From assembly GCA_020057295.1 (NCBI GenBank), contig JAGVGF010000005.1, forward strand, positions 32,001-96,000: a stretch of 64,000 bases of DNA, read 5' to 3'. The stretch comes from an archaeon (GTDB lineage Archaea; Nanobdellota; Nanobdellia; Woesearchaeales; UBA9642). Positions 1 to 64,000 of the stretch are shown here, one piece after another (the first letter of the stretch is position 1; every line of letters starts with the position of its first letter). The notes under the pieces were generated by a model, which was not told the origin of the DNA, searched no databases, and worked only from the letters and a program-made list of their open reading frames with translations. The position numbers were made by a program, and so were the translations under genes.

Positions 1-323
1 GGAGGAACATCAAATATTGCCCTAAAGTCGCTATTATGTTTTAATATTAATTCTAAGTAAGGTCTAGATTTAGGATGTTTTCGTTCTGTTATTTGTCCGA
101 CTATTTCACAATATCGTGTACGATTATAATTATCTGACAAAGGTTTTTCGTAAGATGTATCAATTATATCTCCGCCGACATCTTTGACAGCATCATCAAT
201 TGAAGAAACAGTACTCGACATAACATTGCCTTGGCTTTTACCTGATTGACTGGATATTCTAAACGACATATACCCTACGCCTAATGCTGGTACGACCGTT
301 TTTAAGAATGTTTTTCTATCCAT
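1..323 (-). CDS. Hypothetical exported protein, truncated by window edge
   Basis: Read manually, not in ORF track: ATG at 323, MDRKTFLKTVVPALGVGYMSFRISSQSG..., open to base 1; Tat-like N-terminus. Confidence 0.65.
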   Translation of the reverse strand, partial: MDRKTFLKTVVPALGVGYMSFRISSQSGKSQGNVMSSTVSSIDDAVKDVGGDIIDTSYEKPLSDNYNRTRYCEIVGQITERKHPKSRPYLELILKHNSDFRAIFDVP

Positions 324-492
324 TGTATTGCCAAACATAATTATATACTCTTCTTATAATCGTACAATAAAAACTTTACTCTTTCGAAATTTTAATTTTT
401 CGTCCATAGAGAGTTACAAAAAAAGAAACTTTTCCGTCTGTATTTTCGAAAGATTAATATATTCTCACTGTGCAATTCAGTGTAGATGTTTT

Positions 493-1455
493 ATGCTTAG
501 AAACAAAAATAAAAAATTAAGTTTAACTGCTCTAGTTCTCACGGCAATTCTTTCTACAACCACGCCAGAAATTCTTGTGTCACAAGAAATTATTGCATCT
601 CGTAGCGATTCAGAGAATGCTTCTGGAAGCAAATTTCCAAAAAAATATCCTAACTTAGTAATACCTGAATTTAATCAATCATATCATATAGTTATTCCGA
701 ATTTCTTTATCGTTAAAGACGCTGTATTTGACAGTGCTGCATCATGGAAAAGTTTTATTACAACAAATAATGAAGAGCTAATACAAGTTATTGATGGAAA
801 AGCAGATATAAAAATACCTTTATTATATGCTCTGAATGTAGAGTTCAAAACAAAACTTGGTTATAGCAAGAAAGCAAAATCTTACATTCCTCTTGAAAGT
901 ATTGTAGCTACCAGAACAGGAAATTCTGATTTAACATCTTATGACAGTTCAGTAGCACGTCGAGAATTTGCTGACTGGCAAAATATAAGAACAATTTCAC
1001 ACATGATATTCAATTACGACAGAGGAACAGTAAGAACACCCACAAATACATATAAAAAAGGAGTGAGAGATACATTAACATACATCGATGAAACAGTACT
1101 TGATATGCAATCAGCATATTTTATACTTGTAGAACATGCATTTAATACTAAATCACCTTCAGATACTACGATTAATATGATATATAATGGGACAATACAT
1201 CATGTACATGTCGATGTAGAAGATTTTTTGTTGGAAAAGAATGGAAGGACTTACAAAGGCAAAAAAATAATCGGACATTTGACAGAAAAGAAAACAATTA
1301 ATGGAAAAGTAATGTATAAACCTTTTTTTGATGGAATAGAAAAACTTACACTTTACGTTGACGAGAAAACAAGATGTCCTATCAAAGTAGAAGCGGAAGT
1401 AACAATTATGTTCAAATTAAAACCTTACGCAGCTATAGAAGAATTAAGAAATTAG
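493..1455 (+). CDS. Secreted hypothetical protein, C-terminus reminiscent of DUF3108-like beta-rich proteins
   Basis: Long ORF; start moved to MLRNKNKKLSLTALVLTAIL (basic + hydrophobic signal); C-terminal LTLYVDEKTRCPIKVEAEV. Confidence 0.55.
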   Translation: MLRNKNKKLSLTALVLTAILSTTTPEILVSQEIIASRSDSENASGSKFPKKYPNLVIPEFNQSYHIVIPNFFIVKDAVFDSAASWKSFITTNNEELIQVIDGKADIKIPLLYALNVEFKTKLGYSKKAKSYIPLESIVATRTGNSDLTSYDSSVARREFADWQNIRTISHMIFNYDRGTVRTPTNTYKKGVRDTLTYIDETVLDMQSAYFILVEHAFNTKSPSDTTINMIYNGTIHHVHVDVEDFLLEKNGRTYKGKKIIGHLTEKKTINGKVMYKPFFDGIEKLTLYVDEKTRCPIKVEAEVTIMFKLKPYAAIEELRN

Positions 1456-1513
1456 TTTAAAATTTCAGAAACAAATTTGATAAAATATAAGAAAAGAAGA
1501 ATTAATAAAAAAA

Positions 1514-1972
1514 TTATTCTTTTTCAGCTACAAAATTTACTTTTATAGTTCCTTTAGCTGTTTGAACCTTTTCAATTGCAGACTTAGTTGCAAAATCTGT
1601 GGTTATATTGTAAACTTTAGTAACAATGCCTGATCCTAACAATTTATTACAGCCTAAGTCTTTCAAGTTTATATGATACACATTACCTTCCTTTCTTGCT
1701 TTTCCTTCTTTAATTAAAAGGTCTAAGTGTGTTTCTATATAGAATAAATTAGTATACTTTATTTTTACAGTATTTTTTGAATCGAAACCATGTCTACCAA
1801 AATATTTTGTATCTTTCCATATCATTGTCTTCTTTTGGTCTGCTTTCTTTCCAGTACCAGCCATTCCGACACCGCCCTGATGGCCTGATCCTCTATGCTT
1901 CTTCTTACTACCGTAACCGTGAGTGTGATGTCCTCTTAATTTGATTGCTTTTTTTCTTTTGTTTAATGACAT
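1514..1972 (-). CDS. rpl15: 50S ribosomal protein uL15
   Basis: RGHHTHGYGSKKKHRGSGHQGGVGMAG; KLLGSG. Confidence 0.96.
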   Translation of the reverse strand: MSLNKRKKAIKLRGHHTHGYGSKKKHRGSGHQGGVGMAGTGKKADQKKTMIWKDTKYFGRHGFDSKNTVKIKYTNLFYIETHLDLLIKEGKARKEGNVYHINLKDLGCNKLLGSGIVTKVYNITTDFATKSAIEKVQTAKGTIKVNFVAEKE

Positions 1973-2021
1973 TTTGTGACCTCAATAAATATTATTTGTT
2001 AATAGCATTCTAAACATTGAA

Positions 2022-2390
2022 TTATATCATCTTTTTTAATAAGATATTTATCTTTTCCTTCCTGTATCCTAATGCGCCTTTATCACTGAATGGATTTTTT
2101 ATGCCTCTTCGCTCAAAGCCGCCTCTTGGAGGATTTAAATGGAAATAGTTAACTGGCTTTCCTGCCTTAATCATACCACGTTTCTCAACTAATAATTTAT
2201 ATGTTTCATCATCAATTTCGCCGTATGTGGTATAATCTTTTATTTTGTCTAACATACCCATTAATGAATCTGTTTTTGGATATACTGAACATGTATGTTT
2301 CTTGTGTAGTTTCAACATTCTCATTGTTGATTCTATTGTACTCTTAACATCGTCTGTTCCCCTTATCCTGATAATTGCAATCTTAGTCAT
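2022..2390 (-). CDS. rpl30: 50S ribosomal protein uL30 (archaeal, short form)
   Basis: IAIIRIRG, FHLNPPRGGF, GALGYR; operon position. Confidence 0.95.
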   Translation of the reverse strand: MTKIAIIRIRGTDDVKSTIESTMRMLKLHKKHTCSVYPKTDSLMGMLDKIKDYTTYGEIDDETYKLLVEKRGMIKAGKPVNYFHLNPPRGGFERRGIKNPFSDKGALGYRKEKINILLKKMI

Positions 2391-2405
2391 TTTTTACCTG
2401 CTATT

Positions 2406-3203
2406 TTACTCTTTTTTTTGTTCAGATTTTTTTGGTCCTGTGATTATGGACAATTGTTTTATATGCTTTTCCTGTATCTTTGTACTGTTTAATTTATTTA
2501 ATGCATCTTCTAATGCCTTAACTACATTAATCATGTTTCTTGATTGTCCTCTAATCTTTGACCATATATCTTGAATTCCTGCTAACTTTAACACTTTAGC
2601 TATTTCTTTTTGTGCTTTTAATCCAGTTCCTTTAGGTGCTGGTTTTAATTCGACAGTTACTGAACCACATTTTCCAATTACTGTAAATGGGATACTGTTT
2701 GGTTCTGTTCTTGCATCTGCCCATGATCCTGAACCTCTAACAACTCTGATTAATGATAATTTTGCTTTTCTAACTGCCTTTTCTCTTGCAGGGACTGTTT
2801 CTTTTGCTTTACCGAAACCAAGTCCTACATATCCGTCCTTGTTACCAACCACAGCATATGTTGAAAACTTAGGTTTATTACCTTCTTTAGTTTTTTTCTG
2901 TGTTTGTCTGAATACTCTTCTGGATCCTCCGCCGAATTTACCTTTGGATTGTCCGATCATTAACAAGTCTGATTCTATATCTGGTAATAACATATCAACT
3001 ATTTCTGGTTCTAATATAGGTTTACCAGTTGCTAAAACATCTTCCATTGAAGTGATTTGTCTAGACTTAACTTTTCTACCAAGATCTGTTTTTGGATGCC
3101 ATTTGTCTAAATTTGCACTCATCTTAACAGTCTCTATTTTATCTTCTTCAATAGGAACTATTAATACCTTCTCTGTTTCTTTTTCAATTGGTTGTGGTGA
3201 CAT
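2406..3203 (-). CDS. rps5: 30S ribosomal protein uS5
   Basis: WHPKTDLGRKV, VVGNKDGYVGLG, GKCGSVTVELKPAPKGTGL; ATG start at 3203. Confidence 0.97.
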   Translation of the reverse strand: MSPQPIEKETEKVLIVPIEEDKIETVKMSANLDKWHPKTDLGRKVKSRQITSMEDVLATGKPILEPEIVDMLLPDIESDLLMIGQSKGKFGGGSRRVFRQTQKKTKEGNKPKFSTYAVVGNKDGYVGLGFGKAKETVPAREKAVRKAKLSLIRVVRGSGSWADARTEPNSIPFTVIGKCGSVTVELKPAPKGTGLKAQKEIAKVLKLAGIQDIWSKIRGQSRNMINVVKALEDALNKLNSTKIQEKHIKQLSIITGPKKSEQKKE

Positions 3204-3246
3204 TTTATTAATCCTCAATTATTTTGATAATCTCTATAAACATAAT

Positions 3247-3777
3247 TTACTTTGATAATTTAGCTTTCAAATCAGCAAATGATTTCTCCATATCTGCTGG
3301 TGAAGTCTTAAACTGTTTACTGATTGCACCGTATGCAACAATATGTTTACCCATTATTCTATCTTCTGATGGGAAAATATCTTCTGATGCTGGAACTTCT
3401 AAACCGTTATCTCTTGCGCCTTTTAATGCAGCATATAATCTTGATGATGCTTTTGGTTGTAGACCAAAATCTGCTATTGCTTTCTTTACGCCCTTCTTCT
3501 TAGCTTTTTGTGCTGCAAGCATTCCTGTTAAATATGCTGCTGGAAGATTTCCTGTAGCATGTTTCCATCCTAATTTTTTTAATTCTGTACTGTTAACAGT
3601 TACGATTACTTTATCTCCTGCATCTGCATAATCTACAACTTGAACAATGATATTCTTGTTAGTTCGTCTTATAACTAATCTAGATATTCCACTAACTAAC
3701 ATCTTTAAACGTTTTTTATAGTCTGTTCGACCTTCAGTTTTTCGTCTGTATGCTGCAACTTTTATAGTATGTCTCAT
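3247..3777 (-). CDS. rpl18: 50S ribosomal protein uL18
   Basis: RRKTEGRTDYKKRL, RLVIRRTN, NLPAAYLTG. Confidence 0.97.
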   Translation of the reverse strand: MRHTIKVAAYRRKTEGRTDYKKRLKMLVSGISRLVIRRTNKNIIVQVVDYADAGDKVIVTVNSTELKKLGWKHATGNLPAAYLTGMLAAQKAKKKGVKKAIADFGLQPKASSRLYAALKGARDNGLEVPASEDIFPSEDRIMGKHIVAYGAISKQFKTSPADMEKSFADLKAKLSK

Positions 3778-3787
3778 TGTTAATCAC

Positions 3788-4312
3788 TTATTTGTTATTT
3801 ATTAATCTCTTTGATTTCTTTTCAGATTTTTCTTCGACATTAACTTTCTTTAATGCTTCTTTGTTTACGAATAATTCTTCGTGCTCTTCTAAGTATAATT
3901 TAATGTGTCTCTTACTTCTGAAATATCCGCCTTTACTCTTTAAGTATAATTCTCTGTATGCTAATCTTGTTATAATTCCTTTTTCTAATAATAATTTTAT
4001 GAATGCTCTTTGAACTCGTACTAGGCGCATCCAAGTTTGTTTAGGCTTAAATCGTGCACCAAACTTACCTTTCTTTGTACCTTCGCCTTTTCTTCGTCCT
4101 TTTCTTTTCTGCATTGCTAACTTTCTAGCATTTACTTTTGAAGTGAAATTTCCTGGCTTCTTACTGATTGCACCGTCACCAATTAATAACTTTAGATCTC
4201 TCTTAGTTATTGCTTGTTTAATATCTTCTAATCTATCATTATCAAATACTACTCTGTCCGGTCCACAATTCAATACTTGTGCTGCCAATCTTTTTTGAAC
4301 TTTTAAATCCAT
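3788..4312 (-). CDS. rpl19e: 50S ribosomal protein eL19
   Basis: QKRLAAQVLNCG, RKGRRKGEG, YRELYLKSKGG. Confidence 0.97.
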   Translation of the reverse strand: MDLKVQKRLAAQVLNCGPDRVVFDNDRLEDIKQAITKRDLKLLIGDGAISKKPGNFTSKVNARKLAMQKRKGRRKGEGTKKGKFGARFKPKQTWMRLVRVQRAFIKLLLEKGIITRLAYRELYLKSKGGYFRSKRHIKLYLEEHEELFVNKEALKKVNVEEKSEKKSKRLINNK

Positions 4313-4364
4313 ATTAATCACTCGTTATATTGATAGTTATTTTATTTAATGTTATATTTTATTT

Positions 4365-4985
4365 TTAATTTTGACCATGTATGATTACATCATCTTTTAC
4401 TTTCTTCTCTTCGGCCTTTTGCTCATCTATCTCTTCAGGAGTTTCTACAGACTTATCCTTTTTCTCTTTGTCTTTCTCCTTCTTTTCTGCCTTCTTTAAT
4501 GAGTCTTCTATTGTCTTTTTCTTCTTTTCTGTCTTTTGTTCTTTATCCTTCTTTTTATCTTCTGCTACCTTAGCAACCTTTGCCTTGAACTTATCGACTT
4601 TGATATTTAATACTTGTAATTTTAATGTTTCAGCTTTATTGACTATTTCTAATCTTTTCTTATTGCCTACTGTTGCTGCAATCATTACACCTTGACTTGC
4701 TGGTTTGATTGTTTCTAATTCTTTAACGTTATGAATCATTACAACTTCTAATCCTTTTTGGTGTAAACCTCGAACTTCTACTGGACTTCTCCATCCTTGT
4801 TTTACTCTTCGAGCGTAACCTTTGAATTGGTGTCGCATCTTACTCTGTAAACCAGTTGGTCTTCTCCAATGATCTCCGATTCTCTTCTTCTTGTGGAAGT
4901 CTTGCTGCTTAAACTCTGGTTTCTTATCTTTTATTGTCTTTCGGACTTCGAGTAGTTTCTTTTTGTCGCTTTTCTTTTCGGTCAT
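4365..4985 (-). CDS. rpl32e: 50S ribosomal protein eL32 with Lys/Glu-rich C-terminal tail
   Basis: KPEFKQQD, WRRPTGLQSKMR, VRGLH. Confidence 0.95.
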   Translation of the reverse strand: MTEKKSDKKKLLEVRKTIKDKKPEFKQQDFHKKKRIGDHWRRPTGLQSKMRHQFKGYARRVKQGWRSPVEVRGLHQKGLEVVMIHNVKELETIKPASQGVMIAATVGNKKRLEIVNKAETLKLQVLNIKVDKFKAKVAKVAEDKKKDKEQKTEKKKKTIEDSLKKAEKKEKDKEKKDKSVETPEEIDEQKAEEKKVKDDVIIHGQN

Positions 4986-5005
4986 TTTACACCTTGAATA
5001 TAATC

Positions 5006-5554
5006 TTATTTCATATCTACGCCATCTTTGTTAGTGATATATATTCCATCTTGAAATATTCTTCTATCAAAGTTTGGTCTTCTTGTTATTTGTTCTATTG
5101 CAGCTGCTGTTTGTGCTGCTAATTCTTTATTAGGACTTGTAACTGTGATATCTGGTTCTTTTACAACAACATCAACGCCAGGTTTTATCTTTAATGTTCT
5201 TGGAACTGTTTCTCCCATATAATTTTTTACTTCTAACACACTATTTTTATATGTTATTTTCATTGGGAAGTGTCCTGAACATATTTTTAATTTGTATACA
5301 CAAGTATTTAGTACTCCTTTGAACATATTCTTTAAGTGTGCTTCTGTACTGAATATCGCTGCTTTTTCTCTTTTGGAAGGTTTTAGTGCAACAAATACTA
5401 TGTTGTTTCCTTCCTTAGTTATTTGAATTTTTGGAAATATGAAACTTCTCTTTACTTCTCCTTTAGGACCTTTAACAGTAAATAAGCCTGCATGTATATC
5501 TACAGCGACCTTTTCAGGAATTTCTATTTCATATTTCATTTGATCTGCTTTCAT
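5006..5554 (-). CDS. rpl6: 50S ribosomal protein uL6
   Basis: VKGPKGEV, HFPM, DRRIFQDGIYI. Confidence 0.97.
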   Translation of the reverse strand: MKADQMKYEIEIPEKVAVDIHAGLFTVKGPKGEVKRSFIFPKIQITKEGNNIVFVALKPSKREKAAIFSTEAHLKNMFKGVLNTCVYKLKICSGHFPMKITYKNSVLEVKNYMGETVPRTLKIKPGVDVVVKEPDITVTSPNKELAAQTAAAIEQITRRPNFDRRIFQDGIYITNKDGVDMK

Positions 5555-5590
5555 TGTATCACTTTGTTAATTAATAATCATAATTTAATT

Positions 5591-5980
5591 TTAGTAACAG
5601 TAACAAACTAATCTTCCGCCTAAGTTCTTTTCCTTAGCCTGAATGTGTGTCATTAATCCTTGCGATGTTGATATAATCATTATACCGAAATCTTTTGCTG
5701 GTAAGTATCTCTTCTCGAATTTTTCGTAATCATCCTTTTTAACATTGAATCTTGGCTTGATTACTCCGACCTTGTTGATTGCACCGATTAATTGTATTGA
5801 TAATAATTTTCCTTTGCCATCTTCAATCTCTTTATATTCTCCTAGATACATTTGTTCATTAAGTATTGTTAATACTTGTCTGATGAATTTTGAATTGTTA
5901 CCTACTACAATCTCTTTTCTTCCTAACTTTTCATGATTGTTTACGTAAGACAATACGTTTGCTAATGGGTCATTTAACAT
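5591..5980 (-). CDS. rps8: 30S ribosomal protein uS8
   Basis: MLNDPLAN, INKVGVIKPRF, YLPAKDFG, STSQGLM. Confidence 0.97.
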   Translation of the reverse strand: MLNDPLANVLSYVNNHEKLGRKEIVVGNNSKFIRQVLTILNEQMYLGEYKEIEDGKGKLLSIQLIGAINKVGVIKPRFNVKKDDYEKFEKRYLPAKDFGIMIISTSQGLMTHIQAKEKNLGGRLVCYCY

Positions 5981-5993
5981 TTTATACACCTAA

Positions 5994-6224
5994 TTAATTA
6001 TATTTTTTGAATCCTATTTTTGTAGCTATATCTCTAAAGCAGTGTCTGCATAAATTTATGCCGTACTTGCTGATATGTGCTCCTGTTCTGCCGCATCTCT
6101 TACACTTCTTGTTCAATGCACCACCAGTTCTAATCTTTGGTACACTGTACTTTGTATGTTTTGCAAGCTTTCCAGGTTTTGATTGTAATTGTTTTAATAC
6201 TTTAGTATGATCTGTAGTAGTCAT
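5994..6224 (-). CDS. rps14: 30S ribosomal protein uS14 (Zn-binding, N-terminal extension)
   Basis: CKRCG...[10 protein letters not shown]...GFKKY. Confidence 0.96.
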
Positions 6225-6225
6225 T

Positions 6226-6759
6226 TTATTCCTCGTCCTCGACAGCGAATATTGCTCCGAATTTTTCTTTCATATAATTCATTGCGTCTTGCTGTGATAT
6301 CCTGTGATTTATTGGGATAACTCTTTTCAATACTTTTCTTATCTTGATTCTGTAACCTGCTCTTTCTAGAGTTATTGAGCATTGTAGACCCATTGATCCT
6401 ATATCTGGATCGTATCTTGCATCTTTAATGTCAATATATTCTTTTATTCCGAATGAAACATTTCCATTAGCATCAAAATTGTTTGGTGCTAATTTGTTGT
6501 CTTTAGAGTATAATAATTTAGGTATTAATGCTAATGCCTTATCTTTTCTTAATGTAACCTTAACACCAATTGGTAATCCTGGTCTTAATCCCCATGCTGC
6601 GATTCTTTTCTGAGTTATAGTTCTTATTGGCGATACGCCGGTTATAGTTCCTAATAACTTTTGAGCTTTCTCTAAAGCAACTTGGTCTTTTCCAGTACCA
6701 ATATTTAGAGTTAACTTCTGTACTCGAATTTCTCGCATCGGATTTGTTTCTTTTGTCAT
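6226..6759 (-). CDS. rpl5: 50S ribosomal protein uL5
   Basis: [37 protein letters not shown]. Confidence 0.97.
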
Positions 6760-6786
6760 TTTAATCATTGAATATAATTATATTTT

Positions 6787-7476
6787 TTATAAGTTCATTT
6801 TTAATAAAGGATTTTCCTTACCGATTACTAGTGCATATTCTTTACTAGTCTCGAATTTTTCGTCCTTTGCTTTAACAATCATCGAGTCTTTCTTGATTTC
6901 TTCTATCTTTCCGACTTTTCCTATGTGTTTACCTTGATACAATACTACTATTGCACCTTTTTCGAATGCTAAATGTTCTTTAACAATCTGATCAGGAAGA
7001 GTTAATAATAATGAATCCTTGACTTTGTAGTGATGTTTATCGAATAAAACGTTTCTTCCATCAAGTAAATTTAGTTGTACTTTTCCTTTAACAAATGTCT
7101 TACCAACTATTTTTACAAGTTTTAACAATGATTCCTCTTTAGTTATTGTTGCTAATTTTAATATTCCATCAGTATCAATTATTAATCTGTAATATGTTCC
7201 TAATTTTGGGAATGATACTACATCAGTGAAACATACTGGATATTTGTACGAGTCAACTTTTTTGCCGTTAACAAGTATCTCTTCACTTAATACTAAATGT
7301 TTAACTTCTTTGATTGTGCTTGCTAATTTTAATTCATATTTTAATATGTTCGATAATGGTAGTGTTAAATTCTTTGACATACCACCAGGATTGCTTCTCG
7401 TAATGAAAGTTATTCCTCTACGTTGAATCTTCCAAGTTTTTGGTGCGTTTAATCGAAATAAATGTCTTTTAACCAT
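6787..7476 (-). CDS. rps4e: 30S ribosomal protein eS4
   Basis: HLFRLNAPKTW, QLNLLDGRN, GKHIGKVGKI. Confidence 0.96.
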   Translation of the reverse strand: MVKRHLFRLNAPKTWKIQRRGITFITRSNPGGMSKNLTLPLSNILKYELKLASTIKEVKHLVLSEEILVNGKKVDSYKYPVCFTDVVSFPKLGTYYRLIIDTDGILKLATITKEESLLKLVKIVGKTFVKGKVQLNLLDGRNVLFDKHHYKVKDSLLLTLPDQIVKEHLAFEKGAIVVLYQGKHIGKVGKIEEIKKDSMIVKAKDEKFETSKEYALVIGKENPLLKMNL

Positions 7477-7487
7477 TTTAATACTCC

Positions 7488-7982
7488 TTATTTAGTGACC
7501 TTTTTAGCAGGTTTCTTTTCAACAGTGTCTTTTGATTCTGTCTTAACCTTTGCTACTTTTGGTGCAACAGGTTTTGATTCTGATTTTACTTTAACAACTT
7601 TTTCAGTAGTTGTTTTCTTTTCAGGCATTCTCTTCTTATCATCAAGATTTAATTCAACAAGTAAAAGATTTGATGGATCAATAGGATATCTTGCTTTTGA
7701 ACCGTCTCTTTTAACATGCTCTATCTTTGAAATGTAAACTTTTAAGTGCTTCATATTTACTTCTTCAATTTTTCCTTCTTGTCTCTTGAATTGTCCACGC
7801 ATTATCCTGACCTTATCTCCTGTTCTTACTCTTAATGCTCTTATACCATATTTTGTTCGTAATTCTTTTGATAAATGTACATTCATGAAATTTCCTCTTA
7901 AATGTAGAGGAGCATTGAATCTAAATTTCCTTTGCTTGTTTGGTTTCTTGCTTGATACCCAATTTGGTGAAAATGTTTTCAT
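7488..7982 (-). CDS. rpl24: 50S ribosomal protein uL24
   Basis: SKKPNKQRK, APLH, VRTGDKVRIMRG (KOW), PIDPSN. Confidence 0.97.
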   Translation of the reverse strand: MKTFSPNWVSSKKPNKQRKFRFNAPLHLRGNFMNVHLSKELRTKYGIRALRVRTGDKVRIMRGQFKRQEGKIEEVNMKHLKVYISKIEHVKRDGSKARYPIDPSNLLLVELNLDDKKRMPEKKTTTEKVVKVKSESKPVAPKVAKVKTESKDTVEKKPAKKVTK

Positions 7983-8021
7983 GTTATACCTTGTGTTTTA
8001 CTTTTATTTTTTGAATGTTAT

Positions 8022-8423
8022 TTATACAATCATACTCGCAATCTTTGCAACTGCTGGCCATCTGTCAGCAACTTCTTTTGCAATTGGTCCTTTGAATATT
8101 GTTCCTTTAGGATTTCCTTTTTCATCTTTTAATACAACAACTGCGTTGTCTTCGAATTTGATTCTCATGCCATTGCTTCTTCTGTATTCTTTCTTTTGTC
8201 TTACAACAATAGCGTATACGACTTGTTTTCTCATCTCAGGTTTACCACGCTTTACAGCAGCCATTACTAAATCTCCCACGCCTGCTCCTGGCTTTTGACC
8301 CTTGACAGTTTTATGACCAAATACAGCAAATATTCTTACAATCTTTGCACCACTATTATCACAACTATTTACTTCTGAACCTACTGGTAAAGATTTTACA
8401 ATGTTTGCTTTTAATCCTTTCAT
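8022..8423 (-). CDS. rpl14: 50S ribosomal protein uL14
   Basis: CDNSGAK, FEDNAVV, KGPIAKEVA. Confidence 0.98.
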   Translation of the reverse strand: MKGLKANIVKSLPVGSEVNSCDNSGAKIVRIFAVFGHKTVKGQKPGAGVGDLVMAAVKRGKPEMRKQVVYAIVVRQKKEYRRSNGMRIKFEDNAVVVLKDEKGNPKGTIFKGPIAKEVADRWPAVAKIASMIV

Positions 8424-8439
8424 TTTTAATCACTCAATT

Positions 8440-8793
8440 TTAATTAGTATATTTTTTTACTATTTCAATAACTACGAAATTTTTAGTCTTTGATAAAGGT
8501 CTTGTTTCTGCAATTCTTACAGTGTCTCCTTCTTTTGCATCAATACTTTCTGGATTGTGAGCTTTGACTCGTGTTCTTCTCATTTCGAATCTTTCGTATT
8601 TCTTAACGAATTTTCTACGAGGCCACTCTACTGTAACAGTTTTCTGCATTTTTGCACTCTTAACTACGCCAGTGAATATTCTACCACGTACTTTGACCAT
8701 TCCATGGAATGGATCCTTAGGATCTACACTCTTAGGTGTCTTTTCAGGCTTCTTTGTTTCGATGCCTATATTTTTTATTTCAGTTTTTGCCAT
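8440..8793 (-). CDS. rps17: 30S ribosomal protein uS17
   Basis: PFHG..VRGRIFTG, KYERFE, ETRPLSKTK. Confidence 0.97.
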   Translation of the reverse strand: MAKTEIKNIGIETKKPEKTPKSVDPKDPFHGMVKVRGRIFTGVVKSAKMQKTVTVEWPRRKFVKKYERFEMRRTRVKAHNPESIDAKEGDTVRIAETRPLSKTKNFVVIEIVKKYTN

Positions 8794-8802
8794 TTTTGAC
8801 CT

Positions 8803-9066
8803 TTAATCTTTTAATTTTGATTTTATTCTATCTTCAGGTTTCTTCGCAATCTTGTTTCCATCGACTAAGAGGTTTCCGATTTTGAATACGTTGCCTTTTT
8901 TGAATATTATTTTGAATTCTTTGAAATTTTTCTTGTTCACTAAAATTTTTAGCGAATCACGAGTTTCATCAACAATTTTTCCAGTTAAACCTTCAAGTTG
9001 CCGACTATTGGAACGTACTATTTCAACTTGTTCGCCGATGAATTCATCTCGTATAGTCTTTATCAT
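8803..9066 (-). CDS. rnp1: Ribonuclease P protein subunit Rpp29/POP4
   Basis: EFIG..VEIV, GKIVDETR, VDG..I...PEDRIK; usual position between SUI1 and uS17. Confidence 0.9.
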   Translation of the reverse strand: MIKTIRDEFIGEQVEIVRSNSRQLEGLTGKIVDETRDSLKILVNKKNFKEFKIIFKKGNVFKIGNLLVDGNKIAKKPEDRIKSKLKD

Positions 9067-9092
9067 ATTGTTTTTTTGCCAAACAGTTTTTT

Positions 9093-9407
9093 TTACTTAT
9101 TTTTTAATTCAATAGTTTCAGGTGCAAAGCCAATTTCTATAAGTGCTTCTTGAACTTTCGTTATATGATTTCCCTGCAGTTCAACATATCCGTCTTTTGC
9201 AGTTCCGCCACATGCGAATTTATTCTTTAACTTCTTTGCTACATCTTTGATATCGATTTCGTTAGTATCGATACCCTCGATCATTGTGTACTGTTTTCCG
9301 AATTTCTTCTTCACTAACTTGACAACAATCTTTTGGCTCTCCCTAGCTATTTGCTCACAAACACATAACTCTTTTGGCAAACCACAAACGTTGCATATAT
9401 TAGTCAT
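9093..9407 (-). CDS. sui1: Translation initiation factor aIF1 (SUI1)
   Basis: CNVCGLPKELCVC, LKNKFACGGT, ELQGNH. Confidence 0.97.
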   Translation of the reverse strand: MTNICNVCGLPKELCVCEQIARESQKIVVKLVKKKFGKQYTMIEGIDTNEIDIKDVAKKLKNKFACGGTAKDGYVELQGNHITKVQEALIEIGFAPETIELKNK

Positions 9408-9458
9408 TTTTGTTTTTTATTTTTTTGAATATTATTTTTATTATTTATCTACAAGAGT

Positions 9459-9692
9459 TTACAAGCTCTTATAATTCTTTGTACGTAATTCCTTGACCTT
9501 CTTTTCAAAATTTTGTTGCTTTAATGTTTCTACTTTTGCTACTGTTCTCTTAATATCACGTATCTGTTTAGTATTCTTTGGTGTTGTTCCTACAGCGATT
9601 TGAGCGTTTAGTTTCATTAATTCTGTTCTTAATTCAACTATCTTTTTCTCAAGTTCTTCTTTAGGCATCTTTTTTATATCGTTGAATTTCAT
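9459..9692 (-). CDS. rpl29: 50S ribosomal protein uL29
   Basis: ELRTELMK, IRDIKRTVAKVET; operon position. Confidence 0.93.
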   Translation of the reverse strand: MKFNDIKKMPKEELEKKIVELRTELMKLNAQIAVGTTPKNTKQIRDIKRTVAKVETLKQQNFEKKVKELRTKNYKSL

Positions 9693-9701
9693 TAGTATCA
9701 C

Positions 9702-10502
9702 TTATTCTTTTTTCTCTTCATCTTTTGATTCTGACTTTTTAACAGGTTTCTTCTTAGCTGCAGGCTTTTTCTCAGCAGCATCTTTTGATTCTGACTTTTT
9801 AACAGGTTTCTTCTTAGCTGCAGGCTTTTTCTCAGCAGCATCTTTTGATACTGTGTCTGCAGTTAATGTTTCTACTTTTCCTGTAGTCATGTCCTGTAAT
9901 TTTGCTTGATCAATAAATATGATGTCGTCAGGCATTTTTGTTGTTGATGGCATTATTCTTACTTGTACACCAACTAGTCCTGTCTTTAATTTTGCTGAAT
10001 TGTATGCTGTATCTACACCTGATACTGCTATGTCTCCTGATTTTTTTAAGTATCCTAAGTAGAATCTCCATTTCTTAGCTCTACTGCTTGGAATCTTTCC
10101 TGAAATTAATATTTCTACACCACGTGCACCATTAGACATTACATCTGTAATTGCCTTATGTCCTATTCCTTTGAATCTTGCAGTGCCGAATCTTTCTAAT
10201 GAATTTGCAATACCTTCTGCAACAATACTTGCATCAGCCATCGGATTTTCTTCCTCTAATAATTCTATTTGAGGATTTTCTAATTTGAATCTCTCTTTTA
10301 ATTCTCTTGTTAATTTAGTAATGTTTGAACCTGATTTTCCTACTATTAATCCTGGTCTGCTTGAACAGATTATTATCTTCTCGCCAAGTGGCGTTCTTTG
10401 AACTCTTATATAACTTAATCCTGCTTTTCCTAATACACTTCGTAAGTATTCTTCTATTTGATATTCTTTAAGATTTTCTGCGACGAATTTTCTTTCTATC
10501 AT
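9702..10502 (-). CDS. rps3: 30S ribosomal protein uS3 with repeated C-terminal tail
   Basis: MIERKFV, RPGLIVGKSG (KH), GARGVEILISGK. Confidence 0.97.
   Translation of the reverse strand: MIERKFVAENLKEYQIEEYLRSVLGKAGLSYIRVQRTPLGEKIIICSSRPGLIVGKSGSNITKLTRELKERFKLENPQIELLEEENPMADASIVAEGIANSLERFGTARFKGIGHKAITDVMSNGARGVEILISGKIPSSRAKKWRFYLGYLKKSGDIAVSGVDTAYNSAKLKTGLVGVQVRIMPSTTKMPDDIIFIDQAKLQDMTTGKVETLTADTVSKDAAEKKPAAKKKPVKKSESKDAAEKKPAAKKKPVKKSESKDEEKKE
9719..9849. repeat. Exact 60-bp tandem duplication (about 2.2 copies) in the rps3 3' end
   Basis: 9721-9780 is identical to 9781-9840; encodes SKDAAEKKPAAKKKPVKKSE twice. Confidence 0.97.
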
Positions 10503-10503
10503 T

Positions 10504-11028
10504 TTAATTGTCCTTCTTTACTGTCTTCTTAACAGTCTTTGTTTCTTTAGTAGTATCTTTTGTCCTAGCTGCGTTTTTTGATGCTGCTAGTCCTTTTACT
10601 TCTTTTAATACTACTTCTATATGTGAATTTTTGAATATGCTTCTCTTCTTTCTACCATAATGCCAATTCTTTGGTCCTATTTGCATTGCGATATGTACAA
10701 CTTTTAAATCTGAACTGTTGAATCCTTTATTTTTTGCATTTGCTTCTGCTGATTTTATTACAGCTAATATTGCCTTACATGCTTTTGGATAATATCTTCC
10801 AGCACTCATTCCAGATTTATGACCTACACCATTACTAAATCTTACTATTGGTACTGGTCTTATAAAATCTATGGATTGTTGTAATAACATTTTAGCTTGA
10901 TTTACTGGTCTTCCACGAACATAATTACATATTTCTGTTGACTCTTTTGGTGAAATATCTAAATTTCTACCAACTGCCTTTACAGTGTTTTCTTCGCTTT
11001 TTTGGTACGAGTAATTGTGTTCTGCCAT
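10504..11028 (-). CDS. rpl22: 50S ribosomal protein uL22
   Basis: ISPKESTEIC, GRYYPKA, SAEANAKNKG, HIEVVL. Confidence 0.96.
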   Translation of the reverse strand: MAEHNYSYQKSEENTVKAVGRNLDISPKESTEICNYVRGRPVNQAKMLLQQSIDFIRPVPIVRFSNGVGHKSGMSAGRYYPKACKAILAVIKSAEANAKNKGFNSSDLKVVHIAMQIGPKNWHYGRKKRSIFKNSHIEVVLKEVKGLAASKNAARTKDTTKETKTVKKTVKKDN

Positions 11029-11047
11029 TTTAATCATTAATTATTAT

Positions 11048-11428
11048 TTATTTGACCGATAAGTTGCTGGATGATTTTGTTGCTCCAACTCCTGGTGCAT
11101 TGTGTTGAACCTTTCTTCGTGTTTGTGACAACTCACCGAAGAAGCATCCTATCATATCTTCTTGAATTATTACTGGGAAAAATTCTTTACCATTATGAAC
11201 TTTTATTGTTTTACCGACGAATTGTGGTAATACAATCATGTCTCTAACATGTGTTTCTATTGAATCTAATTTTGATAGTTTCTTCATTACTTTTTTCTTA
11301 CCTTCGTCAAATCCTCTACTTATGGATCTTCGTTGTCTTGCTGGTAATAATTCTGCAAATTCTGTCAAAGTCATATTTTGTAATTCTTCTAAGCTTTTTC
11401 CTCTGTAAGTAAATAATTTTTTAGCCAT
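11048..11428 (-). CDS. rps19: 30S ribosomal protein uS19
   Basis: FTYRGKSLEEL, THVRDMIVLP, HNGKEF, GVGATKSS. Confidence 0.98.
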   Translation of the reverse strand: MAKKLFTYRGKSLEELQNMTLTEFAELLPARQRRSISRGFDEGKKKVMKKLSKLDSIETHVRDMIVLPQFVGKTIKVHNGKEFFPVIIQEDMIGCFFGELSQTRRKVQHNAPGVGATKSSSNLSVK

Positions 11429-11440
11429 TTTGTTTCAACC

Positions 11441-12178
11441 TTATCTTCTTGGAGCTTCTCTAATTATAGCTTTTGTTTTTGATTGACCTGTTCTCTTTGG
11501 TCTTATGTAACCGACATTTCTACCTGGTGGAGCGTTCTGTGGAGCTGGTCTTGCCTTACTCTTTCTTGAACTTCTCTTGTTACCAAATGGATGGTCGACT
11601 GCGTTTTGTGCTGATCCTGACATTTGTGGGAATCTCTTCTTTCTTGCATTTCTGTAATGAGCCATTGTACCTGCTTTTAAGAATGGTTTATCCTTTCTTC
11701 CAGCACCTGCTACAATTCCTAATGTTGCTCTGCAATTTAAATGGAATTCTTTGATTCTCTTTGATGGTAATAATACTGATATTGCCTTATCTGTCTTTGA
11801 AACTACTTTTCCAAATGTTCCTGTTGTTCTACAGTATTTACCGCCGTCTCCTGGCATTCCTTCAATATTAAATACTGTTGTACCTTCTGGAACATCTTTT
11901 AATTGTAATGTATTTCCTAATTCTAATTCTGCATCCGGACCGACTTTTAATATTTGTCCTGTTCTTATTCCTTCTGGTGCAATCATTAAACCTGATGTGC
12001 CGTCATTATATTTTACTGATAATAATGGTGCTAGATGTCCTTGAGATTTAACTACATCTAATACTTCAGCACTAGTTACGCCATATTTTACTTTTGCTTC
12101 TCCTAAGTATCTGAAACTTGGAGCTGTAAAACTAGGTCCGCCTTTTCCACGTGCCTGTTGTGTTAAATTCTTACCCAT
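11441..12178 (-). CDS. rpl2: 50S ribosomal protein uL2
   Basis: MGKNLTQQARGKG, PGDGGK, NAVDHPFG. Confidence 0.98.
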   Translation of the reverse strand: MGKNLTQQARGKGGPSFTAPSFRYLGEAKVKYGVTSAEVLDVVKSQGHLAPLLSVKYNDGTSGLMIAPEGIRTGQILKVGPDAELELGNTLQLKDVPEGTTVFNIEGMPGDGGKYCRTTGTFGKVVSKTDKAISVLLPSKRIKEFHLNCRATLGIVAGAGRKDKPFLKAGTMAHYRNARKKRFPQMSGSAQNAVDHPFGNKRSSRKSKARPAPQNAPPGRNVGYIRPKRTGQSKTKAIIREAPRR

Positions 12179-12188
12179 TTGATTTACC

Positions 12189-12440
12189 TTATATTAATCC
12201 TAATTTTGTTGCGATGTCAATTGCTGGTGTTTCGTTACTGAACTTGACGTATGCTCTTTTCTTTGCATCTGGTCCGATTCTTGTTGTAACGCCAACGACT
12301 TTAACTTTGAAAAATGATTCAATCTCGCTCTTTATTGCTTGCTTTGTTGCTTTCTTATCTACTTCGAATATCAACTTATTTTCTGATTCCATTAACTTAA
12401 TGGACTTTTCTGTTGATAATGGATTTTTTACAACTTGCAT
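12189..12440 (-). CDS. rpl23: 50S ribosomal protein uL23
   Basis: PLSTEK, NKLIFEVD, KRAYVK. Confidence 0.97.
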   Translation of the reverse strand: MQVVKNPLSTEKSIKLMESENKLIFEVDKKATKQAIKSEIESFFKVKVVGVTTRIGPDAKKRAYVKFSNETPAIDIATKLGLI

Positions 12441-12475
12441 TTTTTCCTCAATGATTTTGATTTTTTCGTTTTTTA

Positions 12476-12534
12476 GATGAACTCACGTTTTCGTGACGTT
12501 CATCACTTTTTACGAGATTTTTTGTAAAAATCTC
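12476..12534 (-). promoter_or_regulatory. Two adjacent hairpins in the rpl4-rpl23 spacer
   Basis: GATGAAC-TCACG-TTTT-CGTGA-C-GTTCATC (12476-12504) and GAGATTTTT-TGT-AAAAATCTC (12514-12534). Confidence 0.6.
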
Positions 12535-13337
12535 TAATACTTGAATGATTTTGCTATTTCGTCTATTGCGCCTTCAGTGTATAATGTTAAACGTCCAATT
12601 GAACATCCTGGTGCTAATAATTCTGCACTTAGATGTGTTGGTGTTACAATGTCTACTCCTGAAATGTTTGCTGCTGCACTGTTTAATGCACATTTTTTTG
12701 ATACAACAAATAATACTGATTTTTTAACTTTGTATGGTCTGCCCCTATTCTTTCCAAGGCCTGCTCTATGAATTTTTTCTTTTGTTCTGTCTAATTCTGC
12801 TTTGAATCCTAAGTCGTGTAATAATGTTATTACATCTTTAGTTTTATCTATTGATTCAACATCATTTGATAGTATGAATGGGAATTCTTTTGGAAGTATA
12901 TGTCCTCTTGTTACTACTAAATCTTTAACCATTGTTGCAGCTAATGCTGAACATAATGCTTTCTTTCTCTCCTTAGTGTTTAATTTCTTAGACCAGATTC
13001 TGTCTGCTTTTGGAGGATGTGCTCTTCTTCCACCGACCGTATTTGGTGCTAATGCTCCAACCCAGTTGAATCTTGTTCCTCTCTTAGTCATTATTTTTCT
13101 AGGAGATCTTGCAATACCAATACCGTATGATCCTTTGTAGTCTCTTCTTCGTCTTGATAATTTTGCTGAAACCATCATTCCTGCATCTGGATTTGATCCG
13201 TATGGTTGTCTTGAATTTGCTTGTACAGTTAATACTGCTTTGTATATTAAATCAGGTCGAACTGTTTCACTAAATTGTGCTGGTAACTCTTTCTTTCCTG
13301 TTTCTTTTCCTTTTTTATCGAATATTGGTAATTTCAT
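12534..13337 (-). CDS. rpl4: 50S ribosomal protein uL4
   Basis: LPAQFSETVRPDLI, GGRRAHPPK, ELLAPG..GRLT. Confidence 0.98.
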   Translation of the reverse strand: MKLPIFDKKGKETGKKELPAQFSETVRPDLIYKAVLTVQANSRQPYGSNPDAGMMVSAKLSRRRRDYKGSYGIGIARSPRKIMTKRGTRFNWVGALAPNTVGGRRAHPPKADRIWSKKLNTKERKKALCSALAATMVKDLVVTRGHILPKEFPFILSNDVESIDKTKDVITLLHDLGFKAELDRTKEKIHRAGLGKNRGRPYKVKKSVLFVVSKKCALNSAAANISGVDIVTPTHLSAELLAPGCSIGRLTLYTEGAIDEIAKSFKY

Positions 13338-13344
13338 TTTGATT

Positions 13345-14322
13345 TTATTTTGCGTTTGTATTTATTTCTGATATTGTTGGCACTGTTTCTTGTGCTCTAT
13401 GTCTTAATGGTTTTGTGAATAGTATTGCTCTCTTTTGGGGACCAGCAACACTTCCTTTGATTATAATATATGTACTTTTTATTAATCCGTAATGTGGCCA
13501 TCCGCCTTTAGGATTTACATCTTCAGGTTTTGATCCTATCTTGAATATTTGTTTATTGTATTCTGTTCTTTGATGATAGCCCATTTGTCCTGGGTGAGCA
13601 ACTCTGTATAATACATGTCCTTGTCCGCTCCATGCGCCAAGTGTTCCTACTCTTCTAACTCCTTTCTCTGTCTTATGGTTCTTGAAGTGTACACCAAATC
13701 TTTTTACTGGACCTTGTAATCCTTTACCTTTAGTTACTGCATGTAAGTCTACAAATTCTCCTTCTTTGAAGAATGTTGAAACTGGTAATTCTTTATCGTG
13801 ATTTTCTCTAACAAATTTGATTTTATCTTCGACTTTTCCACTTAAACCGAGTTCGAATATTTCTGGTTTTTTCTTAGAAAGTCCTGCTAATCTTGGTTGT
13901 GTATAAACAAGTAATTTTACATCTGTATAATCTGCTGCATTTAATGCATCTATTTCAGAATTTCCTGTATGTGTTTTTGTAGGGACTATCTTTCTTGCTA
14001 AGTCCTTGTCTGTTTTGAATAATAATTCTTTAGAAACGCTCTTGCCCTTGTATGCTTGCTTGTATAATCTTACACCAGCAATTTTTATTGGTGGACATTC
14101 AACAACTGTTACTGGTGTTGCAATTTCTTCGCCTTTTGTAGTTGAAGTTTTTCTTGTATCGATGCCCATTAGTGTTGTCATGCCTACCTTGTAGCCCATG
14201 AATCCTAATAGAACATCTTTTGTTGGCTGAATCCATGATCTAACACGTGCATATTGTCTCTTAGCCTTTACTCTAGGCCAATACTGCATGCTTCCATGTC
14301 TTGGTGAATGAATTTTTGCCAT
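13345..14322 (-). CDS. rpl3: 50S ribosomal protein uL3
   Basis: PRHGSMQYWPR, GYKVGMT, TKGKGLQGPVKRFG, GQMGYHQRTEYNK. Confidence 0.98.
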   Translation of the reverse strand: MAKIHSPRHGSMQYWPRVKAKRQYARVRSWIQPTKDVLLGFMGYKVGMTTLMGIDTRKTSTTKGEEIATPVTVVECPPIKIAGVRLYKQAYKGKSVSKELLFKTDKDLARKIVPTKTHTGNSEIDALNAADYTDVKLLVYTQPRLAGLSKKKPEIFELGLSGKVEDKIKFVRENHDKELPVSTFFKEGEFVDLHAVTKGKGLQGPVKRFGVHFKNHKTEKGVRRVGTLGAWSGQGHVLYRVAHPGQMGYHQRTEYNKQIFKIGSKPEDVNPKGGWPHYGLIKSTYIIIKGSVAGPQKRAILFTKPLRHRAQETVPTISEINTNAK

Positions 14323-14359
14323 TTTGTTAAATTGACTTAAACATTATATAATCTACATA

Positions 14360-14550
14360 ACTTAGACTACCCCGCCTAAAGTCATATTATCATATTATTG
14401 CGGCATTGTGGTTTGCTTTTCGCATCGACCAATGCAATAATTGAGCCTCTCCGTGAATATCCTCTAGAAACATAAGTTTCGGGACATCCTTTTCAGGCCT
14501 TTGAACAATTCGCTTGATTAAAAGCGAATCCACATCGACGAATCAACGTT
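14360..14550 (-). ncRNA. Putative structured 5' leader RNA of the rpl3 operon
   Basis: Four hairpins with G-U pairs on the minus strand, lying between a TATA box (14575-14582) and the rpl3 ATG; more GC-rich than neighbouring spacers. Confidence 0.55.
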
Positions 14551-14574
14551 ATAGATAATAGGAACTTTTATTCA

Positions 14575-14582
14575 TTTATAAA
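14575..14582 (-). promoter_or_regulatory. Putative archaeal TATA box for the rpl3 operon
   Basis: TTTATAAA at the distal end of the intergenic region. Confidence 0.5.
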
Positions 14583-14623
14583 GTTAATGGTAAACTTAGA
14601 AAGGGTAAAATGTTGAAAAAGAG

Positions 14624-15799
14624 TTAAGAATGAATTATTTTTTCTTTCAATAATATTCCTCTCTTCTTCCATTCATCAACAAATTCTGCTGGAGGAATAT
14701 GTTGTTCTATTGTTAGTACACCGTTTTCGACGATTAAATCTTTTGCCATCATCTGTGCTACAATCGCTGCGGAATATCCTGTTGTTCTCTGCATCGCAGT
14801 ATGTCCTGTTTGTTCATTTTGAAAATCCACCAGATCATATTCTGCGTGGTAATTACCTTTTTGTAATGTGACGCGAACTAAGAGTATGTCTGGTGATTCA
14901 TAACTAATCATACCATCAATCAAATTTTCCGTAATAGCTCTCGGAGTAGTTCTCGTCTTCCCTATTGTTTTTTCTATCTCGCTAAAAAATCCTGAATCTT
15001 TAAATGCCTTCATCAGTTCCCAATGTCCTTTGTAACGCAGGGTCTTATAATCTAGAGAAGTTATAATTCCTTCGTATGTTTTCCCTAATGTTGACGATCC
15101 TCCAGAAGTATATGCTGCTTCGAGTTCTAGCATACCATTCTTAAATCGTGCATCTTTAAATATTATTTTCTCAATGCCTTCGAGTGATTCTACAATAGTT
15201 AATTCTCCATTATGTAATATTTCTGTAGGTTCTATATATTCATTTAGTAATCCGTGAACAGAAAATACTTTCTTATACCCTAGCGGACCTTTAGGATGTT
15301 GAGGTAAGCCTCCTACTCTAATATGCACGCTCTCGGGCATACCTTTGCCTAATTCAATCATTTTTGCAATACCATATTGAACTATAGTGCTTACTGCACC
15401 TGGAGCAATACCACAATCTGGAATAATTTTTACGCCAACAGATTTTGCTTGATGATTTAATGCAAACTGTCTACTAACAACAGTGTTATTTCCACCAAGG
15501 TCACAAAAATGTGAGCCAGTACTTATGGCTGCCCTGGTTAGAATTTCGTTAAACTCATAACTTGCAGCGCCTATAGCAACATCCATATGCCTCATTAACT
15601 CATGCATTTCTTGATAGTTATTAGCATCTGCTACAATAGTGTGTAATCTTTTATCTTTTATTCTCTTAAAAGCTCCTAAGAGATTTTCTGAAGATTTATC
15701 AACAAGTTCAACTCTGAAGGTTTCTTTATCTTGTAATAAATCGTACGCTATTGCTTCACCCATCGAACCTGAACCAACAATAAGATAGTTATAAGACAT
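14624..15799 (-). CDS. Saccharopine dehydrogenase / lysine 6-dehydrogenase family protein
   Basis: GSGSMG Rossmann motif, DLGGN, PDCGIAPG, VGGLPQ, YKTLRY, AMQRTTG. Confidence 0.9.
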   Translation of the reverse strand: MSYNYLIVGSGSMGEAIAYDLLQDKETFRVELVDKSSENLLGAFKRIKDKRLHTIVADANNYQEMHELMRHMDVAIGAASYEFNEILTRAAISTGSHFCDLGGNNTVVSRQFALNHQAKSVGVKIIPDCGIAPGAVSTIVQYGIAKMIELGKGMPESVHIRVGGLPQHPKGPLGYKKVFSVHGLLNEYIEPTEILHNGELTIVESLEGIEKIIFKDARFKNGMLELEAAYTSGGSSTLGKTYEGIITSLDYKTLRYKGHWELMKAFKDSGFFSEIEKTIGKTRTTPRAITENLIDGMISYESPDILLVRVTLQKGNYHAEYDLVDFQNEQTGHTAMQRTTGYSAAIVAQMMAKDLIVENGVLTIEQHIPPAEFVDEWKKRGILLKEKIIHS

Positions 15800-15899
15800 A
15801 TACTCTGGATAACTCTTTATTTTAAAAATATTATGTTATTACCTATCTTAGAATAGTTACAAATCAAGAGTTAACTATTTATTTTTTTATCTTAGAAAT

Positions 15900-16262
15900 T
15901 TATTCTATTTTACATCCACTATTTTTTGCTAAATTATAGAATGTTTGTTCTCCAGGATAATTTGTACCATTGACGTGCCATGTAGGATATCCATTCACAC
16001 CCGCACTCTTACATGTTCCGGGAGTTTTATCACAGTCTACAAAATCTATGTACTGAAACGAATTTCCAAATAATTTCTTTTGAGCCTGACAATGTGAACA
16101 CCATTCTGTACCATACATCGTAACATTTTTCTCAGTTAAACATTTGGCGAAACTGTCGAATTTTCCTGGCGTAACATCTGTAGAACATGCTGTAGTAATT
16201 ACTGTTAAAATAATTAATATTGTTAATGATAACATTTTCGTAGTATTTCTCAAAATATTCAC
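15900..16262 (-). CDS. Exported thioredoxin-fold protein (VKOR-partner type)
   Basis: Signal/lipobox TTAC, AKCL, MYGTEWCSHC, GYPTW. Confidence 0.85.
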   Translation of the reverse strand: MNILRNTTKMLSLTILIILTVITTACSTDVTPGKFDSFAKCLTEKNVTMYGTEWCSHCQAQKKLFGNSFQYIDFVDCDKTPGTCKSAGVNGYPTWHVNGTNYPGEQTFYNLAKNSGCKIE

Positions 16263-16814
16263 CTACTTTTTATTTTTCTTTTTCTTTCCAAACTTATCAG
16301 AATATATCTTCATCGCTTGTTGAATATATTTTCTTGCATAGGATGCATGCTGTATTGCTAATACTTTAACATGTTTGCCTTGTAATTGTTTATATGTTTC
16401 AAAGAAATGCCTTAATTCTAGTAATGAATGTTCTGGAATATCTGTTATATCTCTATATTTGTTAAATCTTGGATCTCCCGTATACACAGCTATAATTTTA
16501 TCATCCTTTTCATCTGCGTCAACCATATGTATTACTCCAATAGGTCTTACATGTACAATAGTTCTTGGATATACTGGAAATGATGATAATATTATTATAT
16601 CTAATGGATCATTATCTTCCCAATATGTTTGTGGGATAAATCCATAATCACCAGGATAATGTACTGCACTATATAGTACGCGGTCTAACTTCATTAAACC
16701 TGTTTCTTTATCAAGCTCGTATTTTAGCATAGAATTTTTCGGTATCTCTATGATTGCGTTTAATTCTTCAGGAGCTTCCTTCCCTACATGTACATCGTGC
16801 CACGGATTTGTCAT
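16263..16814 (-). CDS. ppa: Inorganic pyrophosphatase (family I)
   Basis: IEIP, KYELDK, DRVL, YGFIPQT, DNDPLD, HFFETYK; start MTNPWHD. Confidence 0.96.
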   Translation of the reverse strand: MTNPWHDVHVGKEAPEELNAIIEIPKNSMLKYELDKETGLMKLDRVLYSAVHYPGDYGFIPQTYWEDNDPLDIIILSSFPVYPRTIVHVRPIGVIHMVDADEKDDKIIAVYTGDPRFNKYRDITDIPEHSLLELRHFFETYKQLQGKHVKVLAIQHASYARKYIQQAMKIYSDKFGKKKKNKK

Positions 16815-16876
16815 AGTATAAAAGAATATTAGTAATATATAAGGTTTATGAAAATAAAAAAATAAAGAAAGAAGGT

Positions 16877-17695
16877 TTATGTTAAACAAGCATTATAGCA
16901 TGTTTCTAATGCTGCATCAGACAAATCCTTACTATCGCATTCAGCATAACATTCTCCTATAACATTTAAGTTAACTGTATCATTGCCATATTCTTGTCTT
17001 ATTTGAGTTAATTCTGCGTTCAAATCTATGATTTCTGCACCTGCAGGAAGATCAAAGTCAGAATCACTTACTGTTGTAGAATAACTTTTTGCAATGAATT
17101 CATTTGTTTCATTAACGTCTGTAAATTTATGATATAATAATACTCCTTCGTTTGAGAAACATAATTTTTCTTTTGATATATCATACTCAAATGCATAACA
17201 TTTTGCAGTATTTCCTACTACAGTCATTGTTCCATCGCGATATACTTTGAAACGCGCACTTTCATTGCCTTCTGATGTAATATTATTTTCATATTCTGTT
17301 ACTGCAAAATTTTCTGTAGGATCCTTTACCTCTTCAGGTTTTGCTGTGAAACAAGTGAATTTACCTGCTTCTTTGGTACAGATTGTGGCTTGAGTACCAA
17401 TCATATAAGATCGTGATTCTACGCCTTCAGATAATGTGTCCATACGATATTTACTTTCATTTTTCCAATATGTAGTAATTTCCGTTTTAGGATTTCCTGG
17501 TCCGAAGTCCATATCATATTTTATTGTGTGCTGTCCAGTAGGACCTTTTGATATCATATCTGTTAACTCTTTAAGTGTCGATAGTGTAGAGACAGTATCC
17601 AGAATAGATGTTCCTGTGTTGTTTTCTGATGTACCCGTCGAACAGCCATATAAAAAAATCGAAAGAACCAAAATCATAGACAAAATTATTTTCAT
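16877..17695 (-). CDS. Lipoprotein, LolA-like/DUF4412-like beta-rich domain
   Basis: Lipobox LYGC; KYRMD; VSDSDFDLP ending; Cys pairs. Confidence 0.6.
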   Translation of the reverse strand: MKIILSMILVLSIFLYGCSTGTSENNTGTSILDTVSTLSTLKELTDMISKGPTGQHTIKYDMDFGPGNPKTEITTYWKNESKYRMDTLSEGVESRSYMIGTQATICTKEAGKFTCFTAKPEEVKDPTENFAVTEYENNITSEGNESARFKVYRDGTMTVVGNTAKCYAFEYDISKEKLCFSNEGVLLYHKFTDVNETNEFIAKSYSTTVSDSDFDLPAGAEIIDLNAELTQIRQEYGNDTVNLNVIGECYAECDSKDLSDAALETCYNACLT

Positions 17696-17796
17696 TATAT
17701 CACCTTTATTTGTATTTCAGTCTTAAGGCAATATATAAATATTTCTGAAAAGCGAGTATAAACAAATATTACATTAGGAAAAATAATTAAAAAAAA

Positions 17797-18123
17797 CTAT
17801 CTCTGACTTCTAGCACGAAAATATTCTCCTGCAGTTAAAAATTTACAAACAGGACTCTTCTCGTTATATGAATTCATTATTTCTGCTGCCTTAGCAGTTC
17901 TGTCTTTAGAATGCGCGATCCTTACCTCGGTGCCCATATAATATCCGAATTGCAAGACACCGTATAGGCAAGCAGTCAAAAAAGTATATTTTACGCCTTT
18001 GCTAAAAACTCTCCATCCGAAATCTCCGATCTTTGTGTCTAACGAATTTACACTTGTCGAATCATTATTTTTAGACAAATCCAAAAAATCATCATCTATA
18101 TCCTCTAAATGTTGTTGTGTCAT
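17797..18123 (-). CDS. Hypothetical single-TM protein
   Basis: 108-aa ORF with SD-like AAGGTG; one hydrophobic segment. Confidence 0.6.
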   Translation of the reverse strand: MTQQHLEDIDDDFLDLSKNNDSTSVNSLDTKIGDFGWRVFSKGVKYTFLTACLYGVLQFGYYMGTEVRIAHSKDRTAKAAEIMNSYNEKSPVCKFLTAGEYFRARSQR

Positions 18124-18132
18124 TTTTTCACC

Positions 18133-18870
18133 TTACCCCATTATTAATCTTCCAAGTAACCTATTTCTTGTATTGACAAATTCTAATGTATGAAGATCTG
18201 ATGGGAATGTAAATAATCCTCCATATTCATGTCCTGTAGTATATATTGTATCTCTTCCGAGTTGTCTTCCATATACGAATTCGAAATAGCCTTTTTGTCC
18301 AAAGTATGTATCATGTATTCTTGTAATATCTGATTTTCTTAGAAATCCTTTAGTAATCGCAACGTCATCACCATCTATGCATGCATGATCTAAATATTGA
18401 CTAATATTTTCTTTTGGTTGACTTAATTCTCTTTGATTGCATACTCCCGGCTTATGTAGTGTTTCTATAAACATTCTTCCATTTCCATCTGTTATTGCTG
18501 TTCCAACAAACCCGTTTCCAGGATTGAATATTTGTGTAGTTATCAAAAAGGAATAATGTTTCAACTGACTATAATGCATTCTAATCCATTTTTCTACTTC
18601 TTCAGGATTTGTAACGCCAAATAGGAAATCTTTTTTGAGTCCATTACGTGATGTTGGGTCAAATATAAATAAGCAAGGTTTGTTTTTTTGTATGAAAGAA
18701 TGTATTTTTGCAGTATCTCGTACTTCTTCTCCATAATACGTTTCCCACAGTACTGTTTCTAGACCGAGGCTTTTGATTTGTGAATATACTTCTGAAGTCG
18801 GTCTTCTAGTGTAAGGAATATATACTCCTCGAGCACCCAGTGCATCAACCCAATCTTGCGTATTAGCCAT
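18133..18870 (-). CDS. Hypothetical protein (possible ATP-grasp-like fold)
   Basis: ~245-aa ORF; fold guess only. Confidence 0.55.
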   Translation of the reverse strand: MANTQDWVDALGARGVYIPYTRRPTSEVYSQIKSLGLETVLWETYYGEEVRDTAKIHSFIQKNKPCLFIFDPTSRNGLKKDFLFGVTNPEEVEKWIRMHYSQLKHYSFLITTQIFNPGNGFVGTAITDGNGRMFIETLHKPGVCNQRELSQPKENISQYLDHACIDGDDVAITKGFLRKSDITRIHDTYFGQKGYFEFVYGRQLGRDTIYTTGHEYGGLFTFPSDLHTLEFVNTRNRLLGRLIMG

Positions 18871-18950
18871 GCAATAGAAATTAAATAGCAATATATAAAA
18901 TTATTGTTTTGTATCTACTTTAAAATGAATATTGAACTAATATGATTTTG

Positions 18951-19778
18951 TTAATATTTCTTCACCAAGTATCCGACATAATTGTAAAGTATTTCGGCTA
19001 GCTCGAATGTTAATCCTTCTACAAATGTTTTTTGTTCTAACTTATTTCTGAATGTTCTTAGTACTGAATATGCTTTTTCGAAATCGTTTGAATAAAGGCA
19101 TTTAGAATATTCTGCACAATTTATAGCAATAGTATTTGCAAGTTTAGTGTCTTTTTTTATTCTTTTAGCAATTTGTACAAGTACGTCGCCTGCAGATTCT
19201 ATCGTCGAACATAATAGGAAATGTCTGTATGAGTCTTGCTGTGTATTATATTTGTTGATGAATCTGAAACAATAATATATATTTGTATCTAGTAATCTTT
19301 CTTGATCTTTAACATCTTCAATAGTTAATTTTCCTTTAGATAAATCCTCTACTGATAATGCTAACTGTCCAAACATGTGTCCTATTCTTCGCAATATTGA
19401 GGAAATATCTGATTCTGGAACTGCAATCATACTTCTAAGAATGGATTTTGTTGCAGTATGCTTTTCTAGAATCATTCCAATTAAAAATCTTGAATGATAC
19501 TGAATTATTGATGGATTATCGTGTGTTATTGATATGGAATCATATCCTGAAATATATGCGCCAAGTATTGTATGCCATATCATTGATCGCTCAAATCCGG
19601 TTACATTTAGAGATATTTCTGAATGCTTTGATAATGCTCCTGCAGAAACTATTATCGAGGAGTCTTTGATGTCTAAATTTACTGAGTTTCCTGCCTTTAG
19701 TCCTTTTTGTTGAATCCATTTGGCTGGAAGCGTTACTGTTAATGCGTCTCGCCCTTGTTTTACTAGCTTTCTCTCCAT
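18951..19778 (-). CDS. AbrB-PhoU-type phosphate uptake regulator
   Basis: N-terminal ERKLVKQG..ALTVTLPAKW (AbrB/SpoVT), AYISGYD, helical PhoU-like C-terminus (IESAGD). Confidence 0.85.
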   Translation of the reverse strand: MERKLVKQGRDALTVTLPAKWIQQKGLKAGNSVNLDIKDSSIIVSAGALSKHSEISLNVTGFERSMIWHTILGAYISGYDSISITHDNPSIIQYHSRFLIGMILEKHTATKSILRSMIAVPESDISSILRRIGHMFGQLALSVEDLSKGKLTIEDVKDQERLLDTNIYYCFRFINKYNTQQDSYRHFLLCSTIESAGDVLVQIAKRIKKDTKLANTIAINCAEYSKCLYSNDFEKAYSVLRTFRNKLEQKTFVEGLTFELAEILYNYVGYLVKKY

Positions 19779-19807
19779 AAAAATAACCCCCAACAATCAA
19801 TAAATGC

Positions 19808-19836
19808 CTATGTTATATAACTAATATAACACATAG
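19808..19836. promoter_or_regulatory. Inverted repeat, candidate operator between divergent genes
   Basis: CTATGTTATAT-AACTA-ATATAAC-ACATAG. Confidence 0.4.
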
Positions 19837-19877
19837 AAATTATATATTTATATGTGTTTCGCTTATTTAGTATTGAG

Positions 19878-20771
19878 ATGAACAAAATGAAAACCTTAAC
19901 CGAAAAACAACTGGAAAAAATAATTCTAGACACGTGCTACGATGCAGGAAGATATGTTAAAGAAAGAGCATTCGGAGAGCTAGAAACACAATGGAAAAAG
20001 AAAGATGACCCTGTAACAAAACTAGATAGAGAAGCAGAACAAATCATAAGGAAAGCAATAACAAAACACATTGACGCAACAATCTATGGAGAAGAATATG
20101 GACAAAGCAGAGGAAAATCAGGAATCACGATTTATGTAGATCCTATAGACGGAACAAAATCTTTTGTAAAAAAAGAATTCTTTTCAAGCACAAGCATTGC
20201 AGCAGAGATAAATGGAGAAATAATGTTTGGATGCGTATACGACTTCATGAGAGGAATAATGTATTTCGCAAACAGAGAAGGTGCATTCATCACATACAAT
20301 GGAAAGACGTCAAAACTTCCAATGAAAGACATTCCAAAACTTAGCAAACCAGCAATCTACTTCAGAGATTCTGACGATGGTGAAAAAGATTTATCTGAAG
20401 AATTCGATGGACCTTACAATGTAAGAAAACAAATAGGATCAATCGCACTAACCATGGCACAATTAGCTTCTGGATCGTACAACGGAATGATATTATCTCC
20501 ACTAAAGCACGTAGGAACTCACGATATTGCAGCAGGATATTACATAATGAAGCAAGCAGGAGTATACATAACAAACTATAAACTCGAACCATTCGATCAC
20601 AAAAAACCATTAGAGGGAATAATAGCTCTCGATAAAAGAGTAAAGAAAGATGCTGTTGAAATAATAAAAGATAATACAGACCCTCAAAGAATCGCACAAC
20701 TTGAGAGAGAAAGAGAAGATTCTGTATTAAGAGCATATGCCGCTTGTGAAGAACGAAGGAGGTATGACTAA
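19878..20771 (+). CDS. Inositol monophosphatase family protein
   Basis: PVTKLD, GEE, VDPIDGTKSF, HDIAAG. Confidence 0.92.
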   Translation: MNKMKTLTEKQLEKIILDTCYDAGRYVKERAFGELETQWKKKDDPVTKLDREAEQIIRKAITKHIDATIYGEEYGQSRGKSGITIYVDPIDGTKSFVKKEFFSSTSIAAEINGEIMFGCVYDFMRGIMYFANREGAFITYNGKTSKLPMKDIPKLSKPAIYFRDSDDGEKDLSEEFDGPYNVRKQIGSIALTMAQLASGSYNGMILSPLKHVGTHDIAAGYYIMKQAGVYITNYKLEPFDHKKPLEGIIALDKRVKKDAVEIIKDNTDPQRIAQLEREREDSVLRAYAACEERRRYD

Positions 20772-21401
20772 ATGGGAAATACGATATATTTGATAAGACA
20801 TGGAGAAAGCCACCACAATAAGTACACAATGCATCTTGTTGGAGGACATCAAGAAGACAGTCCGTTAACAGAACTTGGAGAAAAACAAGCAGAAGCTCTT
20901 GGAAAGAGATTACAAACTGAAGGAATTGCATTTGATAGAATATATGCATCGACAATGAAGCGTGCAAGTAGCACTGCAGATATTGCATGTAAACAGCAAG
21001 GAATTCCACTTGAAAGAATAATTCGTACAGACAGGATTGTGGAATTAAATCATGGAAATGTAAATGGAAGATTAAGATCTGAAATATACACTCCAGAACT
21101 GAAAAAATATCTTGATGAAAACTCGTGGGAATTTAAAATGGAAGGCGGAGAGTCACAGCGAGGAGTTGCAGATAGAATGTATTCAGTAGTTGAAGAAATA
21201 CTTTCTGAAAACATACCAACAGCAGCAATATTCACTCACGGTACAGCAACTAAATGTTTGCTTAGAAAAATTTTAGAATTTAATCCAAAACATATTTACA
21301 GAACATACATCGATAACACATCAATAACAGAACTAAAATATGATAATGAAGGATGGCATCTAGTAAGATTAAACGACATAAATCATCTGAGAAATTTATA
21401 G
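20772..21401 (+). CDS. Histidine phosphatase (phosphoglycerate mutase family)
   Basis: LIRHGES, ST.KRA..TA, GGES, FTHG, NTSIT. Confidence 0.94.
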   Translation: MGNTIYLIRHGESHHNKYTMHLVGGHQEDSPLTELGEKQAEALGKRLQTEGIAFDRIYASTMKRASSTADIACKQQGIPLERIIRTDRIVELNHGNVNGRLRSEIYTPELKKYLDENSWEFKMEGGESQRGVADRMYSVVEEILSENIPTAAIFTHGTATKCLLRKILEFNPKHIYRTYIDNTSITELKYDNEGWHLVRLNDINHLRNL

Positions 21402-21462
21402 AATTGGAAAAGGAAAATTATAAAAAGAAAAAAAGAAAATAAAAAAAACTAAAAAAATTATT

Positions 21463-22509
21463 TTATTTCTTTCCAGAAACATACTTGAACAACTGATTAT
21501 CTTTGTCAAGAACCAATGTTGCACCCTTTGCATTATCTCTCATGACTTCTAGGCTTTTGGTGAAAGAGTAGAATTCTGGGTCGAGACTATATGTTTGCGC
21601 ATATATTCTGGTTGCTGTAGCATCTGCCTTACCCTTAATTTCTTCAGCTTTCTTGTAAGCTTCAGAAGTTATGCTCTGAAGTTCACGATTCTTCTCTCCC
21701 ATTATTTTTTGGTATTCACCATCTCCTTCTGAAAGATATTTCTGTGTTATCCTATTCCTTTCAGCAATCATTCTAGATTCTACACTTGCTTTTACTTGGT
21801 CAACATACACTATCCTTTTTATAAGGAAGTCTGTTACTGTAATTCCGTATGTTGCACATTGGTTGTTTACTTGAGCAGTTATGCTAGATACTAATTTTTC
21901 TCTACCATCATAGATTTGGTCTACTGCTACAGTACTCTCAAGTTCCTTGTCTGTTACAAGCATTTTTCTATTACTGCTTCGAATACTTTCTATCGCATCA
22001 CGCTTACTGATTTGCTCTCTGACAATTCCATCAACAACATCATCAAGTTTTCCGTGTCCTCTTGACTCATCACCACTTAGTGTTGCTAAGTAGATGAACG
22101 GATTATGGATATGCCATCTTGCAGTTCCATCTACAAAAAGATATTTTTTATCTTTTGTCGGAACTTGTTCTGGTGCACCATCCCATTCAAGCATTCTATG
22201 GTCGAAGTAGTGTACTGACTGCCATGGCATCTTTACTTTTAACCCTGCACCACTTTCATCAACGACAGGCATAGATACATTTTCTTTCAATACATAGTCT
22301 TGTATCTGTCTTTTTACTTGTGCATTGATTGAGTCTCTGTCTGCAGTGTTTGTCGCTATCGGATTTAATACTACTTCTACAGGTTTACCGAATGATGTTA
22401 TTACAGCTTGTTCCGTCTGATCAAGTCTATACAAAGTACTATTTGCAATTACTAGTGCAGATAATCCTATCGCTGTATTTCTGATTAGTTTCTTTATCAT
22501 GTTACTCAT
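21463..22509 (-). CDS. hflC: Protease modulator HflC (SPFH)
   Basis: EQAVITSFGKP, TKDKKYLFVD, RMIAER, SEG.GE, IYA..Y..DPEFYSF.KSL. Confidence 0.9.
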   Translation of the reverse strand: MSNMIKKLIRNTAIGLSALVIANSTLYRLDQTEQAVITSFGKPVEVVLNPIATNTADRDSINAQVKRQIQDYVLKENVSMPVVDESGAGLKVKMPWQSVHYFDHRMLEWDGAPEQVPTKDKKYLFVDGTARWHIHNPFIYLATLSGDESRGHGKLDDVVDGIVREQISKRDAIESIRSSNRKMLVTDKELESTVAVDQIYDGREKLVSSITAQVNNQCATYGITVTDFLIKRIVYVDQVKASVESRMIAERNRITQKYLSEGDGEYQKIMGEKNRELQSITSEAYKKAEEIKGKADATATRIYAQTYSLDPEFYSFTKSLEVMRDNAKGATLVLDKDNQLFKYVSGKK

Positions 22510-23663
22510 TTTGCACCTCCATCAAGGTCTAACTTTTTCAAAAGTAGACTCGAATTACCGTTGCCTTGTTCCAGATAGAATATCTGTTTGGAATTTTTCA
22601 AAATGTCCGGCATCGCTTCTAAGTACATTCTGTTTCTTGTTACTGCTGGTGCGTTCTTGTATTCTGCATAGATTTGTCTAAATCTTGCAACATCACCTTG
22701 TGCATTGTTGACTCTTTGTGAAGCATATCCTTCTGCATTTTGTATTGTTGCTAATGCATCTCCTCGAGCTTTTGGTATTTCCTTGTTGTATTGCTCCATA
22801 GCATTGTTGATTTTTTGTTGTTTCTCTTGCATTGCACTGTTTACTGCATTAAATGATGGTCTTACTCCTTCTGGAGGATTGCTAGACTGCAATTGTACAA
22901 GAACTACTTCTAATCCTGTATTGTACATTCGAAGTTTATCTTGTAGTTTTTTCTTGACATCTATTTCTATGTCTGCTCTTCCTGTTGTAAGAATTTCATC
23001 AATGCTTGCATCTCCAACAACTACTCTTGTTACTGCTTCAGATACATCTCTCAATGTCTTTTTTGCATTTCTTATGTTGAAACTATACGCTACAGGATCG
23101 CTTATCTTGTATTGTACAATCCATTCAACATCTGCCATGTTTAAATCTCCAGACAACATCAAATATTCTCCACGCAATATTGACCTGGCTTTCTCTGCTA
23201 AGTCTCCATCTGTAGAAAGTCCTTCTCCTTCGATAATTTCTTGAAGTTGGTCTTTTGATGCTGTTCCAGAATTTATTTCTGACACTCCAAGATATTCTGA
23301 TTTCACGCCAGGCTTTACTGATCTGAATCCGAATGATTCAGTAAATATTGCCTGATTCTGCACTTCATTTACGCTTTCAACCATTGGTATTAGAAAGTGT
23401 AATCCTGGTTTTGTTGTTCCTGAATATCTGCCGAATGTTTTTTCTATTCCTACACTATCGTTTGGTATTGTATAACAGCTTGCCATTGTTGTCATCAATA
23501 ATCCTGCTGTTGCTACACCAACTTTTACTTTCCTACTATATTTTTCCCAAAAATCTCTTAACATATACTCAGCACTATCTGAGTCTAGGTTGTTACGCCA
23601 ATCATCAGGCTTGGGATCGCTTGATGGTGGAGTCTCATCCATGTTCGTTGTTTTTCTTACCAT
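22506..23663 (-). CDS. hflK: Protease modulator HflK (SPFH)
   Basis: PGLHF, MLSGDLNMADVEWIVQY, PPEGVRPSFNAV, IPKARG, AEGY, VTRNRMYLE; overlaps hflC start. Confidence 0.92.
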   Translation of the reverse strand: MVRKTTNMDETPPSSDPKPDDWRNNLDSDSAEYMLRDFWEKYSRKVKVGVATAGLLMTTMASCYTIPNDSVGIEKTFGRYSGTTKPGLHFLIPMVESVNEVQNQAIFTESFGFRSVKPGVKSEYLGVSEINSGTASKDQLQEIIEGEGLSTDGDLAEKARSILRGEYLMLSGDLNMADVEWIVQYKISDPVAYSFNIRNAKKTLRDVSEAVTRVVVGDASIDEILTTGRADIEIDVKKKLQDKLRMYNTGLEVVLVQLQSSNPPEGVRPSFNAVNSAMQEKQQKINNAMEQYNKEIPKARGDALATIQNAEGYASQRVNNAQGDVARFRQIYAEYKNAPAVTRNRMYLEAMPDILKNSKQIFYLEQGNGNSSLLLKKLDLDGGAK

Positions 23664-23827
23664 TGTATTCACGCTCCAATATTTTTCTATCTAATCCTAA
23701 CTCGCCCCTAATTTCGATTCAATGCTTGTTGCACCCCCATCGACATAGCTATCGCTACATCGAACAATTATTTCACAAAAAAATTAAAAAATAAAGTTTA
23801 TAAGTTTAATTTATGGAAAAACTAAAA

Positions 23828-24130
23828 CTATTTTGTCGATGCATATTTTAGCATCAAAGTATCATTTGTTAATTTGGTTACATCATACTTCGAATTTCCA
23901 AAATATACTCCATCTACTGGTGCTATTTGTTGTGTATCAGTTCCGTTTTTACCTCTGATAGTTATTGATAAAGTACTATCGCTATTCAGACCAAGATATC
24001 TTGTAGGATAATGTTCTACGAATTCTGTTTCTCCTTTTACTAAAGTGTATTCTGGATTCTTATCACAGCTTGTTAATCCAAGCGATAACCCTAAAACTAT
24101 CATTCCTAATGTTTTCCTTATAGTATTCAT
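23828..24130 (-). CDS. Small lipoprotein, unknown function
   Basis: MNTIRKTLGMIVLGLSLGLTSC lipobox; SD-like GGAGG upstream. Confidence 0.65.
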   Translation of the reverse strand: MNTIRKTLGMIVLGLSLGLTSCDKNPEYTLVKGETEFVEHYPTRYLGLNSDSTLSITIRGKNGTDTQQIAPVDGVYFGNSKYDVTKLTNDTLMLKYASTK

Positions 24131-24160
24131 TTCAATCCCTCCCATATTTTCCGATTAGTT

Positions 24161-25204
24161 TTATAACTCCTTATTTAGTGTTAGATATCCGTCGACATTT
24201 TTTGTTCGTCCGTTGTAATTCACTTCTACCGATCCTTTTATTCCGCTAACGTTGAATTTATTGTAGTAGCTGGCGTAAACTCCTGTCTTTTTTGATGAAG
24301 ATTCAGATTCTGTTCCTATTCCTAGATATCCTAAAGTTGTTTTTATTCCTGGAAGTATTTTTGTTGTTGTGTTATTGTTGTTTTTTGTTACATCAAATCC
24401 TAGAGTGTAATCTCCTCTTGTTTGAGGGGGATTTAGATGAATGCTAAAGAACTGAGGCACAGTAAACAATTTAGTGATATTTGTTTGTGATTCTGCACTG
24501 TAAAATTTTTCATCTACATTTTCTGCAGCAGTTCTTGTTTTTATTTGCCAACTTCCATTATTGTTGTGTTTATACCATGTGAATTGTCCAAAATCTTTCG
24601 TATTTATTCCTGTAAATAATTGTTTAGCTGTTGGGAGATAGCTGACACTTGCGAACAACTTGTTTGTATGCATTGCAGTCCATCCATAGTAGCTGTTTTT
24701 TGTTTCGTTGTTCAATGGATCTTTTGTAACAAGTGCTCCTTCAAGACTTGCTTTTATTCCGTATGTTAACGGAATATTTTCTACTGTTCCTATTGCAAAT
24801 TGTCTTGGAATGCTTGTTTTTCTAAGGCTTGATCCTGCTTCTAAGCTGTAAGTAATGTTGTTATGATTTACGGTGCTCATTAAATCTAGGAACAATTCAT
24901 CTTTTCCATCAAAGTTTCCAGCATTTACAAGAATCCCTGTTATTGCAAGATTTTCTTTTTTTATGATATCAGTTAATGATAACATACTTACATCTGTCGT
25001 GTTAGATTCATGTTTTAACGTAACTTTTCCTACGTCTAGGCTTGTCATATGCATAGGCACTCCAGAAGGTGTTATACTTGTCTGTGTTGCTACTGATGTT
25101 TGTATTCTATTTTCTGCAACACCAGAAGTTTGTGCAGTTAATCCTGTATTTAACGCATATAGCATAGCTATTGATGTTATTATATTTCTAGCAATATTTT
25201 TCAT
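24161..25204 (-). CDS. Secreted beta-strand-rich hypothetical protein
   Basis: Signal peptide MKNIARNIITSIAMLYALNTGLTA; alternating aromatic/polar strands. Confidence 0.65.
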   Translation of the reverse strand: MKNIARNIITSIAMLYALNTGLTAQTSGVAENRIQTSVATQTSITPSGVPMHMTSLDVGKVTLKHESNTTDVSMLSLTDIIKKENLAITGILVNAGNFDGKDELFLDLMSTVNHNNITYSLEAGSSLRKTSIPRQFAIGTVENIPLTYGIKASLEGALVTKDPLNNETKNSYYGWTAMHTNKLFASVSYLPTAKQLFTGINTKDFGQFTWYKHNNNGSWQIKTRTAAENVDEKFYSAESQTNITKLFTVPQFFSIHLNPPQTRGDYTLGFDVTKNNNNTTTKILPGIKTTLGYLGIGTESESSSKKTGVYASYYNKFNVSGIKGSVEVNYNGRTKNVDGYLTLNKEL

Positions 25205-25381
25205 AGTATTCACGCCCCTTGATTGACGCATTTTTGCGTCTTATTTTTCCGTTAATCCCTTTTTGCCCTTTTGTTACTATTTTCTAATAGTAGAATAGAT
25301 AGACAAATATATCAAATATCTGTGCTTATTTTGGTGCAAAAAAGAAATATTTTTATATAAAATGTAAATAATGACTCAAAT

Positions 25382-26392
25382 ATGACTGAACTTGACTTAA
25401 AAGATAGAAAAATCCTTTATGAATTAGATAAGAATTGCCGTCAATCTAATAGTCAAATAGCAAAGAAAGTAAGATTGAGTAAAAACGCTGTGCGATACCG
25501 CATAGACAGGATGATTCAGAAAGGGATAATCAAGAAATTTCATACATTAATTAACATCGGAAAACTAGGATATACTGGCTTTCGAATATATGTTAATCTA
25601 AAAAACACTACATCAAAAATAGAAGAGGAAATAATACAATTCTTAAGAAACAGGTCTGAAGTAGTATGGATTGCAAGTCTTGAAGGAGAATATAATCTTG
25701 GGATGTTAATAGTTGCAAAAAATATACGGGAAATAGATAATGTGTGGAATCATTTAATAGAAAACTATATTAATTATTTCTATGAACGTGCACTATCTAT
25801 TGTTGTAAAATCTAGCTATTTTTCTATGGGATATATTATCGATAAAGAACGTAGCGATTATAAGATTACTACAACAACTCTTCCAGATGATAGTATAGAT
25901 AAGATAGACAAGCATATAGTGCAGATGCTTGCCGAAAATGCTAATATATCAATTGTAGAAATAGCAAATCATCTTGATTATAGTTCTAAAACTATAATTG
26001 AAAGAATAAAAAGACTTGAAAAGAAGGGAGTTATTGTTGCATACAAGGCGTTTATAGACTACGAAAAACTAGACTATCAACATTATAAGATAAGTTTCAT
26101 TCTTTCAAAGGTTAGTAAGGAAAAGGAAATGATATTTAGGGAATTCACTAAACAACACCCAAATATTGTAAATTATGAAAAACACATTGGTGGAGGAGAT
26201 GTAGAAATAGATATACATGTTAAAAACCACAGTCATCTTCGAAGAATATTAAGTGAGATTCGAGATAAATTTTCAGACATATTATACGATCACACAATAC
26301 TACAAGTGTATGAAGAACATAAAAATACATATTTCATTTCAGATGAACACAAATTAAGAGATAAAAAAAATTCAGTAGATAAGAAAAAATAA
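25382..26392 (+). CDS. Tandem (double) Lrp/AsnC family regulator
   Basis: LDLKDRKILYELDKNCR..SQIAKKV; second HTH at IDKIDKHIVQML. Confidence 0.92.
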   Translation: MTELDLKDRKILYELDKNCRQSNSQIAKKVRLSKNAVRYRIDRMIQKGIIKKFHTLINIGKLGYTGFRIYVNLKNTTSKIEEEIIQFLRNRSEVVWIASLEGEYNLGMLIVAKNIREIDNVWNHLIENYINYFYERALSIVVKSSYFSMGYIIDKERSDYKITTTTLPDDSIDKIDKHIVQMLAENANISIVEIANHLDYSSKTIIERIKRLEKKGVIVAYKAFIDYEKLDYQHYKISFILSKVSKEKEMIFREFTKQHPNIVNYEKHIGGGDVEIDIHVKNHSHLRRILSEIRDKFSDILYDHTILQVYEEHKNTYFISDEHKLRDKKNSVDKKK

Positions 26393-26407
26393 TTCTATAT
26401 TTATTCT

Positions 26408-26806
26408 TTATTTATACTTGAACGAATTATATAATATTATTAGATAGAATATTAATCCGTAAACACATGTTGGAACTCCTAGAGAATATGAACATCCTCC
26501 AGCACATGTGATTACGAAAAGTTCTTGATACATGAAGTATAATGCGAATAATACGCTGATTACTGATAAATATTTTAACATATTTTTTGCGATTACATCT
26601 TTAGGAAGTGCATTTAATGTAAGTGCTGAAATTAATAATGCTATAAAGAATATTAATCCATAAACGCACACAGGATATCCCCATAGAAATGGACATGGTT
26701 CTGTTAATGGACAGTATCCTAAAATCATTTTTGTAAATGTCAAGTATCCTGCAAATAATATTCCTGCAATTGATGCTCCTGTTATCCATACTAAGTTTTT
26801 GTTCAT
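26408..26806 (-). CDS. VKOR-like membrane disulfide-formation protein
   Basis: 4 TM segments; C-x5-C loop, GYPVCVYG, CAGGC and GVPTCVYG. Confidence 0.65.
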   Translation of the reverse strand: MNKNLVWITGASIAGILFAGYLTFTKMILGYCPLTEPCPFLWGYPVCVYGLIFFIALLISALTLNALPKDVIAKNMLKYLSVISVLFALYFMYQELFVITCAGGCSYSLGVPTCVYGLIFYLIILYNSFKYK

Positions 26807-26858
26807 GATGAATTTATGAATGACTTGTTTTTAAAGTTTATGAAAAAAATAAACTAAA

Positions 26859-27779
26859 TTATAGTCTTAATTTCATTCCTGGTGTTGCCATAACTATTTT
26901 AGATTCTAAACCAACCACAAGTGCATACTCTTGAGCTTTAGCATGCATTTCATCTATGAATTTATCGTCGTGTTCTGGATCATGGTGTGTTAATATTAAT
27001 ACTTCTGGCTGAACTTTTAACATGAAGTCTACTAATTGTTTGAAGTCTGCATGTCCCCATCCTGCTTTTGGAACTCCCTTTAGTCCGTACTGTGCAGGAT
27101 TTCTCTCCTCTGGTAAGTATTGGCAATCGTGTAGGATTATTTGAGAGTTCTTGTAAAAATCTCTTAATGTGTCATCTATGCTTTGCACTCCAAATTCGTG
27201 ATCTCCGCTGAATGCAAATATTTTTCCATTCTCATTAAATTTGTATGCAACACATCCTCCAGGATGGTTTGTTTGCTCGAAAGTTATATCTACGGATTTT
27301 GAGATTCTTTTCCCATTTAATGAGTAATGTATTTTTTTCGCCATCATAAATGGCACTGCATCTCCTGTACTTACTGCCTGATATGCTACAGGGAAGTATG
27401 CTTTATTCTGTCTTGTCCCGAGTAATTCTTCAACAACTCTTGGATCTGCATTTCCGTGTATATGGAATGTGTTTCTTGGATCATATAATGGTTTTAAGTA
27501 TGGTGTTCCTTCTGTATGGTCTGCATGGAAGTGTGTGATTAATACTGTATGTTCCTTGCCTTCTTTCGAGTAAGTTCCTCTATTGATTAAGTCTATTCCT
27601 GCCTGCGTGCTTCCGCTTCCTAGATCTACATGGATTAATTCATCGCCTTGTGGTTCAACAAGTAGTGATGTGGTATGTCCTCCGTATTTATCTGTATAAA
27701 AGCTTCTGCCTCTATCTGATGGGCTTGGATAACTTCCTCTTGTTCCGTATATTGTTATATTCATTTTCATCATCTCCAT
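26859..27779 (-). CDS. MBL-fold metallo-hydrolase (RNase Z/phosphodiesterase-like)
   Basis: GTRGS, YGGHT, THFHADH, HPGG, SGDHE, WGH, THHDP. Confidence 0.92.
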   Translation of the reverse strand: MEMMKMNITIYGTRGSYPSPSDRGRSFYTDKYGGHTTSLLVEPQGDELIHVDLGSGSTQAGIDLINRGTYSKEGKEHTVLITHFHADHTEGTPYLKPLYDPRNTFHIHGNADPRVVEELLGTRQNKAYFPVAYQAVSTGDAVPFMMAKKIHYSLNGKRISKSVDITFEQTNHPGGCVAYKFNENGKIFAFSGDHEFGVQSIDDTLRDFYKNSQIILHDCQYLPEERNPAQYGLKGVPKAGWGHADFKQLVDFMLKVQPEVLILTHHDPEHDDKFIDEMHAKAQEYALVVGLESKIVMATPGMKLRL

Positions 27780-27925
27780 TGTTTGTAATTGTTTATTATT
27801 TGTTAATATTATTCTGTTAATTCTGACTTATACTACTATAAGGTGTGTAGAATATATAAAATAAAACACTCTATTTTTATGAATAATTCTTAAAATTTAT
27901 ATATTAATTAAGCATTTTTCTTATT

Positions 27926-28927
27926 ATGAAGGTACTTTTTGAGAAAGAATCAACAATCAAGCTTGATGCTAAAGATTGGGCAATACTCAATGCTTTAATA
28001 GATAATGAACGTCAACCTATTTCTAAGATTGCAAAAAAATGTTTATTATCAAGACAGTCTGTTGATTACAGAATTAAGCAGATGACTGAAAATGGTTTGA
28101 TTACTGGTTATAGGACTGTTGTTGATGTAAAAAAGTTCGGATATAATTCGTATCACGTGTTTATTAATGTAAATAATAAGATTCAGGAAGCGTTATTAAA
28201 AAATTCTGCAGTACATTCTGAATCTGCAAATGCAATAATTAGTTATAAAGGAAAATATTGTTATGAATTATCTATAATGGCAAGAAACCCTGAAGAGTTT
28301 CAGAAAAAATATTCTGAAATTATTAAAGGAATATCAATAACTGATGATGAGCCGCTGCTTTTAGTAAAAACTGTAACAGGAAAGGTCCTTCCTGAAAAAT
28401 TTATTAAAAAGATTAAGAAACCGGAACAAAAGATTCCTGAAAAGAAACATGAAGAATACGTTGCAGATGAAATTGATATAAAATTACTTAAATTATTATC
28501 TAATAATGCTAACATAAATAATATTGCGCTTGCAAAAAAGTTAGAAATATCCAAAGATACTGTGACATACAGAATACGTAAATTAGTTAATTCTGGATAT
28601 ATAATAAATTTTAGGCCTGCAATAAATTATGATTCTATAGGATTATCAATCGAAACAGTTCTTTTAAAACTAAACACTCAAGATGGCATTGAAGAACTTG
28701 AAAAATATATGCGCGGTAATGATAATATTTTGTGGGCTGCAAGAACATTCGGCTCATATGATTATATAATATATATTTTAAGTGAAGATATTTCAGAATT
28801 TCACAAAACATTTAATCTATTTAAGGATAAGTTCGGGAATATGATACGAGATTATGAGTTATTATTTGCATACTCTCAAGAAAAATATTCATTCATGGCC
28901 GAGTGTATTGGCAAGGAAAAGGTATAA
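27926..28927 (+). CDS. Tandem (double) Lrp/AsnC family regulator
   Basis: LDAKDWAILNAL..NERQ..SKIAK; second HTH DEIDIKLLKLL..NA. Confidence 0.92.
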   Translation: MKVLFEKESTIKLDAKDWAILNALIDNERQPISKIAKKCLLSRQSVDYRIKQMTENGLITGYRTVVDVKKFGYNSYHVFINVNNKIQEALLKNSAVHSESANAIISYKGKYCYELSIMARNPEEFQKKYSEIIKGISITDDEPLLLVKTVTGKVLPEKFIKKIKKPEQKIPEKKHEEYVADEIDIKLLKLLSNNANINNIALAKKLEISKDTVTYRIRKLVNSGYIINFRPAINYDSIGLSIETVLLKLNTQDGIEELEKYMRGNDNILWAARTFGSYDYIIYILSEDISEFHKTFNLFKDKFGNMIRDYELLFAYSQEKYSFMAECIGKEKV

Positions 28928-28931
28928 AAAA

Positions 28932-30125
28932 ATGGATGCAAAAAAATATGTTGGGGAAAATGGGAGAATAAGCTGTGAATTCATATTTGATGAGTATAAT
29001 GGTAATAATTATCAAAGTGATTTAAAGAATTGGATAGCATATCAGGAACGAAGGACCGAGGAAAATCCTGAAGATTTAAGTTACAAATTTTTAGATCTTA
29101 AACATTATCCTATTATCCCTTATCAAACTTTCAAAGATGAGGTTGTAAGATTATTCGGGATGTGTCTTACACAGATGATTAAGAATGATTCTCAATTAGT
29201 TAAAGGAGATAAATTAAATATACAGATAAAATTGCTTAGTGTAAAAGCTTCTGAAGATTATTTTAATTATGATGAAGATTCTTCAAATCCTGAAGTTGCA
29301 TGTTTTACGGGGCCAGGAGGATGGTTTTTACAACATTTAGTCTCACAATGGATATATTTGAAACGAATAGATTATAGAAATGTAGAACGTTTCTTTACGG
29401 AAAGGATAAGATTACATTATGGATATCAAGAAAAAGAATACTCGTTTGCAAATAAATACGAGAAAAACTTTAAAGGACTTCCTGGAATTGCGCATACTTA
29501 CTGTCTTAAATATCTTTATGCTTCAGTATTTTATTTGAAAGAAGATGGTTTAAAAGATTTTATAGTTAAGACAAGAGATTTTGGTGCTTTTGAGATAAGA
29601 CCTAATGCTATAGAAGCATACAGTTCACATATTGCGCATCTTGCAGAATTAACATCTAAATATGCTAAGACATATTATGAATCTTATCTTGGTGAGGGGA
29701 ATGTTACTGCAGAAAGTGAAACTTCAATAGGAAGAGTTATTTGTACGATTATTGCAATGCATATTTCTAAGACTCAAGGAAGAAATTATACTGTTGTTGT
29801 GAAATCACAAGAATTCAAGAATACTGATATCACAAGCTTTGATGCACTTTTCGCTTCTCAATATGCTCAGAAGATAATTATTAAAGATTTTCATCCAAAA
29901 GTCATAACTGAAACTATAGACACACTAAAGAATATTGATCAACCCATAATCTTTCTTAAAGTGTATGAGGAAGCATGTAAGAGTCTTGGAGTAAGTAATA
30001 AGAATATAGCACTTACTGCTACACAATTCTATTCGCTTGTTCGAAAAGCTATTTCTACTGCTGAAGTATATTATGCTAGTAAAATGACTGAAAAAGGTTT
30101 TGATGGTACAGTCATGAAAAGTTAA
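28932..30125 (+). CDS. Hypothetical protein
   Basis: ~397-aa ORF starting 4 nt after the regulator stop. Confidence 0.65.
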   Translation: MDAKKYVGENGRISCEFIFDEYNGNNYQSDLKNWIAYQERRTEENPEDLSYKFLDLKHYPIIPYQTFKDEVVRLFGMCLTQMIKNDSQLVKGDKLNIQIKLLSVKASEDYFNYDEDSSNPEVACFTGPGGWFLQHLVSQWIYLKRIDYRNVERFFTERIRLHYGYQEKEYSFANKYEKNFKGLPGIAHTYCLKYLYASVFYLKEDGLKDFIVKTRDFGAFEIRPNAIEAYSSHIAHLAELTSKYAKTYYESYLGEGNVTAESETSIGRVICTIIAMHISKTQGRNYTVVVKSQEFKNTDITSFDALFASQYAQKIIIKDFHPKVITETIDTLKNIDQPIIFLKVYEEACKSLGVSNKNIALTATQFYSLVRKAISTAEVYYASKMTEKGFDGTVMKS

Positions 30126-30239
30126 TGTTTCTGTACGTATTTATAATCATTCTATCATAGAAAATTTGTGTTACTACGCAAAAATTTATAAATAGATGAT
30201 TACATACTTAAGGTATTGATAGTTTGAGGGTGTATTCGT

Positions 30240-31061
30240 ATGAATATGAAAAAATTCAAGAAATTTTTTGTTAACATTTTTCACGGTTTAAAGGGTGCAG
30301 CGATATTTTTTATGCTTAGTGTTATGTTCTTCGCATTCCTAAAGATATTATATATTTTACTTGATAGAAACTTATTATTATCTAAATATACTATCGGATG
30401 GATAATGGCCGCGTTTGTCGTTGTAGGATTCATCTATGGCTTGATTGCGTATAGAAAGAAGAATCATCATTATAAAGTTTATACGTTAACTGCAAAGAAT
30501 TTTGTGATTAATCTTTTGTTGACTATAGTATTCACAGGATATTTCTGGTATGTTCTACGTAATAAGATAATTCCATCTAATACAATATACTTATTTTTTG
30601 TATTAGCATTTGTTCTATTTTACGCGTTCAGTGCTCTAATAAGCAATATTCATCATCACGTCAGTAAGAAACAGCATAAGAGAATAAGAAAGAGCACAAT
30701 ACTTGCTGCTATTGTTTTTAATCCTATATTTGTATTAATATATTTATGGCTATTCAGCATGGTCGTATATAATGCAGTATATGTTCCATGTGGTGTGAGT
30801 GCTGTAGGTGTGGATAGAAATGTTTATGCTACTAGTACTAAGAATTTGGGCATTATGCCTCAGGAAAGAATTATTTCTATTGATAATGTTCCTGTGAAAT
30901 CTTTACAAGATGTTAAGGATTATATGAATTCTTTACAAGTTACTAAAGAGGTTACTGTAGAAACAATTAATCAAACATATCTTGTTAAAACATATCAAGT
31001 TGATGATAAGCGTTACATGGGATTGTTGTTACAGGAAGAAGTTTGTCCTAGAACATACTAA
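30240..31061 (+). CDS. Multi-pass membrane protein with C-terminal PDZ-like domain
   Basis: About 5 TM helices; GIMPQERIISIDNVPVKS. Confidence 0.7.
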   Translation: MNMKKFKKFFVNIFHGLKGAAIFFMLSVMFFAFLKILYILLDRNLLLSKYTIGWIMAAFVVVGFIYGLIAYRKKNHHYKVYTLTAKNFVINLLLTIVFTGYFWYVLRNKIIPSNTIYLFFVLAFVLFYAFSALISNIHHHVSKKQHKRIRKSTILAAIVFNPIFVLIYLWLFSMVVYNAVYVPCGVSAVGVDRNVYATSTKNLGIMPQERIISIDNVPVKSLQDVKDYMNSLQVTKEVTVETINQTYLVKTYQVDDKRYMGLLLQEEVCPRTY

Positions 31062-31119
31062 TTTTTTATTCTATTTCTTATAACAAACTATTTAAAGGAG
31101 TTTGGAGTATTTTATTTCT

Positions 31120-31701
31120 ATGAGTGGTGAGTTTGGTAGTTATAATAAGTTTTCTATGCCTCCAGAGCATGTGAAATTAATTGAGATTAAGATTAAGAGG
31201 ATTGGACAATTATTTAATTCATTTGATCCTAGCCCGTTTCTTGAAAAAGATCTTGATGATGATGCATTCGAGTATATTGTTAGTAGTGTTTCTGAACATG
31301 CTCATAAAATTAAGCAGAAAATACTTATACATTTGCCTAAGAATCAGCGTACTAAAATGTCTGAAGTTGAAATAAGGAGAGCTATTCATAATTATTTTGA
31401 GTATAAGAAGATTCTTGCTGAACGTGAAATTAAATTAAAATTACGTGAAGGAGAATTTAGCCTAATAATTGGTATAATCTTTTTAGTGGCTTGTTTATGG
31501 ATTAGGAATTGGCTTTTAGGAATTCCTGATATTGCACAAACTGTATGGACACATATTCTTATTGAAGGTTTACTTATTGGTGGATGGGTTGCAATGTGGA
31601 AGCCAATCTCTGATATATTGTATGAATGGTGGCCATTATACAAAGAAAAAAGTATTTTCCACAAGATTTCTGATATGGATATAGAATTTAGATATACTTA
31701 A
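31120..31701 (+). CDS. Conserved hypothetical membrane protein
   Basis: QLFNSFDPSPFLEKDLD and EGLLIGGWVAMWKP motifs; 2 TM. Confidence 0.75.
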   Translation: MSGEFGSYNKFSMPPEHVKLIEIKIKRIGQLFNSFDPSPFLEKDLDDDAFEYIVSSVSEHAHKIKQKILIHLPKNQRTKMSEVEIRRAIHNYFEYKKILAEREIKLKLREGEFSLIIGIIFLVACLWIRNWLLGIPDIAQTVWTHILIEGLLIGGWVAMWKPISDILYEWWPLYKEKSIFHKISDMDIEFRYT

Positions 31702-31713
31702 ATTAATATATTC

Positions 31714-32502
31714 TTATACTAGTCCTTGTAAAGCATATCCTATAAGATATGCTGCTCCAGAAGCAATTCCGCCAACAACGAGCATTTCCAATCCTGATAA
31801 GAACCAGTTCTTTCCTGTAACATACGTTTTTAACGCTCCTAGCGCGAAAAGTGTTAATGCTGTAAGAATTATTGCAACCAAAAGCATATTTAGAACTATT
31901 CCAAAAAATATTGCTAGAACAAACGCAAGCAAAGGAATAAATCCGAATAAAATAAAAGATCCAAATGTTACTAACGCGTTTTTTATTGGAGATTCCTCGT
32001 CTTGTAAGATTCCTAATTCTTCAACCATCATTAAATCTACAAATGCTTTCTTATTCTTCTCCATAATCGCAACAACTTTTTCTGATTCTTCTTTTGTATA
32101 TCCTTTATCCATATAAAGTTCGACCATCTCTTTATGTTCTCCTTCAGGATAATTTTCTACTTCCCACTCTTCTCTCTTACGCTCTTTCTTATGATATTCC
32201 TGTTCAGATTTAGTGCTAAGATAATCACCCACAGCCATGGATATTCCATCACCTATAAGGTTTGCAAATCCTAAAATAAGAACTACTCCAGAAGATAATG
32301 ATGCTCCTGCAGCTCCAGCCACGACAGCAAATGTTGTAATTATACCATCTAGACCACCGTAGATTGCACTTTTTATGTATGTTCCTGAAGTCATGTGTGG
32401 TTCAGGAGGTTCTAAAGATTTAGAAGAATGTATTTTGATAGTTTCTTTAATATCTTTATGTTCGAATGCTTCTCTCGCCTTTTCTAGATTTCTTGTAATC
32501 AT
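31714..32502 (-). CDS. VIT1/CCC1 family Fe/Mn transporter
   Basis: YGGLDGIITTFAVV, GFANLIGDGISMA, MMVEELG. Confidence 0.94.
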   Translation of the reverse strand: MITRNLEKAREAFEHKDIKETIKIHSSKSLEPPEPHMTSGTYIKSAIYGGLDGIITTFAVVAGAAGASLSSGVVLILGFANLIGDGISMAVGDYLSTKSEQEYHKKERKREEWEVENYPEGEHKEMVELYMDKGYTKEESEKVVAIMEKNKKAFVDLMMVEELGILQDEESPIKNALVTFGSFILFGFIPLLAFVLAIFFGIVLNMLLVAIILTALTLFALGALKTYVTGKNWFLSGLEMLVVGGIASGAAYLIGYALQGLV

Positions 32503-32513
32503 TGTTTAAGCAA

Positions 32514-33077
32514 TTATATTTTTCCAACTAAATTTAGTCCCGGCTTTAATGTTTTGCTTCCTGGCTTCCAACTTGCTGGACAGACTTCTCCACCATTCTT
32601 TTCAACGAATTGTGCCGCTTCTATCTTTCTTATTAATTCTTCAACACTTCGCCCAATACTGTTATCATGTAACTCGATTGTTTTTATGAATCCTTTTGGA
32701 TCTATGATGAATGTTGCTCTTAATGATAATCCTTCTGATTCGATTAATGTTCCGTACGCGTTACATATAGTGTGTGTTGGATCTGCTACCATCGGAAATG
32801 CTATTTTCTTTATTGTTTCTGAATTATCATGCCATGCTTTATGTACAAATGTTGTGTCTACACTTACACTTAGAACTTCTGTATTTAATTTCTTTAAAGT
32901 TTCGTAATGATCTGCGAGTTCTCCAAGTTCTGTCGGACATACAAATGTGAAATCTGCTGGATAAAAGAATAGTATAACCCATTTTCCTTTGTAATCTTTT
33001 AATGACACAGTATTTATTTGCTCATTTTGAAATGTTTCTGCCGTAAATTCCGGCGCTTTCTCATTTATCTTAACCAT
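32514..33077 (-). CDS. ahpC: 2-Cys peroxiredoxin AhpC
   Basis: FYPADFTFVCPTE, GEVCPASW. Confidence 0.96.
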   Translation of the reverse strand: MVKINEKAPEFTAETFQNEQINTVSLKDYKGKWVILFFYPADFTFVCPTELGELADHYETLKKLNTEVLSVSVDTTFVHKAWHDNSETIKKIAFPMVADPTHTICNAYGTLIESEGLSLRATFIIDPKGFIKTIELHDNSIGRSVEELIRKIEAAQFVEKNGGEVCPASWKPGSKTLKPGLNLVGKI

Positions 33078-33109
33078 TTTTTCACCCTATATTTTATTAA
33101 TCTAACAAA

Positions 33110-34006
33110 TTACTTCTTTGTTGATAAATAATCATATACTCCGAGTGATGCTGTGCATCCTTGGCCTGCTGATATTGCTAATTGTTTGTATGGATTATTT
33201 ACTACATCTCCTGCTGCAAACAATCCTTCTGTGCTTGTCATTCCTTTATTGTCTACTGCTAAATATCCGAATGAGTCTAATTGTACTAATGCTTTTATTG
33301 GTTCTGTGATTGGAGTATAACCTACATTAATTATTATTCCTTGAACTTCAATTTCTCTATTATCTTCAAGAACTATTGATGTAACTAGTTTATCTCCCTT
33401 TATTTCCTTTACTCGAGCATTATTTATTATTTCTACTTTAGGATTTGATATTAATTTATCGGCAAGTATTGGATCTCCTTTTAATGAAGGATTTTTATTT
33501 ATTAAATATACCTTGCTTGCTAAGTCTGCCATATATATTGCGCTTGTTAATCCGTTATTTCCTGCTCCAACAACTGCTACAATCTTATTTTTGAATAATG
33601 GTCCATCACATGTTGAACAATATGTTACCCCTCGTGACTTGAATTCTTGTTCGCCTTTTGCTCCTAGTTCCCTATATTTTGATCCTGTCGCCCATAATAC
33701 TGTTTTTGATTCGTATGTGTTTCCGTATGTTTTGATTATAAAGATATTATTTTCTTTCTTAACTTCTACTACTGCATCTTCTATTATTTCTACATTGAAA
33801 CTTTTTAAGTGTTCTACATAATTATTTGCTAATTCTCTTCCATCAATACTTTTTATTCCTGGCCAATTCTCTACATATGTAGTGTTTTGTATTTCTCCAC
33901 CTAGTTCTGGACTGATTATTGCAAATTTCATTTCCTTTCTTGCGGCGTAGATTGCTGCAGTTATTCCTGCTAAACCCCCGCCAACAATTATTAAATCATA
34001 TACCAT
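33110..34006 (-). CDS. trxB: Thioredoxin-disulfide reductase
   Basis: GGGLAG, GVTYCSTCDG, VVGAGN, FAAGD. Confidence 0.93.
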   Translation of the reverse strand: MVYDLIIVGGGLAGITAAIYAARKEMKFAIISPELGGEIQNTTYVENWPGIKSIDGRELANNYVEHLKSFNVEIIEDAVVEVKKENNIFIIKTYGNTYESKTVLWATGSKYRELGAKGEQEFKSRGVTYCSTCDGPLFKNKIVAVVGAGNNGLTSAIYMADLASKVYLINKNPSLKGDPILADKLISNPKVEIINNARVKEIKGDKLVTSIVLEDNREIEVQGIIINVGYTPITEPIKALVQLDSFGYLAVDNKGMTSTEGLFAAGDVVNNPYKQLAISAGQGCTASLGVYDYLSTKK

Positions 34007-34203
34007 ATCATCACCTTAATTGCGTAATATAAAAATGTTATCATGACGCTAGTGCTAGTTAATGCACATTCGTTTATATATCTACTGGAGAAGTGAATTT
34101 ATGCTAAAATTTATGCACATCGCAAAAAAGTAGTCATAATTCATCATATTTAAAAAAGAAAGGGCATTACTGAGCTATAACAACAGTAGTAGAGGTAATT
34201 AAC

Positions 34204-34416
34204 ATGAAAGGAACAGTAAAATTTTATAACGAAGGAAAACATTTTGGATTTATAGCAGGAGAGGACGGTACAGAATATTTTGTACATGAGTCAGGACTTA
34301 CTTCAGGAACAAGAATAACAGAGAATGATTCTGTAGAGTTTGATACTGAAAAAGGCGACAAAGGCATGAAAGCAGTACAAGTAAAGAAAGCAACTGCTGA
34401 AGTAACACAAATATAA
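34204..34416 (+). CDS. Cold-shock domain protein
   Basis: MKGTVKFY, GFI (RNP1), FVH (RNP2); SD GAGGT. Confidence 0.95.
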   Translation: MKGTVKFYNEGKHFGFIAGEDGTEYFVHESGLTSGTRITENDSVEFDTEKGDKGMKAVQVKKATAEVTQI

Positions 34417-34430
34417 ATTCTTTTTATTTT

Positions 34431-35357
34431 TTAATTAGTTATAGGCGGAGCTCTATAGATTAATGATACTATTATCGAGATAGCTAATGCTGCAAAGACT
34501 ACGCCTAATGAAATTGGTAAGGATATATGAATAAAGTCTTTGAATACCATTTTTGCTCCTATGAAGAATAGTATGAATGCTAGGCCGTAATTTAAGTATC
34601 TGAATAATTCATGCACTTTTGCAATTACGAAATATAACGATCTTAATCCTAATATTGCGAAGATATTTGATGTGAATACTATGAACGGGTCTGTTGTTAT
34701 GCCGAAGATTGCAGGGATTGAATCTAGTGCAAATACTAAGTCTGTAAATTCTATTACTAATAATGTAACGAACATTATTGTTACTCCTGATTTTACGAAT
34801 AATTTGCCATTTTCATGATTTCTTGATACAGGGATTATTTTATGGATTGTTCTTACAATCCAACTCTTGTGTGGATCATAATCATCATCTACTTTAAAGA
34901 GCATCTTTATTGCTGAATATATCAAAAACGCGCCAAATATGTAGAATAACCAATCAAATTTAGTTATTAACACACTTCCTGCACCAATTAATATTCCTCT
35001 TAATACTAACGCTCCTACAATACCCCAGAATAAGATTTTATGCTGATACTTTCCTTCTATTTTAAAAGATGCGAATATTAAGAATATTACGAAAATATTA
35101 TCTATACTTAATGATTTTTCTAATAAATAGCCTCCTAAGAATTGTAAGCCTACTTCTGAACCAAACTCTAACCATACGAACAAGTTAAATATTAAAGAAA
35201 CTGTAATCCATATAGTTGTCCACATTAAAGCTTCCTTAATTGATGGTGTGTGTTTCTTTTTATTGAAAATTCCTAAGTCTAAGAATAAGAATATTGCAAT
35301 TAGTATTAGAAATCCTATCCACATGAATATTGGAGGAATGCCTGGAATATTTACCAT
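34431..35357 (-). CDS. TerC/Alx family membrane protein
   Basis: EKSLSIDNIFV, DLVFALDSIPAI, SNIFAILGLRSLYF. Confidence 0.95.
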   Translation of the reverse strand: MVNIPGIPPIFMWIGFLILIAIFLFLDLGIFNKKKHTPSIKEALMWTTIWITVSLIFNLFVWLEFGSEVGLQFLGGYLLEKSLSIDNIFVIFLIFASFKIEGKYQHKILFWGIVGALVLRGILIGAGSVLITKFDWLFYIFGAFLIYSAIKMLFKVDDDYDPHKSWIVRTIHKIIPVSRNHENGKLFVKSGVTIMFVTLLVIEFTDLVFALDSIPAIFGITTDPFIVFTSNIFAILGLRSLYFVIAKVHELFRYLNYGLAFILFFIGAKMVFKDFIHISLPISLGVVFAALAISIIVSLIYRAPPITN

Positions 35358-35403
35358 AAGTTTAGAATAGGAAATTGTGTTATAAAGGTTATTGTTGTAC
35401 GGA

Positions 35404-35436
35404 AGGTTTACGCATACTTCGGAAAATTTACGAAAA
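35404..35436 (+). repeat. Dispersed imperfect repeat, copy 1
   Basis: AGGTTTACGCATACTTCGGAAAATTTACGAAAA; 26/33 identical to 36862-36894 by manual count. Confidence 0.55.
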
Positions 35437-35518
35437 TTCTTAAGAAATACTTATTAATAATACTTAATTCTCTTTAATATAATAAAATTTATAATCTATA
35501 GCGTACTATATAGTTACT

Positions 35519-35752
35519 ATGGTAACAACAATACAAGTTAGTGATGATTTACTCAAAGAATTAAAGTCTATGAAACGTCATGACAAGGAAAGTTATGAGG
35601 ATATCATTTGGGACTTAATCGAGGATAGGATGGAACTATCAGAAGAAACTAAAAAGAACATCAAAGAATCTGAGAAGCAGATTGCTGAAGGAAAAACAGT
35701 ATCTCTTGAAGAAGTTAAGAGAAAAATCATGAGCAGGAAATGTACAAAATAG
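35519..35752 (+). CDS. Putative RelB-like antitoxin (RHH)
   Basis: TTIQVS...LK.MK....ESYEDII; C-terminal IAEGKTVSLEEV; overlaps relE. Confidence 0.85.
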   Translation: MVTTIQVSDDLLKELKSMKRHDKESYEDIIWDLIEDRMELSEETKKNIKESEKQIAEGKTVSLEEVKRKIMSRKCTK

Positions 35753-35988
35753 AATTCTCAGAAAAGGCAGAAAAGCAATTGCAAAAACTCGAGGATGATA
35801 CTGCTATAAGAATAGTGTCGTCTCTTGAAAGAACAACCGTCAGACCGTATTATTTTGTAAAAAGATTGGAAGGAACAAAATATTATAGATTCAGAGTAGG
35901 AGATTACAGAATAATTCTAGACATACAAAATGACAGATTAATTATTATAGTAATAGAATTAGGACACAGAAAGAACATCTATAAGTAA
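35740..35988 (+). CDS. relE: RelE/ParE family toxin
   Basis: YKIEFSEKAEKQL, YRFRVGDYRII, LGHRKNIY. Confidence 0.93.
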   Translation: MYKIEFSEKAEKQLQKLEDDTAIRIVSSLERTTVRPYYFVKRLEGTKYYRFRVGDYRIILDIQNDRLIIIVIELGHRKNIYK

Positions 35989-36019
35989 ACTTTATAATTT
36001 CCTACAGATATGTTTTTTT

Positions 36020-36862
36020 ATGGGCTGGCTTAATAACATGTTTAGTTCTGATGAAAAACATGCTTCAGATATTGATGTTGATGAAGGATTAGTTCTAAAT
36101 GGTTTGCAAGTGTATAAGGATACATTTCCTGAGAAGAAAAGACTCATTAATAATTTACCTTACTTATTTGGTGAGAAGAATAATGTTATACTTAAATTAA
36201 GAAAGATAATTGAGAGTGAATTAATAGATTTAAAGCTAGATAAGGAAAAAGAGGTTATTAATAATATTCATGCTCTTGAACATTCTGAAAAGATTAAGCG
36301 AGTTCAAAAATTAGAAACATGTTTAGGGAATGCTTCAACTAAGTATGAGCACGTTTACGAATTAACAAGATACTTGTATAGTACACTTGTTTCTGAGATT
36401 GAATTACTTGATTCTAATTGCGATGTACGTAAGTTTAGGAAAATTACTTCATTATTACAAAAAAATATATTAGTTGAAGAATCTATTTTAAATCAGATAC
36501 AAGAGATTAGGACGTTTCATACACTATTTTTAGAACTACTTACTGGAGAACATGCTATTCATAAGATGGATGCTGCTGAGAAAAGACTGATTAAGTTGTT
36601 TTCTAAGGAAATGCCTATTGACGGAATTACAGATAAATGGGTTATGGCTGTTTTTAACGGAATGGAAGATAAGATACATGAGATGGTTGCTCAGGGTGTA
36701 ATAGATAATCATCCTACAATGGATTTCGAATTTGTTAATCGAGCTGAATTTGTTTCCTTTGCTCGCGAGAAAATATTCCAATTGAAAGGCCGATCCGTTC
36801 CTGAAAGCTTTATTACTGCATTCGTCCATTCTTTCCGCGAGAAATATAATAGAGAGATGTAA
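36020..36862 (+). CDS. Hypothetical helical protein
   Basis: 280-aa ORF, TATA-like upstream; no recognised motif. Confidence 0.65.
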   Translation: MGWLNNMFSSDEKHASDIDVDEGLVLNGLQVYKDTFPEKKRLINNLPYLFGEKNNVILKLRKIIESELIDLKLDKEKEVINNIHALEHSEKIKRVQKLETCLGNASTKYEHVYELTRYLYSTLVSEIELLDSNCDVRKFRKITSLLQKNILVEESILNQIQEIRTFHTLFLELLTGEHAIHKMDAAEKRLIKLFSKEMPIDGITDKWVMAVFNGMEDKIHEMVAQGVIDNHPTMDFEFVNRAEFVSFAREKIFQLKGRSVPESFITAFVHSFREKYNREM

Positions 36863-36894
36863 GATTTACGGATTTCTCGAAAGATTTACGAAAA
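36862..36894 (+). repeat. Dispersed imperfect repeat, copy 2
   Basis: AGATTTACGGATTTCTCGAAAGATTTACGAAAA. Confidence 0.55.
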
Positions 36895-36937
36895 AAGATA
36901 AGAAGAAGATATATAGAATTCTTTTGTTATTATTAGA

Positions 36938-37096
36938 ATGACTAAGTTGCCAAAGTTCAAAGTATATACTGTTGATTTTAAATTACGACAATTTAGAATT
37001 GTCGACCTAAAAAATTCAAAAATAAAATTTATTGACTTTGATTCTAAAGAAGGAAAAACAATATTAAATGAGTTTAGAACTCAATACGAGAAGTGA
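36938..37096 (+). CDS. Small hypothetical protein (52 aa)
   Basis: Read manually: MTKLPKFKVYTVDFKLRQFRIVDLKNSKIKFIDFDSKEGKTILNEFRTQYEK; below ORF-track cutoff. Confidence 0.6.
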   Translation: MTKLPKFKVYTVDFKLRQFRIVDLKNSKIKFIDFDSKEGKTILNEFRTQYEK

Positions 37097-38945
37097 AAAA
37101 GTTTTCTGTATTCTTATCTAAGAAATAAACATAACAACCTTTCATTCCTCTTGTTAGTAATACTCTATAAACATTTTTTATAAATCTTGTAAATTCTTCA
37201 TCAGAAGCTTTTTTTACCATACTATCGGCAGAATTTTCTTTTTTACCAATCCATTCGCTTTTTTCTGGATTATAAACTAAGTCTCTTCCAAATATTACTC
37301 CAACATATTCAAATTCAAATCCTTGTATAGTATAGATGCTTCCACATTGGCTTACACCGTTAGGATCATAAGCCCATAAAGATGCCTTTACAACTCCAGG
37401 AGCTACCTTTTTAGAATCGCTCTTAGCTTCCCAAGTCATTCTGAAATCTCCTATAACAACATCTTCTACTAATGTTCCGTCTGGTTTCGTATCGCTCCAT
37501 TGCCAACAAAATCCTGCAGCCATTCTTGCACTATTTGGTTTTTCTTTATTTTTTTCTTGTATTGCTTCATATAGTGCTTTAGGAGAATTAAATATTTTGA
37601 AATCCATTTTCTCACTTTTATCTAATATTCTATTAGCAGTTTCTCTAACACCTAAAGTATTATCAACCCATAGCAAATATCCGTCAGAACCGCTACATCT
37701 GAATTGCGTTTTAAGTTCAAATTCAAATATTTCAGCACCTAATTTCTCAGCGTGTTTTTTAATCATATCAGTGCTTCCTATCTCATCAGGTCTAACACCT
37801 TGATAATCATCAATAAAAAATATACATAGCTTTGCAACTTTTAATAATTCGTCTATTTGAGGCAAGTCTGTTCTAAATTCTGCTTTAGTATATCTATTAT
37901 TACTTGTTTTTCTTATTCTATGAGCTTCATCACATATAAGAACATCTAAGTCGTTCTCTTTAGCTGTCGCAAAACTATTAAAGTATTTGAATAAATTTGC
38001 AATTCTTGCACCAACAATTTTTCTTAATGTTGACGTGAATGCTGCAGAACCTGTTGCATGATAAACTTTATGACCTTTTTTTAGCAACTCCGCTAAAACA
38101 TTTAGAGCTATAACAGATTTTCCAGTTCCTGGTCCACCTTGAACGATTATAACGGATTTTTTATTTAATGAAGCAATCTTTTTCGCACGGTCTACAATGG
38201 TATTGTATGCTGTTATCTGTTCATCAATCAATGTAAATGCTTGATTGCCTTCCATTGTGCTTCTTGTATGTTCTAATAATTTTTTAGAAGGAGTTATAGG
38301 ACTATTAGAGAATCTATTAAATATATCTAAACCTTTACCTTTCTCTAATTTTTCTTTTAGGTATTCTCCTAATTGACTAAAATCTTCTTTTGCGAAAAGT
38401 GGAAAATCTTTTAGTATATCTTGAAATTTTTGCCTGAATAGAACAGCATCTCCATCTCTAGAATAATTGTGGCAATATGCGCAAGAGTATAAATCCATTC
38501 CTTGTTCTTCGAATACCTGTATGAAATCTTTTAGGAAGAAATGATATCCTCTTACTTGAATACAAGGATGTGGTTCCATCCTTTTAGCTCCGCCAACAAA
38601 TGTTAAAATATTGCCTTCTATTTCTGAATCATCAACCGATGACCATTGTTTTAGTTCTATAACAACAACATTGTCTTCGCTATCTCTACCTTTACCAAAA
38701 AGTAAACAATCAATTCTATTTGTAGAGTATGGTATTTCATACTCTAAGATAATCATATTATCTAATAATGCGTTTTCCTGAATTGCGCTTTTTACAAATT
38801 GTAAAGAATTATTCCAAGAAGTATATTCTCCAGGAGAAACTTGCCTGCCATAATAATCATGAAAAGATCTCTTTAATTTTTCCGCTATTTGATTTTGAAC
38901 AGTATCTTCTATAAATTGTTTAGACGTTCCTGCGTATAATCTCAT
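37074..38945 (-). CDS. DUF2075 / Schlafen group-3-like SF1 helicase with N-terminal PD-(D/E)xK-like nuclease
   Basis: EY..P...RID...VVVIELKQW; Walker A GGPGTGKS; DEAHR; QFRCSGS; TIQGFE; YRVLLTRG. Confidence 0.88.
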   Translation of the reverse strand: MRLYAGTSKQFIEDTVQNQIAEKLKRSFHDYYGRQVSPGEYTSWNNSLQFVKSAIQENALLDNMIILEYEIPYSTNRIDCLLFGKGRDSEDNVVVIELKQWSSVDDSEIEGNILTFVGGAKRMEPHPCIQVRGYHFFLKDFIQVFEEQGMDLYSCAYCHNYSRDGDAVLFRQKFQDILKDFPLFAKEDFSQLGEYLKEKLEKGKGLDIFNRFSNSPITPSKKLLEHTRSTMEGNQAFTLIDEQITAYNTIVDRAKKIASLNKKSVIIVQGGPGTGKSVIALNVLAELLKKGHKVYHATGSAAFTSTLRKIVGARIANLFKYFNSFATAKENDLDVLICDEAHRIRKTSNNRYTKAEFRTDLPQIDELLKVAKLCIFFIDDYQGVRPDEIGSTDMIKKHAEKLGAEIFEFELKTQFRCSGSDGYLLWVDNTLGVRETANRILDKSEKMDFKIFNSPKALYEAIQEKNKEKPNSARMAAGFCWQWSDTKPDGTLVEDVVIGDFRMTWEAKSDSKKVAPGVVKASLWAYDPNGVSQCGSIYTIQGFEFEYVGVIFGRDLVYNPEKSEWIGKKENSADSMVKKASDEEFTRFIKNVYRVLLTRGMKGCYVYFLDKNTENFFTSRIEF

Positions 38946-39304
38946 TGTTCGTTATATTTCTTTCCAGAACCTTTGAATTTTTCTATAGGGTATTTCTCGT
39001 GATTCTCTCTCATCTTAGTTTCTAACGCTTTTGTTAAATCCACATCGTACCTATCTGACATTCTTAGTAAGAAGTAGAAAACATCAGCCATTTCATCTTC
39101 TATTTTTTGTCTCTTTTCTTTGTCTGTGAACATCTCATCTACTTCTTTATCTTTTTTCCACCTAAAATGTTCTAAAAGTTCAGAAGCTTCTATATTCATA
39201 GCTATTGCTAATTCTTTAGCATTATGAAATTGGTCCCAATCTCTCTCATCACAGAATTTCTTTATCTTCTCTTTCAATTCTTGAATGTTTGTTGAGTTGT
39301 CCAT
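38942..39304 (-). CDS. MazG-like nucleotide pyrophosphohydrolase (dCTPase type)
   Basis: FCDERDWDQFH, EASELLE.F.W, DEMADV, N..KYP; ATGA overlap with the helicase. Confidence 0.92.
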   Translation of the reverse strand: MDNSTNIQELKEKIKKFCDERDWDQFHNAKELAIAMNIEASELLEHFRWKKDKEVDEMFTDKEKRQKIEDEMADVFYFLLRMSDRYDVDLTKALETKMRENHEKYPIEKFKGSGKKYNEQ

Positions 39305-39352
39305 CAGGATAACACAAGCATTGTTCTTTATATTGTTATCGATTGTATTTGC

Positions 39353-40015
39353 CTAGAATTTATCACACAACTCTTTAATTGCAACGGTCCAAAATGGGAG
39401 TTGATAGTTAATATCCGAAACTTCCACATTGGAAAGATAATCATGAGCAGCCGAATCACATAAAAACTTAATTCCAGATAATTCTTTGACTGTTTTGGGT
39501 AACAAAATTGGAACTCCCTTAATCTTTTCTTGCGAACATAAGTTTAACATATCGGTCAATCCTATAAAAGAGTTTCCGTCTTTTAGTAATTCTATTTTAT
39601 TATTTTTAGCAAAAACATAAAAAATAGATTTTTCTAATATTTTTCTCAAGAGAAAAGCTGCAGAAGTACCGCAATCATACTTTATAGCGGTATGCAATTC
39701 TCGCACCTCTTGTCTAAATTTATCTCCCAGTTTACTGATAGTTACCTCTGAAAGCACTTTATTTAATTCACCAATTTCCTGCGCTCTTATTTTTATTTGC
39801 GGTGGTTCTTTTTGAGAGAAACTAACCCGCCCAGTCACCGTCTTTCTAGATAAAATGCCTTTTTTGGCAGCATTAGCCATAGAAAACAAAACTAATTGAT
39901 CGCTGAAATTAAATCCGTCTCTTTTTAATTTTTCTTGGACATCTCTGACTGTTTTCCAATCACTAAAAAAACCTTCAGTATACAACATTTTAATTAATTC
40001 TATAACTGTAATCAT
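39353..40015 (-). CDS. EGFF winged-helix-like domain fused to a HEPN/DUF4145-like domain
   Basis: LYTEGFFSDWKT; SAAFLLRKILEK and KFLCDSAAH. Confidence 0.6.
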   Translation of the reverse strand: MITVIELIKMLYTEGFFSDWKTVRDVQEKLKRDGFNFSDQLVLFSMANAAKKGILSRKTVTGRVSFSQKEPPQIKIRAQEIGELNKVLSEVTISKLGDKFRQEVRELHTAIKYDCGTSAAFLLRKILEKSIFYVFAKNNKIELLKDGNSFIGLTDMLNLCSQEKIKGVPILLPKTVKELSGIKFLCDSAAHDYLSNVEVSDINYQLPFWTVAIKELCDKF

Positions 40016-40395
40016 TTCAAAAGTAGTTCTTTTATCTTCCTCAAATTATGATTAAGAACTATATATCCCTCTTTTTCTTTTTTGAGAAATTTATTATAAT
40101 GTGTGCATAAAGCATTTTTAGCACTACTAATACTTATAAATGCTCCCTTACTTACTTCTGCTGGTCCGGATGGCTCCACAAAACCTTCAATTCCTCTCAA
40201 TAAAATAGCTTTCTTACAAACTAAATAAATCAAAGCTTTTTTCATCTCATCTAACGAATTATATGCATCTTTAAACGAAATATTTCCTTGATTGTCGATA
40301 GTCACCAATGGTTTTAATATATCCACAACTAACTTCTTATCTTCAGTTTCGTTTTTTTCAACAAAAATTTCATCCAATTCATCAACTTTATTCAT
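40012..40395 (-). CDS. Hypothetical protein, HTH-like
   Basis: Start reassigned to MNKVDE (ATGA overlap with upstream stop); LIYLVCKKA...GPAEVSK. Confidence 0.65.
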   Translation of the reverse strand: MNKVDELDEIFVEKNETEDKKLVVDILKPLVTIDNQGNISFKDAYNSLDEMKKALIYLVCKKAILLRGIEGFVEPSGPAEVSKGAFISISSAKNALCTHYNKFLKKEKEGYIVLNHNLRKIKELLLK

Positions 40396-41258
40396 TTTTT
40401 CTTCACATAGTTCCAAGTCTTATTCTTTTTTTCTCGAATCAATAAGCCTCTAGCTTTTGTTAGTGTCTGTCTAATGTATGCATCAATGTCTTGTCGCCTA
40501 TTAAAAAATGTTCTTTTATTCAATTCATCACGAACATCGGTTATTGTTTTAAAAGTATCGAAAAAACCTTCGTTATAAAGCGTATCTATTTCTTTAGGCA
40601 TCCCGGAATTGGTAGATTTACCTCGAGAAACTGAAGGGGTGCTCTCAGCGGATATTTTCTCTCCAGACAAAATTTTCTTAATGTATTCGACTCCCTTATT
40701 ATATCCATCAATAGTCAACTTATATGAGGTGTTTGTGCTTCCTTTCTTACCTGATTTATGAATAATAAACTGAGAATATTTTTTTAAGTTTGTGCTTAAA
40801 TTAACAAGTGATTTAATGCCTTTCGATTTTGCCATATCTCTCAGATCTGCAGAATTTAATTCTCTTTCATCAAATGCTATTTTTTTTAAAGTCAGAATTA
40901 GTATAGTAAACATCAGATGCTCCTCGGCACTACTTCCCATAGAGATAGGACACAAGATTTCGAAATTGGTTCCGTTCACTTCGAAATAATCTTCAATTTT
41001 CTCAGGAGATACATTAAATTTTTTACTAAGAATTGTAATTGAATTGGACAAATCTCTCTTTTTTTGAATAAGAGCATTCTTTTTAAAACCTGACAAAACA
41101 TGTTCCGAAGGTTTAGATTCGACATTAGATGTTTTTTCTCCGATTATTAAACTATTGAGAACAATTTCGTATGTTTTTTCTCTCTGCTGCAAGTCTTTTA
41201 TGTCTGAAACCGATTCTTTTGCAATTCCGATAAATTCCTTAATCTTTTCGCTATTCAT
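40392..41258 (-). CDS. Hypothetical multi winged-helix-like protein with C-terminal EGFF domain
   Basis: Central ...YKLTIDG wing; C-terminal LYNEGFFDTFKT...WNY. Confidence 0.65.
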   Translation of the reverse strand: MNSEKIKEFIGIAKESVSDIKDLQQREKTYEIVLNSLIIGEKTSNVESKPSEHVLSGFKKNALIQKKRDLSNSITILSKKFNVSPEKIEDYFEVNGTNFEILCPISMGSSAEEHLMFTILILTLKKIAFDERELNSADLRDMAKSKGIKSLVNLSTNLKKYSQFIIHKSGKKGSTNTSYKLTIDGYNKGVEYIKKILSGEKISAESTPSVSRGKSTNSGMPKEIDTLYNEGFFDTFKTITDVRDELNKRTFFNRRQDIDAYIRQTLTKARGLLIREKKNKTWNYVKKK

Positions 41259-41620
41259 CGTTTAACGTACACCCATTTTAGATTTTCTTTTAAGCGGCCA
41301 AGCTCTCTATTTTGTATCAATCGAACAAGAGTTGGCTGAATTGATGTAATAGGATAAATGAGAGTTTTTCTTGCCAATTCATTCTTTATCTGTACCAAAT
41401 CTTTAGGTTTATCAAAAAAACCTTCTTCCTTGAGTTCCCTCACATAATCTGTTAATCCGGATTTAGTTTTCATTTTAGATTTTTTTATATCCTTAGGAAC
41501 AGTTCGTTCGATGTGAGGTTCTTGATGATTTATCGCTTTTATTATTTTAGCTATTTCGTCTTCATTACCGTCAATAGTAATTTTTGTACCATTTGTTGTT
41601 TCAATATTTGCCTTTGCCAT
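41255..41620 (-). CDS. Small EGFF winged-helix-like protein
   Basis: N-terminal beta hairpin (ITIDG); LKEEGFFDKPK...WVY. Confidence 0.65.
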   Translation of the reverse strand: MAKANIETTNGTKITIDGNEDEIAKIIKAINHQEPHIERTVPKDIKKSKMKTKSGLTDYVRELKEEGFFDKPKDLVQIKNELARKTLIYPITSIQPTLVRLIQNRELGRLKENLKWVYVKR

Positions 41621-41652
41621 AATATACCTTAAAAGTTGGAAACGAATACCAG

Positions 41653-41667
41653 TATATAAACTTTTCG
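41653..41667 (-). promoter_or_regulatory. BRE + TATA promoter for the EGFF operon
   Basis: Minus strand CGAAAAG-TTTATATA about 32 nt upstream of the ATG at 41620. Confidence 0.6.
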
Positions 41668-41887
41668 ATAAGATGTATTATCTATAGATTCATCTTAGTG
41701 TCATGTCATATATCCTATTTATATAATACGTATATATTAATCCAACCTATTTCTATTATTTCGAGCACAAAACCACTGGACACCCATGCCTAAGGTATTT
41801 AAAGCAGTCATTAGCTTTAAAAACATGGATACTGTCACATTGATTGCTGAGGAGTATATGAAGAAGGACAGAGTTGTTAATTATCTT

Positions 41888-44125
41888 ATGGACTTTACAC
41901 CTAGACTCTATCAGGAGTCTATTTTCAGTACGTGTACGAATAATAATACTATGGTTGTTCTCCCAACAGGAGTAGGAAAAACTGCGATTTTTCTTATGAT
42001 GGCAGCATACAGGTTAAGTATGTATCCTAAATCTAAAATTCTATTATTAGGACCAACAAGACCGTTAATTGAACAGTATGCTGAAGTTTTTAAGAAACAT
42101 TTCAATCTAGAAGCTGCTAAAATGACTATATTTACAGGATTTGTCAGTCCAGAAAAGAGAGCAGAATTATGGAAGACAAGTCAGATTATCTTTTCCACTC
42201 CTCAAGGTTTAGAAAATGATATCTTATCAAATAAGATTGATATCTCTGATATTTCATTATTAGGATTTGACGAGTCTCATAGAGCAACTGGCGAATACTC
42301 GTACAATTTTGTTGCTAAACAATATATTAAACGTGCACTTCATCCAAGAATATTAGCGTTAACAGCCTCCCCTGGAACTGATCATGAAACTATTAATGAA
42401 GTCTGTAAGAATTTATTTATTGAAAAAATAGAAGTTAGAACAACAACTGACGAGGATGTCAAGCCGTACATTAAAGATGTTGACATAAAAAAAGTTTTTG
42501 TTGAACTTCCAGATGAATTTATTGATATTAAAAAATATCTTGATGCATCTTATAAGTCTAAATTTGTTGAATTAAAAAATTTAGGATTCACAACTGAAGG
42601 AGTAAAATATTCTAAAAGAAATATTCTTGGAATGCAAGCAGAAATACATGCAAAAATAGCACAGGGAGAACGTGATTTTGAAACATTAAAAGCACTCAGT
42701 CTTTTAGCAGAAGTGATTAAGATTCATCATGCAATAGAACTTGTTGAAACACAAGGTCTAGACTCGTTAAAAGAATATATGGATAAATTACAGAGTGAAG
42801 CACGAACTGGAAAAACAAAGGCAAGTATTAATTTAGCGCGAGATATTAATTTTAGGAGTGCATACGTAAAACTCGAAAAAGTTGTGGGAAAATTTGAACA
42901 TCCAAAACTTACTGAATTAAAAAAGATAGTTACAGAAGAACTCGATAAAAATAATTCAGAAAATATAAAAAAGAAAATTATTATTTTTTCACAGTATAGA
43001 GATTCTGGAAGTAAGATTACAAAAGAATTAAACGCATTAGGATTTAAAACAAAGTTGTTCGTAGGTCAAGCAAAGAAGAAAGATACAGGTTTAAGTCAAA
43101 AAAAGCAAAAGGAAATGTTAGAAGAATTTACGAATACTGATTTTAATGTTTTAGTTTCAAGCTCTGTTGGGGAAGAAGGGCTAGACATCCCCCAGGTTGA
43201 TCTAGTCATCTTCTACGAGCCAGTTCCAAGTGCAATAAGAAAAATACAGCGTTCAGGAAGAACAGGAAGATTAGATGATGGAAGAATCATAATGCTTATT
43301 ACTAAAGATACTGTTGATGAAGTATATTATCATGTTGCACGAAATAAGGAAAAGAGAATGTATAGAACCATAGGCGAGATAACTAAGAATTATAGTACGA
43401 GTAAGCAGAAAGATAATGATGGCAATCAAGTTGCTAAAACGTTAATGGATTTTGAAGAAAAAGTGGAAGAGCAAAAACCGAAGACTAACAAGTTAAGAAT
43501 CATTGCAGATTATCGTGAGAAAGGATCTAATGTTCTAAAAGAATTATTTGATAAGACAGAATTAGGTTTAGAAAAATTAGATATAGGAGATTTTCTACTC
43601 AGCTCACGTGTTATTGTTGAATATAAGACTGTTCAAGATTTCGTTGATTCAATTATAGATGGAAGACTTTTAACTCAATTAAGAGAATTAAAGAAATATG
43701 AAAGACCGCTTATTATTGTTGAAGGAACTGAAGATATCTATAATGTAAGAAAGATACATCCAAATAGTATTAGAGGAATGATTGCAACAATTACAGTTTC
43801 ATACGGTATTCCATTAATTCAGACCAGGAATAGTAAAGATACTGCAGAATATTTGATGGCAATAGCAAAGCGTGAACAGGATGAAGGAAAATCTGAAGTT
43901 CAACATCATTACAATAAGCCAATGTCAGTTAAAGAACAACAAGAATATTTTATCAGCGCTTTACCAAATATTGGAATGGGGGGCGCTAGACCGTTATTAA
44001 AACATTTCAAGAATGTAAAAAATATAATCAATGCATCTGAAGAAGACTTAAAGAAAGTTGACTTGATTGGTCCTAAGAAGTCTAAGACGTTAAAAGATAT
44101 ATTCGACAAGGATTGGGAAGAATAA
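41888..44125 (+). CDS. hef: Hef helicase-nuclease (FANCM-like SF2 helicase + ERCC4/XPF nuclease)
   Basis: PRLYQ, PTGVGKT, DESH, TAS, QRSGRTGR, D.RE, GDF, VEYK, HhH (LIGPKK); likely start MDFTPR, track start 41786. Confidence 0.93.
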   Translation: MDFTPRLYQESIFSTCTNNNTMVVLPTGVGKTAIFLMMAAYRLSMYPKSKILLLGPTRPLIEQYAEVFKKHFNLEAAKMTIFTGFVSPEKRAELWKTSQIIFSTPQGLENDILSNKIDISDISLLGFDESHRATGEYSYNFVAKQYIKRALHPRILALTASPGTDHETINEVCKNLFIEKIEVRTTTDEDVKPYIKDVDIKKVFVELPDEFIDIKKYLDASYKSKFVELKNLGFTTEGVKYSKRNILGMQAEIHAKIAQGERDFETLKALSLLAEVIKIHHAIELVETQGLDSLKEYMDKLQSEARTGKTKASINLARDINFRSAYVKLEKVVGKFEHPKLTELKKIVTEELDKNNSENIKKKIIIFSQYRDSGSKITKELNALGFKTKLFVGQAKKKDTGLSQKKQKEMLEEFTNTDFNVLVSSSVGEEGLDIPQVDLVIFYEPVPSAIRKIQRSGRTGRLDDGRIIMLITKDTVDEVYYHVARNKEKRMYRTIGEITKNYSTSKQKDNDGNQVAKTLMDFEEKVEEQKPKTNKLRIIADYREKGSNVLKELFDKTELGLEKLDIGDFLLSSRVIVEYKTVQDFVDSIIDGRLLTQLRELKKYERPLIIVEGTEDIYNVRKIHPNSIRGMIATITVSYGIPLIQTRNSKDTAEYLMAIAKREQDEGKSEVQHHYNKPMSVKEQQEYFISALPNIGMGGARPLLKHFKNVKNIINASEEDLKKVDLIGPKKSKTLKDIFDKDWEE

Positions 44126-44149
44126 ATCTTCGGAATTCTCGTAAACTTT
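44124..44149 (-). repeat. Dispersed imperfect repeat, partial inverted copy 3
   Basis: Minus strand AAGTTTACGAGAATTCCGAAGATTT. Confidence 0.4.
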
Positions 44150-44199
44150 GCGATTTTTATTGAGAACGAGATATAAAGAGTCGCATATTCTATTAGTAG

Positions 44200-44514
44200 A
44201 TGTATAATATTTACAAGACAGAATTATTCGATAAAAAATTCAAGAAACTTATCCCACTAAACAGGCAAGAGGATATTTTACGAAGAATAGAAAATCTCGC
44301 AAATAATCCTTATGCCGGAAAACCTTTAGGCTACTCGTTCATAAGAGAGATGAAATTGGACAAGTATAGAGTATATTATGCTGTATTTGAAAGAGAACTT
44401 GTGGTTTTAGTAATGACTGTAAGTGATAAGAAAGAACAGCAAAAAGAGATAGATAAAATCAAAGAGAAAGGAGCCTTACAAACATACTTCAAAAAATCCG
44501 TAAAATTTAAATAA
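44200..44514 (+). CDS. RelE/ParE family toxin
   Basis: F.KKFKKL, NPYAGKPLG, REMK..KYRVYY, SDKKEQQ. Confidence 0.8.
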   Translation: MYNIYKTELFDKKFKKLIPLNRQEDILRRIENLANNPYAGKPLGYSFIREMKLDKYRVYYAVFERELVVLVMTVSDKKEQQKEIDKIKEKGALQTYFKKSVKFK

Positions 44515-44534
44515 TTCGGCGAGGTAACATCACT

Positions 44535-44642
44535 ATGAAGCGAAAAGAAGTACTAATAGAAGAACAGAACAAACTATTAAAAGAATTAGTAGAGGGAATG
44601 GAAGATATAAAAGCTGGAAGAATAAAACCCTTAAGAGAATAA
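44535..44642 (+). CDS. Putative 35-aa minimal antitoxin
   Basis: Read manually: MKRKEVLIEEQNKLLKELVEGMEDIKAGRIKPLRE, SD GAGGT at 44521. Confidence 0.6.
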   Translation: MKRKEVLIEEQNKLLKELVEGMEDIKAGRIKPLRE

Positions 44643-44686
44643 TTTTTTATAAGTAAATTAATAAATACTTTAATTCTTAAGTTATT

Positions 44687-45355
44687 ATGGATATATTGAA
44701 ACAATATGACGGAATAATTGGAAAAAAATATATTTCTCAACAAAAACAATTCTTTAGTAGTCGAAAAGATAGAGCAACTAATGCAATGCAAAAGTTATTG
44801 CCAAATATTAAAGGAAAAATTGTTCTAGATATTGGATGCGGTTCTGGCAGAGACATAATACTTTACGAAAGTCTTGGAGCTAAAGAATGCTGGGGCATAG
44901 ATACATCAAAATATATGATTAAAGAAGCAAAAAAGAACATTACACATCCTGAACGTGCAATTTTATCTAACATAGAAAAAACTTCATTCAAAAATAAACA
45001 GTTCGACGTAGTTGCAGCAAGATTCTCGATGCATTATCTGAAAAATTTTGAAAAGGCATATAAGGAAATATCAAGAATACTTAAACCAAAAGGAGTATTA
45101 GTTATGGCTGTTGATCATCCGATACGCGAGCTAGCATCAAAGAAAAAAGCATATAAAGTTCAGGAAATAATTCATATAGGATTATATCATGGTAAAGTAG
45201 ATCTTAAATTCCCAACACACACCGTTGATGAATATTTTTCTCCAACATTTTTCAAATATTTTTATCTAGATGGTTTTTTAGAGGATAGAGATTATGAAAG
45301 TTCCAATCCAAAGAAGACAGCGGATTTTATGACTATAAAAGCTATAAGAAGATAA
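44687..45355 (+). CDS. Class I SAM-dependent methyltransferase
   Basis: VLDIGCGSG, FDVV, RILKPKG. Confidence 0.92.
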   Translation: MDILKQYDGIIGKKYISQQKQFFSSRKDRATNAMQKLLPNIKGKIVLDIGCGSGRDIILYESLGAKECWGIDTSKYMIKEAKKNITHPERAILSNIEKTSFKNKQFDVVAARFSMHYLKNFEKAYKEISRILKPKGVLVMAVDHPIRELASKKKAYKVQEIIHIGLYHGKVDLKFPTHTVDEYFSPTFFKYFYLDGFLEDRDYESSNPKKTADFMTIKAIRR

Positions 45356-45943
45356 TTATTTCTTCGTTATCTTTCTATATATTTCGTTTACATCACGATA
45401 TAGTTTAGAATCTTCAAGTCTTGTAAAATCTTCATCATTATTGATTAAGAAATCTGCATGAACTAGACACATTCCTACTTGTTGACCGTCTAAAGGTTCA
45501 TTAAAGCCGCGATCACGTGCATCATCTATTACAAACTTGTCATGATCTATCAAGTCTGAATCTACATTTCTCTTCTTTATACGTGCCCATCGAATTTCGA
45601 ATGGTGCATCAACTCCGATTAATACAAAGTTTGAATGTTCTCTTAAATAATCTGCTTCACCCATATTTCTTAAACTTTCAATTATTAATGGAGAATCATA
45701 CGATTTATACTTATCTAAAGCTTTTTGCATCCAATATCCTTGACCAAACTGTTTTCTACGCAAATTACCAATATCCTGCATAGTTTTTCTTGTTAATGCA
45801 ATATTATCTTTTATTAATTCTTCTCTGATTAATTCTCTTATAGAAACATGATGCATACCTTTAGATTTTAATATTTCAGTAACTATGCCTTTCCCTGCTA
45901 GAAGTGTTCCTGTCAATCCGATTACTAACTTTCCAGTATTCAT
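45356..45943 (-). CDS. P-loop kinase (dephospho-CoA/dNMP kinase-like)
   Basis: IGLTGTLLAGKG, ESLRN..E, ADFLINN. Confidence 0.8.
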   Translation of the reverse strand: MNTGKLVIGLTGTLLAGKGIVTEILKSKGMHHVSIRELIREELIKDNIALTRKTMQDIGNLRRKQFGQGYWMQKALDKYKSYDSPLIIESLRNMGEADYLREHSNFVLIGVDAPFEIRWARIKKRNVDSDLIDHDKFVIDDARDRGFNEPLDGQQVGMCLVHADFLINNDEDFTRLEDSKLYRDVNEIYRKITKK

Positions 45944-45944
45944 T

Positions 45945-46157
45945 TTAATGTTTCTTTGCAGCAAGCCTTACATCTTCAGCCTTGATAGTCTTTCGACCAG
46001 CATGTACTGAAAATTCTGCAGCAACTTTTGCAAGTTCGATGCCTTTCTCTTCTAAATATTCACGCAAAACTTCCTTTGCAGGCTCGCTTACACGAATATC
46101 TGCTGAACCCTTTTTCAGAATTTTTTCCATAGCCGCTAACGGTAGAATTTTATTCAT
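45945..46157 (-). CDS. Archaeal histone
   Basis: LPLAAMEKILKK, RVS, HAGRKTIKAEDV. Confidence 0.95.
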   Translation of the reverse strand: MNKILPLAAMEKILKKGSADIRVSEPAKEVLREYLEEKGIELAKVAAEFSVHAGRKTIKAEDVRLAAKKH

Positions 46158-46273
46158 AAAATATCACCCACACGAATAAGAATTCAGTAATGTTGTTGTA
46201 TATAAAGTTTTTTACTAATCCATAAAACATATAAATAACACAGTCTATAGAGGTAATAGTTTCGGGTGATATT

Positions 46274-47149
46274 ATGCCACGTAAAGCTGTATATGCGGAT
46301 CAATTTTATGAAAAGAATGAACAGGCTCTAGAGAGACAACTAACAGAGTGTTTTGAAGGAAAAAACGGGCCAGGAGCATTACCATTACTTAAACGTACAA
46401 AGAATATTCAAGCAGTAATCGCACCACATGCAGCATATCAGTTTTCTGGAGCATGCGCAGCATGGGCATATAAAGAAATAGCTGAATCAGAATTTGCAGA
46501 CATATACATTATCCTAGGACCAAATCATGCCGGTACAGGAAACGCTGTAAGCATGGCAGGATATGAAACACCATTTGGCTTAGTACGTGTAGATCAAGAC
46601 TTTGCGAAAGCGTTGTTAACTAAAAATTCTGAGTTAGTAGTTGATGAAGTTGCACATGAAATGGAACATAGTATTGAAATGCAATTACCCTTCTTACAAT
46701 TTGTTACTAAAGATAAGATGCATGAATTAAAGATACTGCCAATAATATTAAGCAACATAGATTATAACAAATTAGGACTTGACTTAAAGGAAACAATTGT
46801 CGAAAGTGGAAAAAAAGTTGTAATAATTGTAAGCAGCGACTTTACGCATTATGGACATAATTATCATTATATACCGTTCAGTGTAGATGTTCAAAAGAAT
46901 ATTTATGCAATGGACAGGAAAGCAATTGATTTTATTGAAAATCTTAATTCAGATGGTTTCATGGGATATATTGATGAAACGCAAACAACAATATGTGGCT
47001 TATATGCTATAGCAACCCTTCTTAAAACTTTGAAAAAGTCCAAAATAGAATTATTACATTATTATACGTCAGCAGACTTAGAGGAAGATCTTCCAGAAGG
47101 AAAACGATACAAGAATTCAGTAAGTTATGCAGCCATCTTATTTAATTAA
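46274..47149 (+). CDS. MEMO1 family (AmmeMemoRadiSam protein B)
   Basis: APHA, GPNH, EHSIEMQLPFLQ, SSDFTHYG, TICG, VSYA. Confidence 0.94.
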   Translation: MPRKAVYADQFYEKNEQALERQLTECFEGKNGPGALPLLKRTKNIQAVIAPHAAYQFSGACAAWAYKEIAESEFADIYIILGPNHAGTGNAVSMAGYETPFGLVRVDQDFAKALLTKNSELVVDEVAHEMEHSIEMQLPFLQFVTKDKMHELKILPIILSNIDYNKLGLDLKETIVESGKKVVIIVSSDFTHYGHNYHYIPFSVDVQKNIYAMDRKAIDFIENLNSDGFMGYIDETQTTICGLYAIATLLKTLKKSKIELLHYYTSADLEEDLPEGKRYKNSVSYAAILFN

Positions 47150-47202
47150 TTATTTTTTTATTATTCAATTAGTTTTTTATATAAGTTCTATCAAATAAGA
47201 TT

Positions 47203-48591
47203 GTGAAACGTCCTAAATTAACAAAGGAACAAATTAAGCAGACTGAAAATGCATCCATAGCTGAGGGTGCTTCATGGAGTGTCATGTATGGTTGTGGTGA
47301 ACAATATGTTACACCATATGCTATAAGACTTGGAGCAAGCACATCAGAAATAGGAATAATATCTACAGTACCATCATTCTTAGGAGCAATATTTCAATTA
47401 TTAGGTGCAAAGATTGTTGATAAGTATAAGACACGTAAGAATCCTGTAATATTATTTTCAATTTTACAATCATTAACATTACTGCCATTATTCTTAATCC
47501 CATTATATACTGATAGTGTATTATGGCTTACAATAATATTCACACTATACTTAATATTCTCAAACCTCATTGCTCCAGGATGGAATTCATGGATTGGAGA
47601 AGTTGTTCCTGATAAGGAGCGTGCAAGATATTTTAGTAAAAGAAACAAGATAACATTAACATATATGCTAGTAACCATAATACTTTCTGGAATATTATTG
47701 AATTATTATGAAGGAATAAATATTTGGATAGGGTTCGGAATATTATTCACTGTCGCATTTATCGGAAGAGTAGTATCAATATATTATTTCTATAAACATT
47801 ACGAACCAGAGTATATTCCTACAAGAGATAGGAGTTATACATTTAAACATTTTTTAGAACATATTAACAATAATAATTTTGGACATTTCATAATCTATAG
47901 ATCCATAATGGGTTTAGCAGTAATGATTGCTTCACCGTTTTTTGCAGTATATATGTTAAAGAGTGTACATTTCTCATATCTACAATATAGTATTATAGTT
48001 TTAATTCCTATGATTGTAAAAATTTTTACGTTTAAATATTGGGGGAAATATAGTGATAAATTTGGAAACAAGAATATTATGTTCATATCATCATTTTTAG
48101 TATCAATCGTACCTCTAGCATGGTTCCTTACAGGATATTTTATACATGAAGTATCTACAATATTTGTAGTATTATTATTTGTAGAAGTAATTACAGGATT
48201 TGCATGGGCAGGATTTGAATTAACAACATTTAATTACGTTCTAGAAACAGTTCCTGTTGATAAACGTGCTAAAGGCATAGCATATTACAACATAATATTT
48301 GGATTCACCGTATTAATCGGCGGGTTACTTGGTGGATGGCTTATAGAGAGCAATGTCATAAGCGCAGATACAGTGGCTAATGTGTTATGGATATTTTTAA
48401 TATCTGCAATCACGCGTGCTATAGTAACATTTTATTTCTATCATACATTAAAAGAACTTACAGTAAAAAAGAATGTTGATGAAAAGAAACTATTTTACGA
48501 AATGTTAATTGGAAAACCATTACACTCAGCAATGCATCAAACGAGACACATGATATTCTTAGTAAAAGACAAGACAGGAATGAAAAGATAA
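47203..48591 (+). CDS. MFS transporter
   Basis: About 12 TM helices; GAKIVDKY, WGKYSDKFGNK motifs. Confidence 0.9.
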   Translation: MKRPKLTKEQIKQTENASIAEGASWSVMYGCGEQYVTPYAIRLGASTSEIGIISTVPSFLGAIFQLLGAKIVDKYKTRKNPVILFSILQSLTLLPLFLIPLYTDSVLWLTIIFTLYLIFSNLIAPGWNSWIGEVVPDKERARYFSKRNKITLTYMLVTIILSGILLNYYEGINIWIGFGILFTVAFIGRVVSIYYFYKHYEPEYIPTRDRSYTFKHFLEHINNNNFGHFIIYRSIMGLAVMIASPFFAVYMLKSVHFSYLQYSIIVLIPMIVKIFTFKYWGKYSDKFGNKNIMFISSFLVSIVPLAWFLTGYFIHEVSTIFVVLLFVEVITGFAWAGFELTTFNYVLETVPVDKRAKGIAYYNIIFGFTVLIGGLLGGWLIESNVISADTVANVLWIFLISAITRAIVTFYFYHTLKELTVKKNVDEKKLFYEMLIGKPLHSAMHQTRHMIFLVKDKTGMKR

Positions 48592-48592
48592 C

Positions 48593-49261
48593 TTAAGAAT
48601 GAGATTTCATAATAAATGATTCTTTATAGATATGTTCTTCGGGCACACCTATTATTTTCAACTCAGAAACTAATTCACTCATCATAACTTCAGGACCACA
48701 AACGAAATAATCATAGTCTAAAAATCCTTTTACAGATGTTACATCTTCTATCTTAAATCTCTCTTTACTTCCTTCACGCGTAAAATATAATTTTACGTGA
48801 ATATTATTTTTGTTTAAATACTCTAGCTCTGAGCGTAATGCCATCTCGTTTTCATAGCGACACGCATAATATACTCTTAAATCATTAAATCCTTGACCGT
48901 TAACTAATGAGTTTATCATGCTATACAGTGGAACTATTCCTATCCCTCCTGCAATAAACATTAATTTTCTATTTTGTCTTAATATGAATTTACCATACGG
49001 GCCGTAAACGAATAGATTATCTAAAATTTTTAATGAAAAAAGTTTGTGTGTGAATTCTCCGGCCAACTTTATGTAAAGAGTGATGGTTTTGTCCATTGCA
49101 TTATATGTTGATACACTATATGCTTTTCTGAATTTAGATTTATCTTCAAACATTAACATCATATACTGTCCAGCAATAAATCTTATTGGTTGATCTAACT
49201 GTATCTTAAACTCACGAATATCTTTAGCAACTTCTCTTATAGAAACAATCTTACCATTCAT
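48593..49261 (-). CDS. FAD/NAD(P)-binding oxidoreductase (FNR family)
   Basis: AGQY, R.AYS, GPYG, AGGIGI.P, CGP, ESF. Confidence 0.9.
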   Translation of the reverse strand: MNGKIVSIREVAKDIREFKIQLDQPIRFIAGQYMMLMFEDKSKFRKAYSVSTYNAMDKTITLYIKLAGEFTHKLFSLKILDNLFVYGPYGKFILRQNRKLMFIAGGIGIVPLYSMINSLVNGQGFNDLRVYYACRYENEMALRSELEYLNKNNIHVKLYFTREGSKERFKIEDVTSVKGFLDYDYFVCGPEVMMSELVSELKIIGVPEEHIYKESFIMKSHS

Positions 49262-49339
49262 AATTCAAAGAATAAATCAGTATTTTATAAATTTTGATAT
49301 GAAAAGATATTTAAATAAACTAAAACTTCCGAGAGTCCA

Positions 49340-49645
49340 ATGACAACGATAGTACAAACAGACAAAAGCAACGTAGCAGACAAAACCAAGAAAACACCAA
49401 AAATTCACACAGTATTGGATCAAACTGTCCAAGAAAATATTGGTTCTCAAGGAGTATATAATATATTGTTGGATTTTCTTAATTCCGACAGAAAATTAAC
49501 TCAATATGAAGAAGAAGAGTTTCTTAGAACTTCTGGTTTTGCAGTTTCAAGATTTGCAGATGATACTATTATAAGATTAGAGTATCAAGGTAAGAATCAT
49601 TTCTTCTTTAAGCCAAACGGACACTACAAAAGATGGCCTGGCTAA
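49340..49645 (+). CDS. Hypothetical protein
   Basis: 101-aa ORF filling the gap, TATA-like upstream. Confidence 0.55.
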   Translation: MTTIVQTDKSNVADKTKKTPKIHTVLDQTVQENIGSQGVYNILLDFLNSDRKLTQYEEEEFLRTSGFAVSRFADDTIIRLEYQGKNHFFFKPNGHYKRWPG

Positions 49646-51418
49646 TTATCTCTTAGACTTCTTTTTAGGTTTAGAATGAACTTTCTTATGAACTGGCTTT
49701 TGTTTCTTTGATTCTTTTTTCGAAACAGTCTTTTTTGAATGTTCTGTAACTTCTACCTTATCGTTTGGAAAGTTCATTAGATTAAATAATTCTGTAACAT
49801 TTAATTCAAGTACTGCTACAGGCATTTCTATCCCCCAATTCATTAATACTTGAGGATGTAGCTCTCCAACATATGCTATCTTAGAATTACTTAACAAGAC
49901 TCGTGCAACTCTTCCTTTAATGAATGAACCATGTTCTGTCTCTGTCAAATCATATTTTAATTCTAAAGCTTCAGCAATTACATCTAATATTTGTTTTATT
50001 TTTGTAAAGTTTGCATCACTACCACATAAACCTATAGCTAGTCTATCTGTTTCCTTAACTCCAGTATCGTATGAATCGTCGAGTTTGAATACTGTTCCTA
50101 TCTCAAATATATTTTGTGGATACTCGTAATGTTTATTGTATCGTAACGTTTCCATCAAGTTAGGAGTTACCCATGCTCTTAATACAGTATATTCTTGTGT
50201 AACACTATTCTCTAATTCTACTAAGTCTATATTATAATTCATTAATTTAGACTGATTATCTTTATTTGTTAAATGATAGTTCTTAACTTCGATTAATCCT
50301 AGACCTATTAGTATTGATCTTAGTTGATTCTTGAATATGCTTATTGGCTTTTCTTGAGCTACTGTTGAAAATTCAGATAATGTTCCTTTAAAGTTTTCGT
50401 AACCGTGCGCTATTGCAATATCTTCAACTAAATCTATTGGATGTAAAATGTCAGCTCTATAGTTTGGAACTAGTGCTTTCTTATTCTTATAATCGTGACC
50501 CATTCTTCCTAAATATTTTTTAACATCTGACTCTTTTAGTTCTAAACCTAAAATCTTATTTACATATTCAACATCTAACTTTAATTCTCTACCACTAAGT
50601 TCTGGAGTTACATGTTTCTTATCAGGATATGATAAATCAACACTGTAAATGTGTCCACCCATATCAGCAAGTGCCGTAACTATGATGTTCAAACATGTGT
50701 GTAAGTAATCAAATTCGAATCCTGAACATTCAATAAATACATCTTTAGTTGTTACAGCAATTTTTCCAACATTATTACTGTTAATTATTGGTGGCATACT
50801 CATTATTGATTGTTTAGCATCAATAAATACAGGATATTTTTCCTTACCATCAAGCAAGTAACCATACTCTCGTCCTGTTGGATGAATTGCTAGAATTTGT
50901 GAGCCAGTTAAATCTTTGTTTAAATCTAATGGCTTGAATTTTATCTCTTCAGGATGTAATGCCTTATAATATATTGGTGTCTTAATATGTTCTAGAGGAT
51001 ATATTCCTATAGCTGCCTTTTTCCTGTTACGCCCGTATGTTATATGTAATTTTTCTTGAATTTGAATTAATTCCTTAATCTTTTCATCAGTTAATTTTAA
51101 TCCTTTAACGATTGCACATGCTGTAAATGGTCTTATACCTTTAACAGATTTATCTACTACAACCTTAACACCACTTTTCTTAACATCATATTTTTTGAAT
51201 CCTAACTTAATATCCATGAATGAACTTAATGCACGTGCAAGCCCCTGTTCTGATAATAAGTCTGGTCTGTTCGGGAATACTTCTACCGTAACTTCATTCT
51301 CATCTACTCCTTCACAGTTTGCACCAAGATAGTTTATCCTATTAGAAAGTACTTCATCGGAAACTTTTCTTCCAAGTAATTCCATTAAACTTTTCTTGTT
51401 GTATTTTACAGTTGGCAT
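49646..51418 (-). CDS. pheT: Phenylalanine-tRNA ligase beta subunit
   Basis: MPTV, NRPDLLS, QEKLH, MPPIINS, YRADILH..DLVED. Confidence 0.97.
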   Translation of the reverse strand: MPTVKYNKKSLMELLGRKVSDEVLSNRINYLGANCEGVDENEVTVEVFPNRPDLLSEQGLARALSSFMDIKLGFKKYDVKKSGVKVVVDKSVKGIRPFTACAIVKGLKLTDEKIKELIQIQEKLHITYGRNRKKAAIGIYPLEHIKTPIYYKALHPEEIKFKPLDLNKDLTGSQILAIHPTGREYGYLLDGKEKYPVFIDAKQSIMSMPPIINSNNVGKIAVTTKDVFIECSGFEFDYLHTCLNIIVTALADMGGHIYSVDLSYPDKKHVTPELSGRELKLDVEYVNKILGLELKESDVKKYLGRMGHDYKNKKALVPNYRADILHPIDLVEDIAIAHGYENFKGTLSEFSTVAQEKPISIFKNQLRSILIGLGLIEVKNYHLTNKDNQSKLMNYNIDLVELENSVTQEYTVLRAWVTPNLMETLRYNKHYEYPQNIFEIGTVFKLDDSYDTGVKETDRLAIGLCGSDANFTKIKQILDVIAEALELKYDLTETEHGSFIKGRVARVLLSNSKIAYVGELHPQVLMNWGIEMPVAVLELNVTELFNLMNFPNDKVEVTEHSKKTVSKKESKKQKPVHKKVHSKPKKKSKR

Positions 51419-51432
51419 TTTATTCTCCTGAA

Positions 51433-51675
51433 TTATAATCCTTTAATCTTTTTACTTAATTCTTTCATATGTTGGTCGATGTTAAACATCCCAATCAAAC
51501 CAGTTATTACAAGTACAATTGATATTAACATCAACTGGAAACTGTACGCGTAAACATTGTATATGTAAAGTAACAATCCTGCGAATGTTACAATCATTAC
51601 ACCAATCATGAATATTAATTGTTTATTGTATGCAAGTTCCAAGCGTTTCAGCTCGAACACTTTCTTATCATCCAT
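51433..51675 (-). CDS. Small 2-TM membrane protein between pheS and pheT
   Basis: 80 aa, two hydrophobic helices, SD-like GGGAG. Confidence 0.65.
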   Translation of the reverse strand: MDDKKVFELKRLELAYNKQLIFMIGVMIVTFAGLLLYIYNVYAYSFQLMLISIVLVITGLIGMFNIDQHMKELSKKIKGL

Positions 51676-51712
51676 TCTTGCTCCCTAAACCTCTTTTACT
51701 GTAACTTTGCGT

Positions 51713-53257
51713 TTATTGTGGCTGTAATAACCATTTCTTCATACTTCGTAATTGTTTCAAATCATTTCTATTGAAATCTCGTAAATCTTGAATCTTATAA
51801 TATGGAACTGCAACTCTTCCTAATCCTAAACCCCATGCGAGTACTGGACACTCAAATCCTAGTAATGTTTTTGTAACTTCTGGCCTGAATATTCCTGCTC
51901 CGCCTAACTCAATCCATTGCTGTTTTTCTGGACTGTATGCCATTATTTCAGCACTTGGTTCAGTGTATGGAAAGTGTGATGGTCTTATCATTACTTTGGT
52001 ATAACCCATTTTTTTGAAAAATTCGTTTAAGTAACCTTTAAGATTGTCAAAATTTGCATTTGGATCTACTACAATTCCTTCAACTTGGTAAAACTCGAAT
52101 AAGTGATTCCAATCTACAGCTTCATTTCTGAAACATTTACCTACACTAAAGAATTTCAATGGTAAATCTTCTTTCTTTAATTTTGATAATGTGTGTGCAG
52201 ATAGGACTGTTGTATGAGTTCTTAATAATAATTCTCTTGCTTTATCTTCATTCCATGCACTCTTCCATCCTGTACTTCCTGTATCTCCACCATTCTCATG
52301 TACTGCCTTGACTTTCTTCTTTAAATCTTCAGGAATCGTTCCTTTAGATGGTTTCTTAATGTAAAATGTATCTTGCATTTCACGTGCAGGATGATCTTGT
52401 GGAACGAATAATGAATCTAAATCCCAGAATGCTGTTTGAACCATTTGACCGGACATTTCCTTAAATCCTAGGTTTAACCAAATAGATTTTATATAATCTA
52501 TTGCTTCATTCTCAAAATGTTTCTTACCATAATTAATTCTAGGAACAGGAAATTTCACATCATATGATCTGAACTCTTTATTATTCCAACTCTTGTTTCT
52601 AATAACATCTTGTGTTAATCCATCAATTACATCTTTTGTCAATGTATCAACATTTTGTAATAATGATATCCCTACAGGAGTTAATGTTATAGTCTTAACT
52701 TTTTGTACTTCAACTTTTAAAATATTTTTTCTCTTGTTTAATTCGTTAAACGCGTAAATCTCTTCTGATGATAATATTTTTGGATCTAATGGGAATGATT
52801 TTTTTAGGAAAGTTTCTTCAATCATCTCTTTTTTTAAGATATTTCTACCAACATCTGTTAAAGAGACTAGAACATCATTGCCTTTCTTTCCAATGTTTAT
52901 AGCATTCTTTCTCTTTAATAAACCTAAACACACCGATACTTCTTCTTTTGAAAGTTTTGAAGTCTTTTCAATTTCCTTAATTGACATCTCTCTGTTTAAA
53001 GAATTAAGGAACACTCTTTCTGGAAGTCCGCTTTTTAGATAGATTTTACCATTCTTATCAAGAAAAACTAATTGCTTAGAATCTTCTTTAGAGTCTATTA
53101 AATTCTTATTTCTAAGCCACTGGATTGCTCTGATTACTTCTATCTCTTTTAAGCTAGAATTATCTACTAAATTAGGAATAGAGGAATATTTAGTCAGTAA
53201 AGGAAGTATTTTTCTTTCTAATGGATGAAGTCCGTCTATTATCTTCTGTATATCCAT
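51713..53257 (-). CDS. pheS: Phenylalanine-tRNA ligase alpha subunit (archaeal long form)
   Basis: PQDHPAREMQDTF, LRTHTT, FRNE, FPYTEPS, AWGLG; start MDIQK. Confidence 0.97.
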   Translation of the reverse strand: MDIQKIIDGLHPLERKILPLLTKYSSIPNLVDNSSLKEIEVIRAIQWLRNKNLIDSKEDSKQLVFLDKNGKIYLKSGLPERVFLNSLNREMSIKEIEKTSKLSKEEVSVCLGLLKRKNAINIGKKGNDVLVSLTDVGRNILKKEMIEETFLKKSFPLDPKILSSEEIYAFNELNKRKNILKVEVQKVKTITLTPVGISLLQNVDTLTKDVIDGLTQDVIRNKSWNNKEFRSYDVKFPVPRINYGKKHFENEAIDYIKSIWLNLGFKEMSGQMVQTAFWDLDSLFVPQDHPAREMQDTFYIKKPSKGTIPEDLKKKVKAVHENGGDTGSTGWKSAWNEDKARELLLRTHTTVLSAHTLSKLKKEDLPLKFFSVGKCFRNEAVDWNHLFEFYQVEGIVVDPNANFDNLKGYLNEFFKKMGYTKVMIRPSHFPYTEPSAEIMAYSPEKQQWIELGGAGIFRPEVTKTLLGFECPVLAWGLGLGRVAVPYYKIQDLRDFNRNDLKQLRSMKKWLLQPQ

Positions 53258-53793
53258 AAATAAACCCCCGAAATTTATGGATTTAATACATAAGACATAT
53301 ATAAAACTTACTATTATTAATAGACCATTCCCCGAGGACAAAAGCACAAAATAAGAACGAATAATTACCACACAGTAACTAAACACTCATAACCTTACTC
53401 AAAACAGAATAAGACACAAAAGAGAAAGATTAAGTAAAAAAATAGAGAAAGATATCCCAAAACCGGAAAAAAAACACTAAAAAATAAATCAAACAAAAAA
53501 GTTTGAAAAAACTAAATAGTTTTTTATAAAAAAATAAAAAAATTTAGAAAATCAAATTATAAGTATAATAAAAAAAATAAAAAATAATTATTGCTCTTAA
53601 TAAAAAAATATTTTTCGAGACGGAAATATAATCTAAATTCATCCCTGCTCACAAGTAACATTTCTATAACTATTATATAAGGGTTAAAAACCGTAACATA
53701 TATAAAGTAGTATTCATATTTCATTTTCAAGTGATAATAATAGTTGAGTAAAAAGGGGTGATTTACCGACTAAGTAATTGTCGGGGGGTTAAA

Positions 53794-54612
53794 ATGATAG
53801 TTAAAGACGAATTTTTAAGCAAGCTACGAAGATACTTCGGTCTTAACTTATACGAAGTAAAAATTTGGACAGCTCTTCTTTCAAGAGGCGTGTCAACAGC
53901 AGGAGAATTATCTGATATAGCAAATGTTCCAAGAAGCAGAAGTTATGACATTCTAGAATCTCTTGAGAAGAAAGGATTTGTTGTAATGAAAATTGGTAAA
54001 CCAATCAAATACATTGCAGTATCTCCTAAAGAAATTGTTGAACGAGTCAAGAAAAACGTTAGAATAGAATCTGACGAAAGAATAAAGAGATTAGAAGATC
54101 TTAAAGGAACTGACGTTGTTGAAGAATTAAATAGTTTACACACTCAAGGAGTAGAAATTATTGAACCTTCAGACTTGTCAGGATCACTAAAAGGAAGACA
54201 CAATCTATACAATCATATGGAACTAGTTATTAAGAGTGCTGAAGAAACAGTAACTATAATGACTACAACAGAAGGATTATTAAGAAAAATAGAAGGTCTA
54301 AAACCGGTGTTTGAACAATTAAAGAAACGTGGTGTTAAAATAAGAATTTCTGCACCATTAAACAAGGATGCTATACCAGCAGTTAAAGATTTAGGTAGTG
54401 TAGCTGAATTAAGACACACTGACAGCAAGGCAAGAATTATTGTTGTTGATAGGAAAGAAATATTATTTATGATCAACGATGATAAAGATGTACATCCAAC
54501 ATACGATGTTGGCATATGGGTAAACACTCCATTCTTTGCTAACGCACTTGAAGATTTATTCGAATTAGCATGGAAAGAGATGAAGCCTGCAAAGACTGTC
54601 TTGAAATTATAA
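53794..54612 (+). CDS. TrmB family transcriptional regulator
   Basis: GLNLYE, VPRSRSYDILESLEKKGF, KPIKY; C-terminal PLD-like effector domain. Confidence 0.93.
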   Translation: MIVKDEFLSKLRRYFGLNLYEVKIWTALLSRGVSTAGELSDIANVPRSRSYDILESLEKKGFVVMKIGKPIKYIAVSPKEIVERVKKNVRIESDERIKRLEDLKGTDVVEELNSLHTQGVEIIEPSDLSGSLKGRHNLYNHMELVIKSAEETVTIMTTTEGLLRKIEGLKPVFEQLKKRGVKIRISAPLNKDAIPAVKDLGSVAELRHTDSKARIIVVDRKEILFMINDDKDVHPTYDVGIWVNTPFFANALEDLFELAWKEMKPAKTVLKL

Positions 54613-54679
54613 ATTAATTTTATTTTTTATTATTTTAATTATCTTTAAAAACTGTTGGTGAGTTCTACCAGGTGTGATA

Positions 54680-55072
54680 ATGTATAATATACTTATAGCA
54701 GATGACGATAACGCAATAGCAGAAATGCTTAAAGAATATCTTTTACAAAAAAGACCATCAAACACATATAATGTAGAGATAACAAATTCTGGAGATAGTA
54801 CTGTTGCGCGAATATCTACAGGCGGTTTAGACTTCTTAATACTAGACGGTAGAATGCCTCCCGGACCAAAAGGTAGCGATATAGCTATAATGGTAAGACA
54901 GTCAGGAAATAATGTGCCTATAGCACTGTTTACAGGAAATCCTAACGATTACACAGATTTGAAAGAAAAAGTATCTTTATGTGAAGTGTTTGCAAAACCT
55001 GCAGAATATGAAAAATTATTAGAATACGTGGACAGAATATTACTTACGAAACAAATAAATCCTAAAAATTAG
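54680..55072 (+). CDS. Stand-alone response regulator receiver (CheY-like)
   Basis: ILIADDD, LILDGRMP, FTG, AKP. Confidence 0.88.
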   Translation: MYNILIADDDNAIAEMLKEYLLQKRPSNTYNVEITNSGDSTVARISTGGLDFLILDGRMPPGPKGSDIAIMVRQSGNNVPIALFTGNPNDYTDLKEKVSLCEVFAKPAEYEKLLEYVDRILLTKQINPKN

Positions 55073-55986
55073 TTTTTTCTTACAACATATAATAATTCTT
55101 GACTGATATCGAATTTCTCAAATTCCCAACCTAATTTCTCTAATAATTTTTCAAACCACCATCGTTTATTCATAGCAATATCTTTACTCCCACTAATGCT
55201 TACTGTTGGAAAGGTTATTGCAAAATATTTTGTCGAGATATTTTTAAGTAATTCTTCTGTAATATTCCGCTTTATTCGTTCTATACCATCAAGTGTTTTG
55301 AATATGAAACATATATCTACAGCTATTTTTTTTAATTTAGGAAAATTATCTTCTTGAGTTAAGTCTAAGGGAAATATTATTGCATCAACAGAAGTTTTAT
55401 CAAAATATTCTTTTAAAAATTTGCAATCTTCAGAAGAGATATCGGAAGCGTAATAACGTTTGATTTTATCTCTAAAAAATATGTTGCTTACAGGATTTAA
55501 GCCACACGCTAGATCCATAAAAATATATTTATCGCTTGTTAAAACTTTCTTTTCATTCTCAAACTCTTCTATACGCTCAAATATTGTAGCATATAATTCC
55601 TCATAGTGATGCATTCTCTCTTTCGTAGATTTATGTAACAACAATAGTTTTGTGTGTACTTGTAATTCTTGTTCAGAATCTAACTCTTCATCTAATAAAG
55701 TTAATAGTTTCTCTTTGTTTTGATAACCATCCATTATAAAAACACCGTATACTTTTCTTAATTCTGCACGTATCTGTTTAATTAAGAAATCATGTTCCTT
55801 ACTTTTCGTGAATTGTTTGTATGTTTTAGAATCTTCTAATTTATCTAGAGCTTTTTTCTTTTCCTGCTCGTAACTTTTACTTTTTAGAAATACTTCAAAC
55901 TTTTGCAGAACGAATTTATCATCTAATGCTCTTAATTCCTTCTTGTCCTTGATATCAGCAATTAATTCGTTAGTATATTTTACCAT
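55069..55986 (-). CDS. ArmA/Rmt (FmrO)-like 16S rRNA methyltransferase
   Basis: LLHKSTKER, DLACGLNP, FKTLD.IE, TFPT.SISG, EL.Y. Confidence 0.82.
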   Translation of the reverse strand: MVKYTNELIADIKDKKELRALDDKFVLQKFEVFLKSKSYEQEKKKALDKLEDSKTYKQFTKSKEHDFLIKQIRAELRKVYGVFIMDGYQNKEKLLTLLDEELDSEQELQVHTKLLLLHKSTKERMHHYEELYATIFERIEEFENEKKVLTSDKYIFMDLACGLNPVSNIFFRDKIKRYYASDISSEDCKFLKEYFDKTSVDAIIFPLDLTQEDNFPKLKKIAVDICFIFKTLDGIERIKRNITEELLKNISTKYFAITFPTVSISGSKDIAMNKRWWFEKLLEKLGWEFEKFDISQELLYVVRKN

Positions 55987-56015
55987 CGTTCCTCAATATA
56001 ATTTTAATCCTTGTT

Positions 56016-57068
56016 TTAAGAATAATTTTCTCTCCATCTTTGTAATGCTGCAATTCCAGTCAAGCCATCTAATTTTTTCATTGCATCTTCTGAACTGATT
56101 ATCTTTACTTCTGAAGTTAATGCTTCAACTCCAGACATTATAGCTTCTACGACTTCATAGCTTCCTTCCTTTTTCATTCGAAGAATTAAATTTTCTGAAA
56201 TTAATAGAATACTAACATTTCCAGACTTGATTTTTTCATCTACTTCTCTCAAACCATAGACGGCATTATCTTTGCTTATTTGACCTAATAATTCTTCTAC
56301 AATCTTTAATTCCTTAGTGGCTCTGTCTTTGTCTAATACTGTTTTCAGTTCTGGCCTCTTTAATATCTCATTTATTGTTCCATCGTCTATGCTTGAACAT
56401 GTTGCAAGGACGATTTTCTTTATTATAGGATCATCTTTCATCTCTTTTAGCACATATTCTTTCCAGAATGCTGGACTTGCAAGTATAATATTATCAAATA
56501 AATATTTTTTATCATACTCTCTTAATTGTAAATGTATCTCTTGATAGAAATTTGTTTTCTTCTCTTCCATGTCTTTTTTAGATACATCTCCTTTTAGTAC
56601 CGATAATGTTTCATGACCATTATTTTTTAGTATTGCAAATATTGCTTCTTCCCTATCAAAAGCTACTATAAGTATATTTGCAAGCTGATTTGTTACTGCC
56701 TCATCTAATTTTTTTAAAGAGTAAGTTGTCCATTTAACTTTAGATATTTCTACTATTGTTCCTTCATTAATATCAAATGTATGATAATCTCCTCTAGGAA
56801 TATCTTCCGGAGCCTCAGTAATCTTTCCAGAAACTCGGAGTGATGTATCATAATCTATCTTTTCTACAATTATTTTTAAGAAAACATTTCGTCTTGTAAC
56901 TTTCGACTTCTCATCCCCACTTCCGCCACCAATTTTTACTTTTCTCTCAGTCATTCCAGAAATCGAATCCTCAATCTCTATGATATTAGATAAATACCAT
57001 AAATCTTGTCCGCTATCTACTTTAACCTTTAAAGTTCCGTGCTTTAAGTCCTTATGTATCATCTTCAT
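56016..57068 (-). CDS. pelA: Pelota / Dom34 ribosome rescue factor
   Basis: DLWYLSNII, LRVSG.I, G.YHT, ASPAFWK, YG..EV, GIAAL.R. Confidence 0.95.
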   Translation of the reverse strand: MKMIHKDLKHGTLKVKVDSGQDLWYLSNIIEIEDSISGMTERKVKIGGGSGDEKSKVTRRNVFLKIIVEKIDYDTSLRVSGKITEAPEDIPRGDYHTFDINEGTIVEISKVKWTTYSLKKLDEAVTNQLANILIVAFDREEAIFAILKNNGHETLSVLKGDVSKKDMEEKKTNFYQEIHLQLREYDKKYLFDNIILASPAFWKEYVLKEMKDDPIIKKIVLATCSSIDDGTINEILKRPELKTVLDKDRATKELKIVEELLGQISKDNAVYGLREVDEKIKSGNVSILLISENLILRMKKEGSYEVVEAIMSGVEALTSEVKIISSEDAMKKLDGLTGIAALQRWRENYS

Positions 57069-57242
57069 GAAATTACAAAATCATCATAAGATTTTAAATT
57101 TAACCCTTTAAACACATTTAGACATATTTTATTCATTGTCTATAACAATAGCAAGATTTATAAATAAGAATACTAAGATTTATGGTTATAATCCGAGTAT
57201 AGGTATACTGCATCTATGAGTGCATGGTTTAGGGTGAATCTT

Positions 57243-58919
57243 ATGAGTCAAAAAAAGGCACAATATGCTAGTAATGCTGCAGCATTTGTCGCAATACTAA
57301 CCGTATTAATAATATTGTATATACTATTTCTACCACCAGATATAAGAACAGATTTACTGGGTGATAGGACTGGTAAAAATGTTAATGGTACAGGAAGTAC
57401 TGATACTTCTGTATTGCTTAAACAAAATGTTGGCCTAGTTAATTATATTAATACTAATGAGAAAGTGTATGACTTACCGGCAACTAGAATTCTTTCACCA
57501 ACATCTGGACAAATACTTAAGAGTGTTCCAAGCATCTCACTGTTACACGCATTATTTGATAGAGAAAAAGCAAAATATGATATTGATTTTAATATTAACA
57601 AGGCAGGAACAAAAAATGTACTCCTATCATTTAATATTAGAGAACATAAAGGACCAATTAGTGTTGTATTAAATGATCGTGAAATATTTAGTTCAGAAAT
57701 AACTGCTACAAATCCTAAACCAATAGTTTTGGATACAGAATATTTAAGTGATACAAACAGATTAAGCTTAATTGTTCCATCACCAGGATGGGCTTTCTGG
57801 AGTGTTAACAAATATAGTCTAGAAAATTTACAAATAACAGGAGATGTTACTGATTATAGTAATTCTGAAGCAGTACAATATTTTAGTTTAAGCCAGACAG
57901 AAAGAGATAATCTTGAAGCTATAAGATTATACTTCTATCCTAACTGTAATTTTAAAGATACTGGAGCATTAAGAATCGATCTTAACAAGCGTACAATATA
58001 TAATTCAATAGCTGATTGTGGTTCTAGAACATTTGCAGCGCTTAATAAAAACGATTTACTTACTGGTTCTAACGAATTAAGATTTTCAAGTACTAAAGGT
58101 TCGTACACTCTAGATAATATGTATGTAAAAGTTACGATGAGTAAACCTGCATATAGGACTTACTTCTTTGAATTAAAAGACGATTACTTTAATGTAAAAA
58201 CCAATACAGCACGATGTGGAGATTATGATGGAACATGTCCTTCTGGATGCGATGAAACTGTTGATGCAGATTGTTGTTTCAGTAGAAATGGATTCTGGTG
58301 TTCATTACCAACATTAAATGCTAATGATAGATGCAGATTCTATGTTGCTACTGATGACTGTAATATTTGTAAAACAGGATTCTATGATAGTTATAGTAAT
58401 GCTCCAACTAATTGTCAAAATAAGTATGGAGATAATACTGATAATTTATGTCCTGCAAATACTCCACAACCATCAAAATATTATGATAAGGACTGCTGCT
58501 TTGCGGCAAGTGTAGATAATTATTGGTGTAAGGAAGTTCCTGTAACAGGTATTGTTGATAAATGTAAACCATCAATCGCACCTAGTGAATGTGAGTTATG
58601 CTCTTCAGGATATGTAAAGAAAGATGGTTCCAGACCTTTGTCATGCAACGTTGCTGGAATAAATAACAATAATGATGAAGATACTTTGATGAATAGTTAT
58701 GAAGTTAAAATGTTTGTTAGATTTGTTGATGGCAGTAAGAGAAAACGTGTAGATATGAATGTTAATGGACACACTTTCAGAATAGATACAACAAGCATTG
58801 AATATAGCAAAGTTATCAGTGACTTTTCGCGTAGAGGAACTAATAGTATAGAAATAGTCCCTGTAGAAACCGATGTCGATATTGCTGAAATAAGAGTAGA
58901 GTTTAAACAAGTAAGATAA
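57243..58919 (+). CDS. Membrane-anchored surface protein with class III-like signal and Cys-rich insert
   Basis: MSQKKAQ + hydrophobic helix; beta-sandwich-like repeats ending GSNEL/GTNSI; two DxDCC modules. Confidence 0.75.
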   Translation: MSQKKAQYASNAAAFVAILTVLIILYILFLPPDIRTDLLGDRTGKNVNGTGSTDTSVLLKQNVGLVNYINTNEKVYDLPATRILSPTSGQILKSVPSISLLHALFDREKAKYDIDFNINKAGTKNVLLSFNIREHKGPISVVLNDREIFSSEITATNPKPIVLDTEYLSDTNRLSLIVPSPGWAFWSVNKYSLENLQITGDVTDYSNSEAVQYFSLSQTERDNLEAIRLYFYPNCNFKDTGALRIDLNKRTIYNSIADCGSRTFAALNKNDLLTGSNELRFSSTKGSYTLDNMYVKVTMSKPAYRTYFFELKDDYFNVKTNTARCGDYDGTCPSGCDETVDADCCFSRNGFWCSLPTLNANDRCRFYVATDDCNICKTGFYDSYSNAPTNCQNKYGDNTDNLCPANTPQPSKYYDKDCCFAASVDNYWCKEVPVTGIVDKCKPSIAPSECELCSSGYVKKDGSRPLSCNVAGINNNNDEDTLMNSYEVKMFVRFVDGSKRKRVDMNVNGHTFRIDTTSIEYSKVISDFSRRGTNSIEIVPVETDVDIAEIRVEFKQVR

Positions 58920-59006
58920 AACAACAAGTAATAGTATGCAATAATAGCTATAATAAAAAGATAATAATTACAATATAAAAGAGGGTTAGATTCTTTTAAT
59001 TTCAAA

Positions 59007-60749
59007 ATGGGAATAATAAGCGCAGCTGCAAAGATTGGAGCAAAAAAAGATTTAGCTAAAGAATCAATAAGCAGTACTGTTGCAGCTGCAAAGGATAAAG
59101 TTTCTGATATTAAAACAAAAGCTTCTGCTATTAAAGAAGATCCTAAAGCATATTTTGCAAATAAATATTCTGCTGCAAAAACTAAAGCCCTAGAAGAAGC
59201 AAGAAATCCTAGTACAAGTTCTACAGTCGTAAATAATAATGCTGCTGAAGATAAAGAGAAAGAAAAACTTGAGAAGAAAGAAGAGAAACTTGCTGATGAA
59301 CGTTTAAAACAATTACGTAATGATGGAAAAGCTATTGGTGGAAGAGGATCAGGCGATAGTAGTTCAGATAATGGACATCTAACCATACTTTTCTGGATTG
59401 CATTATTAACTCATTTCGTTGATGCGATGACTAAATTTCAAAGACCAGGATTTATGGTTTTCGTATATCTTGGTATGATGATTTACGCAGTGATAGTTGT
59501 TTACAAGATGGGCAGACCTGATATTGAAGAAATGGAATTTTTCGGATTTATGGTCCTAGCGTATTTCTTACCTTTCTTGCCTAATTTCTTCCCTGATAAT
59601 AGATGGATACTTGCAATATCTGGTGTGATATTCTTATTCCCATTATTACCGTTATATTTAGGAATTAGATTTCCTGAAAATAGTTCGATTAACAAATGGT
59701 CTAAAAGATATTTCGTATTATGGGCAATAATATTAGTCTTTTATCTTATTGTGACTTTTGCTCCAGACCAAAATACAAAGACATTAATTAAAGATCCTAT
59801 GGCAGGAGTAAAATATGTACTTTCTGGTGTAATGGGTACTTTCGAAAAAACATACAAGACTTTTGACACGTCTATTAAACGTGCCATAGCTCAAGCTACA
59901 GGCCAACCATATGAAGGGCAGGAAGAAAGTCAAGTAGGAATATATATTACGGATGTGAAACCCCTCGAGTCTAAATATAATACTAATTCAGAAGTTTATG
60001 TAGAAGCTAAAGTGTCTGCAAAGAATGTTAAGCAAGCCGTACCAATAATAAGTTTATTCTGTTACATCCCAGATGTTAAATCTGGAAGTGTATCACCCTC
60101 ACAATTACCGAATATGCGTGAGAATGATGAAAACATTGTAGACTGCAATCTGGGGAAATTAAAAGAGGGAAGTTATGATGTTAAAGTCAAAGCAAATTTC
60201 CAATTCGAAACAACATCAGATATTGAATATACATTTGTTAGTCAAGGAGTAAGAACAGATCAGTACAAGGCATTAGGAATAGATGAGAAAACTATTGCAA
60301 CATACACAGGAGGACCTGTAGAATTAGGACTACCATCATTACAACAACCATTAAGGATTCTAATTGATGAGACCAACAAAAATGTTCAACTCAGTAGTTA
60401 TCCTTTTGGAGTAAGCTTAAAGAATAAATGGCCTCAAGGAAAAGTTGTTAGGGGAATAAGATATATTCTTGACGTTCCTGATGAAGTAAAACTAGTAGGA
60501 TGTAGTAGAAATCCCATATATGTTAGGAATACTACTGATGGAAGTACGTATAGAAACATTTATTCATTTAATATTAATACAGCTAATGCACAGGATGTAT
60601 TTGATGCAGTTAGTTGTAGAATGCAATTCGATGATGTTAAAAAATTATTAGGAAATGATTTAAAGAGTGTTAAAACGTTCGCTGCAAGAGCAGTTTATGA
60701 ATATAGTATTGAAGAAAGCACTTTGGTAGTTGTGGAAAAGAATCAGTGA
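59007..60749 (+). CDS. Multi-pass membrane protein with large extracellular beta domain
   Basis: Charged N-terminus, about 5 TM helices, C-terminal domain ending VYEY. Confidence 0.75.
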   Translation: MGIISAAAKIGAKKDLAKESISSTVAAAKDKVSDIKTKASAIKEDPKAYFANKYSAAKTKALEEARNPSTSSTVVNNNAAEDKEKEKLEKKEEKLADERLKQLRNDGKAIGGRGSGDSSSDNGHLTILFWIALLTHFVDAMTKFQRPGFMVFVYLGMMIYAVIVVYKMGRPDIEEMEFFGFMVLAYFLPFLPNFFPDNRWILAISGVIFLFPLLPLYLGIRFPENSSINKWSKRYFVLWAIILVFYLIVTFAPDQNTKTLIKDPMAGVKYVLSGVMGTFEKTYKTFDTSIKRAIAQATGQPYEGQEESQVGIYITDVKPLESKYNTNSEVYVEAKVSAKNVKQAVPIISLFCYIPDVKSGSVSPSQLPNMRENDENIVDCNLGKLKEGSYDVKVKANFQFETTSDIEYTFVSQGVRTDQYKALGIDEKTIATYTGGPVELGLPSLQQPLRILIDETNKNVQLSSYPFGVSLKNKWPQGKVVRGIRYILDVPDEVKLVGCSRNPIYVRNTTDGSTYRNIYSFNINTANAQDVFDAVSCRMQFDDVKKLLGNDLKSVKTFAARAVYEYSIEESTLVVVEKNQ

Positions 60750-60753
60750 GCTT

Positions 60754-63459
60754 ATGAAAAGTATTAATTTAATATTAATAATATGTTTAGCAGTTTTAAT
60801 CACTGCATGTATGCCTGGAGGCAGTACTGATAAGTATCGTATAGGAACCGAGGGTTTAAGGATTGAATTTGCTACTTCTAATGCTAAAGATCTTTACGAA
60901 GGAGATTACTTCGATATGAGTCTATTTATTAAAAATCTTGGTGCAGGAACAGTAAGCAGTAATAATCCCGGAAATCTAAAAATTGTTTTTGATGATTATC
61001 GCGTAATGCCTATAAGTAATAATGCTAAGGTAGGAAATGTTCAAAGTATAGCGTTAAATGGTAGAAGTGCAGAATATCCTGCTGGTGATGAGGAATATTA
61101 TACGTACTCATTTAGAGCTAAACCATTGACTAAATTAAGAGAATCTTCCAAAACTTCTATAACATATAATCTTTGTTATCCCTATAAAACCGAATTTACA
61201 ACATTTACATGTATAGATACTAAAAGTTCGACTCAGAGCAATACAGAAGCAGTAGCATGTAAGAGCGAACCATACAACGGCGGTTCTGGACAGGGAGCTC
61301 CTATTACTGTTACAAAAATTGAACCTGAAATAATGATGCAGGGAAGTTTTATTAAACCACAATTTAAGGTATATCTTGCAAATAATGGTGGAGGATATGT
61401 AACTAGTGCAATATCATGTCAAGATACAAATATTAACGATAATACTCAGATGAGTAGAGTTAATGTTTTTGCTAAGCTTTCTGGAGAATATCTTCTTTGT
61501 GGCAGAATTTATGAAAATGGTACCGAGGATAACAGTGTAAGAATTAAAGATGGTGAAGATACATATATTAGATGTGGTTTAAGAGAAAATACTACTAATA
61601 GTAAATATTTACGTAGCAATAAAAATTTCGAATCGCCATTAACAATAACAATATTGTATACTTATACGACTATTGAAAAACAAGAAATTGAAATTAAAAG
61701 CAATAATGATATAGATCAGCCAGTAACACAAGGAATATGCGCTTCATATCAAATAGAATATAATGGTAGATGTTATACAAAATGCGAATATTGTGCAGCA
61801 CACCCTACAGACATAGTTAATTGTGTTCCATCAAATTTTACTCAAGGATTTAGTTTTGAAAATTTTGGATGTAGTTGTACATTAACTCAATGTAATGAAA
61901 AAGAAAAGAAAGGAAGTTGTATTAAGAATTATTGTCCTGGAGAATTATACTGTTGTAGCGATGCGCAGTGCGATCAATGGCAAGTAAATTATAATGGACA
62001 GTGTATCGACAAATGCGAATACTGTTCTAAAATAAATCCTAATGATACCGCAACATGCAAAAAAGGTTTTGACTTTACAGGATTTACATGCACTAAATTA
62101 AACTCTAATGCAGATACAGCAAGCCAAAATTGTGATAATTATGCACAAAGTGGTGCATGCATTAAAGGATATTGCGGGGGAGATAATGCAGATACATATT
62201 ATTGCGCAAATATTGATAAGAAAACTTGTCCTCCTACAGATAATCCTGCTGCAATCTATAATTACGGCGGTAAATGCATAACGCTTTGCGAATATTGTTC
62301 CAAACCAGAAGCAGCAAACTCAGACAATTGTGTTGCTAAGAACTTTAATGATATAAATATTAGAGTTAATACTTCTTTTGAATGTTGTGATGGAAGATAT
62401 TTAAACAGATTATTTAATCTTAATTTCACAGTTAGTGATTCTAGATTCTGCGGTAACGATAAATATTGTTGTAATCCTAAGATATTACCTGAAATGACGG
62501 CAGTGCCAACTACAGACATCTCTCTATTATTAAGAAACACAACAGCACCACGCACTGATCAAAATCTTACAGGAGTAGATTTCAGCACAATACCATGTCC
62601 TTCAGATAAACCAATAAGAGTTGGCTCGGAATGTTATGAAATATGTGAATACTGTTCTTCTAATCCTACAAGTCCTAATTGTACGGCATATCAAAGCAGT
62701 ACATTGAAATTTAATGGAAACTTTAGATGTATTGGAACAATGTTAGATCAATACAAAGGATATGTAATTAATAATGAAGCCGGAAGATGTTTCACAGACA
62801 CAAAATATTGTAATATAGGAAGTGCTGGAATAGTTTGTTGCGATACAACAGTATGCCCTGCAGGTTCTAAATACAATAACGGAAAATGCGAAGAATTATG
62901 TGAGTATTGTAAAAACGGACGTTCAGATTCTTTGTGTAATAGTACAAAACTACTGCCAACAATGATTTGTCAATCAACGTTTTCATGTACGGGTACAGCT
63001 TTATTAAGAGAAAATTGTGTTCCGGGATATTGTAGAGAAGGACTGGGACAATCATGTTATGCGTATAAAGCTTGCGCAGCATATGAAGTATTATTTCGCG
63101 GAGATTGTGTAAACAGATGTATGTATTGTAAAGAACATCCAACAGACACAGATGCTTGTGGTGCTAATTCTGTAAGTTTATTTAATTTAGGAAATAATGA
63201 TTTTGCTTGTAAGGATGACATATCTACTAGTTCTTGGTTTTACAGAAAATTAGTAAATGATAATATTAAACCTTACTGTCCAGGAACTAACAAATGTTCG
63301 TCAAGTTGTATATCAGGAACATATTATTATCCTTCTAATAACAATAATGGTGCGTGTTATACTCCTCAACAATTATGTCCTTTACTTAAACAAAACGGAG
63401 TAGATCCAACAGATATGCCTTCAGGAGCTAGATGTTGCGAAGATCACATTACATGCTAA
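60754..63459 (+). CDS. Lipoprotein with N-terminal beta domain and six Cys-rich CEYC repeats
   Basis: Lipobox ITAC; G..GL.IEF, NLG, CYPYKT, QGAPI.V; repeated G-x-C-x3-CEYC. Confidence 0.8.
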   Translation: MKSINLILIICLAVLITACMPGGSTDKYRIGTEGLRIEFATSNAKDLYEGDYFDMSLFIKNLGAGTVSSNNPGNLKIVFDDYRVMPISNNAKVGNVQSIALNGRSAEYPAGDEEYYTYSFRAKPLTKLRESSKTSITYNLCYPYKTEFTTFTCIDTKSSTQSNTEAVACKSEPYNGGSGQGAPITVTKIEPEIMMQGSFIKPQFKVYLANNGGGYVTSAISCQDTNINDNTQMSRVNVFAKLSGEYLLCGRIYENGTEDNSVRIKDGEDTYIRCGLRENTTNSKYLRSNKNFESPLTITILYTYTTIEKQEIEIKSNNDIDQPVTQGICASYQIEYNGRCYTKCEYCAAHPTDIVNCVPSNFTQGFSFENFGCSCTLTQCNEKEKKGSCIKNYCPGELYCCSDAQCDQWQVNYNGQCIDKCEYCSKINPNDTATCKKGFDFTGFTCTKLNSNADTASQNCDNYAQSGACIKGYCGGDNADTYYCANIDKKTCPPTDNPAAIYNYGGKCITLCEYCSKPEAANSDNCVAKNFNDINIRVNTSFECCDGRYLNRLFNLNFTVSDSRFCGNDKYCCNPKILPEMTAVPTTDISLLLRNTTAPRTDQNLTGVDFSTIPCPSDKPIRVGSECYEICEYCSSNPTSPNCTAYQSSTLKFNGNFRCIGTMLDQYKGYVINNEAGRCFTDTKYCNIGSAGIVCCDTTVCPAGSKYNNGKCEELCEYCKNGRSDSLCNSTKLLPTMICQSTFSCTGTALLRENCVPGYCREGLGQSCYAYKACAAYEVLFRGDCVNRCMYCKEHPTDTDACGANSVSLFNLGNNDFACKDDISTSSWFYRKLVNDNIKPYCPGTNKCSSSCISGTYYYPSNNNNGACYTPQQLCPLLKQNGVDPTDMPSGARCCEDHITC

Positions 63460-63504
63460 TTAAAAACAAAATCTTTATATATTATAGATACGAGGTTAAC
63501 TAAA

Positions 63505-64000
63505 ATGATGCGTGAGTTTAGCTTAAATAAGTTGTTCTTATTATTTTTAGGAATTATTACATTGATTGTTGCTTCTGGTTGTACAAGCACTTATGGTAAT
63601 ACTAAATATTATACAGGCTATAATAGTGTAGAGATGAAATTTTTATCAGATAGTCCTCCAGCAATATTCTACTATGATAGTCAAGCTGCAGAAGAAGGAC
63701 GAGATCCTACAGTTAATACTATTCCTATTAATGTTCAGATTCAAAATCTTGGTTCTTCTGATAGTTATGGGGCCTTATTTATTCACGGATTTGATCCTAA
63801 TATTGTAGCTGTTGATGGATATACTCGACCTTATAGTATTGGCGGATATATGCGTGGACCAGTATTTGGTGGATGGTATCAGGGAGGTCAAAATTATGGT
63901 TTTAATCTTGGCGGTCTTGATATTGGTAAAGGATATAATCTTAATTTCGGGTTTCAAAAAGTTGGTGACAGAAACATAATGTCATTCTCCACATTTAATG
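63505..64000 (+). CDS. Lipoprotein paralogous to the upstream gene, truncated by window edge
   Basis: Read manually: MMREFSLNKLFLLFLGIITLIVASGCTSTYGNTKYYTGYNSVEMKFLSDSPP...IQNLG; SD GAGGT; open to the end. Confidence 0.8.
   Translation, partial: MMREFSLNKLFLLFLGIITLIVASGCTSTYGNTKYYTGYNSVEMKFLSDSPPAIFYYDSQAAEEGRDPTVNTIPINVQIQNLGSSDSYGALFIHGFDPNIVAVDGYTRPYSIGGYMRGPVFGGWYQGGQNYGFNLGGLDIGKGYNLNFGFQKVGDRNIMSFSTFN

Follow-up and report, generated by a model that had tools for sequence, protein, structure and literature searches.

A winged-helix domain shared between partner proteins and a HEPN-like effector in a DPANN archaeal operon family, probably of defence or toxin-antitoxin modules

The genomes of DPANN archaea are tiny, and to our knowledge few defence systems are known in them. 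In the window analysed here, a stretch of 64,000 nucleotides of archaeal DNA, four genes on the minus strand, A (121 aa), B (288 aa), C (127 aa) and D (220 aa), follow one another within 39353-41620, and an earlier note on this DNA had claimed that one short domain, called EGFF, is used in them three times, stand-alone in A, at the C-terminus of B and at the N-terminus of a putative effector, D. What kind of module shares a domain among its members in this manner, and what could the sharing achieve? We suggest that the operon belongs to a family of probably undescribed defence or toxin-antitoxin modules. The specific reading that we favour, and consider about evenly poised between right and wrong, is a mobile module, toxin-antitoxin-like or of the abortive-infection kind, in which winged-helix partners would control a toxin through the domain that they share with it. 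The elements of the operon are as follows:

41669..41697, no strand assigned: inverted repeat with 10-nt arms, a 9-nt spacer and 90% complementarity, abutting the BRE; candidate operator
41653..41667, minus strand: BRE-like cgaaaag (41661-41667) and TATA-like tttatata (41653-41660), read from the sequence; putative operon promoter
41255..41620, minus strand: gene A, 121 aa; N-terminal beta-hairpin and helix (conserved MAKANIETTNGTKITI.G), linker, EGFF at residues 53-121 (nt 41258-41464)
40392..41258, minus strand: gene B, 288 aa; N-terminal helical hairpin (1-45), disordered linker, winged helix, EGFF at residues 216-288 (nt 40395-40613)
40012..40395, minus strand: gene C, small protein of 127 aa, unnamed family
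39353..40015, minus strand: gene D, 220 aa; EGFF at residues 1-70 (nt 39806-40015) and DUF4145-like HEPN domain at 78-220 (nt 39356-39784)
39443..39469, minus strand: putative active-site motif K183-x7-H191 (GIKFL[CG]DxAAH) of D, from the D-family alignment

The layout described in the earlier note, four genes joined by three ATGA stop/start overlaps behind one BRE-TATA promoter, is borne out by the ORF coordinates and by reading of the sequence, the overlaps lying at 41255-41258 (A/B), 40392-40395 (B/C) and 40012-40015 (C/D). The length of C is counted from its ATG; the ORF listing also offers an alternative TTG start at 40416. The promoter-like element stands 33-47 nt upstream of the start codon of A, and a CATCTTAyCGAAAAGT..ATATA block is found again upstream of the orthologous operon in a sister locus, L003. 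The right arm of the inverted repeat falls within this conserved block, and the repeat may serve as an operator.

Downstream of D, on the same strand and after 48 nt, lies a gene for a MazG-like pyrophosphatase that overlaps by ATGA the gene for a NERD/Schlafen-type helicase, the latter matching the PADLOC defence models PDC-S41 (5.9e-23), Nhi (2.5e-16) and AbiO (7.6e-16). Strand, gap, overlap and defence matches would all suit a single six-gene system of A-D with pyrophosphatase and helicase. We regard such a system as very improbable: a MazG-like or DUF2075-type gene adjoins an EGFF operon at 0 of the 13 sister loci, and an AT-rich, TATA-like stretch in the 48-nt spacer suggests that the downstream pair may own a promoter.

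The domain common to A, B and D

EGFF spans about 70 residues, is basic in all three copies (pI 9.7-9.9) and is predicted to be a winged helix. By BLASTP, A matches the C-terminus of B (A 8-121 aligned to B 175-287, 34/116 identical, E 2e-9) and D 8-36 matches B 224-253 (E 5e-6), whereas A against D directly reached E 14, without significance. Family profiles link all three pairs over 67-70 columns (A with B-EGFF, 98.3% probability, E 1.9e-14; A with D-EGFF, 98.2%, 4.4e-14; B-EGFF with D-EGFF, 97.3%, 2.6e-11) and thus close the A-B-D triangle despite the BLASTP miss; HMMs of the EGFF copies also cross-match. Together with the structural models, these comparisons confirm that one domain is used stand-alone, C-terminally and N-terminally on the effector. 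The shared stretch of about 65 residues given in the earlier note holds as regards the sharing; its extent between A and B does not, since the likeness runs over the last ~113 residues of B.

In the AF2 models, B 220-286 and D 4-68 have an identical element order, H-b-H-H-b-b (in D, H4-13, H23-32, H39-51, E55-60 and E63-68; in B, H220-229, H239-248, H255-269, E273-278 and E281-286), and the top Foldseek rows for D are PadR, Fur, MecI/BlaI and F93 (probability 1.0, E 0.07-0.25, none at E<=0.001). Modelled topology and likeness to solved winged helices both point to the winged-helix fold. No AbiJ-NTD or other consistent Pfam match was obtained for EGFF, and Pfam scans of 18 A-type and 14 B-type alignment members yielded scattered weak HTH matches and no consistent family; the operon family adds a domain outside Pfam coverage. 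Same-operon copies are no closer to one another than to copies from other operons: among 16 B copies compared, that of the window ranks 7 for window D (26% identical) and 4 for window A (31%), which counts against a simple homotypic-adaptor reading.

Orthologues of A (pI 9.7) are present in L003, L010, L038, L039, L049 and L050. The middle of B, residues 66-200, carries an LSTNLKK...GSTNTSYKLT signature and appears as a winged helix at 110-198 in the model (pLDDT 81.4), in keeping with its earlier description as HTH-like; the same description gains no comparable support for C, whose match to the middle of B reached just 22.6% and 9e-4. C has 7 homologues, with copies in L028, L038 (two) and L049, and its nearest ESM Atlas clusters are unnamed proteins of ~127 aa. 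Kinship of C, C' and the third gene of L005/L010 with another module found no support in profile comparison. Every assigned domain of A-D apart from the HEPN-like one is predicted to be a winged helix, with basic pI. Searching the PDB with A-family and D-family profiles returned nothing significant (best PrsA, E 2.1, and the BlaI winged helix, E 0.31), the antitoxin families HicB, MNT and AbiEi were not detected in A-C with Pfam, NCBIfam or PADLOC models, and no model of these three collections names A-D. PADLOC gave no match for A-C and nothing at E<=0.01 for D (best PD-Lambda-5_A, E 0.016 over 50 residues), which agrees with the opinion in the earlier note that no named system has this architecture.

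The C-terminal half of D

Profile comparison identifies the C-terminal half of D as a divergent DUF4145-type HEPN domain, and the earlier impression of a HEPN-like protein proved sound. The effector of L004 served as bona fide DUF4145 reference (PF13643, 28.7 bits, cut-off 23.1); the D family aligned with it by hhalign at 93.4% (E 2.4e-7, 194 columns), and the HEPN half alone with L004 plus L029 at 96.1% (E 2.9e-9, 116 columns). PF13643 matches occur in 18/34 D-family members, all below threshold (best E 0.0015), and window D itself has none at E<=1 in Pfam and so falls short of the gathering score. The ESM Atlas clusters nearest to D are DUF4145 (score 0.94), the family being found on 41% of the members of the first cluster. 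From this kinship D is predicted to be the toxin of the operon. In the AF2 model of D (pLDDT 82.4) confidence at the motif is low, with pLDDT <50 at 188-194; a Foldseek search with the model returned winged-helix matches only, all at E >0.001, with no HEPN chain among the best 50 listed. For D and A, each entered as an alignment, a complex prediction run without controls scored 0.01 where the mark is 0.32, which weighs neither for nor against binding. Elsewhere in the window, the protein at 20772-21401, which the D-HEPN HMM matched weakly, was considered as a relative of the D HEPN domain and rejected (hhalign 37% over 34 columns, a chance 'LLRKILE' match); by eye it has the RHG start of a histidine phosphatase.

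K183, D187 and H191 are invariant in 34/34 D-family sequences, likewise R124 and E128 on an earlier helix, with identity in the family falling to ~30%. The Arg of the HEPN R...H dyad is thus an invariant Lys, K183, and H191 is kept, so that D lacks the Arg plus His arrangement of HEPN RNases (R-x(4-6)-H; R-x7-H in RAZR). The lysine invites a different explanation, in which a mobile islet would encode four nucleic-acid-binding factors, with the HEPN-like domain as a non-catalytic ligand or RNA binder, as proposed for MtlR-type HEPN, the whole being a regulatory or chromatin cassette and neither toxin nor defence. The prevalence of basic winged helices, the Lys in every family member and the inverted repeat at the promoter would suit such a cassette, and HEPN domains without the motif are probably non-catalytic binders according to the part of PMC3710099 at hand. 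However, five residues held invariant at ~30% identity resemble an active site and not a degenerate one, and we consider a purely regulatory role unlikely, also in view of the sister operons. Should D prove active, its invariant Lys at the position of the HEPN Arg would be of enzymological interest.

Sister operons and their surroundings

The earlier note had made its case depend on co-conservation of the genes elsewhere, and over the 14 distinct loci examined (the window and 13 sister loci) they are indeed co-conserved, in modular fashion. A DUF4145-like effector occurs at 3/14 loci (the window, L004 and L029), a Ymh-HEPN effector at another three (L003, 2.3e-28; L025, 5.3e-20; L039, 8.2e-21) and a PLD-like effector at three more, of which L049 passes Pfam (2.5e-8), whereas L028 and L038 stay below the Pfam threshold and match PADLOC PDC-S05 at 8e-15 and 5e-13. 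At L050 a HicA toxin (1/14; PF07927, 2.8e-8, 34.2 bits, cut-off 27) follows 11 nt downstream of an A-type gene. Effectors without a family assignment are found at three loci (L005, L010 and L027), and none is evident at L051. Domain assignment across these loci shows the effector position to be interchangeable while the EGFF partners stay, down to two-gene minimal forms consisting of A with a D-type EGFF-Ymh protein (L039) or of A with HicA (L050). The Ymh-HEPN domains of the sister operons have R-x4-H intact (RNPRGH, RNAKGH), and their presence, with PLD-like proteins and HicA, at the position of D argues against the regulatory cassette, as do the restriction-modification (R-M) and defence gene contexts described below. 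At L026, an ORF of 111 aa that follows a B-mid-type protein resembled RelE/YoeB by eye; its best PDB phmmer match had E 0.57, and no such effector is claimed.

Sharing of a domain between partner and effector recurs with a second winged helix, unrelated to EGFF and of the 'SQIA' type (L004, L005 and L029): at L004 the stand-alone partner matches the N-terminus of the effector (E 3e-9), and the partner of L005 matches the effector of L029 (9e-10). A toxin bearing the same winged helix as its partners would be a recurring design rule, seen with two unrelated winged helices, and the natural series of effector swaps makes this rule testable.

R-M genes adjoin 5/14 loci. L010 is nested between hsdS and hsdR and L038 between hsdR and hsdS, in type I hsd operons, L049 lies beside type III Mod/Res, L027 beside an Eco57I-like methylase and L028 beside an N6_N4 methylase; further neighbours among the sister loci are GmrSD, ABC-3C with HNH, MNT/HEPN and AbiE. 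The earlier note had thought an antiviral role possible, and the sister loci do show an antiviral or conflict context, in the form of type I, type III and IIG-like R-M genes and of GmrSD, ABC-3C and AbiE neighbours. The window operon has no adjacent R-M gene, and no recognised defence or mobile neighbour was found at L004, L005, L039 and L051 (4/14), where most neighbours were judged by eye. According to the consulted portion of PMC3710099, the HEPN family DUF4145 occurs frequently in R-M operons, and DUF4145 and Ymh there are among the HEPN families linked to such operons, for which a PrrC-like two-layer defence was proposed. Nesting in hsd operons and abutment on other methylase genes would accordingly fit a PrrC-style guard, in which the module is wired to an R-M enzyme and its nuclease fires when a virus disables that enzyme, the window copy being an orphan or working with an R-M system or the helicase encoded elsewhere. 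Against this guard stand the lack of an adjacent R-M gene at nine of the 14 loci, the window included, the absence of an ABC ATPase or other PrrC-like regulator, with the window operon lacking both R-M neighbour and ABC-ATPase domain, and the fact that unrelated mobile toxin-antitoxin and abortive-infection cassettes also commonly nest in hsd operons. We judge it distinctly unlikely.

The genes are rare and their distribution is patchy. D was found in 1/61 relatives, only G000, with no match in 12 same-genus genomes; in samples of 401 genomes each, B matches occur in 8 and EGFF matches in 7. The D family also has about 60 members in bacteria. Pattern scans of IMG/VR for the D and B families yielded no relatives within the patterns used, nor did tblastn of D against plasmids and phages, with the query used.

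A possible mechanism and known systems

For the toxin-antitoxin-like or abortive-infection module that we favour, we envisage D as a latent toxin, a DUF4145-type HEPN protein, presumably an RNase, borne on an N-terminal EGFF, with A and B (EGFF, no enzyme) and C as non-enzymatic control components. At least one of the winged-helix proteins would repress the operon at the inverted repeat beside BRE/TATA, and A and/or B would hold D inactive through the shared EGFF domain, either by an EGFF-EGFF contact that blocks productive HEPN dimerisation or by occupancy of the same nucleic-acid site. D would then be released by a trigger, such as infection, the disappearance of its labile partners or a neighbouring restriction system that fails, and would cut RNA and arrest the cell. 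Such a module is supported by the three-way EGFF homology with all copies basic, by the DUF4145 likeness of D, a family of R-M operons and of RAZR as far as the texts at hand go, by swapped effectors, two-gene forms and the second shared winged helix, and by the R-M/defence context, the patchy distribution and the promoter block and inverted repeat conserved in L003. Against it count the missing Pfam DUF4145 match of window D, Lys for Arg, a Foldseek list without HEPN and the low-confidence motif; the window without R-M neighbour and the four loci without defence or mobile neighbour; and same-operon EGFF copies that are not closer, with no viral, plasmid or phage relatives found. If the partners do control the toxin via EGFF, the operons would couple effectors through an adaptor in a simple form that needs no NTPase. 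A 2026 survey (PMC12988326) describes DPANN archaea, in the portion available, as poor in CRISPR and restriction systems and enriched in compact candidate systems.

In the open-access literature searched, no winged-helix-only operon with an EGFF-type domain is described; the supplementary architecture lists of PMC3710099, PMC7159879 and PMC12988326 lay outside this search and may bear on novelty. Among PADLOC candidates, PLD-like sister effectors match NsnC (Menshen, 8e-8) besides PDC-S05, and sister Ymh effectors match Aga_HEPN (3.5e-10) and PD-Lambda-3_B (3.6e-9); these matches are confined to effector domains and to part of each profile, and window A-D have none to these models.

RAZR (PD-T7-4) is an abortive-infection system whose DUF4145 HEPN is the RNase and in which R146 and H154 are required for defence, according to the accessible part of PMC13017515. 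Like RAZR, as far as that text describes it, D pairs a short N-terminal domain with a C-terminal DUF4145-type HEPN, has equal motif spacing (R146-x7-H154 in RAZR, K183-x7-H191 in D) and shows a defence-type distribution. RAZR, in the same account, carries a Cys4 zinc ribbon where D has a predicted winged helix, acts alone whereas D stands in an operon with three partner genes, and has its catalytic Arg where D has Lys; D gave no PADLOC PD-T7-4 match at E<=1 and matched none of the PDB chains by sequence. Similarly, the AbiJ-type and R-M-linked HEPN genes (Anantharaman et al. 2013, PMC3710099, seen in part) join DUF4145, Ymh or PLD/HKD effectors to an N-terminal non-enzymatic domain, lie within R-M operons and are predicted to encode latent suicidal RNases; unlike in that description, the N-terminal domain here also forms separate partner proteins in the same operon.

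Type II toxin-antitoxin systems such as HicAB, HEPN/MNT and AbiE resemble the operons in that their genes are compact and overlap, that a nuclease toxin (in the window a predicted one) follows a DNA-binding-type partner and that their distribution is patchy, and a partner directly adjacent to a toxin of known family is found at L050 (A-type with HicA) and L039 (A-type with EGFF-Ymh). The window operon differs from them in having three partner genes, not one, and a predicted toxin that bears the DNA-binding-type domain of its partners.

Effector-associated domains (EADs), finally, couple effectors via homotypic contact in NTPase-centred conflict systems of multicellular bacteria, as set out in the available text of Kaur et al. 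(2020, PMC7159879). Unlike the helical EADs, EGFF is a basic winged helix, and its operons occur in DPANN archaea; adjacent-gene copies are not closest to each other, and no NTPase core (MoxR-vWA, GTPase, STAND) is seen in A-D or in the sister operons read. As in the EAD systems of that text, a non-effector and the effector encoded next to it carry the same small non-enzymatic domain (EGFF on A, B and D; the second winged helix in L004), and effectors are interchangeable. We tentatively entertain the bolder possibility that EGFF and the 'SQIA'-type winged helix correspond, in archaea, to effector-associated or Death-like adaptor domains, that a homotypic code on sensors or scaffolds and on the toxin recruits interchangeable effectors (two HEPN types, PLD and HicA), and that the operons form an unrecognised immune family of DPANN archaea, often a second layer behind R-M.

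Architecture of the operon and its shared winged-helix domain

The window (C5:32001-96000 of a 1.2 Mb genome in 6 contigs) derives from a DPANN-type archaeon with a G+C content of about 31%, and relatives of the genome's proteins carry Woesearchaeota and Pacearchaeota labels. The four-gene operon A-D has the same G+C content (0.314) as its flanking DNA.

Features of the operon
41669-41697: inverted repeat with 10-nt arms, preceding the BRE-like/TATA-like pair
41661-41667: BRE-like cgaaaag, upstream of A
41653-41660: TATA-like tttatata, upstream of A
41255-41620, minus strand: gene A, 121 aa
40392-41258, minus strand: gene B, 288 aa
40012-40395, minus strand: gene C, 127 aa counted from ATG
39353-40015, minus strand: gene D, 220 aa

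The overlapping genes behind a putative BRE-TATA promoter that the earlier note had described were found as claimed, with ATGA at each of the three junctions and both elements upstream of A; the block CATCTTAyCGAAAAGT..ATATA also precedes the orthologous operon of L003, one of the sister loci.

A, the C-terminus of B and the N-terminus of D carry a basic winged-helix domain (EGFF; pI 9.7-9.9 for the three copies). BLASTP aligned nearly the whole of A (8-121) with B 175-287 (E 2e-9, 34/116 identical) and D 8-36 with B 224-253 (E 5e-6), and A versus D fell below significance (E 14). Profile-profile comparison of the family alignments, spanning 67-70 columns, closed the triangle (A/B 98.3% probability, E 1.9e-14; A/D 98.2%, E 4.4e-14; B/D 97.3%, E 2.6e-11), upholding the claim of one domain common to three genes, and HMM cross-matches concurred. 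AF2 models revealed the H-b-H-H-b-b winged-helix order in both the D and B copies (pLDDT 82.4 and 81.4). Heading the Foldseek list for D, winged helices of the PadR, Fur, MecI and F93 types reached probability 1.0, yet their E values were 0.07-0.25 and no match had E <=0.001. As no consistent Pfam family emerged for 18 A-type and 14 B-type proteins, EGFF is unnamed in that library. EGFF copies of one operon are no closer to each other than to copies of other operons (window D versus window B 26% identity, rank 7 of 16; window A versus window B 31%, rank 4 of 16), which speaks against the module reading proposed below; therefore, the A-, B- and D-type domains look like old paralogue classes and not co-evolving pairs.

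In five places, ORF callers' 5' extension of a gene following an EGFF-ending gene yields a recurrent 'M-E/A/G-L/V-C-x-x-K-M' peptide (40395-40416 in the window; L003 772, L004 8819, L005 3502, L029 6031). It is the other frame of the conserved W-x-Y-V-x-K-K-stop C-terminal coding sequence, and the ATG within the ATGA overlap is the likelier true start of such genes.

The AF2 model of B furthermore contains an N-terminal helical hairpin (residues 3-45) and a second winged helix (B-mid, 110-198; signature LSTNLKK...GSTNTSYKLT), in line with the earlier view that the middle of B looks HTH-like. Foldseek matched B to tandem or MarR-type winged helices, all weakly (best E 0.016). Gene C has a small family (7 homologues), reached 22.6% probability against B-mid in profile comparison, and lies nearest to unnamed Atlas clusters. 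Without EGFF, B-mid (LSTNLKK...GST..Y.LT) is also found in proteins of 294-454 aa with an extra N-terminal winged helix (L026 7421-8640, L024 2253-3617, L025 5698-6630), beside a small ORF with weak, non-significant YoeB/RelB matches, MNT/HEPN and AbiEii genes, or an EGFF-Ymh effector.

Gene D and its distribution

None of the four proteins gave a meaningful match in Pfam, NCBIfam or PADLOC (best, D versus PD-Lambda-5_A, E 0.016), in agreement with the earlier view that no named system has this architecture. A word-indexed search gathered 94 D-family members including D itself; the few labelled records include Woesearchaeota, Patescibacteria and Spirochaetia. In the 34 members aligned, R124, K125, E128, K129, K183, D187 and H191 are invariant (34/34).

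The last protein had been called HEPN-like, and profile kinship with DUF4145 bears this out. Eighteen of the 34 members match DUF4145 below threshold (best E 0.0015). The D-family profile matches the effector (putative toxin) of L004 (93.4%, E 2.4e-7), which itself exceeds the PF13643 cut-off (28.7 versus 23.1 bits); the HEPN half alone matches L004 plus L029 (96.1%, E 2.9e-9), and the Atlas clusters nearest to D are DUF4145 (score 0.94). Two reports describe DUF4145 as a HEPN family tied to restriction-modification (R-M) operons (PMC3710099) and, in RAZR, as an RNase that needs R146 and H154 for defence (PMC13017515). The spacing of K183...H191 in D equals that of R146...H154 (x7), whereas Lys replaces Arg in D; this exchange, together with window D lying under the Pfam threshold (no PF13643 match), counts against reading D as a latent RNase.

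The distribution is patchy. Counting the window's genome itself, D occurs in 1/61 relatives, that genome alone (0/12 same-genus genomes); the D profile matched 7/401 genomes, the B profile 8/401 of the phylum sample, and the A/EGFF profile 7/401 in both the order and phylum samples. A search of 1.84 billion representatives with the B profile found 463 proteins at E<=1e-3; by eye, the 150 listed include about 17 full-length B-type and about 17 short EGFF-only proteins, most others being 165-210 aa and matching B 1-190 only.

Sister operons, exchanged effectors and neighbourhoods

Fourteen distinct loci were compared, leaving aside redundant entries for the same places (L006, L012-L023, L030-L037, L040-L048, L052-L055), short fragments (L007-L009, L011) and loci with the B-mid module only (L024, L026).

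Effector genes next to the EGFF gene or genes at the 14 loci
DUF4145-like, 3/14: window, L004, L029
Ymh-HEPN, 3/14: L003 (2.3e-28), L025 (5.3e-20), L039 (8.2e-21)
PLD-like, 3/14: L049, L028, L038
HicA, 1/14: L050 (PF07927, 2.8e-8)
Helical, matching no family, 3/14: L005, L010, L027
No evident effector, 1/14: L051

Ymh effectors carry an EGFF-like N-terminus (96.0%, E 4.3e-9 against D-EGFF), and in L038 the effector joins EGFF to a PLD-like part (HMM 2.2e-15). The L049 effector exceeds the PLDc_2 cut-off (2.5e-8), and those of L028 and L038, under the Pfam cut-off, match PADLOC PDC-S05 (8e-15 and 5e-13). Two-gene forms exist in L039 (A + D-type) and L050 (A + HicA). L004 has a partner of another type: its winged helix and the N-terminus of the L004 effector are alike (E 3e-9), as are the partner of L005 and the effector of L029 (E 9e-10); thus, the rule that the effector carries its partner's winged helix recurs with a second domain.

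This second, '..LSxxQIAxI..' winged helix (L004 7475-9610, L005 2200-2709, L029 5273-6031) occurs on the stand-alone upstream partner and the DUF4145-effector N-terminus; the partner's own N-terminus resembles the B hairpin (65.8%, E 5.7e-5). The third-position genes of L005 (3502-4227), L010 (5423-6172) and L027 (2160-2933) encode helical 241-257-aa proteins in which motifs like LSEKG[NS]H or RNDRGVSH occur; they matched no family and no other module, and may be further HEPN-like toxins. In L029 (6010-7454), a 65-aa EGFF ORF beside an inserted 330-aa transposase-like gene (IS110-like by eye) seems to be what is left of a longer gene severed by that insertion.

R-M genes touched in 5/14 loci (Pfam-checked)
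L010: hsdM, DUF3800, hsdS, [A-B-effector], GmrSD-like, hsdR
L038: hsdR, [A, 128-aa gene, C, C, EGFF-PLD], hsdS, MNT, HEPN, hsdM
L049: adjoins type III Mod/Res
L027: adjoins Eco57I-like methylase
L028: adjoins N6_N4 methylase

Genes for an ABC-3C ATPase and an HNH protein lie close to L029, and AbiEii and MNT genes close to L024. Together with the GmrSD-like neighbour, these contexts support, for the sister loci, the antiviral setting earlier raised as possible. Neighbours were mostly judged by eye at L004, L005, L039 and L051, which showed no recognised defence gene, and the L003 operon came without flanking sequence. No R-M gene adjoins the window operon itself, a further point against the module reading.

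Between the L010 operon and hsdR, a 788-aa GmrSD_N protein (6199-8565, minus strand; 2.2e-30) ends in DUF5655 and contains a Swt1-type HEPN match slightly under the cut-off (25.1 versus 27.5 bits). Directly downstream of the window operon (37074-39304, minus strand), the gene of a MazG-like pyrophosphatase (PF12643, 1.2e-16) shares an ATGA overlap with that of a 623-aa NERD/Schlafen-type helicase, with a weak N-terminal NERD-type match (PF08378, E 8.8e-4, 20.2 bits, under the 22.1 cut-off), a Schlafen-group-3/DUF2075 helicase domain (PF09848, 5.8e-91) and PADLOC matches to PDC-S41 (5.9e-23), Nhi and AbiO. This pair is absent from all sister EGFF loci and probably represents a defence candidate of its own, made of two genes. 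A ParE-type toxin gene (44200-44514, plus strand; PF05016, 2.8e-7) lies 2.6 kb upstream of the operon, directly after a Hef-like helicase-nuclease gene (41786-44125).

A putative conflict module and known systems

Swappable effectors of the nuclease or toxin type, partners without enzymatic domains, tight overlaps, patchy spread and R-M or defence neighbours argue for a conflict module of the toxin-antitoxin or abortive-infection kind, in which winged-helix partners would restrain the toxin via the shared EGFF, a proposal to which we give about even chances. What was observed is the anatomy, from which we infer each functional step: the operon would be under repression by A and B (acting with C), and these proteins would also hold D, a presumed latent HEPN RNase, in check via the common domain until a trigger releases it.

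The operon is not one of three systems that it recalls. Like RAZR, it fuses a small recognition domain to DUF4145, but it lacks a zinc ribbon and a PD-T7-4 match. AbiJ-type proteins likewise join an N-terminal domain to HEPN or PLD and are tied to R-M operons, whereas no AbiJ-NTD match was found here. Although it lacks the NTPase core of the systems of Kaur et al. (2020), the operon shares their effector-associated-domain logic.
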